The notes beneath the pieces are model-generated. The model ran no database searches. It was not told the DNA's origin and saw nothing but the letters and a program-made list of their open reading frames with translations. Shown one piece after another: positions 1 through 64,000 of a stretch of DNA of 64,000 bases; within the stretch, counting starts at the first letter, position 1, and each line of letters begins with the position of its first letter. The DNA lies in assembly GCA_030265395.1 (NCBI GenBank), contig JARFYF010000053.1, positions 26,725,592 to 26,789,591 on the forward strand. The letters are read 5' to 3'. A program made the position numbers and the translations under genes. The DNA comes from Rhina ancylostomus (Eukaryota).

Positions 1-155
1 TGAATGGCAGAATTAGGGGTGGAGTTGATGGGAATGGAAGAGAATAAAGTAGGTTAAGGTTGGATTAGCGTAAATGTGGGTGCTTGATGGTCCACATGAA
101 CTCAGTGAGCCAAAAAGCCTTTCTCCATGCTGTATCTCTCTCTGATTCCATGACG
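1..155 (+). mobile_element. 3' part of an HE1-like V-SINE (CR1-type tail)
   Basis: Similar by eye to 36960-37129 (..gtaaatg..ggtgcttgatgg..cagtg.gccaa..agcct..tc.atgctgtat..ctct.tgattccat). Confidence 0.7.
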
Positions 156-539
156 TGAGCATCCAGCTCAATTTTAGAGCCATCCTTGACTTAATTTAGA
201 GTCTGTAACTATATCACTTCAGTCTAAAGAAATTTTCCTAAGAATCATGAGCAATATGAGACAATCACTGCAGAATTTAATCTTAACAATGTCTCTTATT
301 GATAGAAGTTATGGGAAGGCTTATATTGGCAGTCTGGTTTAAATGAATACTGAACATGCAAGTTGTCAGGAAAACAAAAATTGTTAGTTTTCATTGCAAG
401 ATAGTTGGGTACATGAAAAAGAAAGTCTTTCTGAAATTGTATTGGGCTTGGGTGCATCCAAATACAGTTTTTGTTTCCATACCAAAGACGGAAAATATTT
501 GCTTTGGCGATAGCACAGCACAGATTCACTAAACTGATT

Positions 540-935
540 GCTGATATGAAGGGGTTGTTAACTGAAGAGATATTGAGTACATCAAACTCTACTTACCAGA
601 GTTTAAAAGAAGTGATCTGATTCTGAGAGGGAGTGCTGAGATAAATTCAGAGTGGCCTTTTCCTCTGGTTGGAATATCTCGAATGAGGGCATGTGGCCTG
701 AGGATAAGGATTTGGTCATTTAGGGGAAATATGATAAGGAGTTCCTTTACTTAGAGGTTCTCAGGACATTCTGAGCACATTCCAGACCACGATAAGTTTA
801 TAGACACAAGAGGAACCAATGGATATTGAGATCATGCAGAATAACTGGCTGGTATATTAATGAATGGTGGAAGATACTCCAGGAGCCTCATAGCACACCT
901 CTGATCCTATTTCATAGTTTCTTCTGTTCTTATGT
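540..935 (+). mobile_element. Decayed CR1-clade LINE 3' fragment
   Basis: Remnant of the ORF2 C-terminus and the ctcctatttc..gttcttatg tail, shared with 12100-12545 and 52530-53085. Confidence 0.6.
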
Positions 936-1134
936 GTATCGTGAATGCTTACTGAATAAAGGTGCACTGCGTAGGCCTCAGCTATAGACATCTGGACTGT
1001 TCAGGTCTGTTCCTGGTTCGTGTTGGGTTAATCAATTTGAGCTGCAAATTGTGACAGTATTCCCATGCCAGCGAAGGGGGAAAAAGCACTGCGCTCTTAG
1101 TTCTGATTGCAATCCTGTGATGATGCTTTATTCA

Positions 1135-1430
1135 TTCATAGGATGTGGGCATCATTGGCAAGACCAACTTTAATCGACAATACTTAATTTCCTTTGAGAC
1201 AATGAATTTCTGCAGTCTGCATTGGGAAGGTACTCCAACTGTTAAATCAGGATTGAAAGGATTTAGACAATGGAGAAACACCAATATATGTCCAAGTCAT
1301 GTGGTGTGTGGTTTAAAGGAGAATCTGCCAATGGTAGTGTTCCCATGTGACTGTGTCCTTATCCACGAGTTAGGGAAGTGGGATCAGGGAGGTCTTGGCA
1401 ACTCACATTTTGCATATGGGTGTTAATGGC
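1135..1430 (-). mobile_element. 3' end of a CR1-like LINE family (related pieces at 32390-32730 and 56750-56810)
   Basis: Recurrent terminal motif ttcat.ggatgtgggc..c..tggcaag.cc..catttattgcccatcc.taatt. Confidence 0.55.
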
Positions 1431-1924
1431 AGGTGAAGAGCGGATCACCTTGAGACCTACTTGAATAGCTCGAGATTCATTCACATTTTGAAAGCTGGAG
1501 AAGTATATTACAATATTATGCCTTTTAATTTAGGCGTTTCTCCCAAAGCTTCTCATATTATCCAGTTGATTTAAGAATGTGATGTACAATGAAACCTGAT
1601 AGATGGCAGAAATGAATGGCAGGCACACTATGCTTAAGATTCAGGCCAACATTAATCAGTCATAGCAACACATACCCTGCAACTAGCAGCTGTCGTTCTG
1701 TCACAAGAAATTATACAGGGATCACAGAAGTGTCATATCACATCTCATAACAGTCCAGAGGCTGCAAACCCTGAATAACTAGAGCCTAAATAAATATTAA
1801 CACGGTACCTTTTAGACTAATTCATTCTGTTTCATAGCTTCTGTTTCCCTAGAATGATTGAAACTTACAATACAGAGGTCATTCTACCCATCAAGTCCAT
1901 GTCAGGCAACAAAAGAGCTCTTCA

Positions 1925-3285
1925 CATAGAATCAGAGAATTATACAGCATGGAAACAGGTCGTTCAGCCCAACTCTTCCCCACTTACCAATGGGCACCCT
2001 GCCATATTAATCCCAATGCCCACCATTTGATCCATGGCCCTCTAAGCCTAAGCATTTCATCTAAACACTTCTTAAATAGTGNNNNNNNNNNNNNNNNNAC
2101 ACTCTCTCAGGCAGTTCATTCCAGGTACTTATCACTCTGGGTGAAGATGGTCCCTCTCAGATTCACTCTAAATGTCTTACCTGAAACCTATGTCCTCTAG
2201 TTTTATCTACCTCTGATATGGGGAAAAGTTTCCTGCAGTCTATGTTGTCTCCAACCCTCATAATATTGAAAAGCGCAACCACGTTGCCTTTTAACGTCCT
2301 CTGCTCCAGGGAAAACAGACCCAGCCTCTCCAGTCTCCCCTCATAACTGAAATGCTCCATCCCTGGCATCATCCTGGTGAATCACCTCTGCATCCTCTCT
2401 ATCACTATCACATCCTTCCAATACCTTGGTAACCAGAACTGCAAGCAGTACTCCAGCTGTGGTCTGACCAAGGTTTTATAAAGTTTCAGCACAACCTCAT
2501 TACTTCTGTATTCAATGCCCCATCTAATGAACCACATTCCTAACCATGTTATCTCCCTGTGTTGTCACCTTTGAGGATCTATGGACTTGTACTCCGAGGT
2601 CACTCCGTTCTTCAATAATCCCCAGGACCCCACCATTCATGGTACATGTCCTAGCCTCATTAGTGCTCCGAAAATGTATCAACTCACACTTGTCTGGATT
2701 AAACTCACACCTGTCATTTTTCAGCCCATGTCAACAATCCATCGATATCTCTCTGCAGACTAGGACTAACTTTTGCATTACCAACAACTCTTCCAATCTT
2801 TATGTCATCTGTGAACTTGCTGATCATGCCTCCTACATCCACATCTAAATTATTTATGTACAATACAAAGAAAAAGGGCCCCAGCACCAATCGTCATGGG
2901 ACGCCACTAGTCACAGGCATCCTATTGCAAAAATAACCGTCTACCATCATCTTCTGTCTCCTATGGTCAAACCAGTTTGCCAACTTACCCTGGATCCCAT
3001 GAGTTCTAACCTTTTGAAACATTCTTCCAATGTGGGACCACATTAAACATTTCACTAAAGTCCATGTAAATCACATCAACTACTCTCCCCTCATCGATAC
3101 ACTTTCTTACCTCTTCAAAGAATTCAATCAAATTGGTCAGAGAGGATCTGCCTTTGACAAAGCCATGGTGGCTATCTCTGATTATTCCCTTCCTTTCCAA
3201 GTGATCATTAATCCTTTCCCTCAGAATTGTTCCAGTATCTTCCTTGCCACTGATGTTAGGCTCACTGGTCTATAGTTACCAGTCA
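1925..3285 (-). mobile_element. CR1-clade (HER1-like) LINE, ORF2 RT plus C-terminus plus tail, internally deleted and frameshifted
   Basis: ORF pieces IIRDSHHGFVKGRSSLTNLIEFFEEV..DEGRVVDVIYMDFS and SYEGRLERLGLFSLEQRTLKG..TRGH are typical CR1 ORF2. Confidence 0.88.
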
Positions 3286-3599
3286 CCTATCTAAAACCAA
3301 AGGAAAACAGCANNNNNNNNNNNNNNNNNNNNNNNNNNNNNNNNNNNNNNNNNNNNNNNNNNNNNNNNNNNNNNNNNNNNNNNNNNNNNNNNNNNNNNNN
3401 NNNNNNNNNNNNNNNNNNNNNNNNNNNNNNNNNNNNATGCTAAGAAAAGCCTAACACTTTCCCCAAGGAAGCTGGAGAAGCAGTTAATAGCTCAACAGCT
3501 CACAAGGAAAGTATAACAAAAGCTCATCTCTCCAATTTGGTGAAGCGGATTCTAGAATGTAAATTGAAGATAGTTGAAGGCACTGCTCCTAGTGGTGCA

Positions 3600-4065
3600 G
3601 ATATTAAAACTAGATAGCCAAAGAGGTCAAAATTTGAGGACGCAAAAGGTTGTAGGGCAGGAAAAGGTTATGGAAATGGTATAGACAAAGCCATTCATGG
3701 ACAAATGGTTGTCAACCTCAAATGTTAATTCTTTTTCTCTTTCCAGAAAGGCTGCTTGACCCAATTCCAGGTTTTATTTCAGATTTCCAGCATCTGCCAT
3801 TTTTTTTATTTTTGAAGACATTCAGAGTTGAAAACAAGGATGAGAATGTTTAGATTGAGCAATTATATAGGTCACTAAGTATAAGAGTGAAGTGTTGTTA
3901 GGAAAGAGGCAGCAGAGTTGGGTTGAGAGGTGGAATAAGACAGGCTTGCCAGGAGTGCTGTAGAATAATCAAATCTGGAGGTGCTGGGCTGGACATGGGG
4001 TTCAGCAGCAGATGAGCTGAAGCTGAGTTGGAGATGGGCAATGTTACAAAGGAAGAGATAGGAAA
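3600..4065 (-). mobile_element. Old L2-like LINE 3' fragment, interrupted by a short Penelope-like arm (~3700-3800)
   Basis: Reverse strand resembles the L2 ORF2 C-terminal region (ISF..NIAHLQLS..SSAAE..PALQI.LF). Confidence 0.45.
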
Positions 4066-4884
4066 TACGTCACTGGGGAGGAGTTAATTTCTCAGCATCA
4101 AGCCTTTCATTCTAATGATTACTATGCTTGCAAACAAAACTATTTTTAAATCCAACTCTAGTTTTTAATGAGGTCTCATTTTGTTGAAGTTGGTGAAGGT
4201 ATACTTTTTGATCATTTGGATTTTATTTCAGAGAATCAAAACAAGTAAGTAGTTCTAATTGGAATTAGTCTAATCAAGCTCAAATCTGGATAACTGGATA
4301 ATCTGGATAATTCACATTGCCATTATTTTATATATTTCCAAATTGCCATTTGGAACAGATTTTACATTAATAATAACAGTGAGGCAGACAGATCTAATCA
4401 GTTTTAAGGAGCAAATCATTCATTAACTTCCAAGTTGAAGTAGAGATCTAAAGGTTAATGTTCATTTAATGCTATTATTCCATAGGTTGTATGATAACAG
4501 TATTCTGGCATTGAAATCAATGTAAAGAGATAAAATTGTGGTTTTTACCAATTGGTTGTCCACTAAATACATTAGAAAAACTTATAATTGGTCCATTCAG
4601 ACTTATGTGAACTGTAAACAAAAAGGCACGATAATTGCTCCTGAACAATCTCTCTGATTCTAGAAGTTAAATTTTACAAATGTGGAGTCTTTAGAAGTTA
4701 ATTAGAATTAGATTTCTTTAACTGTTTATTCTCTTTGTCTCTTTATCTCTTTCATAGTTCCATCTTATTTTCTGACTTTATTTTGTTTTCTGTCTATGAT
4801 TTAATCAAATTAATAATCCTTGCTTCAATCTTACTGATTTAAACATTTTAGACCTCAGTAAGGACTCTACAATCTGAATGGTAC

Positions 4885-5600
4885 AGAGACACAAGAGACT
4901 GCAGATGCTGGGATCTGGAGCAACAAACAATCTGCTGAAGGAACTCAACGGATCGAACAGCATCTGTGTGGGGAAAGGAACTTCTGGCATTTTGGGTTGC
5001 AACCCTGCATCAGGACTGAGTGTGGAGAGGGAAGATAGCCAGTATAAAGAGAAGAGGGGGAGTGTTGATATAGGGGCTAGTAGGTGATCAGTGGACCAAG
5101 GATACATCTGACCCACCAGATCCCATCCCCTCTATTCCCTCCCCCCTCCCCATATGATTCCATCTGTCCTTCATCTCTCCCCTGATGGTTTCCATTATCA
5201 CATTCCTTACTCATCAGATTCCAGCACTGGTACCCTTTGTGTTCCCACTTATCACCCTCCCAGCTATCTCCACCTGCACCCTCCCTTCCCCCGCCTGGCT
5301 GCATCTGCCTTTTTCTTTGTCTGCCTCCACCTATCATCCATCTACCTCTGTCCCCCAACTCCACCCCTTCCTCCTCCTCTATCTGGCTCCATCTGCCTGT
5401 CATCCTTCACCCCTCCTTGGTCCAGTAGTCACTGACTGGCCCTCAGTCTCACCACCCCCACTCTCCTCTTTTTATGGCCTATCTTCCTTGTCCGTACCCA
5501 GACCTGATGCAAGTTTTGACCCAAAGAGTCAGCAATTCTTTTCACCCCACAAATGCCGCTTAGCTCCCTGAGTTCCTCCAGCTAATTGTTTGGTTGGTTA
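4885..5600. mobile_element. Penelope-like non-autonomous element with long inverted terminal arms
   Basis: The left arm 4915-5060 is the approximate reverse complement of the right arm 5460-5598. Each arm has a CTGATGCA-stem-AAA hammerhead-like remnant. Confidence 0.7.
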
Positions 5601-6959
5601 CAGAACCTGGTTGTTACTTGTCCTGCTTCCCCATGCCACTGCTCCCCTGTAGAATGAATTGCACTGACTTGGATGACAAATTCCCTCGACTCAGAAGGTT
5701 TATGAGCAGCTGACAGTGAAGTGATTGGGAGCTCCCATTCCTTCTCAGCTGGCCTCAAAATCCAGGCCATTGACAAATAGTAATTAAAAACCAAACGTCA
5801 TAAATTACATTCCAGCAGAATACAACAAAATTGTTTTCTAAAGTATGTGCCCATAAAAGAATTTAAATATGGGCCATCAGCTGTGTAAGAAATACTTCTT
5901 GGAGTTTAATCCTTCCTGTGTCTGATATATAATAATAAAAGCAACCAAAAATTCACAAGTATTCAATCTCACAGTGAATTTGATGCTATTTCATCAAATT
6001 CTTCTTTTGCTGAAGATTATGTTTAGGATACCAGGTAATTCAAACCCTATTTGTTTTTACACTCTTTTACAATCTTTGTCTTTTAATTCAAATAACTTAT
6101 TGAATATAAATCATTGAATATTATTGCATGTGGCAATAATTTTCTGTGGAACTTTTTGAGAAAAGAACAAATCAATCTTGTGTGGAAAGGTTTGGCTATC
6201 TGATGCAGCAGCCCTTCAAACAGAGGCATTACAGTGAAAGTGTAAAAACTTCTGTCCATTCCCTTCTAAAGTTACACAAGCCTGTGTGGTACAGAACATG
6301 AGCTGGATTATTTGTTAAACTTCCAGGGTTATAGAGTCCAACCTCAGCATGACACCACTTGTTCAGTTGCTTGAGCATTGTGACAGCTGCGAAAATCTCT
6401 ACTATTTTGTTTATGAAACTGATTTTTAAATCACAATTTTTTTTCAGAAAAGCTTCAGACAACTGCTGTTTATATTAACCATATATTTAAAACACAATAA
6501 TGTGCCGAGATAACAAATTTTATCCATCACTTGTGTAACGTGCCCCAGTCAGGTACAGTATCTTTAGTACTTGTGGGATGGTGAGGAAAGTCTTAAGTGG
6601 CCAAAAATAGCCAAAGAGATGGTGAGGTTCTAATGTCTGGTCATCTAGTTTTCTTTCTGTTACGTGTCTGGCAGCTGGTCAAACTGACGGGCCAAGTCAT
6701 GTGGAGAAGGGGAAGAGCAACAACAGGAGGTGACAGGAGTTCCTTAGGGACAGTCACCAGCAGTGTGCGACATGGTGGTGGAAAAAGGTCAGTCAGATCA
6801 AGTTATGGAGTGTTGGGTATTTCCTGAGAGTCGGGTGGAAAAAGGCCATTACAGGAAGGGTGAGAAGTTTCTCAACTCCAAATAAGCCACAGAATGGCTG
6901 TAAAGTTTAAACTGGGCTCCTAATTGCAATGCAGAAGCCTTGGTTAATGAGCTGAATTA

Positions 6960-7480
6960 AGTCATGGAGGCATAAAGTCATAGAGTTGTACAGCACAGAA
7001 ATGGATCCTTTAGCACATCACATCCATGCCAACCATTTTTTTCATCTACACCATGCCTGTTAACCTACATTAGGACCATATCCTTCTATGCCTTGCCTAT
7101 TTAAAAGTCTGGCTAAGTGCCTCTTAAACATAATAATTGTAACATTCCACCACCTCCTCTGGCAATGCATACCAAATATCTTCCACTCTCCACTTACCCC
7201 TCAGGTCCCCTTTAAAACTCCTTTCTCTCACCTTTTTGATGTCCCTGCCTTGGGGAAAACAGATTTTGACTATCTACCCTGTCTGTGCCTTTCATAGTCT
7301 TATATACTTCTATCAGATCATCCATCGGCCTCCTTCGCTCCAGGGAAAACAAGCCCAGCCTATCTAATTTCTTCCCAAAGCTAAAGTTCTCCAATCCCAG
7401 TGATATCTTGATGACTCTCCTATGTGCTCTTTCCAGTACAATCAAATCTTTCCAATAGAGTGACGTCCAGAGCAGTGTCC
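6960..7480 (-). mobile_element. CR1-clade LINE 3' fragment
   Basis: LERAHRRVIKISLGLENFSFGKKLDRLGLFSLERRRPMDDLIEVYKTMKG plus a gactctatgact tail. Confidence 0.85.
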
Positions 7481-8689
7481 TGCCATTTCACAGGAAGTCC
7501 CTTGGACCCCACAAAACTCACAACCATAAAGCCCACAATGACCTTGTATGCAATGGGTTGGGGGAAATTTCTTATCATTGATTTTAAATCTGCCTCCTCC
7601 TAACCCAAGTTATCATGAGGTGGGTGGGTTAAGAGAGTTATAATTTTTTAAATGTGTATGCTGAGTTTATTTAAGCCGTTGATTTAGGGATCCTCAAATG
7701 CTTGAGATCCAAAATGCAGCCAAACCCCCAGACAGAGTAGTCGGTTCCTGGTTGTGTGCGTGCACAGCCGATCTCAACCAGTATCGGCAAGAGGATCTTC
7801 AATTCTACACCTCATGTTAGTGAGAGGAAAATCATTCAAGTTCTACCTCCTGATCACTATCAACCTATTCCAATATATGTGGATGTTGGATGACAGTAGT
7901 ATCCATCCCCTATCTTCAAATGTCTTGCAAGCATTCACCATGAAGCATCAGATGTGAATAAAGACCATAACGGTGATGTACCACAAGGACACATGTGCCC
8001 ATGCACAATTTCTTCAGGAGAGCTGGGATGCAGAAAACCAAAACAAGCCCTTACATTTAGCAGATGGCATCATATATTAATATTGCACTAAAATCTTCAT
8101 CTTTGGACTACTGAGAAATTGGTGTGATGGGAAGTCATACAGTCGTCCCATCGGGGTTAATTTCCTGATTGTTAATTTTCTCAGCCAAAATGGTAATAAA
8201 GGTATTGCAATTTTCCTTCATCCCTGGGTGGCAGGAACCTCAGGCAAACTCCTTAACTTGATCTACATGCAGAGGGTGACGATGGGGCAGAAGACAGCTA
8301 TAAACCTAGCACAGGGGAACTATCTCAGTAGTCAAGATTGGATTATCCAAATCAGGTTTCTTGTTTGATAGAAATAAATTATATGGAAATAACTGAAAAT
8401 TTATTTGGAGATGTTTTGCTTCTGAATAGTGTATCTTTAACGTCTGGCATGGAAGTAAATTATCAAAGTGGATAGTCACATACTACACAATGATCATGGG
8501 GGTCAGCTGCTGCTGTCCAATGGTCATTCTGTTTGGCTGGTATGGAGTATTATGACAACAGGGGATGGTTAAACATGGTACGGTGATCGAAGTAGTGAGT
8601 TGTATGTTGCACAATAACTTATCATCCTCTCTGTCATGCCATTCAACAACAGAAATCTTTCCCAGGTGAAATTCCAGACACATAGTGGA

Positions 8690-8860
8690 AGCACATGGTC
8701 AAGCTGCTTCATAGTTCCATTAACCTGTCTCAGTCCTGACTTCTGCTGTTGTCTGTGCAATGTTTGCACATTCTCCCTGTAACCGTGTGGTTTTCCTCTG
8801 GGTGCTCCAGGGATGTGCTGGTTGGTAGTCTAATTGGCCATTGTACATTGCCCTTACCAG
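8690..8860 (+). mobile_element. Truncated V-SINE
   Basis: V-domain core gtttgcacattctccctgtaaccgtgtggttttcctctgggtgctcc, similar to 36860-36900 and 42370-42430. Confidence 0.7.
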
Positions 8861-10754
8861 ATTCTGTGGTATGAAGTGCCAGTTTCCATGCTGTTTGACT
8901 ATGACTGTAAAATGTCAATATAACTTTAATTTTAATAACAAACATATGTGGTTTTGTGCTTATTAATATTGTCCTTATTATTGCCCATGTGGCTATTTCA
9001 TTGGCATGAAGAATACAGAGGGAGAAGTTTAGTTGTTGTACAATAACAGAAAATGAAAACAAGATACAAATTTGAAAGATTTTGCACTATTGTAAAACAA
9101 TCATTTACAGATTCAAAGTTCATAACACCATATTCAGATGGAAAGTATGTGGAATGACCAAGGTATCAAATAGGAATACTCAAAAGCAAATTGCAAAGCT
9201 ATTTGGTTGCAACCTGGAAAATAAGTAACATGAGTCCAGTCTTTGAAAAGGTCAAACACATGGCCCTGGATACTGCAAGCTGGTTAGTTTAATATTTGTA
9301 CTGTGAGAATCTGGAGCAGATAATAATAGAAACAATTCAAGTGCATCTTTGAAAATCAGTCTCAATATTTCAAAGTTAACAGGATTTGTGAAGAAGTCGC
9401 ATTGAAACAAGTGTGTTCATTGGAATAGTTTGAGGATATAACAAGCAGATGAAGAGAATAATTTGAACGAACCTGGACACTACGGGTTTCATAATCACCT
9501 GATAAAAGTCCAATGTCGGACATGTGGATATAAAATTATACATTGTGATATCAAGGAAGATAGTTAGAATATGGTGGAGAGCAAAAGGCAAATAATGATC
9601 ACAGAGTGTTCCAGGAAGTGAGAATAAAGAAACAGTTTTTTAAATACTCTTAGTAAAATGCTGAAGCCCCATAGTTCAGGCTATTAAAGTTGTAAAGATC
9701 AGGAAAGCAATTGGACTGATTTAAAGGAACTAATCAGGTGCATGAAGGGAACTGTAAAAGATTGATCAGCTCAAACACTTCCGGTGGAGTTCACTTTGTT
9801 GTCAACCTGTGGAGGAAAACAGGTGGTTGGTGTGAATGGCCACGGCACNNNNNNNNNNNNNNNNNNNNNNNNNNNNNNNNNNNNNNNNNNNNNNNNNNNN
9901 NNNNNNNNNNNNNNNNNNNNNNNNNNNNNNNNNNNNNNNNNNNNNNNNTTGATTTCAAGAACATCAAAGATGTTTTCCTCTGTTTGTTGGATCTCCCGAT
10001 ATTATGAAGAGAATGTTAAGTCCATCTCTGCAGGATGGCTGGCAAAGGACAGATCAGTCCAATGTTATGGTTCAATTTATCCTTGATCTTGGTTTGTCAG
10101 CCAGCCTTACAATTTGCATCCTAATCATCTTGTAATCGGTCCACTCTTTAAAGTTAATGTTAGGGAAAACAATCTTTTAATATGGAGTTAACTTTAGGAA
10201 AAATGTTAGGGTCAGTTTATTTCAGGTTTTATTTGAAGGCCTTCTTATGGTCAATGGATATGTTGGAGTGAGGGTACAAGGAAGTGGAGGAGTAGAATAT
10301 TACAGGCAATATACGTTGCCACCTCTCTGTTTTTCCAGTGAATACTTTTGTGAACACTTGCTTGAATTTCCTGTACACAGTGGTGCTAATGACATTCTGG
10401 TCAACCATGTTGTCAATACTGTTATGGACTAGGACTATTAGTGAGGTTCCTTTAAGATAGTATGTGTGTGGTGCTTACATCAAAAGAAGATAAAGAAAAT
10501 CATGACATTGTTGAAACAACCAGNNNNNNNNNNNNNNNNNNNNNNNNNNNNNNNNNNNNNNNNNNNNNNNNNNNNNNNNNNNNNNNNNNNNNNNNNNNNN
10601 NNNNNNNNNNNNNNNNNNNNNNNAGTAGTTATTAATAAAGTAGTTTTTAACACTTATACATGTCTCGGTGTGTTTCTTTTGTTGCTGGTTGGTAACAATA
10701 CCTCACCTAAGTGTACAGGATCATGGAAGGCTCATTTAATTTTTATTCCTTGCT

Positions 10755-11062
10755 AGAGAGAGAAAAAAGGAGGATGAGGACAAGAGGAGGGCAGAGGACA
10801 AGAGAGAAGAGAAGGTGCTGAGAACGAGAGATGAGAGGGTAGAATGGAAGGGTGAGAAGGAATGTTGGGGGAAGAGGGGAATGAATAGAAGTGAAGGGAG
10901 TGGGAGAGGAGAAAATGGGGGCAGGAGTGGCGGAAAGGTGGAGAGGACTAGTAATGAAATGGGAGGGAGAGGGGTGAGAGCAGAGGACACAAGAAGAGGT
11001 AAAATGGAAGGAGACAGCAAGGGGAGGAAGATAAAGCAGGGGAAGGCGATGGGAAAAGAAGA
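10755..11062. repeat. Purine-rich (GA) low-complexity tract
   Basis: About 300 nt that is almost entirely A/G on the + strand. Confidence 0.85.
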
Positions 11063-11689
11063 ATATTCACCCTCATCCCACCAAGGAACATTTCAGGAGG
11101 TTGTTCAGGGAAAGGTGGTGATGGAAATGTTATATTTATTCAAATCTCATCAGGTGGGACAGGAAGAAATCCTCAGACTTCTTGTCTGTGAGTCCCTCTC
11201 CCTGTTTTTCTCCACAGCAACATCTGTTTCCAAAGCTCTCGCCCAGGACTGACCAAGCATTGGGCCCATTTCCTTAGGTCCCCAGCAGCATCTGCCTTGC
11301 ATCCTTTTGAGACTAAGAAATGTAGGTCTAAAGCTATTGTCTTAAAATTAAATCAAGAGAATTATATGTACAAGAAGCCAAGTCTGGCTAAAATGAACTG
11401 TGAAAATAAATTAAAAGATAATCCCTTGGTGGGATGAGTAGTTGGAGATATTTAAGGAGATATTTCATAATTTTTATTGAAGAATTGTATTGTATCAAAT
11501 TGTATAAGAATCGTGTCAAATTGAAAACAAAAGGCATATAATATAGCAAAGATGGGAAATAATAATGAGAAAAATGAAACTGACAGACTTTGAGGAAATA
11601 TTTTGTATCTTCCTTCAGAGTAGAGGTCACTAAAAGCATCCCGATAATAGAAGAAAATCAGGGGAGAAACCAAAAGGTGCACTTAAAAA

Positions 11690-12545
11690 CATTATCATAA
11701 GAGGAAAAAGTACTTGGCAAATTAATGGGACTGAAGACTGCCAAGCGCCATGAACTGGTGACCTTTATCCCAAGGTCTGAAAAGAAGTGGCTGCAGAGAA
11801 AGTGGATTAATTAGTTGCAATTTTCCAAAGATCCCTAGATTCTAGAAGGTGCTGGCAGATTGGAAAACTGCAAATGTAATGCCTTTATTCAAAAAAGAAG
11901 GGAAACCAAAATCAGGAACCCAAAGACCAGTTACCTTAATATCTGTCATGGGCAAGTCTTGCAACAACTGTATATGACATTAACAAGAAACCAAAAATCA
12001 AACAAAGAACTGCAGATGCTAGAAAATCTGAACTAAAAACACAAAATGCTGAAAACCTTCAGCAGGTCAGGCTTCTGAAATATTAACATGAATGAGAGAT
12101 CCGGAATATTGCATATAGTTTTGGTCTCCTATTTGTAATGAGAGATATATTTGCATTGGAGACGTTTCAGAGAAGGTTCACAAGGGTAATTCTTGAGATG
12201 TAATATCAAAGATTCTTCAGAGGTCTGACAGGGTAAATGTTGAGAGGATGTTTCTTCTCATGGGAAGTCTAGAACGAGAAGAGTCACCAATTTAAGATGA
12301 GGATTCATTTCTTCTCTCAGAGTTTGTGAATCTTACGAATTCTCTACACTAGAGAGCTCTGAAAGCTGAGATATTGCACAGAGTCAACACTGGGATGAAC
12401 AGATTTTTGGACATAGGCAGTCAATGGTTAGGAGTGCTAGTGGAATTGAGGCCATAAAGAAATCAACCATTATCATACTAAATGGCAAAGCAGGCTCCAG
12501 CATTATATGGCCTACTCCTGCTCCTGTTACTTATGTTCTTATGCT
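11690..12545 (+). mobile_element. Fragmented CR1 LINE with an inserted Penelope-like arm (~11995-12075)
   Basis: Remnants of LKEVAAE..L..IFQRSLDSRRVLADWKTANVMPLFKK (pre-RT region), C-terminal LETFQRRFTR, and a CR1 tail. Confidence 0.8.
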
Positions 12546-13089
12546 CTTAAATCTTTCATTGATCAGCACTATTGACTTGTCATAAGGATCTCAAATTACT
12601 GAATAATAGCAAATTTAGTTTTAGCCTCATTACAGCAAACAATGTTGAGGAGGTATCTGAAAATCAATTTATTGCCTTAAACCATACAATTAATAAGCAG
12701 TGGATATGCTGGTGTGAACCTTAATGTTCTGTTCCTGACATGCTCTCAGTACAATACCATATAAATGAAATTATATATTTTTCTATGCAGGACAAAGCTT
12801 CTGTTAATCTGACAACAAGATGGTATATCCTCAGTGTGTTTCTATATTGATTTATTAAAGGTAAATGCATTGATCTTTTATACATTATTCACTACAGGAA
12901 CTAAATCTGTCCACTTTCTCTTTCCCAATATATTTATCCATGATATACCGATGGGTTGTGAACTAAAGAGGTTAAATGTTACGGATATTACTAGTTCTAG
13001 TTAGAGCCTTCAAATCCTAGTGTTTTAGTGCTTTCAACACCATCTAGTAGACAAAAATTAAAACTTTTTTACTTTAATAACTTAAATAG

Positions 13090-13525
13090 CAACATTGGAC
13101 TGGCCAAGTTGTCCACATGCCCAGCACCAGACCCCTGAAACAGACACTATTCTGAGCTCCCTCATGGAATAACATTACAACATTACAGAGGAAAAGATCC
13201 AAGCACATGACCTAAGTCTCCTTTGAAGAAAAGCAACATTCCCTCTGACTCCTGTAAACCTCTGGCCCATGACTGATCAAAATGAAGGAGGACCATTTGG
13301 GATTTTATTGACAACCTCAAGGCCCTGCATCTGAAGCACACAGAAGCCCTGTACAAGTGGCAGAAGCAGTGCACCACCTCACAAACCACCCACCCACCCA
13401 TCCCATTCCCCACCACCTGCCCAGTCTGCAGTTTCCACATGAGCCTCGCTTAGCCATCTCAGAACCAACAAAAGTGGAGTGAAGGTAAATCATCCTCAAT
13501 CCCAAACGACTGTCTCAGAAGATGC
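13090..13525 (+). mobile_element. RTE-clade LINE 3' fragment
   Basis: Remnant of W.G.VV.MP..R.LKQ.L.SEL..G..QRKR..D.LK.SLKK.NI..W..LA.DR..WR, ending in a C-terminal CPxC..SHLRT motif. Confidence 0.65.
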
Positions 13526-16500
13526 ATAAAGGAATGTGTTAACAATGGGCAGCTACACTGTTTCTACCTCAATGTTTCTGAATAATTGAACAGAGGAGGA
13601 CTATCTTCACTAGTCAAANNNNNNNNNNNNNNNNNNNNNNNNNNNNNNNNNNNNNNNNNNNNNNNNNNNNNNNNNNNNNNNNNNNNNNNNNNNNNNNNNN
13701 NNNNNNNNNNNNNNNNNNACATGAATTAAGAAATAGAAGCTTGGAAAGTGTGGGGTCTGGATGACCCTGTAGCTTCAACGAACAGGGCAACACCATCATT
13801 ACTTGGTGCCAAAGGCTGTTTGTAATAAAAGGAAAGCATTCTCTTTAAAATACTCTTACTTTATAGATTAAAGGATTAAAGTCAATCAGCCCCAAGAATA
13901 AAACAGTGAAGGAATGCTCTGTGTGCTGGAGTAAAACATTTAGAATGTATGATTCAACATAGTGCACACCCTATTGCAGCATTCTGAGACTGCAAAGAGC
14001 TAGAACAATGAAACACAAGATTCCATCAACAAAGCAAATGAATCATCAGCATGTTCATTACTAATGTGTATAAATATTGTATCACATGTTTTTATAGCTT
14101 GACACTGTATCTACATTAATATAAAGGCATATAAAGAAAACTGCTGGTAACACCCAGCATATTCAATAATGTCTGAAGAGATTTTGAAAGCAGACCTTTA
14201 ATCAACATTGAAAAAGTGGGAAGCTGCAATAATACCATGAATAACTCCCTCTTACTTTGCCAGCCTGGCAAATTATCATGCAGCCACAGCATTAAAAGAA
14301 CATCTTTTTCCTTTCACATATCAGCCGATCTGTTATACAGTTCCAGGATTTTTGATCTTTTCTAAATTCCAGGTTTCTTGCATTTTCAGTTTTTTCTTTC
14401 TATTTATCAATGTACATAACTTTAGAAGAAAAATCATCAATATTTATAATGCACTTACTAATTGACAAAGTATTCATTCAATGAGAAACCATCACTAAGA
14501 TCAGAGGAGCTAAACACTGGGACAAAAGACGTGGGATTGTTAAAATTTGGTAATCTAACCAAAAAACTCCTTTAACTAGGTCTTCAGAGTTTCTCCCTGG
14601 TGAAATCATTAAACTCAGAGTTCAATTGCTTGCACACTCCAAGTGCCAAATTGCACATGGCTTTCTAAATCTCTTCCTGGGAGCTGAGATCTCATCAAAA
14701 GATTAATTCACTATCAGAGTAAAAGTTTAGAAGTGCTGCTCAAAAAGAACTAAAGCTGTCTTGCCGAAGGCAGCACCTGTCCCATGGAACAAATACAGAA
14801 GCTCATTCTGGTACTTAGTAAGTGGAGAAACTGTTATTATTCTAGGCATTAAGTGCAAAGTGAGATATGGAAGCAATGCATTCCTTGGCTAATGTGGCCA
14901 CGTTCTAGACATTTCTTCACAATAAGTTATTCAGTGCACAGCTGCTCAAAGTCTGCTGCTGTATGTCACTGGCAGGGATTTAAATGGTGCAATTAAAGAG
15001 CCAGCAGCAGGAAGGACTCACAACATTTTCCCTGCTCCTCAAAATAAGTTTCTTGGTTCATCACTTTATCCTTTTCCCTTTAATTCACCACTCAGTTGCA
15101 TCATGAGAGAAGATCCACTGACACTCTAAGATCTACCAATACTGGAAAATAGCCTTGTTTTTAGCCATTCATTACTCCCAACAGAAAATTATTACATTAA
15201 AGCAACAACAAATTCACATTCTGAGCAAAATATGATAGTGCTTCATGTGAGTTGTATTGACCAGGACTTTCTCAAAAAGCACCAAGGAGATATTAATGCA
15301 GATGGCAGCACGTGGTCATTGAGGACGATTTTGAAAGAGGAAAGAGAGGCAAGAGTCAGAGTTTAGCACCTTGGCAGATGAAGACACCAAAGGTGGAACA
15401 TTTAAGTTCAGGGACGATGAAGAGCTGATACAATTACAATGTTTAAAGGGCATTTGAACAGGTACTTGCTTAGAAAAGGGGGAAGGAGGATAAGGGCCTA
15501 ATGTGGGCAAATAGGATTAGCATAGATAGGCACCATGGTTGGCATGGAAGAAGGGAGCTGAAAGGACTAATTTTTGTGCTGTATGTTTCTATGATTCTAC
15601 GAGCACAGAGATTCTCCATCTTATTTCTTCAGAGCAATGAATTTACCAATCTAGCCTTGAAGGAAGCCATCAGGAAAGATTTCTGCTAGAATTCCTTGGT
15701 TAATTTGATAGACAGATAACAGGAGACTCAAAGCCANNNNNNNNNNNNNNNNNNNNNNNNNNNNNNNNNNNNNNNNNNNNNNNNNNNNNNNNNNNNNNNN
15801 NNNNNNNNNNNNNNNNNNNNNNNNNNNNNNNNNNNNNNNNNNNNNNNNNNNNNNNNNNNNNNNNNNNNNNNNNNNNNNNNNNNNNNNNNNNNNNNNNNNN
15901 NNNNNNNNNNNNNNNNNNNNNNNNNNNNCTGTAAGGCTCTGTTGATGGCACTGGGTGTCAGTGAATCTACCTTATGTATGCTGCAAAACTGCTCCTGATT
16001 TAATTGTAACCAAGAAGTTAGGTAAGACAGTAAAAACAGTTCAAGCTTCAAACAATAATTGTTAATGAATTTTCCTGTGTGTTCCACAAACCTATTTAGT
16101 GAGGGAGAATCAGGAGAATCACTGCATTAAATCTATCAGAGCTTGGAACATTTATGAATTTGCCCATTGCACAAAATGTTTCAAATCTTTGTACTTTGTA
16201 GCTTGTGCCATTGCGGGTTTGGAAAAGAAAATGGAAAAGGCTGGAAACTGATCAATTTTTCCATTGAAAACACAGTTTTATCTTTTATCTTGAGACAGTA
16301 GTAATTTAACTGATACCTGCAGCAATGTAGGAAAGGATTTAAAGTGCCAGGATTGAGAGAAGAAAGCAGGCTAGGATCCCATTCCTAATTATATTCAGTA
16401 ACATCTGCAGGGACTGCTGATGTGTTGCCATTAGGATAGAAACAGCAACTAATGCCCTGTAATCAAATGCCTTTGAATGCTTCTACCTTAACATGAGTGA

Positions 16501-17649
16501 TTCTAGAGTGGCACTACAGCCTAGAAATCATACTGCCACAAAATGTTAATGCTTCCAAGGAGGAGAAACTTAGGAGTAGCAGAATTTAATAGAATACTGA
16601 GATGCTTTATAATAAGAATTTACATTTTATTGTAAGTGGAGATTTACCTTTATGATAATGTATGCAGTAATTTTGTTTCTGATAGGATATTTAAAAGCTA
16701 AAAATATGAACACAACCCATCACAAAGATGGTTTTAAGAGAGATGGGATAGGGGTGGCTAATAAATTCACCCTTGGGATTCAGGTTGATAATTTAAATGA
16801 GAATTCACAAATTAATATAACAATGATATTAATTTTAAACATAGATGGTTTCCCTGAGCTCAGGTAAAGCTGCAAGTGAAAAGAGGGGAGAATGATTAGA
16901 TCACCAGCACTGATTATGGGTCACCAATCATGAAGAGCTGTGACAGGAGGATGGAGGTTTGATCGGATTCATTGGTTGTTACATTGGTTAACGCTGTCTG
17001 TTGCATGATATTTTTGCTGATTAGCATGCACATAGTCCTGTATTGCAGCTTCAGTAGGCCAGCATTTCATTATCTTTAGATATGTCTATGTTGCCTCTGG
17101 CATGCCTTTGTGCACTCATTGAACTAAGGTTGACCCCGGCTCAATTTGTAGTTCCGATATACCACTCATATTCCAGTTATTCCCATTTTACAATATGCAA
17201 TTTCCTAAACACCTTGCAATGATTCCACTTTTGCATAAATAGCTTGGAATGCAAAAACAATATCCTGCTCTAACTATTATGGGGTTGCAAAATTCTTCGA
17301 TATCAATGCAGTTAGTGGAATCTGTCCTGAAAGAGCAGAACCTTTTGGAATCAAGTCCATGAAAATATATCCTTTCTTAAGTAGTGATTAGTTATATTTT
17401 TAATAAATGGTTTATTACATACAGGAATTGTTAAAATCAGAGTTTATAGAATGACAAATCTCACACTGTACTGATCTCAGAATCAGAAGTTGTAATTTTT
17501 TGTTAATCCAAACGGAATGAAGATGTGCACGTAAGTACAGAGGCTATCCTTACACCTCTCTGTCTCATACAATGCACAAAGCCCAAAACCAGTCAATTTG
17601 CTTTTCCAAATATCCAAACACAATGATCAATAATGGGGATTGATGATGC

Positions 17650-18030
17650 AGTGATTCGGTGGCTGGACTGGTATTTAAGAGACCTTGACTAGCAATGCAA
17701 TTTAAATTAAATCATCTTTAATTTGTAATTTAGGCAATCATTTAAGTGGAAAGCTGGTATTAATGAATTACTACAGAACCCAACTAGTTCACTAATGTTC
17801 TTGAGGGAAGAACCTGCTAACCTTACTTACTGTGAGCTGCATATGATGCCAGTCACTCACTAGCTCTTGGCTTTTAACAGCCCTCTGAAGTAGCCAAGCA
17901 GTTGTTTCAAATGACTACATGGAATAATCAGTGATTCTAGAAGGAAGTTCACCAACATCTTCTCAAAGTCAAGTAGAAATGGGAAATAAATGCTGGTCTT
18001 GCTACCAATGCCTACCTCCCAATAATCAAT
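17650..18030 (+). mobile_element. Decayed SINE with a tail matching the LINE end at 1135-1200
   Basis: Body gttcactaatgttcttgagggaag..ctgc..ccttac and tail gggaaataaatgctggtcttgctaccaatgcc. Confidence 0.5.
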
Positions 18031-20489
18031 AAAAATAACACAGCATGATCATTTAGCAGGCCGCATAGAAATATATCCATTCATGTTGATAAGTAATATT
18101 TACAACCTTTAGTCAAAAAATACAACAGGAGTAAGTTAGCACAACTTAGGGAAACTTGAGTAAAGGCACGTTAACACTTGGGCTGCATATCAAGGGTTTC
18201 TAAAAAATCAACTTATTCTCTCTCACATATGCCCATCAAGTCCCTTTTGATTCTTTTTGCCATTAATCCACACACTCAGAGGCAATTTTTGGGGCAATTA
18301 ATCTTTTATGGTTCAGTGTCAAATTTTAACTGATAATGCTCCAATAAAGTACTTTGATACATGATCAACAATGGAAGTGCTGCATAATTATAAATTGCTG
18401 TTGTGTGATGAAAACAGATATATAAAAGACAAAAACAGTATAAATGTATTTATAGATACAGATAGCACACAATTATACCATAGCATTATGTGAAAATAAA
18501 TTAATATGAATCTTGGGAACAAAAAAATGGCTTTAGAGTGAACCTTATTATGCTGTAACTGGAACAGACTATTCATTAAACTAAATATAAAAAGATAGAT
18601 TTAGCCAGCCTTATTTAGATAAATGCCATAAAGAGTATCAAGACAATTAATAAAAGTAGGAGTGTATTTCAAGATAGTAATACATTTTAATATTCAGAAG
18701 ACAGTGATAAACCTCTCAGAATTGTGTTTTATAGCATAATCTGAATTTAGTCATATTTTCCTGTCACGCAGGCTATTTCTCATTTTACGTATTTGAAAGT
18801 TGGCTGGAAATAAATAGAAAGGGTCAATCTATTCAACACATTCAAATAGGAATGCAAATCATGTTGGACAGATTTGCAACTATCAGTCAATATATAATTA
18901 GGATAAGAAGCATCTTTGCCTTGACAAACAATATATAGTATGTCTATTAAAGAAAGCCTGTTGTGATGAAAATTTTGATTGATTATATAACCACTGGCAA
19001 CAGTACAAAATGATCTGATAATATGCTGAAAATAAAACACAAATACCAATCAAAAACATCCTGTGTTAATGGAATTGTTTATCAGGTTGAACACTCTGTG
19101 AATTCCAATCTTAGTTGTAGAAATACGTGGAAAAAATCTGAAGATGTGGAAACTTAATCTTCTGTTTACTCTTTCATTTTTCTTTCCTTCTCGTTTGGTA
19201 GTATCTGCTATTACATGACCTTCTAACTCTTGAGAGAACATGAATAACTGACTTGCCCTTGTCTCTCTATAACTGTAGATCTACAGACTATCAACATCAA
19301 GGTGATTTTTCACCTTCTATGTGGATGAAAAGAAACAAGTGATTCTCCATGACCTGACTAAAGTTGGAAAGCATCTGCACTGAAAGGTTCTCTTCATATT
19401 GTCCTGTAACCTGTTTCTACAACACACCCATTTTATTGTGGGTGTACCACTGAGCTGCCAATGAAATTTTACTGATTCATTGGTTTTGTTTTGGTAGTTG
19501 GTATTGCAGAGCCCTGTAGATTTACTTACCTGGAACATCGAAGACTACATCCAAACACCTACCTGAACATAATGCTTAAGGGGTCTGATGTACTTGGCAT
19601 CATTCAGATGAGTTTCAGATCAGCTTTGAACTTTATCCTTTTTATAAATTTCATGTCATTTTACCAACATCATTCACCACAATCCAGAGAACAGAATTCA
19701 GTAAGAGTGAAAAACAAATGATTTCAAAATCATCTGCATACAAGGTAAAATGGAACACCTGTACCTTTTATAATAAAGTTTTATTATGTTATCTACCACG
19801 CCAGTATAACTTCTACAACACCTCCGACAAAATGACATGAACATAAATTTATAACTCCTTAATAGCACATAATCCTTCCACTGTCCTAATAAACACATTC
19901 ATTTCAATGTAAAAGTTCAATGGCACATATATTCAGAACAAGAGTGATGATTACATTGAATTGCAATTAGGTTTCCTTCTGATTTGTATGCGATCATAAA
20001 ACCTTTCGTGGGTTGAAAACAGTTTCGAGAGAAATAGAAAGGAGTTGTGACTAAATGATATCTTTAATGACATCAATGTCAAAACCTGGAAACAACACAG
20101 AGATGCAAGTAAAAGTTTAAAAAGCTGCAGATGCTGTAAATCTGAAATAAAAACAGAAAATGTTGGAAACACTCAGAAGGCCAAGCGACATCCATGAAAA
20201 GAGAGAGTTAACATTTTAGTTCTTGTCTGAACTATAAAAAGCCATCTCTCATTGGCAACACAGTTGTAGTCCTGCTCTGTAGTTACATTTGTTACTGCAG
20301 CATGTGACATATCTTGGTCAGCATCTATGTATAGAAATAGAGACTCCTCAAGTATTACTTCTTACTGAACTGCATCCAGGAAAACTGCACCCAGACATTT
20401 GGAGGGGAGGGCCTTCTGCTGAGTCTTCTGATTCCCTTCTTCAGCCTCTTTTCCAAAAGATAGGGTTGTTCCACAGGCCCTCTCATCAT

Positions 20490-21910
20490 AGATTCACAAA
20501 AGGACACTATTCATTGAGTCCAGGTCGATGAATGTAGTAGTCTATTCAATCCTATTTTCTTGCACTTCCTCCATAGCACTGCAAGTTATTTTATCTCTGG
20601 TGCCTATCCAATACTTTTTCAATACTCTTTTAAAATCCCTGATTTACTCTGTTTCCACCACCTCTTCAGGAATGAGTTGCAGATCAAAGACACTGACTGC
20701 AGAAAAAGACTTTCCTCATGTCTATTCTGTGGATTTCTCCCTTACTTTGAATCCATATTCCATTATCTTTGAATCATCCACTAATGGAAACAACTTCTCT
20801 CTACTTACATGATCTCAACTTGTTGTCCGCTTCTACACCACACTGAAATTTCCTCTCAACTCTCATTGTCCCAAGGAGGAGAACCATGCTAGCAGAGTTT
20901 TTTTTCTGTATCATCACTCATAAAGTGTGATAACTACAATTGGGCACCATACTTCAATTGTGGCCTAATCGCCATTTTATAGAAGTTCACCTTAAGCTTA
21001 CTTGCTTAGTACTTTATACCTCCTTTTATGAAGCCGAGGATCTGGACTGGAGGGGGACCAATATTCTTGCAGGCAGGTTTGCTAGAACTGTTGGGGAGGG
21101 TTTAAACTAGTTTGGCAGAGGGATGGGATCCATAGTGATAGGTCAGAGCTTGGTTCATTTTGTGTACAACTAGATGCAGANNNNNNNNNNNNNNNNNNNN
21201 NNNNNNNNNNNNNNNNNNNNNNNNNNNNNNNNNNNNNNNNNNNNNNNNNNNNNNNNNNNNNNNNNNNNNNNNNNNNNNNNAAAATAGGGGGCTATATGGG
21301 ACGGAAGGGTTAAATAGATCTTAGAGCAGGATAAAACGTCAGCACAACATTGTGGGCCAAAAGGCCTGTACTGTACTGTGCTGTAGTGTTCTATACTATG
21401 CTGTAGTGTTCTATGTTCTATGTGCCTTGCTAAGCTTTGAACAGGTCATGTAAACTTTCAAAGTCGTATCCACTGTTCCTTCTTTCTGTACACCTTGTGA
21501 TACTGTATCATTTAACTAACATTGTCACTCCTCAGTCTTTCTGCCAAAAATACTGCTTCACTCTTTTATTTTGTAAACTTTATCTGCCATTTGTCTGTTG
21601 AATCTGCCAGCCCATCTATGTCCTCTTGCAGTCTATCACCATTCTGTTATACAACACATAAACTTGGCATCTACAGATCTTGAAATCTTACTTAACTACC
21701 AACAAGTAACACAGGTGGAAATGCAGTGGTCCTGGCATTGACCCCTGGGGGCACCTCCAACCCTTCAGAATGGAAAACAATACTTTGCCACAACTCTGTT
21801 ACTGAGCCAACCTTTCATCCTACTAACAGTGAGTTTTTGTTTATTCCCTGCACCTCAACAGTAGTATCCTGCATCTTATATGGAATTTTTATAAAGTCTC
21901 CTTTTCATTT
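20490..21910 (-). mobile_element. Old CR1 LINE fragment split by a younger + strand CR1
   Basis: CR1 ORF2-like minus-strand remnants on both sides of 21045-21422, continuing across the insertion (atgaagccgaggatc|..|tgtgccttgcta). Confidence 0.6.
21045..21422 (+). mobile_element. Younger CR1 LINE collapsed over a 100-N gap: ORF1 end on the left, 3' tail on the right
   Basis: WRGTNILAGRFARTVGEGLN* (stop at 21108-21110) is the end of a CR1 ORF1 esterase domain. The right side ends in ggcctgtactg..gttctatgttctatg. Confidence 0.75.
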
Positions 21911-22914
21911 TGAAGACCAAGAGAAATGGCTGCTAAAGCTCTTGTGTCTAGAGCTAACTGGGTTTGGCTGGTGTCTAGTTTTTGACATATGGTCTTAACT
22001 TTGACCCACCATTCCCAGCGGACAAATCAAGCTGTGATAAATTCTTTGAACAACCAATTCCATCAAATCGATGACAATCAAACCTGCAAGCAACTAATGA
22101 TCCATTAAAGTAGTAAATGTAGGGAGCTTCTTGACACCAAATACATTGAAAATATTGCATTAGCTGAGATCCAATCTAACAATATTGGTGTCAAATCAAT
22201 GTTTCACCTTGAATGATGTCATGATTTGATACCCTTCATTACAAAGTTTGAAATAGTTGCACATGCTGACAATCTTACCAAAATGGCAATCACTGCTAGA
22301 CACTATACAAATGTGTTTAACAATGTTGTGTAAAAAGTTCATTCCACATTGGCAGCCGTAACAATCAAAACAGCAAGCACAACTGCAATTAGTATCAGGG
22401 CCAAATGACCTGACAGTGGTTTTTCAAAGAAACATGCTATTCTCCCAAGCCGACAGACATTTCTTGCTCCACACCAGTGAAAATTGAATAACTGGTCATT
22501 CATCTTAAGGTTCTCTGTGCAAATTGCCTGCATAAAAGCAACTGCATTTTGAAAGTAATTTATCAGCGGTGAAGCTCTTCGTGAAAGATTAAGCATGTGA
22601 AAGACTTTATAAAAAATGACATAATCTTTATGATTAGATAAAATAAATTTCATGGAACATATAGCTCAGAAATTGGTCATTTGGTCCAAGGTCACTATTG
22701 TTACTTATGCTGCACTAATGATTTATTCCAGCCTTCCTCATCACAAAAATTCTCACTTCCTTTTTTTCTCATGTACTAATCAGTCTTCGGTGTAAATGTT
22801 ACTTGCCTCAAGGATTCCACAGGCAGGTGAGTTCCACCTTCTCAACTCTCTGTGGATAAAGAGATTTCTTACAGATTCCCAATTTGACTTTTTATTCAAT
22901 CAACATAAATGTCT

Positions 22915-23665
22915 CATTAATTGGGTGATTGGTACTTAGTGGTTGATTTATTATTGTCACATTTACTGAAATAGAGTGACAAGCTTTTGTTTGCATGCCA
23001 TCTAGACAGATCATCCCATACACAAGTACGTTGAGGTAGTACAAAAAGAGTGCAGAATATAGTGTTATAGTTAAAAAGAAAGTGCAATGCAGGTAGACAA
23101 ATAAAGTGCATGGCCCATGACAAGGTAGACTGAAAGATCAAGAGTTCATCTTTAGCGCATGATAGAAGCTGTCCTTAAGCCTGGTGGTATGTGATCACAA
23201 GTTTTTGTATCTTCTGCACAATGGAAGGGGGAGAAGAAAGAATGTCCAGAGTGGGAAGGGTCCTTGATTATTTTGGCTGCTTTCCCAAGGCAGTGGGAAA
23301 TGTAGACAGTCAATGGAAGGGAGGCTGGTTTTCATGATAGACTGGACTGTGTTCACACCTCTCTGAAATTTCTTGTGGTCTTGGGCAGAACAGTTGCCAT
23401 ACCAAGTTGTGATGCATCTGCAAAATTTGGTGAAAATCACTGGGGACATGCCAAACTTTCTTAGTATTCTGAGAAAGTAGAGGTGTTAGTGTGCATTCTT
23501 GACTGTAGCATCCATGTGGCTGGACCAGGACAAATTGTTGGTGATATTTACACCTAGGAACTTGAATCTCTCAAGCTTCTCCACCTCAGCACCATTGATA
23601 AAGATGGGGGTAGGGGAGTGTACTCTGCCCCCACTTCCTGATGTCTATGACTAGCTCTTTTGCTT
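22915..23665 (-). mobile_element. Rex1/Babar-like LINE 3' fragment
   Basis: MSPVIFTKFCRCITTWYGNCSAQDHKKFQRGVNTVQSIMKTSLPSID is typical of the Rex1 C-terminus. Tail atgtgacaataataaa. Confidence 0.78.
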
Positions 23666-25840
23666 TGCACACAAAAAATATTTTAAAGACCTCTATTAGG
23701 TTCCTTTTTTTTCCCAAGAGGAAAGATATTTAGGCTGCCAATCATTTCCTGACAAGTATAACCTTCCAGTTTTGGTATCATTCTTAGGATATATTATTTC
23801 ACACCATGTGGTTCTGTTCTATTCTTTGTTTTATAATATGGCAACCAGGAACATACTTTGTAATTAAGTATGGCTTAACCAGGGATGATATAAGTTTAGC
23901 TATCTATTGGAATGGATAAGTAACTGTTAGTCAGCAACAAGGGAAGGTAGAGAAAAGCGGTCCTTGCTATTGTTAACAATTAATTACAAAGAGTAACTTA
24001 TAAAATTGTTGTGTTGGAATCACATCTACATATATTTCTACCCACTACCACAATGACTTCCTCAACAAATTCAGTTAGTTTTGTTAGACATTACAGTTCT
24101 ATGAGCTCCTCGTAATCAGCTGTTACAGTTTTGTATTCCTTCTCAGTAAAATTATTCTTATCTTGCAGATGAAAAACTGAATAATCCTCAGGACCAGATG
24201 TTTTCCATCCAAAGGTTTCAAAAGTGGAGATGGGGAAATTACAATAACTTTGACCAATGCTCACTAGATGCAGATATAGTCTCTTTAAATTCAAAAGCAC
24301 TTTTAAAAAATGTAAATTACAATGCCTCCCGTGCAATAGATGTTAAACTAATAGGTCTACAATTTTCTGGTTTCTCCCTGTTACCTAATTACTAAAGGCT
24401 GTGACAATGAAAAACTCCTAATAACTAATTACTTAATTACTAAAGCAACAACTGGAACTTTTGAATCTGAAGAGATTCTGCCTGCATTTAATACACTTTG
24501 GCCAAAAGGTCCTGAAATTTTCATACACACATTCTTTAAACCCTAAGGTGGAAAACATCTGGTCCTGGGGATTTGTCACTTGTAGTCTGCTGGGAAAAAT
24601 AATCTTATGAAGAAGGAAAATATACTCTTATAGACTGTTTCAACTATTTAAGTTTCTAATTAATTTTGCATTATTCTTTTAAAGTTACAAACTTTGCAGA
24701 AAAAATGAATGACTCCAGACGGCGGTGCCTGGCTTTATGGGGGAAAGGTGTGGAAGGAATAACTAAATAAATGGATTTGGGCTTTAGTTATTTACAAACG
24801 CGACGTGTGGTCTTCTGTACTGAATATGAAGTATGGGTTAGTGTTGTCAGATGGCGTGCAAAGTACACATTATGTGTTCAGGACAACGCCTGCCTGCCCA
24901 ATGCCCCAGTAACTGGGGACCGCTGTTGGCGTGAACCGACTCAGACTGATTCCAACACGTTCATTTTTAATCATGGCTACAATGGAGGCTTTGTGTTATT
25001 TTAACATTCGCCATCATCCATCACTGTTTAACTCGACACCAGGCATCACAGGGATCTAATCCTCGGGCAGGAATGAAACGCGAAGGCTTTGAAAAAAAAA
25101 TAATTCTTGATTGGTGTGTATGAAGACCATCCTGGGTACGGCAGTAATGTGGAAATTCGATGCTGCCTCCGGAATAGTTGGGGACTTTCTGTGAACGTTT
25201 ACAAGGTGCGAAGGCTGTCGGTGAAAGTGAAAACGGGTTTGGTTTGACCTTTCGCTGCCCGCATCCAGAGACACACGTGTGGCCAACATGTCAAGGCACA
25301 TCAGCATGGAGAGCATTTCAAACTTCACCGCATCCGTGCCCAGCTATGCCATTCATTTACCCCTTACATTGCCCCAAGTGTGCTAGGCGTTACAAAACCC
25401 ATCCCCAACATGTCAAGGGTGGCGTTATACTTGGATCTTGAAACAGTGATGGCACAGTTAGCTGAACAATTTATGGTGCCGAGTCTCTAAAAGAAAATGT
25501 AAGCGACTATCGCTTTGAGCGTTGCATTATTATCTCCAGAATTAAACATTTCTGCACCGAGTTAACACAATGAGTCAGGTTTTCCCGCCTGATCCCATTC
25601 AGCCTGCGGTATCAGACCCAACGGGAGCTACTCCGCTTATTTACAGCTCCAATATATTAGACCTTTGCGGAAATAGGCAGAGCAGATTGACTATTTTATT
25701 CGCCATTTCACACCGAAGAAGCCGGGCGAGTTTCCAAAGCTGCCCTGGCTGGGTGGAGTAACTTTTAAGTTGGAAAACGTCTAAAAAAAATAACTTGGGT
25801 CGTAAGTTTCGGTGAGTTCGTCCGCGCAACCAACACTCCT

Positions 25841-25996
25841 GGGAATCGGTGGAATCAGACTGAAATTTTGATGCACGTCGACAGCTAAGAGTTGGATAGA
25901 ATTTCTGCGCCTTCTATATATATCCCGGTGATTTCATGCCAGCGGAGACTTTAAATGCCGCCTAACAGTTGGCGCTGCCATACTCCTGTGCAGTTG
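25841..25996 (+). promoter_or_regulatory. Myogenin proximal promoter: Pbx/Meis plus non-canonical E-box (25868-25890), MEF2-like CTATATATAT (25914-25923), TTCATGCCAGC NFI-like block (25933-25943), TATA TTTAAATG (25950-25957), E-boxes CAGTTG (25966-25971, 25991-25996)
   Basis: Motifs read directly from the sequence. Their order and spacing match the mammalian myogenin promoter as I recall it (TTGATG..ACAGCT.AGA, MEF3, CTATATTTAT, TTCATGCCAGC, TTTAAATG, CAGTTGGCG). Confidence 0.9.
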
Positions 25997-26039
25997 GTGC
26001 TTGGGATAACTCGAGAGCAAAAAAAAAGCCTCATTGATA

Positions 26040-26532
26040 ATGGAGGTATTCGAAACCAACCCTTACTACTTCACAGACCAGCGGTTCTTCGACAATGAAA
26101 ACCTCTTCCCTTCGCGCCTGCAGGGGTTTGAGCAGCCGGTGTACCAGGAGCGGCTGGGGACGGGTCTGGGCGCGGATGCCAGGGCGCTGGAAGCTGGCCT
26201 GGAGGAACACGTGNNNNNNNNNNCAGCAGCAACTCCAGCAGCAGGACTGCCGCGGCCAGTGCTTGCTGTGGGCGTGCAAGACCTGCAAGAGGAAATCCGT
26301 GACCTTGGACAGGAGAAAGGCAGCGACCCTGAGGGAGAAGAGGAGGCTGAAGAAAGTGAACGAGGCGTTCGAGGCTCTGAAGCGAAGTACTTTGTTGAAT
26401 CCCAATCAGAGACTGCCCAAAGTGGAAATCCTTCGCAGCGCCATTCAGTACATCGAGAGGCTCCAGGCTCTGCTCAGCACTTTGAACCAACACGACAAGT
26501 TGCACTACAGTGGCAGCAACACGCGTCGGGGG
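26040..26532 (+). CDS. MYOG: Myogenin exon 1 (N-terminal activation domain, Cys-rich basic region, bHLH); 3' boundary approximate because the donor lies at or in the N-gap
   Basis: ATG at 26040 gives [18 protein letters not shown]...EEHV. After a 10-N gap the frame reads [89 protein letters not shown]. The ME.FETNPY N-terminus and the [30 protein letters not shown] residues are myogenin-type rather than MyoD/Myf5/Myf6-type. Confidence 0.96.
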
Positions 26533-27613
26533 GCNNNNNNNNNNNNNNNNNNNNNNNNNNNNNNNNNNNNNNNNNNNNNNNNNNNNNNNNNNNNNNNNNN
26601 NNNNNNNNNNNNNNNNNNNNNNNNNNNNNNNNNNNNNNNNNNNNNNNNNNNNNNNNNNNNNNNNNNNNNNNNNNNNNNNNNNNNNNNNNNNNNNNNNNNN
26701 NNNNNNNNNNNNNNNNNNNNNNNNNNNNNNNNNNNNNNNNNNNNNNNNNNNNNNNNNNNNNNNNAATGAAAAAGTTTTTTTTGTCTCGCTGGTCGTTGTG
26801 GCTTTTTCAGTGGCTGGTACAGCTTGTCTGGTGAGGTTGGAACGAATTTCATGCTAATAGCGGCCCCAGGGTCCCCTGGCGCATGACAACTTGTCCGGTC
26901 TTTTGTTTAAAGCGTTTTCGTTGTTTGAATGGGGTATTCCTCTGCAGAAACTTCCAGTATTATCGTTCGCCAATGATAGTAGAAACTGGCCGAGACCCTA
27001 ATTACCTTCAATCACTGTTCTTGAGAAAGGAGGCGTTAATATTAATATCAAGGTGAAATTCTGGAGAGGTGTTAATAGAGGGCTGGATAGGTTTCAGTCA
27101 AGAATTGAACATTATCTCCATAGGTTAATGGGGCCAAATTAAATAGTTTAAACAGAAGTGGGACAAAAACTCTGGCTTGAAAAAATATTGTAAAACAATG
27201 TGTTGGTTTAAGGAAGCGGAGGGTAAAGGAAAACCGTAAAGGATTTCCATGGACTTCGGGACTTACCGAAATGTTCTTCATTCATTTTACCGAAAGAAAG
27301 AAATGTACAAAGCTCGGCGAGGAATGGGCCAGTGATTTTTTTGGCAGACGGTAAATGGTCACTGTGCCCTTGAGGCTCGATACAGGCGCGGGGGAAGGAT
27401 CCCGAGTTAAATCCTCATCTATGCGAGAGATGTCGCGGGAGGAACAGGTGTTTTGCGGAGTTTTAGGAACAACTATAGAGAGAGAAAATAAGAAACTTGA
27501 ATTATAATCGCTCTGCATGTGCGGAAAACATTTGAAGCAGAGGCAGCTTGGACTTTTACTATAAATACCCTCTGTTAATCCATTCTTGCTCATTTTTTCC
27601 ATTGTAATTGTAG

Positions 27614-27713
27614 GTTGGCGTAGCCAGTGAGTGTGGATCAAGCAGCGCCTCCTGTAGCCCCGAATGGAGCAGCTCCTCGGATCAGTGCAACACTCCGTAC
27701 AACACTCCCAGCG
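27614..27713 (+). CDS. MYOG: Myogenin exon 2 (100 nt, phase 0 to phase 1)
   Basis: Acceptor ttttttccattgtaattgtag| then VGVASECGSSSASCSPEWSSSSDQCNTPYNTPS, then G|gtaggt donor. Matches the myogenin SEC.S.SASCSPEW motif. Confidence 0.95.
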
Positions 27714-27811
27714 GTAGGTACCCACCTCTCTGCAGCAACAGTGTGACTTATTTCAACAGCGAGGAACCATTTCACCTTCAGTACCATGAAGCGAATTAGA
27801 TGCAACCTTCC

Positions 27812-27985
27812 AAGTGGAAATGCAGCACCCGCGGAAAGAGAACCACAGTTGATGTTTCGGGTCAAACGGAGCATCTGGGACCTGAAACGTTCCCTCTGTT
27901 CCTCTTTCCACAGGTGCTGTCTGACCCCCTGAGTGTTTCCAGCATTTTCTTTTCTAATTTCAGATTTCCAGCTTTGGCATTTTTA
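27812..27985. mobile_element. Short palindromic Penelope-like element in MYOG intron 2
   Basis: Inverted arms ggaaagagaaccacagttgatgtttcgggtc / gacctgaaacgttccctctgttcctctttcc, and a terminal tttcagatttccagc motif. Confidence 0.65.
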
Positions 27986-28637
27986 AAACAAAATCGAAGT
28001 GGAACTCTCAGTTATAAGCTTTATTTTGTTTAAACAGAAAAACCCCCAAAATAAACATATATCAACAAGGGAGTTAAGACAATTGATGGAACTGAAATAT
28101 ATTTTCTACTTCTACAGTTGTAACTAAGGTGGGTCCTAGAAGATTGCTTTCCCCAATGACCTGTTATCTCAGTTTTATCCAATGTTGTACTTTTAACCTT
28201 TCCAAGAGCATAGATGCCTTTCACCAACTCCATTTAAAAATGGGTATAAACACAATGTTTGATAGGCAATGACAAAACTCTTGAAAAGGAGCCACAGAAC
28301 CCTGTTCTGGACACCTGCACAGATTGCATCATTCCTGGGCTTGCCCATCCGGAAGTAAACTTCAGTGGAATGAGAAGTGAGCCGCTTCCATGCCAGATAT
28401 CATTCCTTCACACAATCACCCTGCTCGGGCCATCAGAACTAACCCACTCCAGGGAATTCTGGTAAAGCTCATCATTACCCCAGGGGTTTTAGACATGAAA
28501 TACAACATGTTTTAATATTAGTCCTTAAGAAAAGCACAGATAAATAACACAGGCAGGTTTGCCTGGAAAATAACATGGATATATTTGGCTAAAGAAAATT
28601 CAATTTATAAATTAACTGTTTATATTTAGCAGAGATT

Positions 28638-28822
28638 TAGAACATAGAACAATACGGCACAGAACAGGCCCTTCGGCCCACAATATTGTGCCAACATAGC
28701 TATTCCCTCCTATCTACAGAATGCCCATGTACCTCTATTTCCCTCTCATTCATGTGCCCATCCAAGCCCCTCTTAAAAGCCCCCAATGAATTTGCCTCCA
28801 CCACCCTATCAGACAATGCAGA
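28638..28822 (-). mobile_element. 5'-truncated CR1 tail in MYOG intron 2
   Basis: tagaacatagaacaatacggcacagaacaggcccttcggcccaca is the reverse of the CR1 3' tail. Confidence 0.75.
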
Positions 28823-28939
28823 TTTGCTGTACTTGTTTATGTAGGCTGAACATAATGATATAATTCACAGGGCAATGTCAGGCATAAGAGTGATATACTG
28901 AGAAATAAACAAGTGTGGGAAAGAAACATCTTGAAAATT

Positions 28940-29520
28940 ATTTTGCAGGTGGCAGATGTAGTGAAGGAATAGTTTAGGAAGATGCCCCTGCTATCAGTCA
29001 GTGGTGGAGCAGAGGATTTCAGTAAACTCTCAGAAGATGAGCACTGTGAGTGGGGATGAAGAAACCTGCAGAGGCTTGGAGATGGAAACAACAGAGAAAC
29101 TGAAAGTAGTACACCAAGGACTGGGGATCCAGTAGAGCATGAAGAGCAAACAGGATTTTTTATGCAATGAGGAATGGGCAGTAGAGAACTGAATGTTGAA
29201 GGGTGGGAGGCACACTAGATCATTGCAAAAGTTGAGCCTAGATATGATGGAAGATGTTCTCAATGCAGGTCACAGGATGTATTTTGGCTGTTGAAATGTG
29301 TAGTACTGGATATGAGGTTTCAGATTGGGTTTGGATGACGAGGGCATGTTGGCACTTTACTGGTGGGTTATAACAAGGTGAGTAATCATCATTATATTCC
29401 TGTTAGTGGCCATCTATGGTAAAATGATCCAGGTTGGATCTAAAAAGTATGGTTTTGGGATTTAGCTGGAAGAACATTTGTGCCATCCAATGCAAAGATA
29501 GACAAGTAGCCATCATGGGA
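28940..29520 (-). mobile_element. Old L2 LINE 3' fragment in MYOG intron 2
   Basis: IISRLNFCNDLVCLPP resembles the L2 motif TSRLDYCN.LL.GLP. Confidence 0.55.
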
Positions 29521-29759
29521 GAAGTTAAAGGTTAAAGGACGGCAGAAAAGGCTACATTATTTTTGCTCCAGATTCCAGCATCTGCAGTCTCCATATTCAA
29601 TGACTATCATCCAATTGACAATCAGTATGTGACCTGCGGGACAGCCTTTATTCTCATACTCTCAAAGCCAGACATTCAAGTTTAATGATCTATCACCTCA
29701 AACTTTGAATCTTAAATGTGGTGGGACATTGATTCATTATCTGTGTTGTTTTCTTTTAG

Positions 29760-29890
29760 ATCACTTACTATCTGTGAATAAGGGCCAGTCCACTGGAAGT
29801 GCCAGCTTACGCTCGCTCTCCTCTATAGTGGATAACATTACTCCAGAGAATTCACCAAGCAACTATTTGGAGAGCAACATCCAAAACTGA
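29760..29890 (+). CDS. MYOG: Myogenin exon 3 coding part (helix III)
   Basis: Acceptor gttgttttcttttag|, phase compatible with exon 2 (G+AT=Asp). Reads DHLLSVNKGQSTGSASLRSLSSIVDNITPENSPSNYLESNIQN* with the MRF helix-III motif L.SL.SIVD.I. Confidence 0.95.
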
Positions 29891-30197
29891 CTGGAAATTG
29901 CTGTTCTTTCCATGCATTTTTTTATAATTGAAAGCTTTTTTTTATTTTTATACACTTCAGTGTGTGTTGTGTATAAGGTTTGTTGACTCGAAGGGTTGCT
30001 TTATTAGAAAAAAATCATTCCTACTTCTTAAAACTGTTAAAAATGGCCAATGCTTTGTATAGAGCTTTATGACCAATGTGTGTTTTTCCAACTAAAGAGT
30101 CAGAAGTAATCGATGTAAATATAAATCCTTTTTACTGTTCATTTTTTTGAGTGAGTTTGTTATTTGGAGTTTTTTGCTAAATTATTTTGCTTTTTAC

Positions 30198-30219
30198 AAT
30201 AAAGTTATTATAAAATAAA
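30198..30219 (+). terminator. MYOG polyadenylation signals (AATAAA 30198-30203 and 30214-30219)
   Basis: Two AATAAA hexamers about 310-330 nt after the stop codon, following a U-rich 3'UTR. Confidence 0.7.
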
Positions 30220-33200
30220 TCAATAGTTGCATTAGTGGGAGAAACAATGCAAATGAATATACAGACATTTATTACAGTCAGTTTTTCTACAAGCTGAGAA
30301 GTTGTAGAGGTAGATAACTTTTTTTTGTCTATGGTCAAATTCAGAAAATGGTTTAAAACAAACATCAAGTCCCTTTATATCTGCCCTAATAAGAAGACCT
30401 GTACACTTCATGTGTCATTCCCCTTATAAACATTCTTATCACACTACACAGATAATTTATTGCAAATCCTAAATAATTACAGCAACATAGCAAGTTGGGG
30501 CTGAGCAGGTATCTCATTATATTGATTATCACGATGCCTAAAACATTTCTTTAAGTTTTAACTGGCAAATAATGATGTTCTTTGAACTTTGTTTCAGTGA
30601 GTGTCTGGAAGAGAGATTCTATCACTTCACAACCACCTCTACACAGATGCATTTTTATCATTAAGAGATTTAGATATAAACAATTTAAAATGTTTTCTTA
30701 ATCAAATACTGAAAACTTTGATAAATTAATTTAGATTTCAATTTCTTCCATATAATAGACTAATTTCCAACATTAAGTCATTGTTTAATATAGCCTGAAA
30801 ACTCCTAAACCTCCTCTGGTCTTTATTTCCTCCTACAACCTATAAGGTTAAAAGATATCTTAACTCTTTGTAATATTGATAGTCTTGACAATAGGCCTTG
30901 ACCTTCACCTTGGTTACTCAGTTTTATAAAAGGGGTTGTGTATTGGGAATGATCAAGCCTCTATTCAATGAGAAACATTCCACTGTCATTTGAAGTGCAC
31001 ACGGAACAATGCAGCATTTAGAATGTCAAGATTTCTCCTCTTATTAGAAACTGTCAGTAAATGGCCTAACCTGTATCCCACAGCAAACTCTCCCAGACCT
31101 CAGCCACTGCTGGTGGAATACATCAATCAAAAGCTAGTTTTTCTGGGGCAGGATTTCATTACGGGTGCCCAGCACAGACCCCTCCTCCTTTTACCATGTT
31201 CCTGTAGTCAGCTGACAGCCAAAGTATGACCTAATAGCAGGACCCAACATGGAAAGCAAGCACAAAAAATAGACACTAAGGGTTTCAAAATAGAGAGAAT
31301 CAACCCACCCATAAGTTCCATGTTTGCACACTGTGGTATCCTGATGTCATGCCATGTGCATTGTCCAGTCCTAACCATTCTTCAGTTTTCAGATGATCTC
31401 CAAAACAGCAGAGTCTGAAGCCTGAGGTTTGTCTCTCCACGCTTCAGGTCAGCTTATCAAAGGCAGTTACTTAAACATAACCAAGGACACAAACTTTTCC
31501 AAGAAAAAGTAATTAGCTGTTCTTAAGTATTCTTTTGCTGAGTTTGCCTTAAAAACCAGTGAAATATCTGTTGGTGAATTAGATCCAGGTAACTTAATCC
31601 CATTAAAAAACATTGGAAAACTTCCTATTTGTTGTAGTAGCTTCTTCATTTGTGATTGAGAAAATATTAAAATTAATATTTCTTCTTATACAGCTGCTCT
31701 GGAAAAACTTTACTATTTAATACCTTTAAGACATAAAATGTTTAAGATATTAATCAGATATTCCCACAAGATTTAAATTACTATCTCTTTCTTGTGATTA
31801 ATTTAGGTCCCAAAAAATCAAATGTTTTACTATTGTCCTTATCAAAAATTAGTAACAAAATCATTTCATCTTCCAAGATTCCAAATAAAATTATTCAACA
31901 GCTGCTAATGTTTAATATGTGGCAATCACATCCAGAATTAGATATTTTCACAAAATGCACAAAATTAACAGGTATGAGGCATGACCATTCTGGAATCCAG
32001 ATCCTTATTTCCTCTTATATTAACTCAAATAACAAGTATCATTCATTAAAATACAATGGTTTTAAAATGAGACAGAAAGTAAAGAAACAAAAGAGCATGT
32101 GTTTGAAACAAGGAAAAAAAGTAAAATCTTCAGAAACTTTTTGCAAATAACTGTAAAATTAAAAAAAAATAATTTGCACTGTAAAATAAAAGCATAACCA
32201 CATGCCAAGGAATAAAGGAGAAAATAAAATAGATGGAGCCAAACATTATCCTCACATTCACACAGCTTAAAGCAAAACTGCCTCTTAAAATATCAGAGAA
32301 GCATGTATTCACTGACCTATGACACTGAGGATGGAAGCAGGACCAAGACTGAAGTCACTCTGTCCAATTTTCAGAAAAATATTTTGTTGTTTATTCATAG
32401 GATGTTGATCACCAATATTTATTTCCCATCCTTAGTTAAAATGGAAGTGAGATGCAAACTTGAACTGCATGACCTATGTGGGCAGAGTAGCACTTGGTGT
32501 TTTTGCGTACAGAATTACAAAATCTTAAACAAGTACAAATGAATAAATTGGGATTTATTTCCAAGTTAGAACAGTGTGTGATTCAGAAGGGAACACACAG
32601 TTGTCTGTGCTTAATCCTCTAGATGGTAGAGGTTGGCGATATGGAAGGTGCTATTTAGAAAGCTTTGGTGAATTGCTGCAGTCAATAATGTAGCTAGAAC
32701 ACACCAACGTCTATTGATTCACTCCAACAGAACCGAATTTCAGATGCAGTTTAATTCACATTCATTTCTACATTGGACATGTAGTTCTTCAAACAGTGGA
32801 TATATTTGCATCCACATCTTTTACAAGTGAATGCTGAAGGACAAAAAATATGTTAATTAGATGAAATCAGATATGAACTGTCAAGCTGCTTTATTTTAAA
32901 GGGCAATGGTTAACAGTGACTTACTCCACTTGGTTTCAAACTCTCCTTTTAACTAGAAAAGTAAAGGCTATTTCTCACCACTGTAAATTAACCAGGCTTT
33001 TCCAGTCAACTTGCTGATTCAGACCAGGTTTGAAGACAAACAAAGTATATTATCATTTATCAGGCTGGAAGCTGGGCTTACTCCAAAATCTAAATGAATA
33101 TGAGCTTTCCTCTTTTTAATCACCTATGGCTGCAGAAATTAAGTGGATTATCAGCAACTTTTCTATTCAGTAATTTGGCAATAAAACTGTTAATTAACTC

Positions 33201-36200
33201 AGCAACTCCTGATGACCTAGAATAGATGGCCGGCAATTGACACACTCATCCATCATTAAGATATTTTGATGTATATTGAAAATCCAAGACAAGAAAAGAA
33301 ACTGTTGTCCCTCCTCTTATTGGCCTTTTCTAATTAATGCCTATATTCTTTGTCTTGGTAGTTTCGGAGTATTAATGTAGGAGAATTCTACTTCTGGCAG
33401 GGTCATTTAAATAAATCATCATGTTTAATTGCAATTGATTTCTAAATAATTTCTGTAGGAAAAGATAATCATGAAATTTGAGAAGCTGCTTTGGATTTGG
33501 TGAATCCATTAAACTAGCTTGGACTATAGCTGGATACTTATCTATGCTTTCCTTGGGATTTCTTTTAAATTAGCTTTAGTGGACCAAGAAAAATATGCTT
33601 ATCAAAAGTAATTCTAAGTTAATACTTATATTACCATTACTTAATCTTCTTCCTGTCCTGAATATTATGGAACGTTCACTCATACTTTCCCAACAAAACT
33701 CTTCCAATTTAAAGCAGTGTCATCTAATCACTTGACCTCATTGACAATCTGGGTCATGGAGAAATACTGCAGTGTGGAATACACAGTTCATGCTTCTTTC
33801 AGAATTTATGCAGCTGAAACAGCTGTTTGTTCATATTGCTGTGACTCCTTGGGCTATTATATGAAACCCAAGAGAGTTCACCTTAAATATTATACATGGA
33901 AAGATGCTTACTGAGTATACACGGTCGATGCATTGTCAAGAAGTATCCGAATTACAAGCAGCATGCTACATACAAATCTCTGCACAAGATCATCAAGCAA
34001 TTCCAAATCTCCATCAGTTTTTTAATATTTATTGTTGGTATAAGTGGCACAGATTTTGCCACTGGATTACATTTCTGTACAGATTGTCAAAGTAAGTTCA
34101 TTCAACTTAACCCAACTTTGTTGCAATTCATTATTGATGAAAGTGTGCTTTGACCAAGTCATTAGTCTGGGTTTTGCTGTCAATGACAATAATAATCATA
34201 TCGACTTGCCAATTATCAAGCAGGAATTTGATTGCAACTTCTGTCACCCAGATGCACACTCAGATGCAAAAATCCAGAAGCAACTGCTAAAGGTACCCTG
34301 ATCCTCCACAGGCACATTATTCTTATCTGACAGACTCAGCACTGAAACCAATGAAATTAAGGAAATTAGCCACAGGTTGCCCATAAAAAAGTTAGAAATG
34401 TAAGGGCTAATGCATTCATATGTGAGGGAGCTTTTTAACAGTGTAGATAGCATTAATTACTGCCAAACAATCTTCCTGGCATGAAAAATTAATTTGTAAT
34501 TGTTGGGTCTCATTCTCTCAGAAGAAAATTGACATTGTAGCCTTTTTAAAAAAGTGGCTTTTGTTTTTCTTTTTTCTTTTTTTCTTTTAATAATTGAGAT
34601 AAATAAGTTGGATTATCTTGTTTCTTTCCCCATGATGATTTAAATGTAAGTCATATTTTAATTTCTTACTTTCTGAATTGATTCCTTTGTGCTGTGGTGA
34701 GGGTTCTTTGGTCTGACTTACCAAAGGGCATTCCTACTGCTCACAGACCCTGTGGAGGGATAACATTAAATCATGTGGCACATCAGTAGAAATCTCAACA
34801 GCAAACCAACCAAGTCTCTGGGCAATGGTCAACAAGGTGCCATGTGAAAACTATCTCTGCTATGAAAGCCAAATCTTGAGCATTCCTTAAAAGAAAAATC
34901 CTATTTTTTTATATCTCTCAGTAATTCAGGGCTGGTGATTGTCAGTCAGCTCATAAAGCTACCTAAAGACTCTACGTGGTTATCAGCAGAGATTTCCACT
35001 ATTCCATCTTTTTATTTTAACCGCAGCACCCTCTGCAGGGAACGTGTGGTAAATGTGAGCAGGACACGCAGCAGAGTTGGTTAAATGCAACTTTTATTTC
35101 CACTTGCATCTTTGCTTAACAAAGGGTAGTTAAAAGTTCAGCAGTAATAATTTGCCACAATCAGGTTGACTCCTGACTAATCTCTCCAATGGTCTGGTTT
35201 TATCTAGTGAATTTTTTAAATACGCAAATGCAACCAGACCATTGTGTACCATGAAAAGCCAGGACCTCGGGGTTTGAAGCCTGATATGGAGTTCGCCTTT
35301 AAGAGCAGTCAGTCCAGCAGATCTGGAGCTAATACAGACCTGAAAATTAAATGGAGCAGATGTAGTGTTGATGCTGACTTGGAAATGAACATAAAGTTCG
35401 AAAGATAGTAGTGTTGACAGTTCAAAGCACACTTAAGGCGAGATAATAAGAGACACCCTTGGAACAACATCCACATTCCCTGAACGACCAAGAAAGAAAA
35501 TCATATTACAAAAGTTAACCTGTCAAACACAGGTACTAGTGATAATAATAGGTCTGCCAAATTATTTTTATGCAGTGCCTGTGCTCTATGATTACACTGG
35601 TTATCGGTGCAAAAGTGGCTCCATGAGATCTGGGTAAATCAGAACCCGTAATGAAATCTGTATTCATCTTTACATCATCTCAAATGTCAAGCCAGCTTTG
35701 CTTCTGGGTTTGTCAGCTCCATTTTCTTTTACACCACTTTGCTTTCCAAGTCAGCTTGAAGAGTGAACACTAAAATTTCAAATTTAAACGTTCTTCTGAT
35801 TTGGATTCTTTCTTGTTGTATGTGTCAGGAAATTGGTAAAAATCAGTACCAGTTTAGATGCATATTTTTATTGATTCAGTATTAAATCTTAAAACAAATA
35901 AAATCAATCTCTTACCGCAAATTGTAATGTGCATTATTTTGATCAAAACATTTCTAAATGGCTAATCACAAGCATAAAGGCAAATGCGAAGAATACCAAA
36001 ATTTATGAGTTGTTAGGCAAGTAACATTATTTTACTTTAGATTCAATGCCTGCTTGTAAATCATCATTTCAAAGATGAAGACCATCCTTACCCTATAGTG
36101 TTAAGGTGAATGCTTTGGCAATTGAACAGTGAAAAGTTTCACTTTGACGTACTGGGAGATATCTCGAAATTCTACATTCTCTCTTAATCTTCAGTACACA

Positions 36201-36787
36201 GGGGGATTTATATTTTATCAAACTCATACCTAATCTAAAAGCTAAATAACATATTGAACATTAATAGGTAAAAGAACATTACTTTATTAAGTACTTGGAG
36301 TATTTATAGTTCTTATTATTTGCATTAAAATACCAAAACAAGAAACACACATTTCGACACAATCCCCCAGCATAAAATTGACTTCAACAACACAGTCACT
36401 TACTTTCCATATAGCAGAAAGCATACTGATCTTGTTCAGTTTTCCCAATGGCTTCAGAGTAATTGACAACTGAAATAAAGTCATACACAGGAATACAATT
36501 CAACATCTTTTGAAGACAGATTGAATCAAAGGAGGCAAAACATTCAAATCTCCTTTAATTACAAAGAGGTGATGAATCTTTCACTGTTTGTCAGTTGGTT
36601 GGAGCATTTATTCACACGGGTAGATCAGACATTTAAAGAAGATTTTAAAGACATTCACTCAGCCAGTCTGCAATTACCTACAATGTCAAACTAACTGAAT
36701 TTAATCCAACAGAAATTTCGAATAAACATTTCAATGCCTCTGACGTTCAAATAAGTAAACCTGCTTGTGCTTTTTTCAGAAATATGT

Positions 36788-37129
36788 CACAGCTGGTAGA
36801 GCTGCTGTCTCACAGCTCCAGTGACCTGGGTTTGATCCTGACATCCAGTGCTGTATGTGTGGAATCTGCATATTCTCCCTGTAACCCTCTGGGCCTTCTG
36901 GACTACTCCCAGATCCCAAAGAGGCACAGGTTGGTGGGTTAATTGACACTGTAAATTGCCCCTAGTGTGTGGGTGAGTGGTAGAATCTGGGGTTGGGAGG
37001 GGGGTAGAGTTCATGGGCACGTGGGGAGAATAAATTGCGATTGATGTAGGATTGGTGTAAATGGGTGCTTAATGGTTGGCCAGTGGGCCAAACAGCCTGG
37101 TTCTATGCTGTATGACTCTATGATTCCAT
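36788..37129 (+). mobile_element. Near full-length HE1-like V-SINE (tRNA head, V core, CR1-type tail)
   Basis: A/B-box-like head (agctggtagagc..gggtttgatcc), V core, and tail gtgggccaaacagcctggttctatgctgtatgactctatgattccat. Confidence 0.8.
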
Positions 37130-37229
37130 TAATTGAAGATTGATGCCACAGAGTTTGAAACCTAATGGCCATGCTAAAACTAATGACAATAGAAATCAAA
37201 GGAAAACACTTCTACTAGTTGGAGCCATA

Positions 37230-38150
37230 CCTTACACAAAGGAAACTGGTTGTGGTCATTGGTAATTAATCATTTCAACCTCAGTATATCACAGCAGCAA
37301 TACATCAGGCTCAATATCCTCAGCTACTTCGTCACTAACCTTCCTTCTCACATAAAATCAAAAGTGGAGATATTTACCGATGACTGTACAATGTTCAATT
37401 CTATTTTCAACTTCTCAAAAAATGTCTGCAGACAAGACCTAGGCAATAATCAGACTTGGACTGATAAGTGGCAAATAAGCTTGTGCTCAATGTGCCAGAT
37501 AATCACCATCTCAAATAGAAATGTGACTGGCCACCCACCCTTGACACTTAATGGCATTTCTGTCAACAAGTCAACAACATCCCGGGCGTCACCAGTGAAG
37601 AGAAAAATAATTGAAGCATCTGCATAAAGGCTGTGGCTTTATTTGCAGGTCAGAGATAACCTACAGCCAGTGGCTCAACTCCTGATATCCCAAGTCCTTT
37701 CTACCATTTACAAGGCACAAGTCAATTGCTTGGATGAGTGCAACTCCACAATGCTCAATAAACTTGTGACCATCCAGGACCAAGAAGCCAGTTTGATTGA
37801 TGTCAAATTCACACGCTAAACATTACTTCCCTCCACCACAGTGACCACAATGTGCTCCAAAATGCATTGATTTATTTTTCTTCTCAACTCTAGTAGCACT
37901 TCCCAAATCTGGAACCTCTATTGCCAAGGATGACAAGGGCTACAAAGGCATTCGAACATCATAAGCTTCCAAGTCATGCACTATCCTGACTTGATAATAT
38001 ATCATTATTCTTTCATCAATGTTTGGTCAAGATCCTTAAACACATCATGGCCTGGCAGAAATAACATCATCTACAGCAGCTCAAGACAGTGGCTTACATC
38101 GGCACCTCAAGAGCAAGGATGAGCTAGTGATAAATGTTGCCTCCTATTTA
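37230..38150 (+). mobile_element. CR1-like LINE RT and 3' fragment
   Basis: LPSHIKSKVEIFTDDCTMFNSI..QDLGNNQTWTDKWQ contains a degenerate RT YADD/FADD motif. Confidence 0.75.
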
Positions 38151-41100
38151 GACTTCTGTTAAATGAATAAACACACAAAGACCACAGATCCCAACCCTGG
38201 GAGAAACTTAACATCTCTCCAATTTAAATGCAGCATGTCATTATTCTGGTCCAGAGTTGGAGAACAAATCTGAAATATCATTTTGATTTTCACACATCAG
38301 TTGCTGATGTTTGACTTCTCATCCCTTTCCAGTAACTTAAGTTTGAATGCCACGTATCATATTAATATTTATTTTGTTCAGTACTGAAATGTAAAATTCT
38401 GGCCATTAACACTGGAAATCAGAATTTATGCACAATTTATGTATGTATAATATTCACAGAAGAAACTCTTTCAAATGCAAAAGCACTTTTATTCAATTGC
38501 CTCCAAACTAGTCATATCTAATAGTATGTATCCAATGTGCTTCTGTCCAATTTCTGAATTTAAATCACTTTAAAATGGTCAGTGTTCAAATAATTAAGTT
38601 GTAACTTCATTTATTTAGTTTTGACTGAACAACAGTAAACCCTGGATGTAACAAACCACATAAAAACCAAAAACCTGGAAATTGAAAGCAAAAGAAATTC
38701 TGGAAGCACTATGTAGATCAGGCAGTATCTTTAGAAAGAGAAACAGAGTTAATATTTCAGGGCAAAGACACTTCTGATAAGGAGTCTTTCCTGCATTTTA
38801 TTTTTATTATGTAACACACTATACCTGTTGTGTCACCAGATAATTCATGTAACTCTTAGCTCTTGTAATGAGAATGCTGAAGCAAATAAGTCAATGCATT
38901 TAATGGACAAGTATTCAATGTGACAAAAGTGTATCTTCATTTTTATTGGAAATCGAATTTTATGGTCACTCTCAAGGATGATAGGTTGAAGACTGAGATG
39001 TTCATCAACTTTTGTTACCTGCTGTTATTAGCAAATTCCAGGCACTGAGAAAACACAACACAGAATCAGCAAAGAGCACCTTAGTTCTTAGAGGAACAAC
39101 CACCACTGGATTCATTATATTTGTAAAGAACTTAAGATCGGTGATTGCGGACACTTTTGCATTAGAACTCACCCAAGTCAAAGGTAAATATGTTTCTGAA
39201 ATCTTAGAATTATTGATCTAAGATAGATTCAAGACCAGATCCATGAAGTAAGAGTTTAGATTTATTGAGCCAGCTAGTCCAATAAAAATAATTAAACAAT
39301 GCAGTTACATTGGCTGCTACTATGAACAGCACTGGACTGCACACAGAAATATCCACCATGATACCATTGTATGAAGTTTAATGTTATAGTCTTCAAACCA
39401 GGATGATTCCTTTACTTCTGGCAGTCCAGCCACCTTCAATGGTGCATTTCAAAGAAGGTGGGGTTTTCTTGAAAAGGTAGATGTACAGGTTAACTTCAAC
39501 TTTTCTTTGTTCAATACATGTTGCAGTGGAATTCCAATCAACAGCTGCAGCTGTACGGGGAACAAGGAGCAGAAGGATATTCTTTCCAAATCTCTGACCA
39601 CTGTTTTTGTTGGAACCTGGAACACACTGCCTGAGGTGGTGGTGGAGGCAGAGATTCTCACAACACTCCCATGAGTACATGCATTGCTCAGGTATAATGG
39701 ATTATGGACCAAGTGCTGTTAAATTGGACTAGTTTAGAAGGGTGATTAATAGTCAGCATGGACATGAAAGGGTGAAAGGCCTGTTTCTGTGCTGTATAAA
39801 TCAATGACTCAGTGACCAATTACTAGTCCTTAGTAAAGCCCATCTGATGATACACCTTCAACACTTAATAGGCTTGACTCTTGTGAGGACTTTCATCCTC
39901 TTCAAGACAAATGGAATATCAGAGGGAGTTGCTGAAACAATGAAAATCTCATAGGGAAGAAACATGGATTCCTGGTGGAAAATAGATCACGACTTTAATA
40001 GATAGATTCAATTGGGCTTCATTGTGATGTTCAGCTTGGTTGAACAGTTTTGCCCAGGTTGACTATTTGAGATTCCACTTGAAGAATGGTAATCTAACTG
40101 CAGTATCAGAGGACAATTGTCCATGTAACTAAATCCAAGGAAAGAATCAATACTTTAAGAAGAGAAGAAATGCTCTTGTTCCATTACAATAAACTGGTTG
40201 CACCAGAACTTCCACTAATTCAAGTTTTTATAAAAGGTCAAGGAGGAAGATGAACAAAAGAAAACAGGATTTGTGGCATTATTGCTGCAGTTTCAAGATT
40301 TGATTGAAATAATTCAACATTGTACACAAAAAAGTAAAAGGATGAAACAGGACACACATCATTTTTAGTATTTTTTTTATTGGCAGTGGAAAATAATTGT
40401 TTCAGTTCTAATGTCAACTGAAAGCAGGCAACAAATAATACCGTGACAAAAGAAACAAAAGGTCTGAATATACTGTACAAAACAAGAGCATTTCAAGTGC
40501 AAAGACCACAATGTTATGTTCTTGGTCAGTTACTGAAACCAGCAAATAATTACACTTAATTATTATAAGCAACAGAAAGGAAGACTCTACTGTCAGGCAC
40601 AGATGAACATGTCATTCCAAGTGTGCAGCAACTCCAGATCTAATCATCTGGTTTTTCACTGAAAATCCTATAAATTTATCCAAAATTAGTTCAGTCTTTC
40701 ATCCCCGAAATTCCCCCCAAAAATTTTGACTTTATAAGATAATGCAGGAACTATTCGTGGTACATAGAAGTGAAGTATTTAGAGCTATGCACCATCAAAC
40801 TGACTATTAATCATTTTGTATTAAATGTGGAACACATAAAGCCTTAAAACAGTATATAGATTGTAATAAGTTATGTACAGTGATGCAAAAGATATCAAAT
40901 TATTGCATGAAATAAAACAGCTGGAATTTTGCTTCTGGAAACAGAATGTTTAAGACTGCACATTCAGTTCAGGATTTTATAGATTCCAAAACAAATAGCA
41001 CTGCACTGCACAGATTAGATATTATTTGCACTTTATCAGCACCGATTACTTTAAATTGCTAATTAATCACATCAGTTCCACATTTGTTTTGGACTGTATT

Positions 41101-42294
41101 ACCAGTCTACCATAATTTTTGGAGGTTATCAATGTCATAAAATTGTAGGATTCAATATTTAGTTTATCAGTGAATACTTCATCTGCAACTCAAACATTAT
41201 GCATAATAATGAGCTCTCAGTATTACTCTGGCCTGAAACAATACTGTCTACAAATACTTGTCATTCACTGCATGCATAATTTTTTAAGATTAAATCTACA
41301 CCAAGCCCAGCTCACCATCATCTTTACAGCTCAGTGCAAGCCAATTGTTAGTCCTTCCTTCTAACAGCATAGTGTTAGATTATGTGAATTGACTCTTCAT
41401 AGCTATCAGCATTAGACAGCTCAGAGATCACAGCTGCACACTGAGACAAGTTGGCTATTGCATTAGTATTGCTCACATATAGACGATAAGGATAATTGTA
41501 TTTTGAATGGGAACTGTCGACTGATGACTGCATAACAGTTAGCCAGATATGGAAATAAATGTTTTGCTAAAGACCATAACTCAACTTACTTCACCATGAG
41601 GAGGTAACTTATGAGTTGAATTTACAAATGTTTATCCAAACACTTATTACACCTGTTCTGACATATTTAAACGTTAATCAAACCAACATCTTCCCCAGCT
41701 TCACTATTCCCCAACATTGTGTTTGTGGCTATACATATAAACACAAGGCAAAGGTGTTTTTTTAAATTGAGTTTTTAGATCAACACGTTCCTGCTTACGT
41801 AAAACCTAACATGACACACATTGCTCCTTCAAGTGAGTTAAAGGTCTAAACAGCATTGTTAAACATCAGTTTTATCATTCCACCTATTACTTTACATGCT
41901 GCAAAAGCTATAAATTGCAGATCTGCATATGTCAAATAAGTTGGTTCTCGATCTAAAACTTGCAAGGTATATCCCTTCTTTCATCCACTTTTAAAAACAT
42001 GAAAGTCAAATAGACAAGGAGGAGGACAGTGGCAGCAAGGAGCTGAAAATGTATCGTCAATGTAAGTGACTATGGAAACATGCACCCTCAAAACACTTCA
42101 ACATTGGGCATAAAAACTGAGAAAAATGTCACGTATTTTGGCCAAGCCAGTCATCGAAGGATTTATACGTGTCTTTATAAGGGTGGGACTCCCCAAGAGT
42201 CCGCTTTATGTTTTGGCTGATAAGATCAGCTACTTCAAAATAATGTGTCCTAATCTGCATCATAGCATGCTCCTCAGATGTTAATACACCTTAA

Positions 42295-42575
42295 GCACAG
42301 TAGTGTAATGGTTAGTATACTGCTATTAAAGTGCCAGGGACACAGGTTCAATTCCCACTGCTGTCTGTAAGGAGTTTGTACGTTCTCCCCACGTCTGCGT
42401 GAGTTTCCTCCGGGTGCTCCGGTTTCCTCCCACATTCCAAAGACGTACGGGTTAGGAAGTTGTGGGCCTGCTATGTTGGCACCGACACTTGTGGACTGCC
42501 CCCAGAATACTCTACACATAAGATGCATTTCACTCTGTGTTTCCATGTGCATGTGACTAACAAAGGTATCTTATA
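42295..42575 (+). mobile_element. V-SINE with a non-CR1 (Rex1-like) tail
   Basis: tRNA head (tagtgtaatggttag..ggttcaattcc), well-preserved V core ggagtttgtacgttctccccacgtctgcgtgagtttcctccgggtgctccggtttcctcccaca, and tail tttcactctgtg..atgtgactaacaaa. Confidence 0.8.
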
Positions 42576-42589
42576 ATCACATCACCTAT

Positions 42590-43090
42590 AGTCTTTCTGG
42601 AGATGGAGTCGATCTTCATACTGACACCTTCCATTGTGTTGTGTAGTAGTGCATGTGCTAAATGGGATAGACTCCGAACAGATCTGGCAGCTCAAAACTG
42701 GGTGTCCATGGGGTGCTGTGGGCCATCAGCAGTGGTAGGGATCAACACCACAACTATTTGGCCCAGTACACCCCTCACTGAATCATTATTATCAGGTGAG
42801 GACCAGTCCTCGTTCCAAGTGGAGGGCTGGCGGTCACGCTGGGAGCAACGGCAGGCACACATAAAAATGAGGTAGCAGTCTGAAGTGTTGCTCAGGATTG
42901 AACAGCAGCAGCAGACCCCACAGCCAGTGGATCAAATCAATGCCCCGCCATATCTAGCTACGGGTGATGGGGGCAACTATATATCTCGTGGGTAGAGGAG
43001 GCACCAATAACATTTCCAGCCGCAGTGGTGGACCCAGTATGTGGATGGCCAATTCAATCAGCCTCTCTGCTTCCTGTAACTGGCCACTGG
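42590..43090 (+). mobile_element. CR1-like LINE ORF2 fragment (endonuclease-RT linker)
   Basis: AKWDRLRTDLAAQNWVSMGCCGPSA..EDQSSF..EQRQAHIKMR; linker with a degenerate PWF motif. Confidence 0.6.
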
Positions 43091-43097
43091 ATTGGAA

Positions 43098-43378
43098 TCA
43101 CAAGAGGCTGCAGACGCTGGAATCTGGAGCAACCCCTCCCAGCCTCGGTCGCTAATTCCGCCCTTCCCTCCTCCACCTGCCTATCGCCCTCCTCGCCTAG
43201 ATCCACCCATCACTTGCCAGCTCTTGCCCCACCCCTTCCCCTCACCTCTTTATACTATCTCCCCTCCATCTGTCAGTCCAGATGAAGGGTTTCAATCCAA
43301 AATATCCACTGTCCATTTCCCTCCACAGATACCTCCTGACCCACTGAGTTCCTCCAGCTTCTCGTTTGTAGCTCCATA
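43098..43378. mobile_element. Penelope-like element with partial left arm and complete right arm
   Basis: cacaagaggctgcagacgctggaatctggagcaac ... cagtccagatgaagggtttcaatccaaaa ... ctgagttcctccagc..tttgtagctcca; same family as 4885-5600. Confidence 0.7.
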
Positions 43379-45739
43379 CTTGCTTGTCAGGTTGCCTGAA
43401 TTTAGCACCAAGGGGAAAATCAAGCAGTGAGGATTGCATGCTTTTGAAGGAGCTTACCCAATTTTCTATACATACAATACATTTTTTGGCTAACTTTCCT
43501 GTAGACACTGCTTTATGTGGAATAATAAGGCACTCTGCATCCCTGTTGCACAATCAGTCAGCAGAGATCAGGAAATTATACATAATAGAAGTCTCATTCA
43601 TCCATTGACACCCCTTCTTGCTTCTTTGTTTCCTAGTCTGCCTGTGAATCAATTGTAAAATGATTACATTCATGATGAGATCTCTCCACATTTCTTTTAG
43701 CCTTAGAACTCTATGTGCATTGCCCAGTTCTGACACCCCACCATTGGCAGCTGAACCCACAGTATATCCATCTCAGCCCTGGAACCTGGAATTCCTTTGC
43801 TAAACCTTTTTTCTCCTTTAAAGCTGTCATTAACACCCATCATCTTAACCAATCTTATGATCGCCCTATTCTCCTGAGAAGTTTTTTTGCAATGTTTTTT
43901 TATGTTGAATGGGTTGTATGAATACCAGTTGTTCTAAATTAATCACAGCATCATTGATGGGGAATAATGTCTGTTTTCCCAGAAATAAACCAGTCAATGT
44001 TTTCATTAAGTGAGTTCTAAGCCAGAATTATACATGAATTCAGACCCTGTTGTGTCAAAAGCTGTCTTAAAAGTGTAGCAGGCCCTTAGCAAGTAACACT
44101 GTTTTGCTATGCTCCCAATGAGTTAATGCATTGTAATAATGTCTTGTTTTTATTTCTGGAAAGGGAAACATAGGCTTGTTGTGGAATCCAGGAATAGATG
44201 ACTAGCCAGGTCTTTTGGGTGTGAAGACAGGAAACGCTTCGATGTGCAAAGAGTGGAGAGTATGAAAACTAATCACAAACAGCAGTTGATACTAGGTCAA
44301 ATGCCCAAGAAACTCACTGTAGGAAGTCTAGCCATGCAAGTGCATATACTCTTCTAATGATATGTGTGCTGATAACTGCCAGGTACCTCCTTGGATCTGA
44401 AAACTGCCAGTCCATTCCTTAATGTTTTGAAATTTTCAGGGAGATCTTAATTTTAATTTTACTTTTTTCTTATTTTTTGTTTTCCTTTCTGAGGCACTCT
44501 CAGGTCTTTCAACAGGGTATCAGCAAGCATGTTTAGCAAATTGATCCACAGGGCATTTTTGATCTGGAGGACATAGGGGACAGTCATTTGTATTACGAGT
44601 TGTCTGCAGCAAAAATCTGCTTCATTGCTTTTTTATTGGAGGTTTACAGGAATATATAAAGACTTGTTGGGGAGGACATCATTTGGGCTGAGAACAGGAG
44701 GAGAGCAGGCATGGTGCTTAGGTTGTCTCGAGTTTATCTTAAACTTGGATTGAAGAGATTGTAACTACAGGGGATTTGGGATATAAAAAAATCCAATTGT
44801 GTCACTCCAAGGTGACATGCAGGGAGAATGATATCAGAGCATGTAAGTTCAAACAAAATCCTGCAGAGGCAGGCAAAAGAGCAGAATCAAAAGCCCAGGA
44901 TTGGCACACTATTTTTCAAATGTAACCTAAAATGTAAAATCCTTTTGTTCCAATATTCTGTATTGCAGGTTTAGGTTAATACATTTCTCCTTAAGATAAG
45001 GATACTGGTTCTAGGACTAGAAGTCTTTTTATTATCAGGAATATGCATTTGACAAGGCAGCTGCAGAATAAAGCTCCCTCAGTACCGTCTGACAGTATGG
45101 TTTAGCTACGAATACCAGAGTGATATTTCATTCCATTTGCAACATCCATCATGCCACAAGATTACCAATTAGTGCTGAAGTGGGAAGCAATTATTACTGT
45201 AGGCCCATGTTCATTAGAAATTCAATTAAGAGTGTTCAAATATATTTTTCAACCAAGCATTAGTTCAACATTTTTTATATTGCAGTGTTTGAATGTGTAT
45301 TTCCATGTATTTCAAATGGTCATTAATGTACATGTGGCATTACTACCAAAATGCTGGTTTCCCTCCGAACTGTTCATACGATACATGAAAGAAAATTGTA
45401 AATATTGTCCAGTGGTAGAGAATGTATCTCAAAAGATTCATTGATTTAGTATTACAGCAGCTTTCAAGTTGACTGCTAAGAGCTTATTTCATAAGACTTT
45501 ACTGCAGGCACAAAGGTCACTTCCGAGAATCAATAAATCAGTGTTAGAGGATGTTTTTGAAATCACACGCTTGATTTTGTGTATCAAAGTTCTTCCTTGT
45601 AATGGAGCAGAAATTGAGAAAGTGAAAACTGTGCATCTCAAGGCACGTCTTTGTGGTCGATCTTGCATGGTGCTTATTTGTAAATTCTTTTTGATCATGT
45701 GATAATACAAATAACTCACATTGTGATTTAGACATATAC

Positions 45740-46400
45740 AAAGATCACAGGAGGCAACCATATGGCCCCTTTCACCATTCAATAAAATCATGGCTGATCC
45801 AATCACAGCCCCGGCTCCATTTTCATTCCCAATCCCCATTATTCGTGATTCCCTTGTAGACCAAACATTTTTCTGTCTCAGCCTTGAATATACTTAATGA
45901 CTCAATATCCACAGCTTCCCAGGTTAAGGATTCCAAAGATTTGCTACCCTCTGAATAAAGAACTTCATCTCCATCACAGTTGTATGTGCCTTGACCCATT
46001 ATCCTTGGACTGTGGCCCTCCTTCTCGACTCCCCCATCAGGGGAAACACTCAGACAAAATTTATCCTTGTCAAGCCCATCAACAATCTTTTGTTTCAGTG
46101 AGTTAGTTCCTCTCGCATTCTTCTACATTCCAGGCATTTTGCTCAATCTTTCTTCAGAAGATAGTATGCTCATCCTTAAAGTTAGTGAGCCCTTGCTGCA
46201 CCATCTCCCAGGCAAGTCTATTCTTCTCTAAGGAATGAAACTAAAACTGTAAGAAGTACTCCATGTTGTATTACCAAAACCTTGCATGTTGTAAGCAAGG
46301 CTTCCTTTCCTTCTGCCCCATTGTCCTTGAAGTAAAGATCAGCATTCCATTTGCTGCCTTAATTGTTTGCTGTACCTGAATACCAGTTCTTTCTCATTAG
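45740..46400 (-). mobile_element. CR1 LINE 3' fragment
   Basis: Reverse CR1 tail (caggaggcaaccat..gcccct..ccattcaataaaatcatggctgatc) and ORF2 C-terminal remnants. Confidence 0.7.
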
Positions 46401-48159
46401 CCTGGTACCCCAGCCTTGTGTTTATGTTGCCAGTATTTAGAGAAAGTATTGACACAAGAATATGGTAAAGAGATACGGTTCATTGTAATTTTAAATCTTC
46501 ACTTAGGCCACAGGCTTCATGAAGGCCCAAACAAATGTAAACTCCAGTAAGTCAAGCATTACGTCATCAGTTCAGTGGAAATTAGTGTAAAACTGTGTAT
46601 CGCAATGATTATTTTCAAGTTAATTTGGATTTTGATTACAAGTGTTGAGTATGAATTGTAAATGGACATTTATAACCATTCCCTTAGTTAACTGATTTCA
46701 TATCAGTTTTGAGTGAGTTAAAAACTTTCACTTTTATATCAATTATCAATTACGTTGTATGTATAAGGCTAGTGTTGCTTTAATCAGGGTAGAATTACGA
46801 AGTAACAGGCCGTTCTACGTAATTGGTGCATCCAGACTAATCTGAATCTTATTTAATCTAAACCTACTGTATCTCTTCTTCATGTGCTTATACGGTTTTT
46901 CCTTAAATGCTCTTTGCCTCATTTGATTTGTTTTTCCTTATTTTATTTATTTCAGAGTTTCATACTTTAGATCTCTAGCTTTGAACTCATCCACCAGTAG
47001 AAATATTTCCTCTATGTCTACCCCAGTAAAACTCTTCCATAATTTAAAATGCCCTCTCAACCTTCTGTTTTCTAGACAAAAGATAAGCAGTAAATTCAAT
47101 CTTTTCACCTCAGCTCTTGTTTGGTGTCACTTTCCAATTAATTCTGTGGAAAATAAGGGCTGAAAATTTGCATGTGCCTTAAGTGGGTGCAGGGGGGTGT
47201 ATGGTGGTGGGTGCAAGTGAGAAATATATGTGATTCCAGTGAACAAGTTCTGGGACCTCATTGCAACTTGCAGTCTACGATAATGTTTCATTCATTCATT
47301 TGCTGCATACCGATTTTGGCTGGGCTGGGGCAATGAGGTGGGGCAGGGGTATGGGCAGCAGGAACCTCTTAAAGGGGCAAGGATGTTCTGGTTGCAGAAA
47401 ATGGAAAACTGCTGAAGAAAGAACTGTCTGGAAGAAGTGTTGATACGGCACTCGGTTTGTCGAGTGCTGGTTTGGAGGACTTGGCCCGTATAGTGCACAA
47501 GAGGAAGCTNNNNNNNNNNNNNNNNNNNNNNNNNNNNNNNNNNNNNNNNNNNNNNNNNNNNNNNNNNNNNNNNNNNNNNNNNNNNNNNNNNNNNNNNNNN
47601 NNNNNNNNNTAGTAAAATAGATGGCGTACAAGCATTCAATGATGAATCCCAGGAATACAGATGTTTTAAACTTACGTTTATAATTTAAATACACATCCAC
47701 CTGATTCAAAGGTAAGTGGACAACATTTTCTTTCTAGAGATCAAATTCCATGAATGTTCAACTATTTATAGTGTATTTATTTAACATCACACTCCCTCCT
47801 CATCCTAGCCCGACCTCTGTTTATGTTAAATTAAAAAAAGAACAAGTAGATATGTGTCAACCAGGATCTGTACTATCACCACAGCACACTCAGAAGATAT
47901 GTTCATTGTCAAAAAACAGGCAATAAGTTACAGAATACTGTACAGTCAAATGATATCATTCACTGATCTCTTCATATGCAGGAATTTCTTTTTCTTTGAA
48001 TTAGTACATTTGGTAAAAAGACAATTACCATATGACAAGGCAAACTTGGTATAAATAAAGTGTAAAATCAAGGACTGAGTACCAGAAAGAAAAGGGCAGG
48101 GATGATCTGGGGCGAAGTGATGAGAGAAAGAGAGCATTAAATAGAAGTATTAGATAGAA

Positions 48160-51068
48160 TGGGGATTTTATTACAGAAATGAAAGAAAGGCGCTTTATTT
48201 TTTTCAAATGTATGATTAAATATGGTCATAATTTATGGAGAAGAGTATGAAGCAAGTTCACATTAAATGATGTATTGTGTAATCAAAGAGATTTTAAACT
48301 GAATTATGGTATATGTATGTTAGTAGGTGAGGTTGTGAGCAGTGTTGTCAGATGGAACAAAATTGGACTTTGGTGAGACACAACAGACCCACTCCAGTTT
48401 TTCTGGTTAACTGCTTAAAACTTTGATCAACATGCTTCCTGAGCTGTTTATTCATAATCCACCTACCTGAAAAGATTATATTTTAACAAAAATGTTGCAA
48501 TGTTGTACTTCAAACAAAAGCAGCTGGGTGAATTGTACTGAATTGCCACAAGAAACCAAGTATCTCTTAAAATTAGTGTGCCTGTTAATAAAACAAGTAT
48601 TATGTAAACTCAATGCGCTGCGTTGACAATAAATTTGATTAATTTGAGCACAGATACTTCTCAAAGATTGCCCATATATTCAGAGGGAAAATGTTTAAAA
48701 ACAAACACCATATTCAATTAACATAAAATAACATGTATTTTCATATATTTTACTAGAACATTCAAATCTAGCTATTAAATTATTTTGAGTACGAAATATG
48801 GAGGAAAAAAGTTATTCAATGCTTTCCAATAATTAGAATAAGTTATTTTTAGGCATTTTATTAAGTATGCTTTCCCTCCTGAACTGAGAAAGGAATTGGA
48901 GACCATTTTCAAATTTACTAGACAGCCGAAAATTGGATTTAGAAGATTCTGATGACATTGTCCAAAATGCATTGGATAGATTCAATAAAACTTTGGGTTA
49001 CAATATCACAGCTGTTACTAAGATAAGTATTTATGACTTCCTATTCTTTTTGGACTTCAATATATAATGTCCTTCACAGGCTGAAAATTATAACCAGAGC
49101 TTGGTGTCAGATCATTCTGTGGTCCTGTACATTCTCCGCACGTCACCTAATGCTGAACTCATTAAATAGGAAGAAGTTGTTACTTTATTTTTGCGGCACT
49201 TGGGAATTAAAATGCAAAAATGAGTACAATTAATTATTGTACTTGTAAAACACTCATGTCTGAGAAACATTTTTGACTACTTTCCACAAAGCACTGAGTT
49301 AAAAAGATGTACACTTCAACAGCTTTGAAGGACTGTATATAATATATATATATTTATCAATTTATTAAAATGAATTTTATAAAATAGGATTAACATTTTG
49401 TTAACCTTCATAAAAGTTATCCACGGTCAACAATTTTCAAGGGATAGTCACAAAGACTCATGGAACAGAAAGTGCCAGTGCTTAGCCACTTTAAAGGAGC
49501 ATGTCTAAATTCCTCCTGAAATATCTGGTAAGGTAAAGTGTTACTTTGTTTTCCTACTTTGGGAAATCGTTTCCCTGTGTCCCAGGTAGTCTGGGTGTAA
49601 TCTGTTTAACAGCACTCATCTGTCACATTTCATCAATTATTAGATCTGTTATATCCACTTCAAATAGGGAAAAAGACAAAAAGCTTTGATTCTGGTTTTA
49701 GAAGTATATATTTAAAAGTGGGAATCACAACAGGAAATACTTAGTTTAAACAATACAAGGCATCTTTTGATAAAATGCTAATAATTTTCCTTTGATCCTA
49801 AACTTTCTCAATATTTGAAGGCTTTGCAGTAGAAACCACCCATTTCAAAATATTGCGAATTGTTGAATTAACATCAGAGCTTATTGTTGTATCTGAAATC
49901 AGAATGATCAGCACTAGAGGTTAAAAACGTGCGAATGCTGTGCTGCTTTGCTGCCTCGTAAGTAATATTCTAAAAAGGATCCTTTGCAATCAGGTCTGTA
50001 CATTCAATAATGAATGAGGGGAAATAAGGAAGAGAGAAAACTATTCAAATCTGCAGTTTAAGAAAGTAAATTGCAATGAATGCAGCAAATAATGTGCAAG
50101 ACTCAGANNNNNNNNNNNNNNNNNNNNNNNNNNNNNNNNNNNNNNNNNNNNNNNNNNNNNNNNNNNNNNNNNNNNNNNNNNNNNNNNNNNNNNNNNNNNN
50201 NNNNNNNCAGAAGTCCTAAAAACAAAGGAAAAAAACCTTGAGTAACCAACTACAAGGCTAATTTGAAAACCAGCTGTATTCATACCAGGAGTCAGAAAAT
50301 ATGTTTTTCAATGATCAGTGGAACAAGAGACTTTGGGAGCTGGAACTGCTGCCAATTGGAAAATCAATGCATTACTTATAGGAGGACTCAGTTTAACAGT
50401 TGCCATTTCCACAATATATGAAAAATAATGAATAAAGCTATCCAGTCATCATATCATGTGCTACAATTGGCATGGTAGACACATATTTGCACACATGATT
50501 CGTTGAAAATGAACAAATGCTCATCAAATGGAACAAGATGTCCTTGAAATATAACAGCAAGATAAAAATGGCAGCAACATCAATAATTAAGACAGCATTT
50601 AGGTTGAATCGATATTCTTCAAATTCCATTAAATTATCTAAAAAATGCTGTTACAGTCAGCCATATTTATATACATTTACATAAAAAAACTTGCATTACT
50701 TCATGGCCATACGTTTACATACAGCAGATTATGATACACTTGAAAAAAAATACTACAACCAATGAAACTACAACTGTACTTGAGGTTAAAAGTTGACAGA
50801 ATTACTACATACTGTACTTGGATTATAACAATATTACAGTGAAACATCTCAAAAATGAAACCCTAAAATTCTCTACCAGCATTGTAAAGGATAATCCAAT
50901 AAAGAAAGTCATTACTAGATAAATTAAATGATAGTGTAAGTATTCTGTTGAACGTAAGTAAAACTATTGCCCATTTATATTCAACATACATTCAAACCAT
51001 CTATGCCTTTCTAAGTTTTGTGCAACAGCATTTGACCTCCATTGTTGATCTCACAGAGATGTAGTGGA
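48160..51068 (-). other. Probable long AU-rich PPFIA4 3'UTR; end uncertain
   Basis: Repeat-poor AT-rich stretch after the terminal stop. Minus-strand AATAAA candidates at 49361-49366, 48194-48199 and 48167-48172. Pumilio-type UGUAUAUA at 50668-50675. Confidence 0.5.
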
Positions 51069-51118
51069 TTATTCCCGAAAGGCAGCGAGCATATGTCCAT
51101 ACAAGTAGTGGGAATGCA
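51069..51118 (-). CDS. PPFIA4: Liprin-alpha-4 terminal exon, alternative C-terminus (coding only when the VRTYSC exon is skipped)
   Basis: ttgtttcctccag|(V)HSHYLYGHMLAAFRE*, in frame with the phase-1 end of exon 54281-54455. Closely matches the human PPFIA4 end as I recall it (AHSHYLYGHMLSAFRD), which supports the alpha-4 paralog call. Confidence 0.9.
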
Positions 51119-52191
51119 CTGGAGGAAACAAGTGATCAATCATTAATTATATTCTTTCACATCAGGCCTTCTCCTTTCCCCACCTGAAGGTGTTATTCCT
51201 TACTAGAAGATGTTTTACCACAGCAGTCTCCTATGCTTTTCTCAGATGGCCATGCTACCTTGACATAAAAACATTTGGAGTTTATTCAGTAGTTGCAGGC
51301 TTGCTCAGTTCTGCTCTNNNNNNNNNNAGCACCTCACCAAAGGTCAAAATGCTACAAACAAAATAAACAACACACGATATCTATGCTCTTCTTTTATGGG
51401 CAAGAGGGATAGGATGGACCCGGTCAAAAAAAAATTATACATCAACTTCAAATAAAATTCAATTTAATGTTGAAACATTAAAGTCATTAGGAGGTCTAAT
51501 TCATGCTTACTGGTGGAGTTGCAAACCAGTAAACTAGTGGTGCTTTTTAATCGGTCATAGCAAAAGAACTTCAGCTCTCTAAGCTTGTCCAAATAACAAA
51601 TTTGAAAGAGTGCAATAGATCAGCATACACAATCTCATTCTAGCAAATTCAGACACTGCCAGACAAAATGGGTGGGTCAAGGAGATGGACTGGTAGGAAA
51701 GAATGGGAGAGGATCTGTAATCCTGATGGTGTACGAGAGACAGGTTTACAGTATATGTTACTCATTGGATACTTATTCAGTTCAGTCTGTGGCCCAGTGT
51801 AATTCCAGATTTATCCTCAAGTGAGAGTTACAATGGCTCCACCACACTAAATGGCCCATGCTAGTTGCATTGCAAGCCTAATTTTTTTCAATTACATATG
51901 GATAAAGTCAAGAAGATTAAAAATAACATATTTAGAGCTGGAAAGAGGCAGCTCTGTGACAACCCTTACAATATCATTCCCACACGTTCAATTTGAAGAT
52001 AAGGATTATCTTTCTGGAACAAAAATTCTGCCACAAATTCTACCTGTAACTGCATTTAACTTTCCATGTAACTTTCCATGCACTGCACCGAAGTTCCCTT
52101 ACTTCATTGTTTTATCCTATAGAAATGGGAAACAAAGAGAAAGTTACGTACTCACCGGTAATCACCGCTGACTCCCTGACTGATCTAGATG

Positions 52192-52250
52192 TCAGCAGGA
52201 GTATGTGCGTACTGTTGACGTGTCTAACCTCTGTGTCCCTGATGTACCAA
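52192..52250 (-). CDS. PPFIA4: Liprin-alpha-4 C-terminal cassette exon, coding part (whole exon 52156-52250); ends in PDZ ligand VRTYSC
   Basis: ggaaacacag|(V)GTSGTQRLDTSTVRTYSC*, then 36 nt of UTR and a ccg|gtgagt donor at 52155. Confidence 0.93.
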
Positions 52251-52529
52251 CTGTGTTTCCATCAAGACAACAAAAAAATCACACAACATGCAGTAAGTAT
52301 TGCAAGCCATTCCTGCAGATTAGCACAAAGATAAGTAGCCACACTTCAAACGTTTGCAAAGGATCTCTGCTGTAAAGTCAACTCTGGTTCTCATTCTACT
52401 TTCTGGTATCTGTGTTTTCTTTCCTTTCCAAACTTACTCAGTCACCAAGCTTTTGTATGCAAATGGAAAATGATGAAACAGGTTGTCCTGGAATGCAGAC
52501 CTTCCGGGTCAGCCCACTCCAAGTCCTTT

Positions 52530-53085
52530 GTACCTGCTTTCACTAATTCCCCACAATATCATTACAGGACTTGACACAGTTATTGCAGAGTTGGTATTTC
52601 CCTGGCCAAGGTGTCCAGAACCAAGGGTCACAGTCCAAATAGAAAGAGTTGGCCATTCAGGATGAAAAGAGATTTTTTCACCTAGGGGTAGTGAATGTTT
52701 GGATTTCCCCAACCAAGGTAGGAGTGGAGTCTGAGTATATTCATGTCAGAGATCAACAGGCTTTTAGATATTAAGGTCATTGCCACTGACCTTGGTGAAA
52801 GAAAGCTGCCCATAGAGACCTAGGGAAATCTGTGGTGTGGACTTCCTCATTGCGTTTGTCACTTGCTGTCAGGTGTCAATTCAAAGCAATCCCTGGAGCC
52901 AACAGTTGTGATGGATCAAGTTCAGAGGGTGATAGAGTTTTTGATGTTAAGGAAACCAGTGGATATGGGGTTAGTGCAGGAAAGTGGCACAGAGGTAAAA
53001 GAGCATCCATGATCTGACCAAATTTTGTAGTCAGCATGAAGGGTCAAATAAACTATTCCTGTTTCTATTTCCAATGTTCTTATGC
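52530..53085 (+). mobile_element. CR1 LINE 3' fragment in a PPFIA4 intron
   Basis: C-terminal remnants (ITGLD.V..E.VFP..RT.GHS.QI) and tail ctattcctgtttctatttccaatgttcttatg. Confidence 0.65.
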
Positions 53086-54280
53086 TCATTCAATTCAATG
53101 TCCAACTGTACAGTAGAAATTACATGAAACTTCACAGACTGAGGTATTGGCACTTAGTACCTACAAGCAGAGTATCTGTTCTGAAGTCTTGAAACAGACA
53201 GTGATGGAAAACACTGGAGAGCAGCACTATATTAAAAAAGCAAATCCCTCAAATCCAGTCCAACTAGGTAGGATGCAAATTATTTGGCCAACAACTTTCT
53301 AGGAAAAGCTACTGGAAATTACAATCAAATAAATTGAGCTTTAAACGTAATCTGCCTTCATCCTTTTACAACTGTGCAGGACAATTTCCATGATTCTTTC
53401 CACATGCTTTTTAAGGACCTTCCATTTAGATGGTCTGCTCAAAGAACCAACTGTTGCTGCTTAGTTCTGGGATGGGAAAAGTAGATGAATAAAGAATATT
53501 AATAGCTCTCCACTACCAGTTGGCTCAGAGGCAATGACTTCAGATAGTTCCACTCTGACCTAACCAATCACAGTCCAAGGCCAAGAAAGTATATCTGATA
53601 CAGCAATAATTTTGTGTTAGGCAATGGAGTTTTAACACTTCAATGAAGTAAAAAGGACTTTTCTTTATAAATACTTCAAAACCAAACTAGAAACTATTCA
53701 CTTTTCTCAATAAGAAAAGAGCAAGTGCATGAGCTCCATATCTTTTAGTGTTCAGAATTTTATTTGAACATAAATATTTCACAGTGTTCAACAAAATGTT
53801 TTGTTTTTGAACAAGATACAAATTGCTCTTGGTTAGCTGCACCATGTGAAATCTTAATTTATGATATACAATCAGGGTTAGATATTAATATCTTGCCATG
53901 ATTGTCAATTAGTTCTGTACACTTCAACACTCAAGCAAAGGTTTTATATTTCTGTTGCCAATGACATTCAGCCATACAACAAGGACTGTTGTACTTCGAA
54001 TCTGACAAATGCTCCAGTTGGCACTGAGGGAAGTCTGGGTTCTATCCNNNNNNNNNNNNNNNNNNNNNNNNNNNNNNNNNNNNNNNNNNNNNNNNNNNNN
54101 NNNNNNNNNNNNNNNNNNNNNNNNNNNNNNNNNNNNNNNNNNNNNNNNNNNNNNNNNNNNNNNNNNNNNNNNNNNNNNNNNAAAGCATGTAACCAGTTAC
54201 AACATGGATCAGTGATGCTCCCTTTGTGAATTGGTAACTGACATGCGATTGAATATGACTGAGAGTTTGTAAGAATTTAC

Positions 54281-54455
54281 CTTCTGGTTGAATTTTCTTC
54301 GGCTGCACTGATGGAGCTGGGGTGGACATTGCTGTAACCCTGAACCCTGGAGGTAGTGTTTCTGTCGACCCCGCCATCATTGTTATCCCATGGACCTCTC
54401 GTGGCCGAAAGCGCTTTCGCCATGATGGTGCACGCCTGAAACTTTTGTCATCACC
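54281..54455 (-). CDS. PPFIA4: Liprin-alpha-4 exon (175 nt, ends in phase 1)
   Basis: aattacag|GDDKSFRRAPSWRKRFRPREVHGITMMAGSTETLPPGFRVTAMSTPAPSVQPKKIQPE-G|gtaaat. Confidence 0.95.
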
Positions 54456-55007
54456 CTGTAATTACAGGAGAATGAAACACTGACACTATGAGAACAGATT
54501 TAGGAACAAGACTACTTTATGAACTTTAACAGTTAACACATAATTGTGGAGAAATTCCTACCCTACCACTCTTTCTCTGACTTTGTATTCACCCCTCAGT
54601 TCCCAAGACTGGATCTCACTTGATTAAGTCTTCAGTTATTCTCTGGGTATCTTGTGTCATTCTCCAAAGTACCTGCAGAGGCACAATTTAGCTGCCTCTG
54701 TTACCATCATCGAGTAAGCTAGATCTATATAAGGCCATCAACTGCTATAAGCCTAAATTTNNNNNNNNNNNNNNNNNNNTCCTTCCTTTTCCCCTCATAC
54801 CCTCTCTGAGCTCATAGTGCCAATGAGATCCACTTCCTGCACACAACACGATGTCCATTAAACTGCTGCCCACCTAGTTATTAGCATTGTAAATAGTATC
54901 CTCTTCTCAGTGACTTTCCTCATTGCTTTCAAAAATGTCAGCATCACCAGCTCTCAAGATATTCATTCATGATTCTTTTAATCCGACAAATGAAGGAAAA
55001 ACTAGAG

Positions 55008-55140
55008 AAACAAAGGATTGCAGATGCTGGAATCTAGGTGAAAAACACAATGATGCTTGAGGAACAGAGCAGGCCAGGCAGCATCCGTGGAAATTCCACC
55101 TGGCCTGCTGAGTTTCTCCAGCTTCATCGTGTTTTTCTCC
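55008..55140. mobile_element. Miniature hairpin element of the Penelope-like family
   Basis: Arms aggtgaaaaacacaatgatgcttgaggaacagagcaggccagg / cctggcctgctgagtttctccagcttcatcgtgtttttctcct are reverse complements with a few mismatches. Confidence 0.75.
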
Positions 55141-55979
55141 TACAAACTAAGGTCTTATTTCTAATCTATTTTCCCCCTCTAAAGTTGCCAGCTCTTGTTG
55201 TTTTCTGTCCAGGAGTCCATCTTTCCTTCATTTCCATGTTTGAATACACATATCAGCTTTTCCTTCTCCCACAACACTGAAAATACTTGAACAAAAAGTA
55301 ATGTCTGTGACTGTACCTATTCTGCTGCATCATTCCACAGTCTTTAGCAAGGCCAACCACACTATTCTTCTCAAATAGCTGTGCATCATTAGCCAGCTCA
55401 GCGGGAGTAAGTTCAGGTAGTTCCACTCTGAACCAAGGCAAGAAATTATATCCAGTGGGGCAACAATGTTATCTGCTCTGCAATGAAATTTAATCTAAAA
55501 TTGAATTGTGAGGCCTGTGTATGCATAGCACACTGCTTGAAATCATAGCTTGCTATTCCAAGCATTTGGCACACATATCCACAAAGGTAGCTGGACAAGG
55601 GTGGTGCTGGAGTAGGCTTGCAATGTACGGGTGCAATTTTCTACCATGAGTACACAATTTGTGGTTGGCCAAGTTCTCAAGGTGCAGGAAAGGAACTTAC
55701 CAAGAGGGCAAAGAATTGTTGCTGCACTAGCCAAGTAGCCAGAACTTATTTGGCTACTGTTGGGGAAGTTGGATGTGAAGATACAATTGATTCCTCTAAA
55801 TGGTCCTGAGGTCTTCCATCATTAAGGCAAGTTCCTAACTCTGGCTAGGGGAGGGTGGGGAAGAGGGCCTCACAGCTGCCAACCACCAGCAACAGAAGTC
55901 CAATAGACCAGAGTTGATTTGTGGTATCCATCCCCATAACAAACAGCCATTCAAGGATAAATCTACTATACACTAGTCC

Positions 55980-56560
55980 CACTATTTCAAGTTGGGAATC
56001 ACTGCTGATTTGATGTCAAAGGCAGTCAATTTCGCATGGAACTCTGAATATTGTTCATGTTTGAACCAAGGCTGTAATGAGATCTGGAGTTGAGCGTTTC
56101 TGAGAACCCAAACTGGGGATCAGTGTGTAATCTATTAATATGTTCTGATTGGTAGAACTGTCACAATACTTTCCATCTGTTGCTGATCATTGAAAATTGA
56201 TTGGGTGGTAATTAGTTGGAATGGACTTGTCCTTTTGTTTTAATGGATGGGACCACCTTCCACATTGTTGGGTAGGTGCCAGTGCTGTAACTGTGCTGAA
56301 ACAGTTTAGCTGGAGATGCTGTTACTTCGAGAGCACATGTCAGCAGCATGACAGCCGGGGCGTTGTTTAGTCTCATTGCTAAGGCTGCCTTCAGTTTTTT
56401 TTTCCAGCTGTTTCCTCATATCAATGGAGTGGCTGACTACTAGTCTGTGTGAGAGTGTTGGCCTCAGGAAGAATTTGAGCCAGATCATGTATTCAGCATT
56501 TTTCCGAAGATGGCTAGAAATGATTCAGATTTGTCTTTCACAACTTCATTGCATTACACA
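55980..56560 (-). mobile_element. CR1-like LINE pre-RT fragment
   Basis: Reverse strand: TCALEVTASPAKLFQHSYSTGTYPTMWK..KDKS.PTNYHPI (NYRPI motif). Confidence 0.65.
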
Positions 56561-57089
56561 TTATGTTTATTTTTCAGGATATCTCTCCCTGCATCCTCAG
56601 TGAAGGCTTACACACGTCACCTGCTCAGCACTAATTCAACTTGCATTTTATAAGCTGAAGTATTTTTAGCCTGGAGTATCTCGAGGAATAGTTTACCTTC
56701 CTTCCACCTGTGCAATTATTCTTTAATCTTTTTTCCTTTTTTTAAATTCATTTTGGAATTTTAGCTTCACCAATAAGGTCAATATTTATGGCCCATCACT
56801 AATTCTCTGTTCCACACATCCACTTGGAAATGTTATTTGAGTTGAACTTCCACACAAATGCTGACAGCATCAAACTCTGCCCTGATCCTTCCACAGGCTA
56901 TGTACTGTCAGACTACCTGTCTAGCATTATCTCTTATAAGGCTTCCAGACTTCAAGTGGCTTTCCAGGCTGTCTACAACTAAAAATCCTCATGCACATCT
57001 TTGTCAGTAAATTACATAACAGACCCAAAGCTCTCTTTGTTGGTTTCCTTTCTTTTACCCTGCATTAACTCACCTAATCCAAAATTCTT

Positions 57090-57505
57090 TTCCCTATGTT
57101 GTGTCATGTTACAGGTATTGCTCTTGTATCACTCATCACCTCACCTTGCTGTCTTGTATATGCTCCTGGCCCCTCAAATTAGAACTCCCAGCCTTATATT
57201 TAAACTTTGTGACCTCAGCAGTTCTTCTTCCTAACAGCTCTCACTGTACAAACTCCATAAAATTCTGGTTATTTTGTGCTGGCCGGTTGTGTAGTCTCAC
57301 TTTTTTTACTGCCAACTTTCATCTTTAGAATACCGTCCAAAACACCCCTGGCTGTTCATCCCATTTCCTCCTTTAAGGCCGTACATAACAAACATCTCTT
57401 AGCCCACTGCTCTTTTACTTAAGGCACACATCTGAATTAGTTGCCATTTGCCTTTGTTAGATTACACTTCTGTGAAACATAATGGGATAATGTAAATGCA
57501 TTTTT
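57090..57505 (+). mobile_element. Old L2 LINE 3' end (a similar piece lies at 43700-43930)
   Basis: HSSPHLAVLY.LL..Q..FKL remnant of the L2 HITP.L..LHWLP motif, and a ctgtgaaac..tgggat..taaatgca..ttgtt tail. Confidence 0.55.
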
Positions 57506-58061
57506 TTGTTTGGGCTATTGTTCCAAGAACAGCAAATGCCAATTTATCTGTGCATGTATATCAACTGTAAGATTTCAACAAGCAAATGCCTCTGATTGAA
57601 AATAACGTCCAAAGTTCTAGCCTATTCTTCTCAATTCAAAACTCAAATAAGATGACTGCTTCTAAACAAAGAACTTCTTCTGAAATCTATAAAATATTCA
57701 TTGCAATCTCAATGTCAGTATGTGTGACAGTTCTTTAACAATAAAACAAAAGCTTGACTTTAAACATGTTTCCTGAGTGCTTTTATTCAAATTTATTATT
57801 GTTGAGTTGGCTCAGTATTTCCACTCCAACTGCCATCTCTCTCACACATCAAATTTGTGAATTTATCTCAGAGCAAAGGTTTACTTCAGGCACTGGGTAG
57901 AAACTTCACAACTTTTCATCTTTGTAAAAGTTTTACCAGTGGTTAGTCATCTATCAGAATAAAACACATTAGCAGCAGTCCAGTCTCCTTCATTGGATTA
58001 AAGCATAAAATGGGTAGAAATTTAGATTTTAAAACAGATCGATTCTTACTCATCAACTTAG

Positions 58062-58290
58062 AAGCTGAAGCAAAAAAATAAACTGCTGAAAGAACTCAGC
58101 GGGTCAAGCAGCAGCTGTGGAGGTAAAGGGGAGGCCAATGTTTCAGGTTGAGACCCTGCATAAGTCCTGCAGAGTGCAACACAAAATGTTGACCATCCCT
58201 TTGCCTCCACAGATGCTGCTTGACCCACCGAGTTCTTCCAGCAGTTTATTTTTGCCCCAGATTCCTGCATCTGCAGTTTCTTGTGTTGCC
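58062..58290. mobile_element. Palindromic ~230-bp Penelope-like element in a PPFIA4 intron
   Basis: gcaaaaaaataaactgctgaaagaactcagcgggtcaagcagcagctgtggaggtaaaggg pairs with ccctttgcctccacagatgctgcttgacccaccgagttcttccagcagtttatttttgc. Confidence 0.8.
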
Positions 58291-58547
58291 TTAAAAGTTG
58301 CAGTTTGCTAATACAGATTTACCTATGTTTGATCAAAGAATTAACACTGACAGTGAGCTGAGGAGAACGAGGAGGGATAATGCAGCAGGTATTCAAACGC
58401 AGCTCCTTCTGATGGGATGAACTGTTCTCCTCTCCCTTGAATCCAGCTCTTGGCAACTGCAGGCCAACAGCTTAACATAACCAGACAACACAAACTTGAC
58501 ATCTAACCTTTCCCTCAGGGAATTCTGAATGAATCCCTAATACTCAC

Positions 58548-58616
58548 ATCATCCAACTTCCGCTCAGTTCCTAAGGCCAACAGGTTGTTGAATTCACGCT
58601 CCAAGACCTGCCTTGC
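58548..58616 (-). CDS. PPFIA4: Liprin-alpha-4 exon (69 nt)
   Basis: ctctcttgtag|ARQVLEREFNNLLALGTERKLDD|gtgagt. Confidence 0.95.
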
Positions 58617-58720
58617 CTACAAGAGAGTTATACTTAAAATTTAATTTTCAGTTCAACAGTGGTGCAATTACTCAGAAATTCAGGAAATTAAGGAAGCCAA
58701 GGTATCATTGCATAGGTTAC

Positions 58721-58896
58721 CTGAGTATTTTGTGTAGGAATTTGTAATAATAATGCCAGACTGCTGTAATCAAAGTTTTCATCGAGGGCTATCAAGGCTC
58801 CATGTACTCCACTTTCAACTATGTTGTTTGCATACTCACGAAGTCCAATAGATTGCACCCAGTGAATGACTTGGTCGTTAGTCCACACCAACACAT
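58721..58896 (-). CDS. PPFIA4: Liprin-alpha-4 exon, SAM domain 3 (176 nt)
   Basis: ggctag|(D)[58 protein letters not shown]|gtaacc. Confidence 0.96.
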
Positions 58897-59987
58897 CTAG
58901 CCAAAGTCAAACACAGGTAGTTGATTCACAGTAAAAGAAATGCAATTTGCACCATCCAGGATTTGCTTTAGAGGCAATTACATCAGTTCTGGAAACAGCC
59001 ATTACTGTTGTGTGTTCAGTACCACCGAAAATTTCTGAATAATGCACAGTGAATGGCTTTGCTGAAGATTATTTCAGGCTGATTTACATTGTTTTTTTAA
59101 GAAATATGATTCAGTACTGCAACAGTACAAATTAGATGCTTCGTGCCTCAGGAGACATAGCACAGTATACTAATCTCTCTAATTGGACAGGCATACCAGA
59201 AAGTAGCATCAGATGCCACAGGTGAATTAACAACACAGAAAAAATACATCCAATGGGAGCACAGCTCCTCTTTGTCTGCATTTCAAAGAAGCTTTAATTA
59301 AAATTACCTTTAAAGAATAAAAACATATTGCCTCCCTGTGGAAACCCTTTTTTCAGTCTCTATATTCAAATAGAGCAGCTGACCCTATTACAAAGATGAC
59401 TTGGTGGTTTGGTATTCAAATTCAAAATCAATGCTAGCTATAGTAACTTCAATGCAACAGTTCACCCTGTGACCAGAACTTGACTGTGCAGTTAAAGATC
59501 TAAAAGATTCATCTAGAAATGTAATCTGATAATTTCTGTGAGAGCTAAGAAATAAACAAATTATTCTTTCAATACACACAAGGAATGCTTCAAACTGAAA
59601 GCACTGCTGCAAAACCTAATTATTCTACTAGGTTCACCCAATCAGTTAATTAAAAATGGTTATATGACTAATTGATCACTATCTTACATTTTATGTGCAC
59701 TGCAGATCCCAATATACTGCCACATTAATAACTGAATAACTGAGTAAAATGGCACTTGGATCACAAAATGCAATAAAAATGTTTTTATGAAAGAAAGATT
59801 CTGAAAGTACAGCTCAGATGTGTAAAGTATTTAGCAAGGCAGTCTTCCTTTAGATTCTCTGGAGTTCATCAATTGATCTGAGCTGAGGACAGCTCACAAA
59901 GTATGGCTGACCTTGCAAGTGCGCAGATCCATAGATAGAAAGTCAGTAGATAACAAGGACTTCACTTAAGTAAGTGCACACTCGACC

Positions 59988-60020
<33 letters not shown>

Positions 60021-60080
60021 CATGTAAGCGTGTGTGCGGGTGTGTGTGTGAGTGAGAGAAAGAGAGACAGAGAGAGAGAC
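59988..60080. repeat. Compound (TG)n/(CG)n/(GA)n microsatellite
   Basis: Directly visible in the sequence. Confidence 0.95.
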
Positions 60081-60799
60081 TTGAGGTTTTGCTGACTAAC
60101 CTAATAAACTATCCATTCAATGAAAAGCAGTGACATGTATCCATACATATGTGTGATGCATATGCCCATGTGTCTGCATCTCCACACATATCATATTTAA
60201 TTACAAGCAATCTACAAAGAGAAAACCAAATAATATCATGCACCTGAAGGCTTGAAAGAAAAAATTGTAAATCCTTCCTGCTCAAAAGTTTTGCGGCTCA
60301 ATTTCCTTCACAAAAATTGAGCCAATTTATCTTCAAAAAACACATTTCCATTCAGCAAATTAGCTGAAACACCATCAAAAGAACTGGGAATATGAAAGTA
60401 ACTCTCTAGTCCAAAATGATTCACTTAATTAAGTTTCTAGAAATTCTAAATAATCTATTAGTCTGGTCCAAATTCAAACCATCACCCTGTCATAGGAGGG
60501 CAGTGCTGAACAATTCCTTTGCACCCATCCAACTTCACTTGTGAGATCCACTGGTCAATCTTTGAGTAGCACTCGGTTGTTCTGTACCACAGGCAATTTG
60601 AGCGTCCATAATAAAATGGGATTCATCCTCATCATTACATGAAAGGGAACAGAAGAGAATACTGAAATAAACAGTGGCATGGACTTGTACAAACAATGTG
60701 GAGAAAATTACACTGACACTTTAGTACTAAGTTTTCCTTCAAATACAATTTTGTTTTTCAACAGGGAAACTGAATGACAGCAATATTTCTTACAAACTA

Positions 60800-60949
<150 letters not shown>

Positions 60950-60959
60950 TTAATGACAT

Positions 60960-61362
60960 TGTCTCGGCTCTGTGGTAGCAGCCTCACTCTTGAGCCAAGA
61001 GCTTGCAAGTTGAAGCCATCCTTCAGAGGCATTAGGAGACAATCTACGTAAGTAAAAGTGAAGGAGTGCGATGTTTTCAAAGGTAGTGTCTTTTGAATCA
61101 GATGGCATACCTCTGCCCTCAGAGGTAAATATGAAATCTCCTGGTACTGCTTAGAGAGCAGGGGCATTCACACAGTGCCTGGCCAACATTTATTTTTTAA
61201 ACATTGTCAGTAAAACACATTATTTAATGATTAATCTCACTGATGTGAGTGGGATATTGTACAGTGCAAATTGGTTGTCTCATTTGAACTGTATTTCAGA
61301 GGTTCATCATTAGCTGGGACATACAATAGTTATCAAAGTAGCTAATAAAAAAGATCTTCCTT
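60960..61362 (+). mobile_element. DeuSINE (SacSINE1/AmnSINE1-like), decayed
   Basis: tRNA-like head, then a Deu-domain-like stretch gaaggagtgc..ggtagtgtcttt..ctgccctcagaggtaaatatgaaatctc..gagcaggggc..gtgcctggccaacatttat..gtgcaaattggttg. Confidence 0.65.
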
Positions 61363-62534
61363 TACTGGGATAAATGTACTTCTGGAATAAAAGTGCACAA
61401 ATCAATTAATTCAAAAGAACACATTTCATTCAATACCCACATTGTATAAAAAAGTGAATAAACAACATATTTAAATTTTGACCCCTTGCTTNNNNNNNNN
61501 NNNNNNNNNNNNNNNNNNNNNNNNNNNNNNNNNNNNNNNNNNNNNNNNNNNNNNNNNNNNNNNNNNNNNNNNNNNNNNNNNNNNNNNNNNNTGACCCCTT
61601 GCTTGTGATGTAGATCTAAAGGAAGGGTATAGTTTATATTTGCACAAGGATTTCTGAACACTACTAGTTTGAGAAATCTGACATTGTTGTTGAGCGGGAC
61701 AATAATCTCCATTATAAATGGTGAAAATACTGTCTCAACAATAAAGCACAGAGTGATGTGAATAATTCTAATACAACACATCTTTTGGTGGAAATATCAG
61801 TATATTCATTAGCTATCCCTAAAATAGGCTGTAAAAAAAAGTCATGATTTTTAAGACACAAATGCATTACGGTCTCTACCCTCTCATACATTGCTTACAA
61901 TTCACCCATTAAACTCCCCATCCCCTTTCATAATGCTTCATTTATTCATTTCCCCCCCTCATGGTCTGTCAATGAGACGCTGCTTCAAGTGGCACTGTGA
62001 CTGAAACTACTAATTGGACTCAGTTAGTATTTACATTTATTTAATCAGGTGTTCCAGAGGAATAGTTGGAGAAAAATAATTATCAAATACTTGGACAGAG
62101 CGGCACTTAAAACATATTTGCAAGAAAACAAAATCACTATTTTCCCTTAATTTTTGTGGTCATCTCTTCAATTTAACTAAGCACAATCCAACAGACAAGT
62201 AGGAAGTTCCACTTGTATGTGGTTGAAACAGAACTAGGATGATAACACAGATCAGACATACTCTCTCTGCCATTACTGACTTTATACTGGTTACAGGTTA
62301 CTACAGTGTTACAATGGAAAACTGCAACACACTAAGTCGTGTGGGAAAGAAATATATTTGTCTTCAAGAAAATAGCATGCACATGGACATTCAAGTTTGA
62401 AACAAAGTCAATACTCCCTTTTACCAGATTTTTTTGCCTTCCCACATTTAAACTTAGTTACTACAGACTGTCCAGGAGATAACTTAACTGGAAGGCTCCT
62501 TTCAAGGGAGTACTGAAGAAAAAATGGAAACTTG

Positions 62535-63185
62535 TCTAGAGGTCCAAAGATCCCTTAAGGTGACAACAAAGGTAGATAGGGTGGTGAAGAAGGTATATGG
62601 GATGATTGACTTCATTACCCAGGGCATGGAATATAAGAGAAAGGAAGTCATGAAACAGCTTTGTATAACATTGGTTAGGACACAGCTGGAATATTGTATG
62701 CAGTTCCGTTCACCACACTATAAAATGGGCATGATGGTGCTGGAGATTCACCAGGATGTTACCCAAGATGGAACATTTCAGTTATGAGGAGAGACTGAAT
62801 AAGCTGGGTTTGTTTTCCTGGGAGCAGAAGCGGCTCAGGGATGACCTGATATAGAAATACAAAATTACAAGAGGCATAGATGGGAAGAAACTATGCCTCT
62901 TCCCATGGCAAAATATCAAAAGCCAGAGAACGTAGCTTTAAGGTACAGAGTTGGAGGTTTAGAGAGGATCTGAGGGAGAGTACCTCCAGTCAGAGGATGG
63001 TTGAAGTCTGGATTGCACTACCTGAGAGGGGGGTGGTGGTAAAAAGTTACTCTCGCAACTTTTGGGAAGTACCTGGATGAACATTTGAATCACCTCGGAC
63101 CAAGTACTGTTAAATAGCATTACTATAGCTAGCATTAACATATTGAAGGGCCTATTTCTGTGCTCTTTGACTCTGTGACTATGAC
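62535..63185 (+). mobile_element. CR1 LINE ORF2 C-terminal fragment with tail
   Basis: VQRSLKVTTKVDRVVKKVYGMIDFITQGMEYKRKEVMKQLCITLVRTQLEYCMQFRSPHYK plus a gactctgtgactatgac tail. Confidence 0.88.
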
Positions 63186-63234
63186 CTCTTCCAATGAATA
63201 AGCTGGCAATTATAAGTAAAGCATAACAGTTTAC

Positions 63235-63410
63235 CGATGAAAGCTATCAACCATCTTCAGATGCATTCGCAGGTCTTTCTTGGTCAAATGGTCAAGCATT
63301 CGTGCATCCACCAAGCACTCCATGAAATAGCTGCGATACTGGGGCAATCCAAGGCTGGGAAGCCATTCATTACCAATCCACTCGTGGTTCATATCTCCAT
63401 AAGCCAGGGT
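63235..63410 (-). CDS. PPFIA4: Liprin-alpha-4 exon, SAM domain 2 (176 nt)
   Basis: Reverse strand: ctcttaccag|[60 protein letters not shown]|gtaa. This is the hallmark liprin-alpha SAM2 sequence. Upstream exons lie beyond the window. Confidence 0.96.
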
Positions 63411-64000
63411 CTGGTAAGAGGTACAGTACAGAAGCAGTCATTTCTGATGGAACCATATTGGGCTTTTCATCTGAGAATGGGGGATGAACTCTCTCAGTCA
63501 CATACACAAATTCATATTATAAAACTGTTAACAGCAATACATAAAAAAGTAACCAGATTAAAAGATGGATTCTGGTTCAAGTATCTATTTATAGGAAGGT
63601 TTTGGAAATAGCCAACCTCTGGATATCTCATATTTCTGTAAGATGATCTAAGATCGTAATTCAAAAATTTTGGGGTAAAAGATTACAAAGAGAAATATAC
63701 CCGGTTATTGAACCAGCATGCAGAAGCACCAAGCATTTGCCAGTATAGAGAAACATCCTAACAAATCTAATGTTTCATGTCATATTAAGACCAGATACTC
63801 TCCCCACAATCAGAAGGGCCTGAGCTGTAGCTTAAAACCTACATGCAATTAATTGGTTAAAAATTACAACCATGCTTAAAACCACATATGAACAATGGAG
63901 ATCAGCTTGTCTTCTAGAAGCCTCTTAATGGATGCCTTCAAATTTAGTGAAACCAACAAGTGAAATTTTCTAGTAAAATGGAAAAGCACAACACTGACAA

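Follow-up and report, generated by a model that had tools for sequence, protein, structure and literature searches.

A likely C-terminal splice switch of liprin-α4 (PPFIA4) in the ray Rhina ancylostomus, with both tails annotated from sharks to humans

Liprin-α proteins end in the PDZ-binding motif VRTYSC, as stated in the available text of PMC13311821. According to the accessible parts of PMC8044993 and PMC13311821, this motif is bound by GRIP1 through its PDZ6 domain and is removable by splicing; the former adds, citing Zurner and Schoch (2009), that liprin-α without the motif may arise by alternative splicing. An excerpt of PMC3678157 describes the major liprin-α4 splice variant as being without the PDZ motif (citing Zurner 2011). 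For mammalian liprin-α1, the available portion of PMC5679597 reports that binding by LNX1 (PDZ2) is abolished when YSC is altered, and that of PMC13311821 that expression of a PDZ-less liprin-α1 form lowers AMPA receptor trafficking. Mammalian PPFIA4 is already known to switch its tail in this way, and existing gene annotations include both tails in species ranging from sharks to humans. The locus described here, from the ray Rhina ancylostomus, compares closely with the mammalian PPFIA4 variants (O75335; RefSeq human isoforms 8, 9 and 10), the same two tails following the same common exon with 13/16 and 15/19 residues identical and nothing but the species clearly differing. It also resembles the PDZ-less form of liprin-α1 (GRIP1 PDZ6, PDB 1N7F; LNX1 PDZ2), in which splicing likewise removes VRTYSC and GRIP binding, as far as the available texts state; unlike that form, α4 substitutes a tail conserved from shark to human, and none comparable was seen in 120 liprin-α2 proteins.

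In the 64-kb window (the whole stretch of DNA that was analysed), a liprin-α gene on the minus strand is represented by its 3′ end. Judged from its sequence, the gene is PPFIA4, encoding liprin-α4. The last common coding exon (exon A; Table 1) is 100% identical to liprin-alpha-4 of Pristis pectinata, and the named matches consist of liprin-α4 and models closely akin to it; other liprin-α exons in the same genome (G000: C22, C29 and C67) reach 64, 61 and 52%, and represent distinct paralogues. C29 is liprin-α2, the last ten residues of C22 are those of human PPFIA1 (Table 1 of PMC5679597, available portion), and C67 is assigned to α3 by exclusion of the others. The C-terminal SAM domains of the liprin-α family were found by Pfam on the window exons 63234-63437 and 58721-58897, while the N-terminal coiled coils (LIP-1) were found in the shark orthologue P0145, that part of the gene lying outside the window. 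In addition, a myogenic bHLH gene with Basic and HLH domains (Pfam) lies at 26224-26490 (+). This gene, at about 26 kb, is probably MYOG. PPFIA4 and MYOG are genomic neighbours, and its presence nearby is consistent with the PPFIA4 identity. It spans about 26010-26900 (+), is convergent with PPFIA4 and is broken by runs of N. Open frames at 2166-3269, 7215-7487 and 62488-62784 were also noted in the window, which in our estimation resemble decayed LINE fragments.

Table 1. Features of the PPFIA4 3′ end, in window positions
Feature	Position	Strand	Basis and remarks
PPFIA4 coding exon region (SAM domain), ends approximate	63234..63413	-	tblastn 100% to P0005 residues 1002-1061; Pfam SAM_1 E 2e-13
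PPFIA4 coding exon region, ends approximate	60791..60900	-	tblastn, P0005 about 1062-1093
Pair of PPFIA4 coding exons for third SAM domain and linker, ends approximate	58518..58897	-	tblastn, P0005 1094-1153 and 1153-about 1175; Pfam SAM_2
Exon A, last common coding exon	54281..54455	-	175 nt = 58 codons + 1 nt, phase 1 end; ag/gtaaat; exact ends in contig X1
TGCATG hexamer, 42 nt upstream of exon B	52287..52292	-	motif scan; function inferred
Exon B, cassette exon	52156..52250	-	95 nt, ag/gtgagt; 19-residue tail to VRTYSC; contig X1 shows both junctions
TGCATG hexamer, 74 nt downstream of exon B donor	52077..52082	-	motif scan; function inferred
Exon C start	51069..51118	-	3′UTR with B included; 16-residue HSHY tail and stop with B skipped; 13/16 to human O75335
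DNA-level conserved block, tail and about 110 nt of 3′UTR	50961..51118	-	lower end set by contig end; 2 differences/158 nt in X4
3′UTR of last exon, running on beyond	50212..51068	-	unbroken in X1 record 1 as far as edge of stretch compared

The splice sites of exons A, B and C are all canonical, and the acceptor at 51118 is good and pyrimidine-rich. Translated through exon B, exon A reads ...IQPE-VGTSGTQRLDTSTVRTYSC and then stops, exon B encoding the liprin-α C-terminal PDZ ligand VRTYSC, with 36 nt between its stop and its own donor. Translated directly into exon C, exon A reads ...IQPE-VHSHYLYGHMLAAFRE before the stop (the HSHY tail). When 3,927 minus-strand AG positions were scanned for identity to the human tail, 51118 scored 13/16 and the runner-up 6/16; the frame of exon C is therefore not a chance one. 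Re-translation reproduced the exon coordinates, the phases and both peptides that an earlier note on this DNA had given for the PPFIA4 end, and its description of VRTYSC as the liprin-α PDZ-binding motif recognized by GRIP agrees with the accessible parts of PMC8044993 and PMC13311821. The open frame of exon A also continues past the donor into the intron (54280-54182, minus strand) until an N gap, and the ray models P0023, P0133 and P0152-P0155 terminate in a similar intron-derived tail; this is possibly a third PDZ-less ending, or else an artefact of the gene models. A short interspersed repeat fragment, matching many unrelated contigs, lies in the intron at about 52930-53025.

Contigs of relatives were compared with the window in four runs (X1-X4) of 24 listed, none of which is registered as RNA. 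Record 1 of X1 joins 54455-54281, 52250-52156 and 51118-50212 free of gaps, and its intron skips, 52250/54281 and 51118/52156, are exact with CT..AC ends. Given that both introns are gone at their exact ends, this contig is a spliced product, although it was automatically typed as DNA. The junction 52156>51118 recurs in X4 record 17; X3 record 10 has it too, but bears a small indel, and the X2 contigs cover no exon. Thus, of the three junctions for which the earlier note had proposed a check, the two that include exon B (54281>52250 and 52156>51118) appear exactly in X1 record 1, and the direct skip 54281>51118 appears in 0/4 runs of relatives, whose contigs drop minor variants and whose tissues are unlabelled. 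Since contigs retain the major path only, this count does not imply that skipping is absent, and the public gene models of other species make use of the skip junction in Rhina ancylostomus likely. In mammals the major PPFIA4 form is PDZ-less according to the excerpt of PMC3678157, whereas the contigs of relatives show the included form, a difference that may be unreal as the tissues are unlabelled.

Among 184 proteins from a liprin-α4 search, a set of redundant, non-independent isoforms from a limited range of species and of predicted gene models, the PDZ tail closes 105, the HSHY tail 45, and other sequences the remaining 34. Both tails are annotated in at least three elasmobranchs (Mustelus asterias, Amblyraja radiata and Scyliorhinus torazame), as well as in Amia, Astyanax, Mastacembelus, macaque and human, and further HSHY ends occur in Heptranchias, Mobula birostris, Pristiophorus, Cetorhinus and Carcharodon. 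The near-identical human tail that the earlier note had given is indeed that of Swiss-Prot O75335 (P0162), which ends in AHSHYLYGHMLSAFRD and matches the ray at 13 of 16 positions. The tail of exon B is identical between ray and human at 15 of 19 positions, and exon A at about 65%. A core, HYLYG..L.AF, is invariant in 45/45 HSHY tails, and the final two residues are missing in nine perch-like fish proteins. The HSHY tail was found in none of eight Pristis pectinata isoforms, all of which carry the PDZ tail (among 15 of 45 cluster members listed), in none of nine salamander proteins, six of which carry the PDZ tail, and in none of 120 liprin-α2 proteins; in this comparison of α4 with α2, the tail is specific to α4. 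Because the tail is kept in sharks, rays, bony fish and primates, the two-tail arrangement is, on this distribution, at least as old as the common ancestor of living jawed vertebrates, a dating that is a minimum because the matches included no α4 from lamprey or chimaera. The proposals that the alternative frame is kept in other cartilaginous fishes and that the arrangement is of jawed-vertebrate age both hold on these data.

We consider it highly probable that the ray gene produces the VRTYSC PDZ end when exon B is included and, as is likely, the HSHY 16-mer when it is left out, splicing thereby toggling PDZ binding of the GRIP1/LNX1 type. Inclusion of exon B would add the class II PDZ ligand VRTYSC to liprin-α4, and binding of ray PPFIA4 to GRIP1 or LNX1 is predicted by the identity of the motif with that of mammalian liprin-α. 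With exon B skipped, the last exon would be read as the 16-residue HSHY tail, devoid of the PDZ ligand. The main role of this tail would most likely be that of a clean end for the PDZ-less protein, under a mixture of protein and RNA constraint. For nonsense-mediated decay the limit is a stop 50-55 nt before the last junction. As the stop of exon B stands only 36 nt before that junction, the included mRNA likely escapes decay and both mRNAs are likely stable; an included-form contig with this spacing exists (X1). Furthermore, exon B is flanked by two TGCATG hexamers, at -42 and +74, which are the only ones on the sense strand in 50900-54500. The hexamer occurs at 0.32 per kb across the window, and at that density the chance of having one within 100 nt on both sides is near 0.001, although the arrangement was noticed post hoc. 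We presume these hexamers to be RBFOX-type motifs, and control of exon B by RBFOX-type proteins through them is a lead rather than a result.

The earlier note had proposed a partner for the tail, and we hold it tentatively possible that the HSHY tail, as a short amphipathic helix, is itself a binding motif, recognized by a separate partner or docking on the SAM domains, such that splicing would exchange one partner for another. Consistent with this are the 13/16 ray-human identity of the tail against about 65% for exon A, the unaltered core in all 45 tails and the restriction of the tail to α4 relative to the 120 liprin-α2 proteins. Moreover, 5/5 missense changes in ordinary models have BLOSUM62 >= 0, versus 57/113 random single-base changes (about p 0.03), but with a nonsense change and the odd model P0094 counted the ratio falls to 5/7 (about p 0.2). 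Exon B, on the other hand, is equally conserved, the absence of the last two residues from the perch-like fish proteins speaks against a reader of the free C-terminus, and conservation at the DNA level runs beyond the stop of the tail; the latter two observations make a dedicated partner a less compelling conclusion. Structure prediction by AlphaFold for shark P0017, aligned to 29 relatives, was uninformative on this point (mean pLDDT 51.5, SAM domains badly folded, tail helix 956-968 at pLDDT about 31). Overall, that the α4-specific tail does something itself is doubtful, and the fuller proposal, in which it is an undescribed helical motif and an RBFOX-controlled exon swaps GRIP/LNX for a second partner in brain versus heart or muscle, is rather unlikely.

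The DNA-level conservation would be accounted for if the tail were mostly a by-product of a last-exon start conserved as an RNA element for splice or 3′UTR control, which we likewise rate as improbable, short of dismissing it. The X4 contigs differ from the window at 2 of 158 nt in 50961-51118, about 110 nt of which follow the stop. Exon A, by comparison, has 11 differences in 96 nt (Fisher p 0.0006), and the further 3′UTR has 26 in 370 (p 0.005), although these are single low-depth contigs, a different one for each part, with 17 difference rows not visible and the block ending where the contig ends. The 50 coding nt of exon C alone reach only p 0.06-0.22 against exon A, and the one visible change within the tail, at 51087, is synonymous. 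No RNA fold signal was detected in 50961-51118 (z 0.40), the block has no Rfam match (the sole sub-threshold match, at 53869-53993, is attributed to chance), and no second copy of it was found in the same genome. Part of the constraint on exon C may still act on RNA. Finally, exon B could always be included in this species, leaving the HSHY frame a silent relic. Inclusion junctions alone in three of the four runs, skipping in none, and the PDZ tail on all eight Pristis pectinata isoforms among the matches listed would fit such a reading; however, the frame is unbroken and the same as in the skip isoforms annotated for other rays and sharks (P0016, P0123, P0145), and contigs lose minor variants, and we judge the relic very improbable.

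Modest in significance, these results show that a splice switch familiar from mammals extends, in all likelihood, to cartilaginous fish; what they add is the 36-nt spacing between stop and donor, the RBFOX-type hexamers flanking exon B, and about 160 nt of conservation at the DNA level. The HSHY tail, with which the reference human liprin-α4 ends, is an ancient one that goes undescribed in searchable papers: neither the HSHY peptide string nor a study of the tail was found in the searchable literature, with subscription journals and supplements lying outside the search, and a PDB sequence search with exon B gave 0 matches. The available parts of 10.1101/2024.08.10.607237, PMC13281805 and PMC12374974 mention PPFIA4 without exon B, and a zebrafish ppfia4 microexon appears in them. 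If the tail has a partner, experiments on ‘liprin-α4’ depend on the end of the construct, and if the helical-motif reading is true, the main human form carries an unstudied interaction site.

The paralogues in the ray genome share part of this layout. As in PPFIA4, the PDZ exons of C22, C29 and C67 are separate exons ending in RTYSC and a stop, with a donor-like GT (putative donors) 6, 32 and 13 nt after the stop, respectively. This similarity in three paralogues suggests that the layout with a stop in the second-last exon predates all four paralogues. No HSHY-like frame was found in the 40-50 kb downstream of these exons, where 12,252, 2,906 and 12,820 bases are N, and the comparison suggests that only in α4 did the beginning of the last exon become a conserved tail. 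Separately, 13 of the 120 liprin-α2 models (turtles and ducks; P0242, P0240 and similar) share a short alternative non-PDZ tail, for which no convincing counterpart was seen in C29 among 3,141 AG sites. Two TGCATG hexamers also lie immediately upstream of a further PDZ exon, that of G000:C22, probably PPFIA1 (about 10473080-10473055). An origin of exon C as a frameshifted duplicate of a PDZ exon was considered and rejected, exon C being absent from the 25 best matches of a DNA profile of the four PDZ exons. Pairwise, its resemblance was suggestive for C29 (3/1000 shuffles and 1/913 acceptor-like windows) and C67 (16/1000 and 9/913), but not for C22 (553/1000 shuffles) or the gene's own exon B (191/1000). 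Thirteen intron bases before the exon C acceptor (51135-51123) are identical to those before the liprin-α2 PDZ-exon acceptor (C29, about 31084262-31084250), which is probably a common branch-point-like motif.
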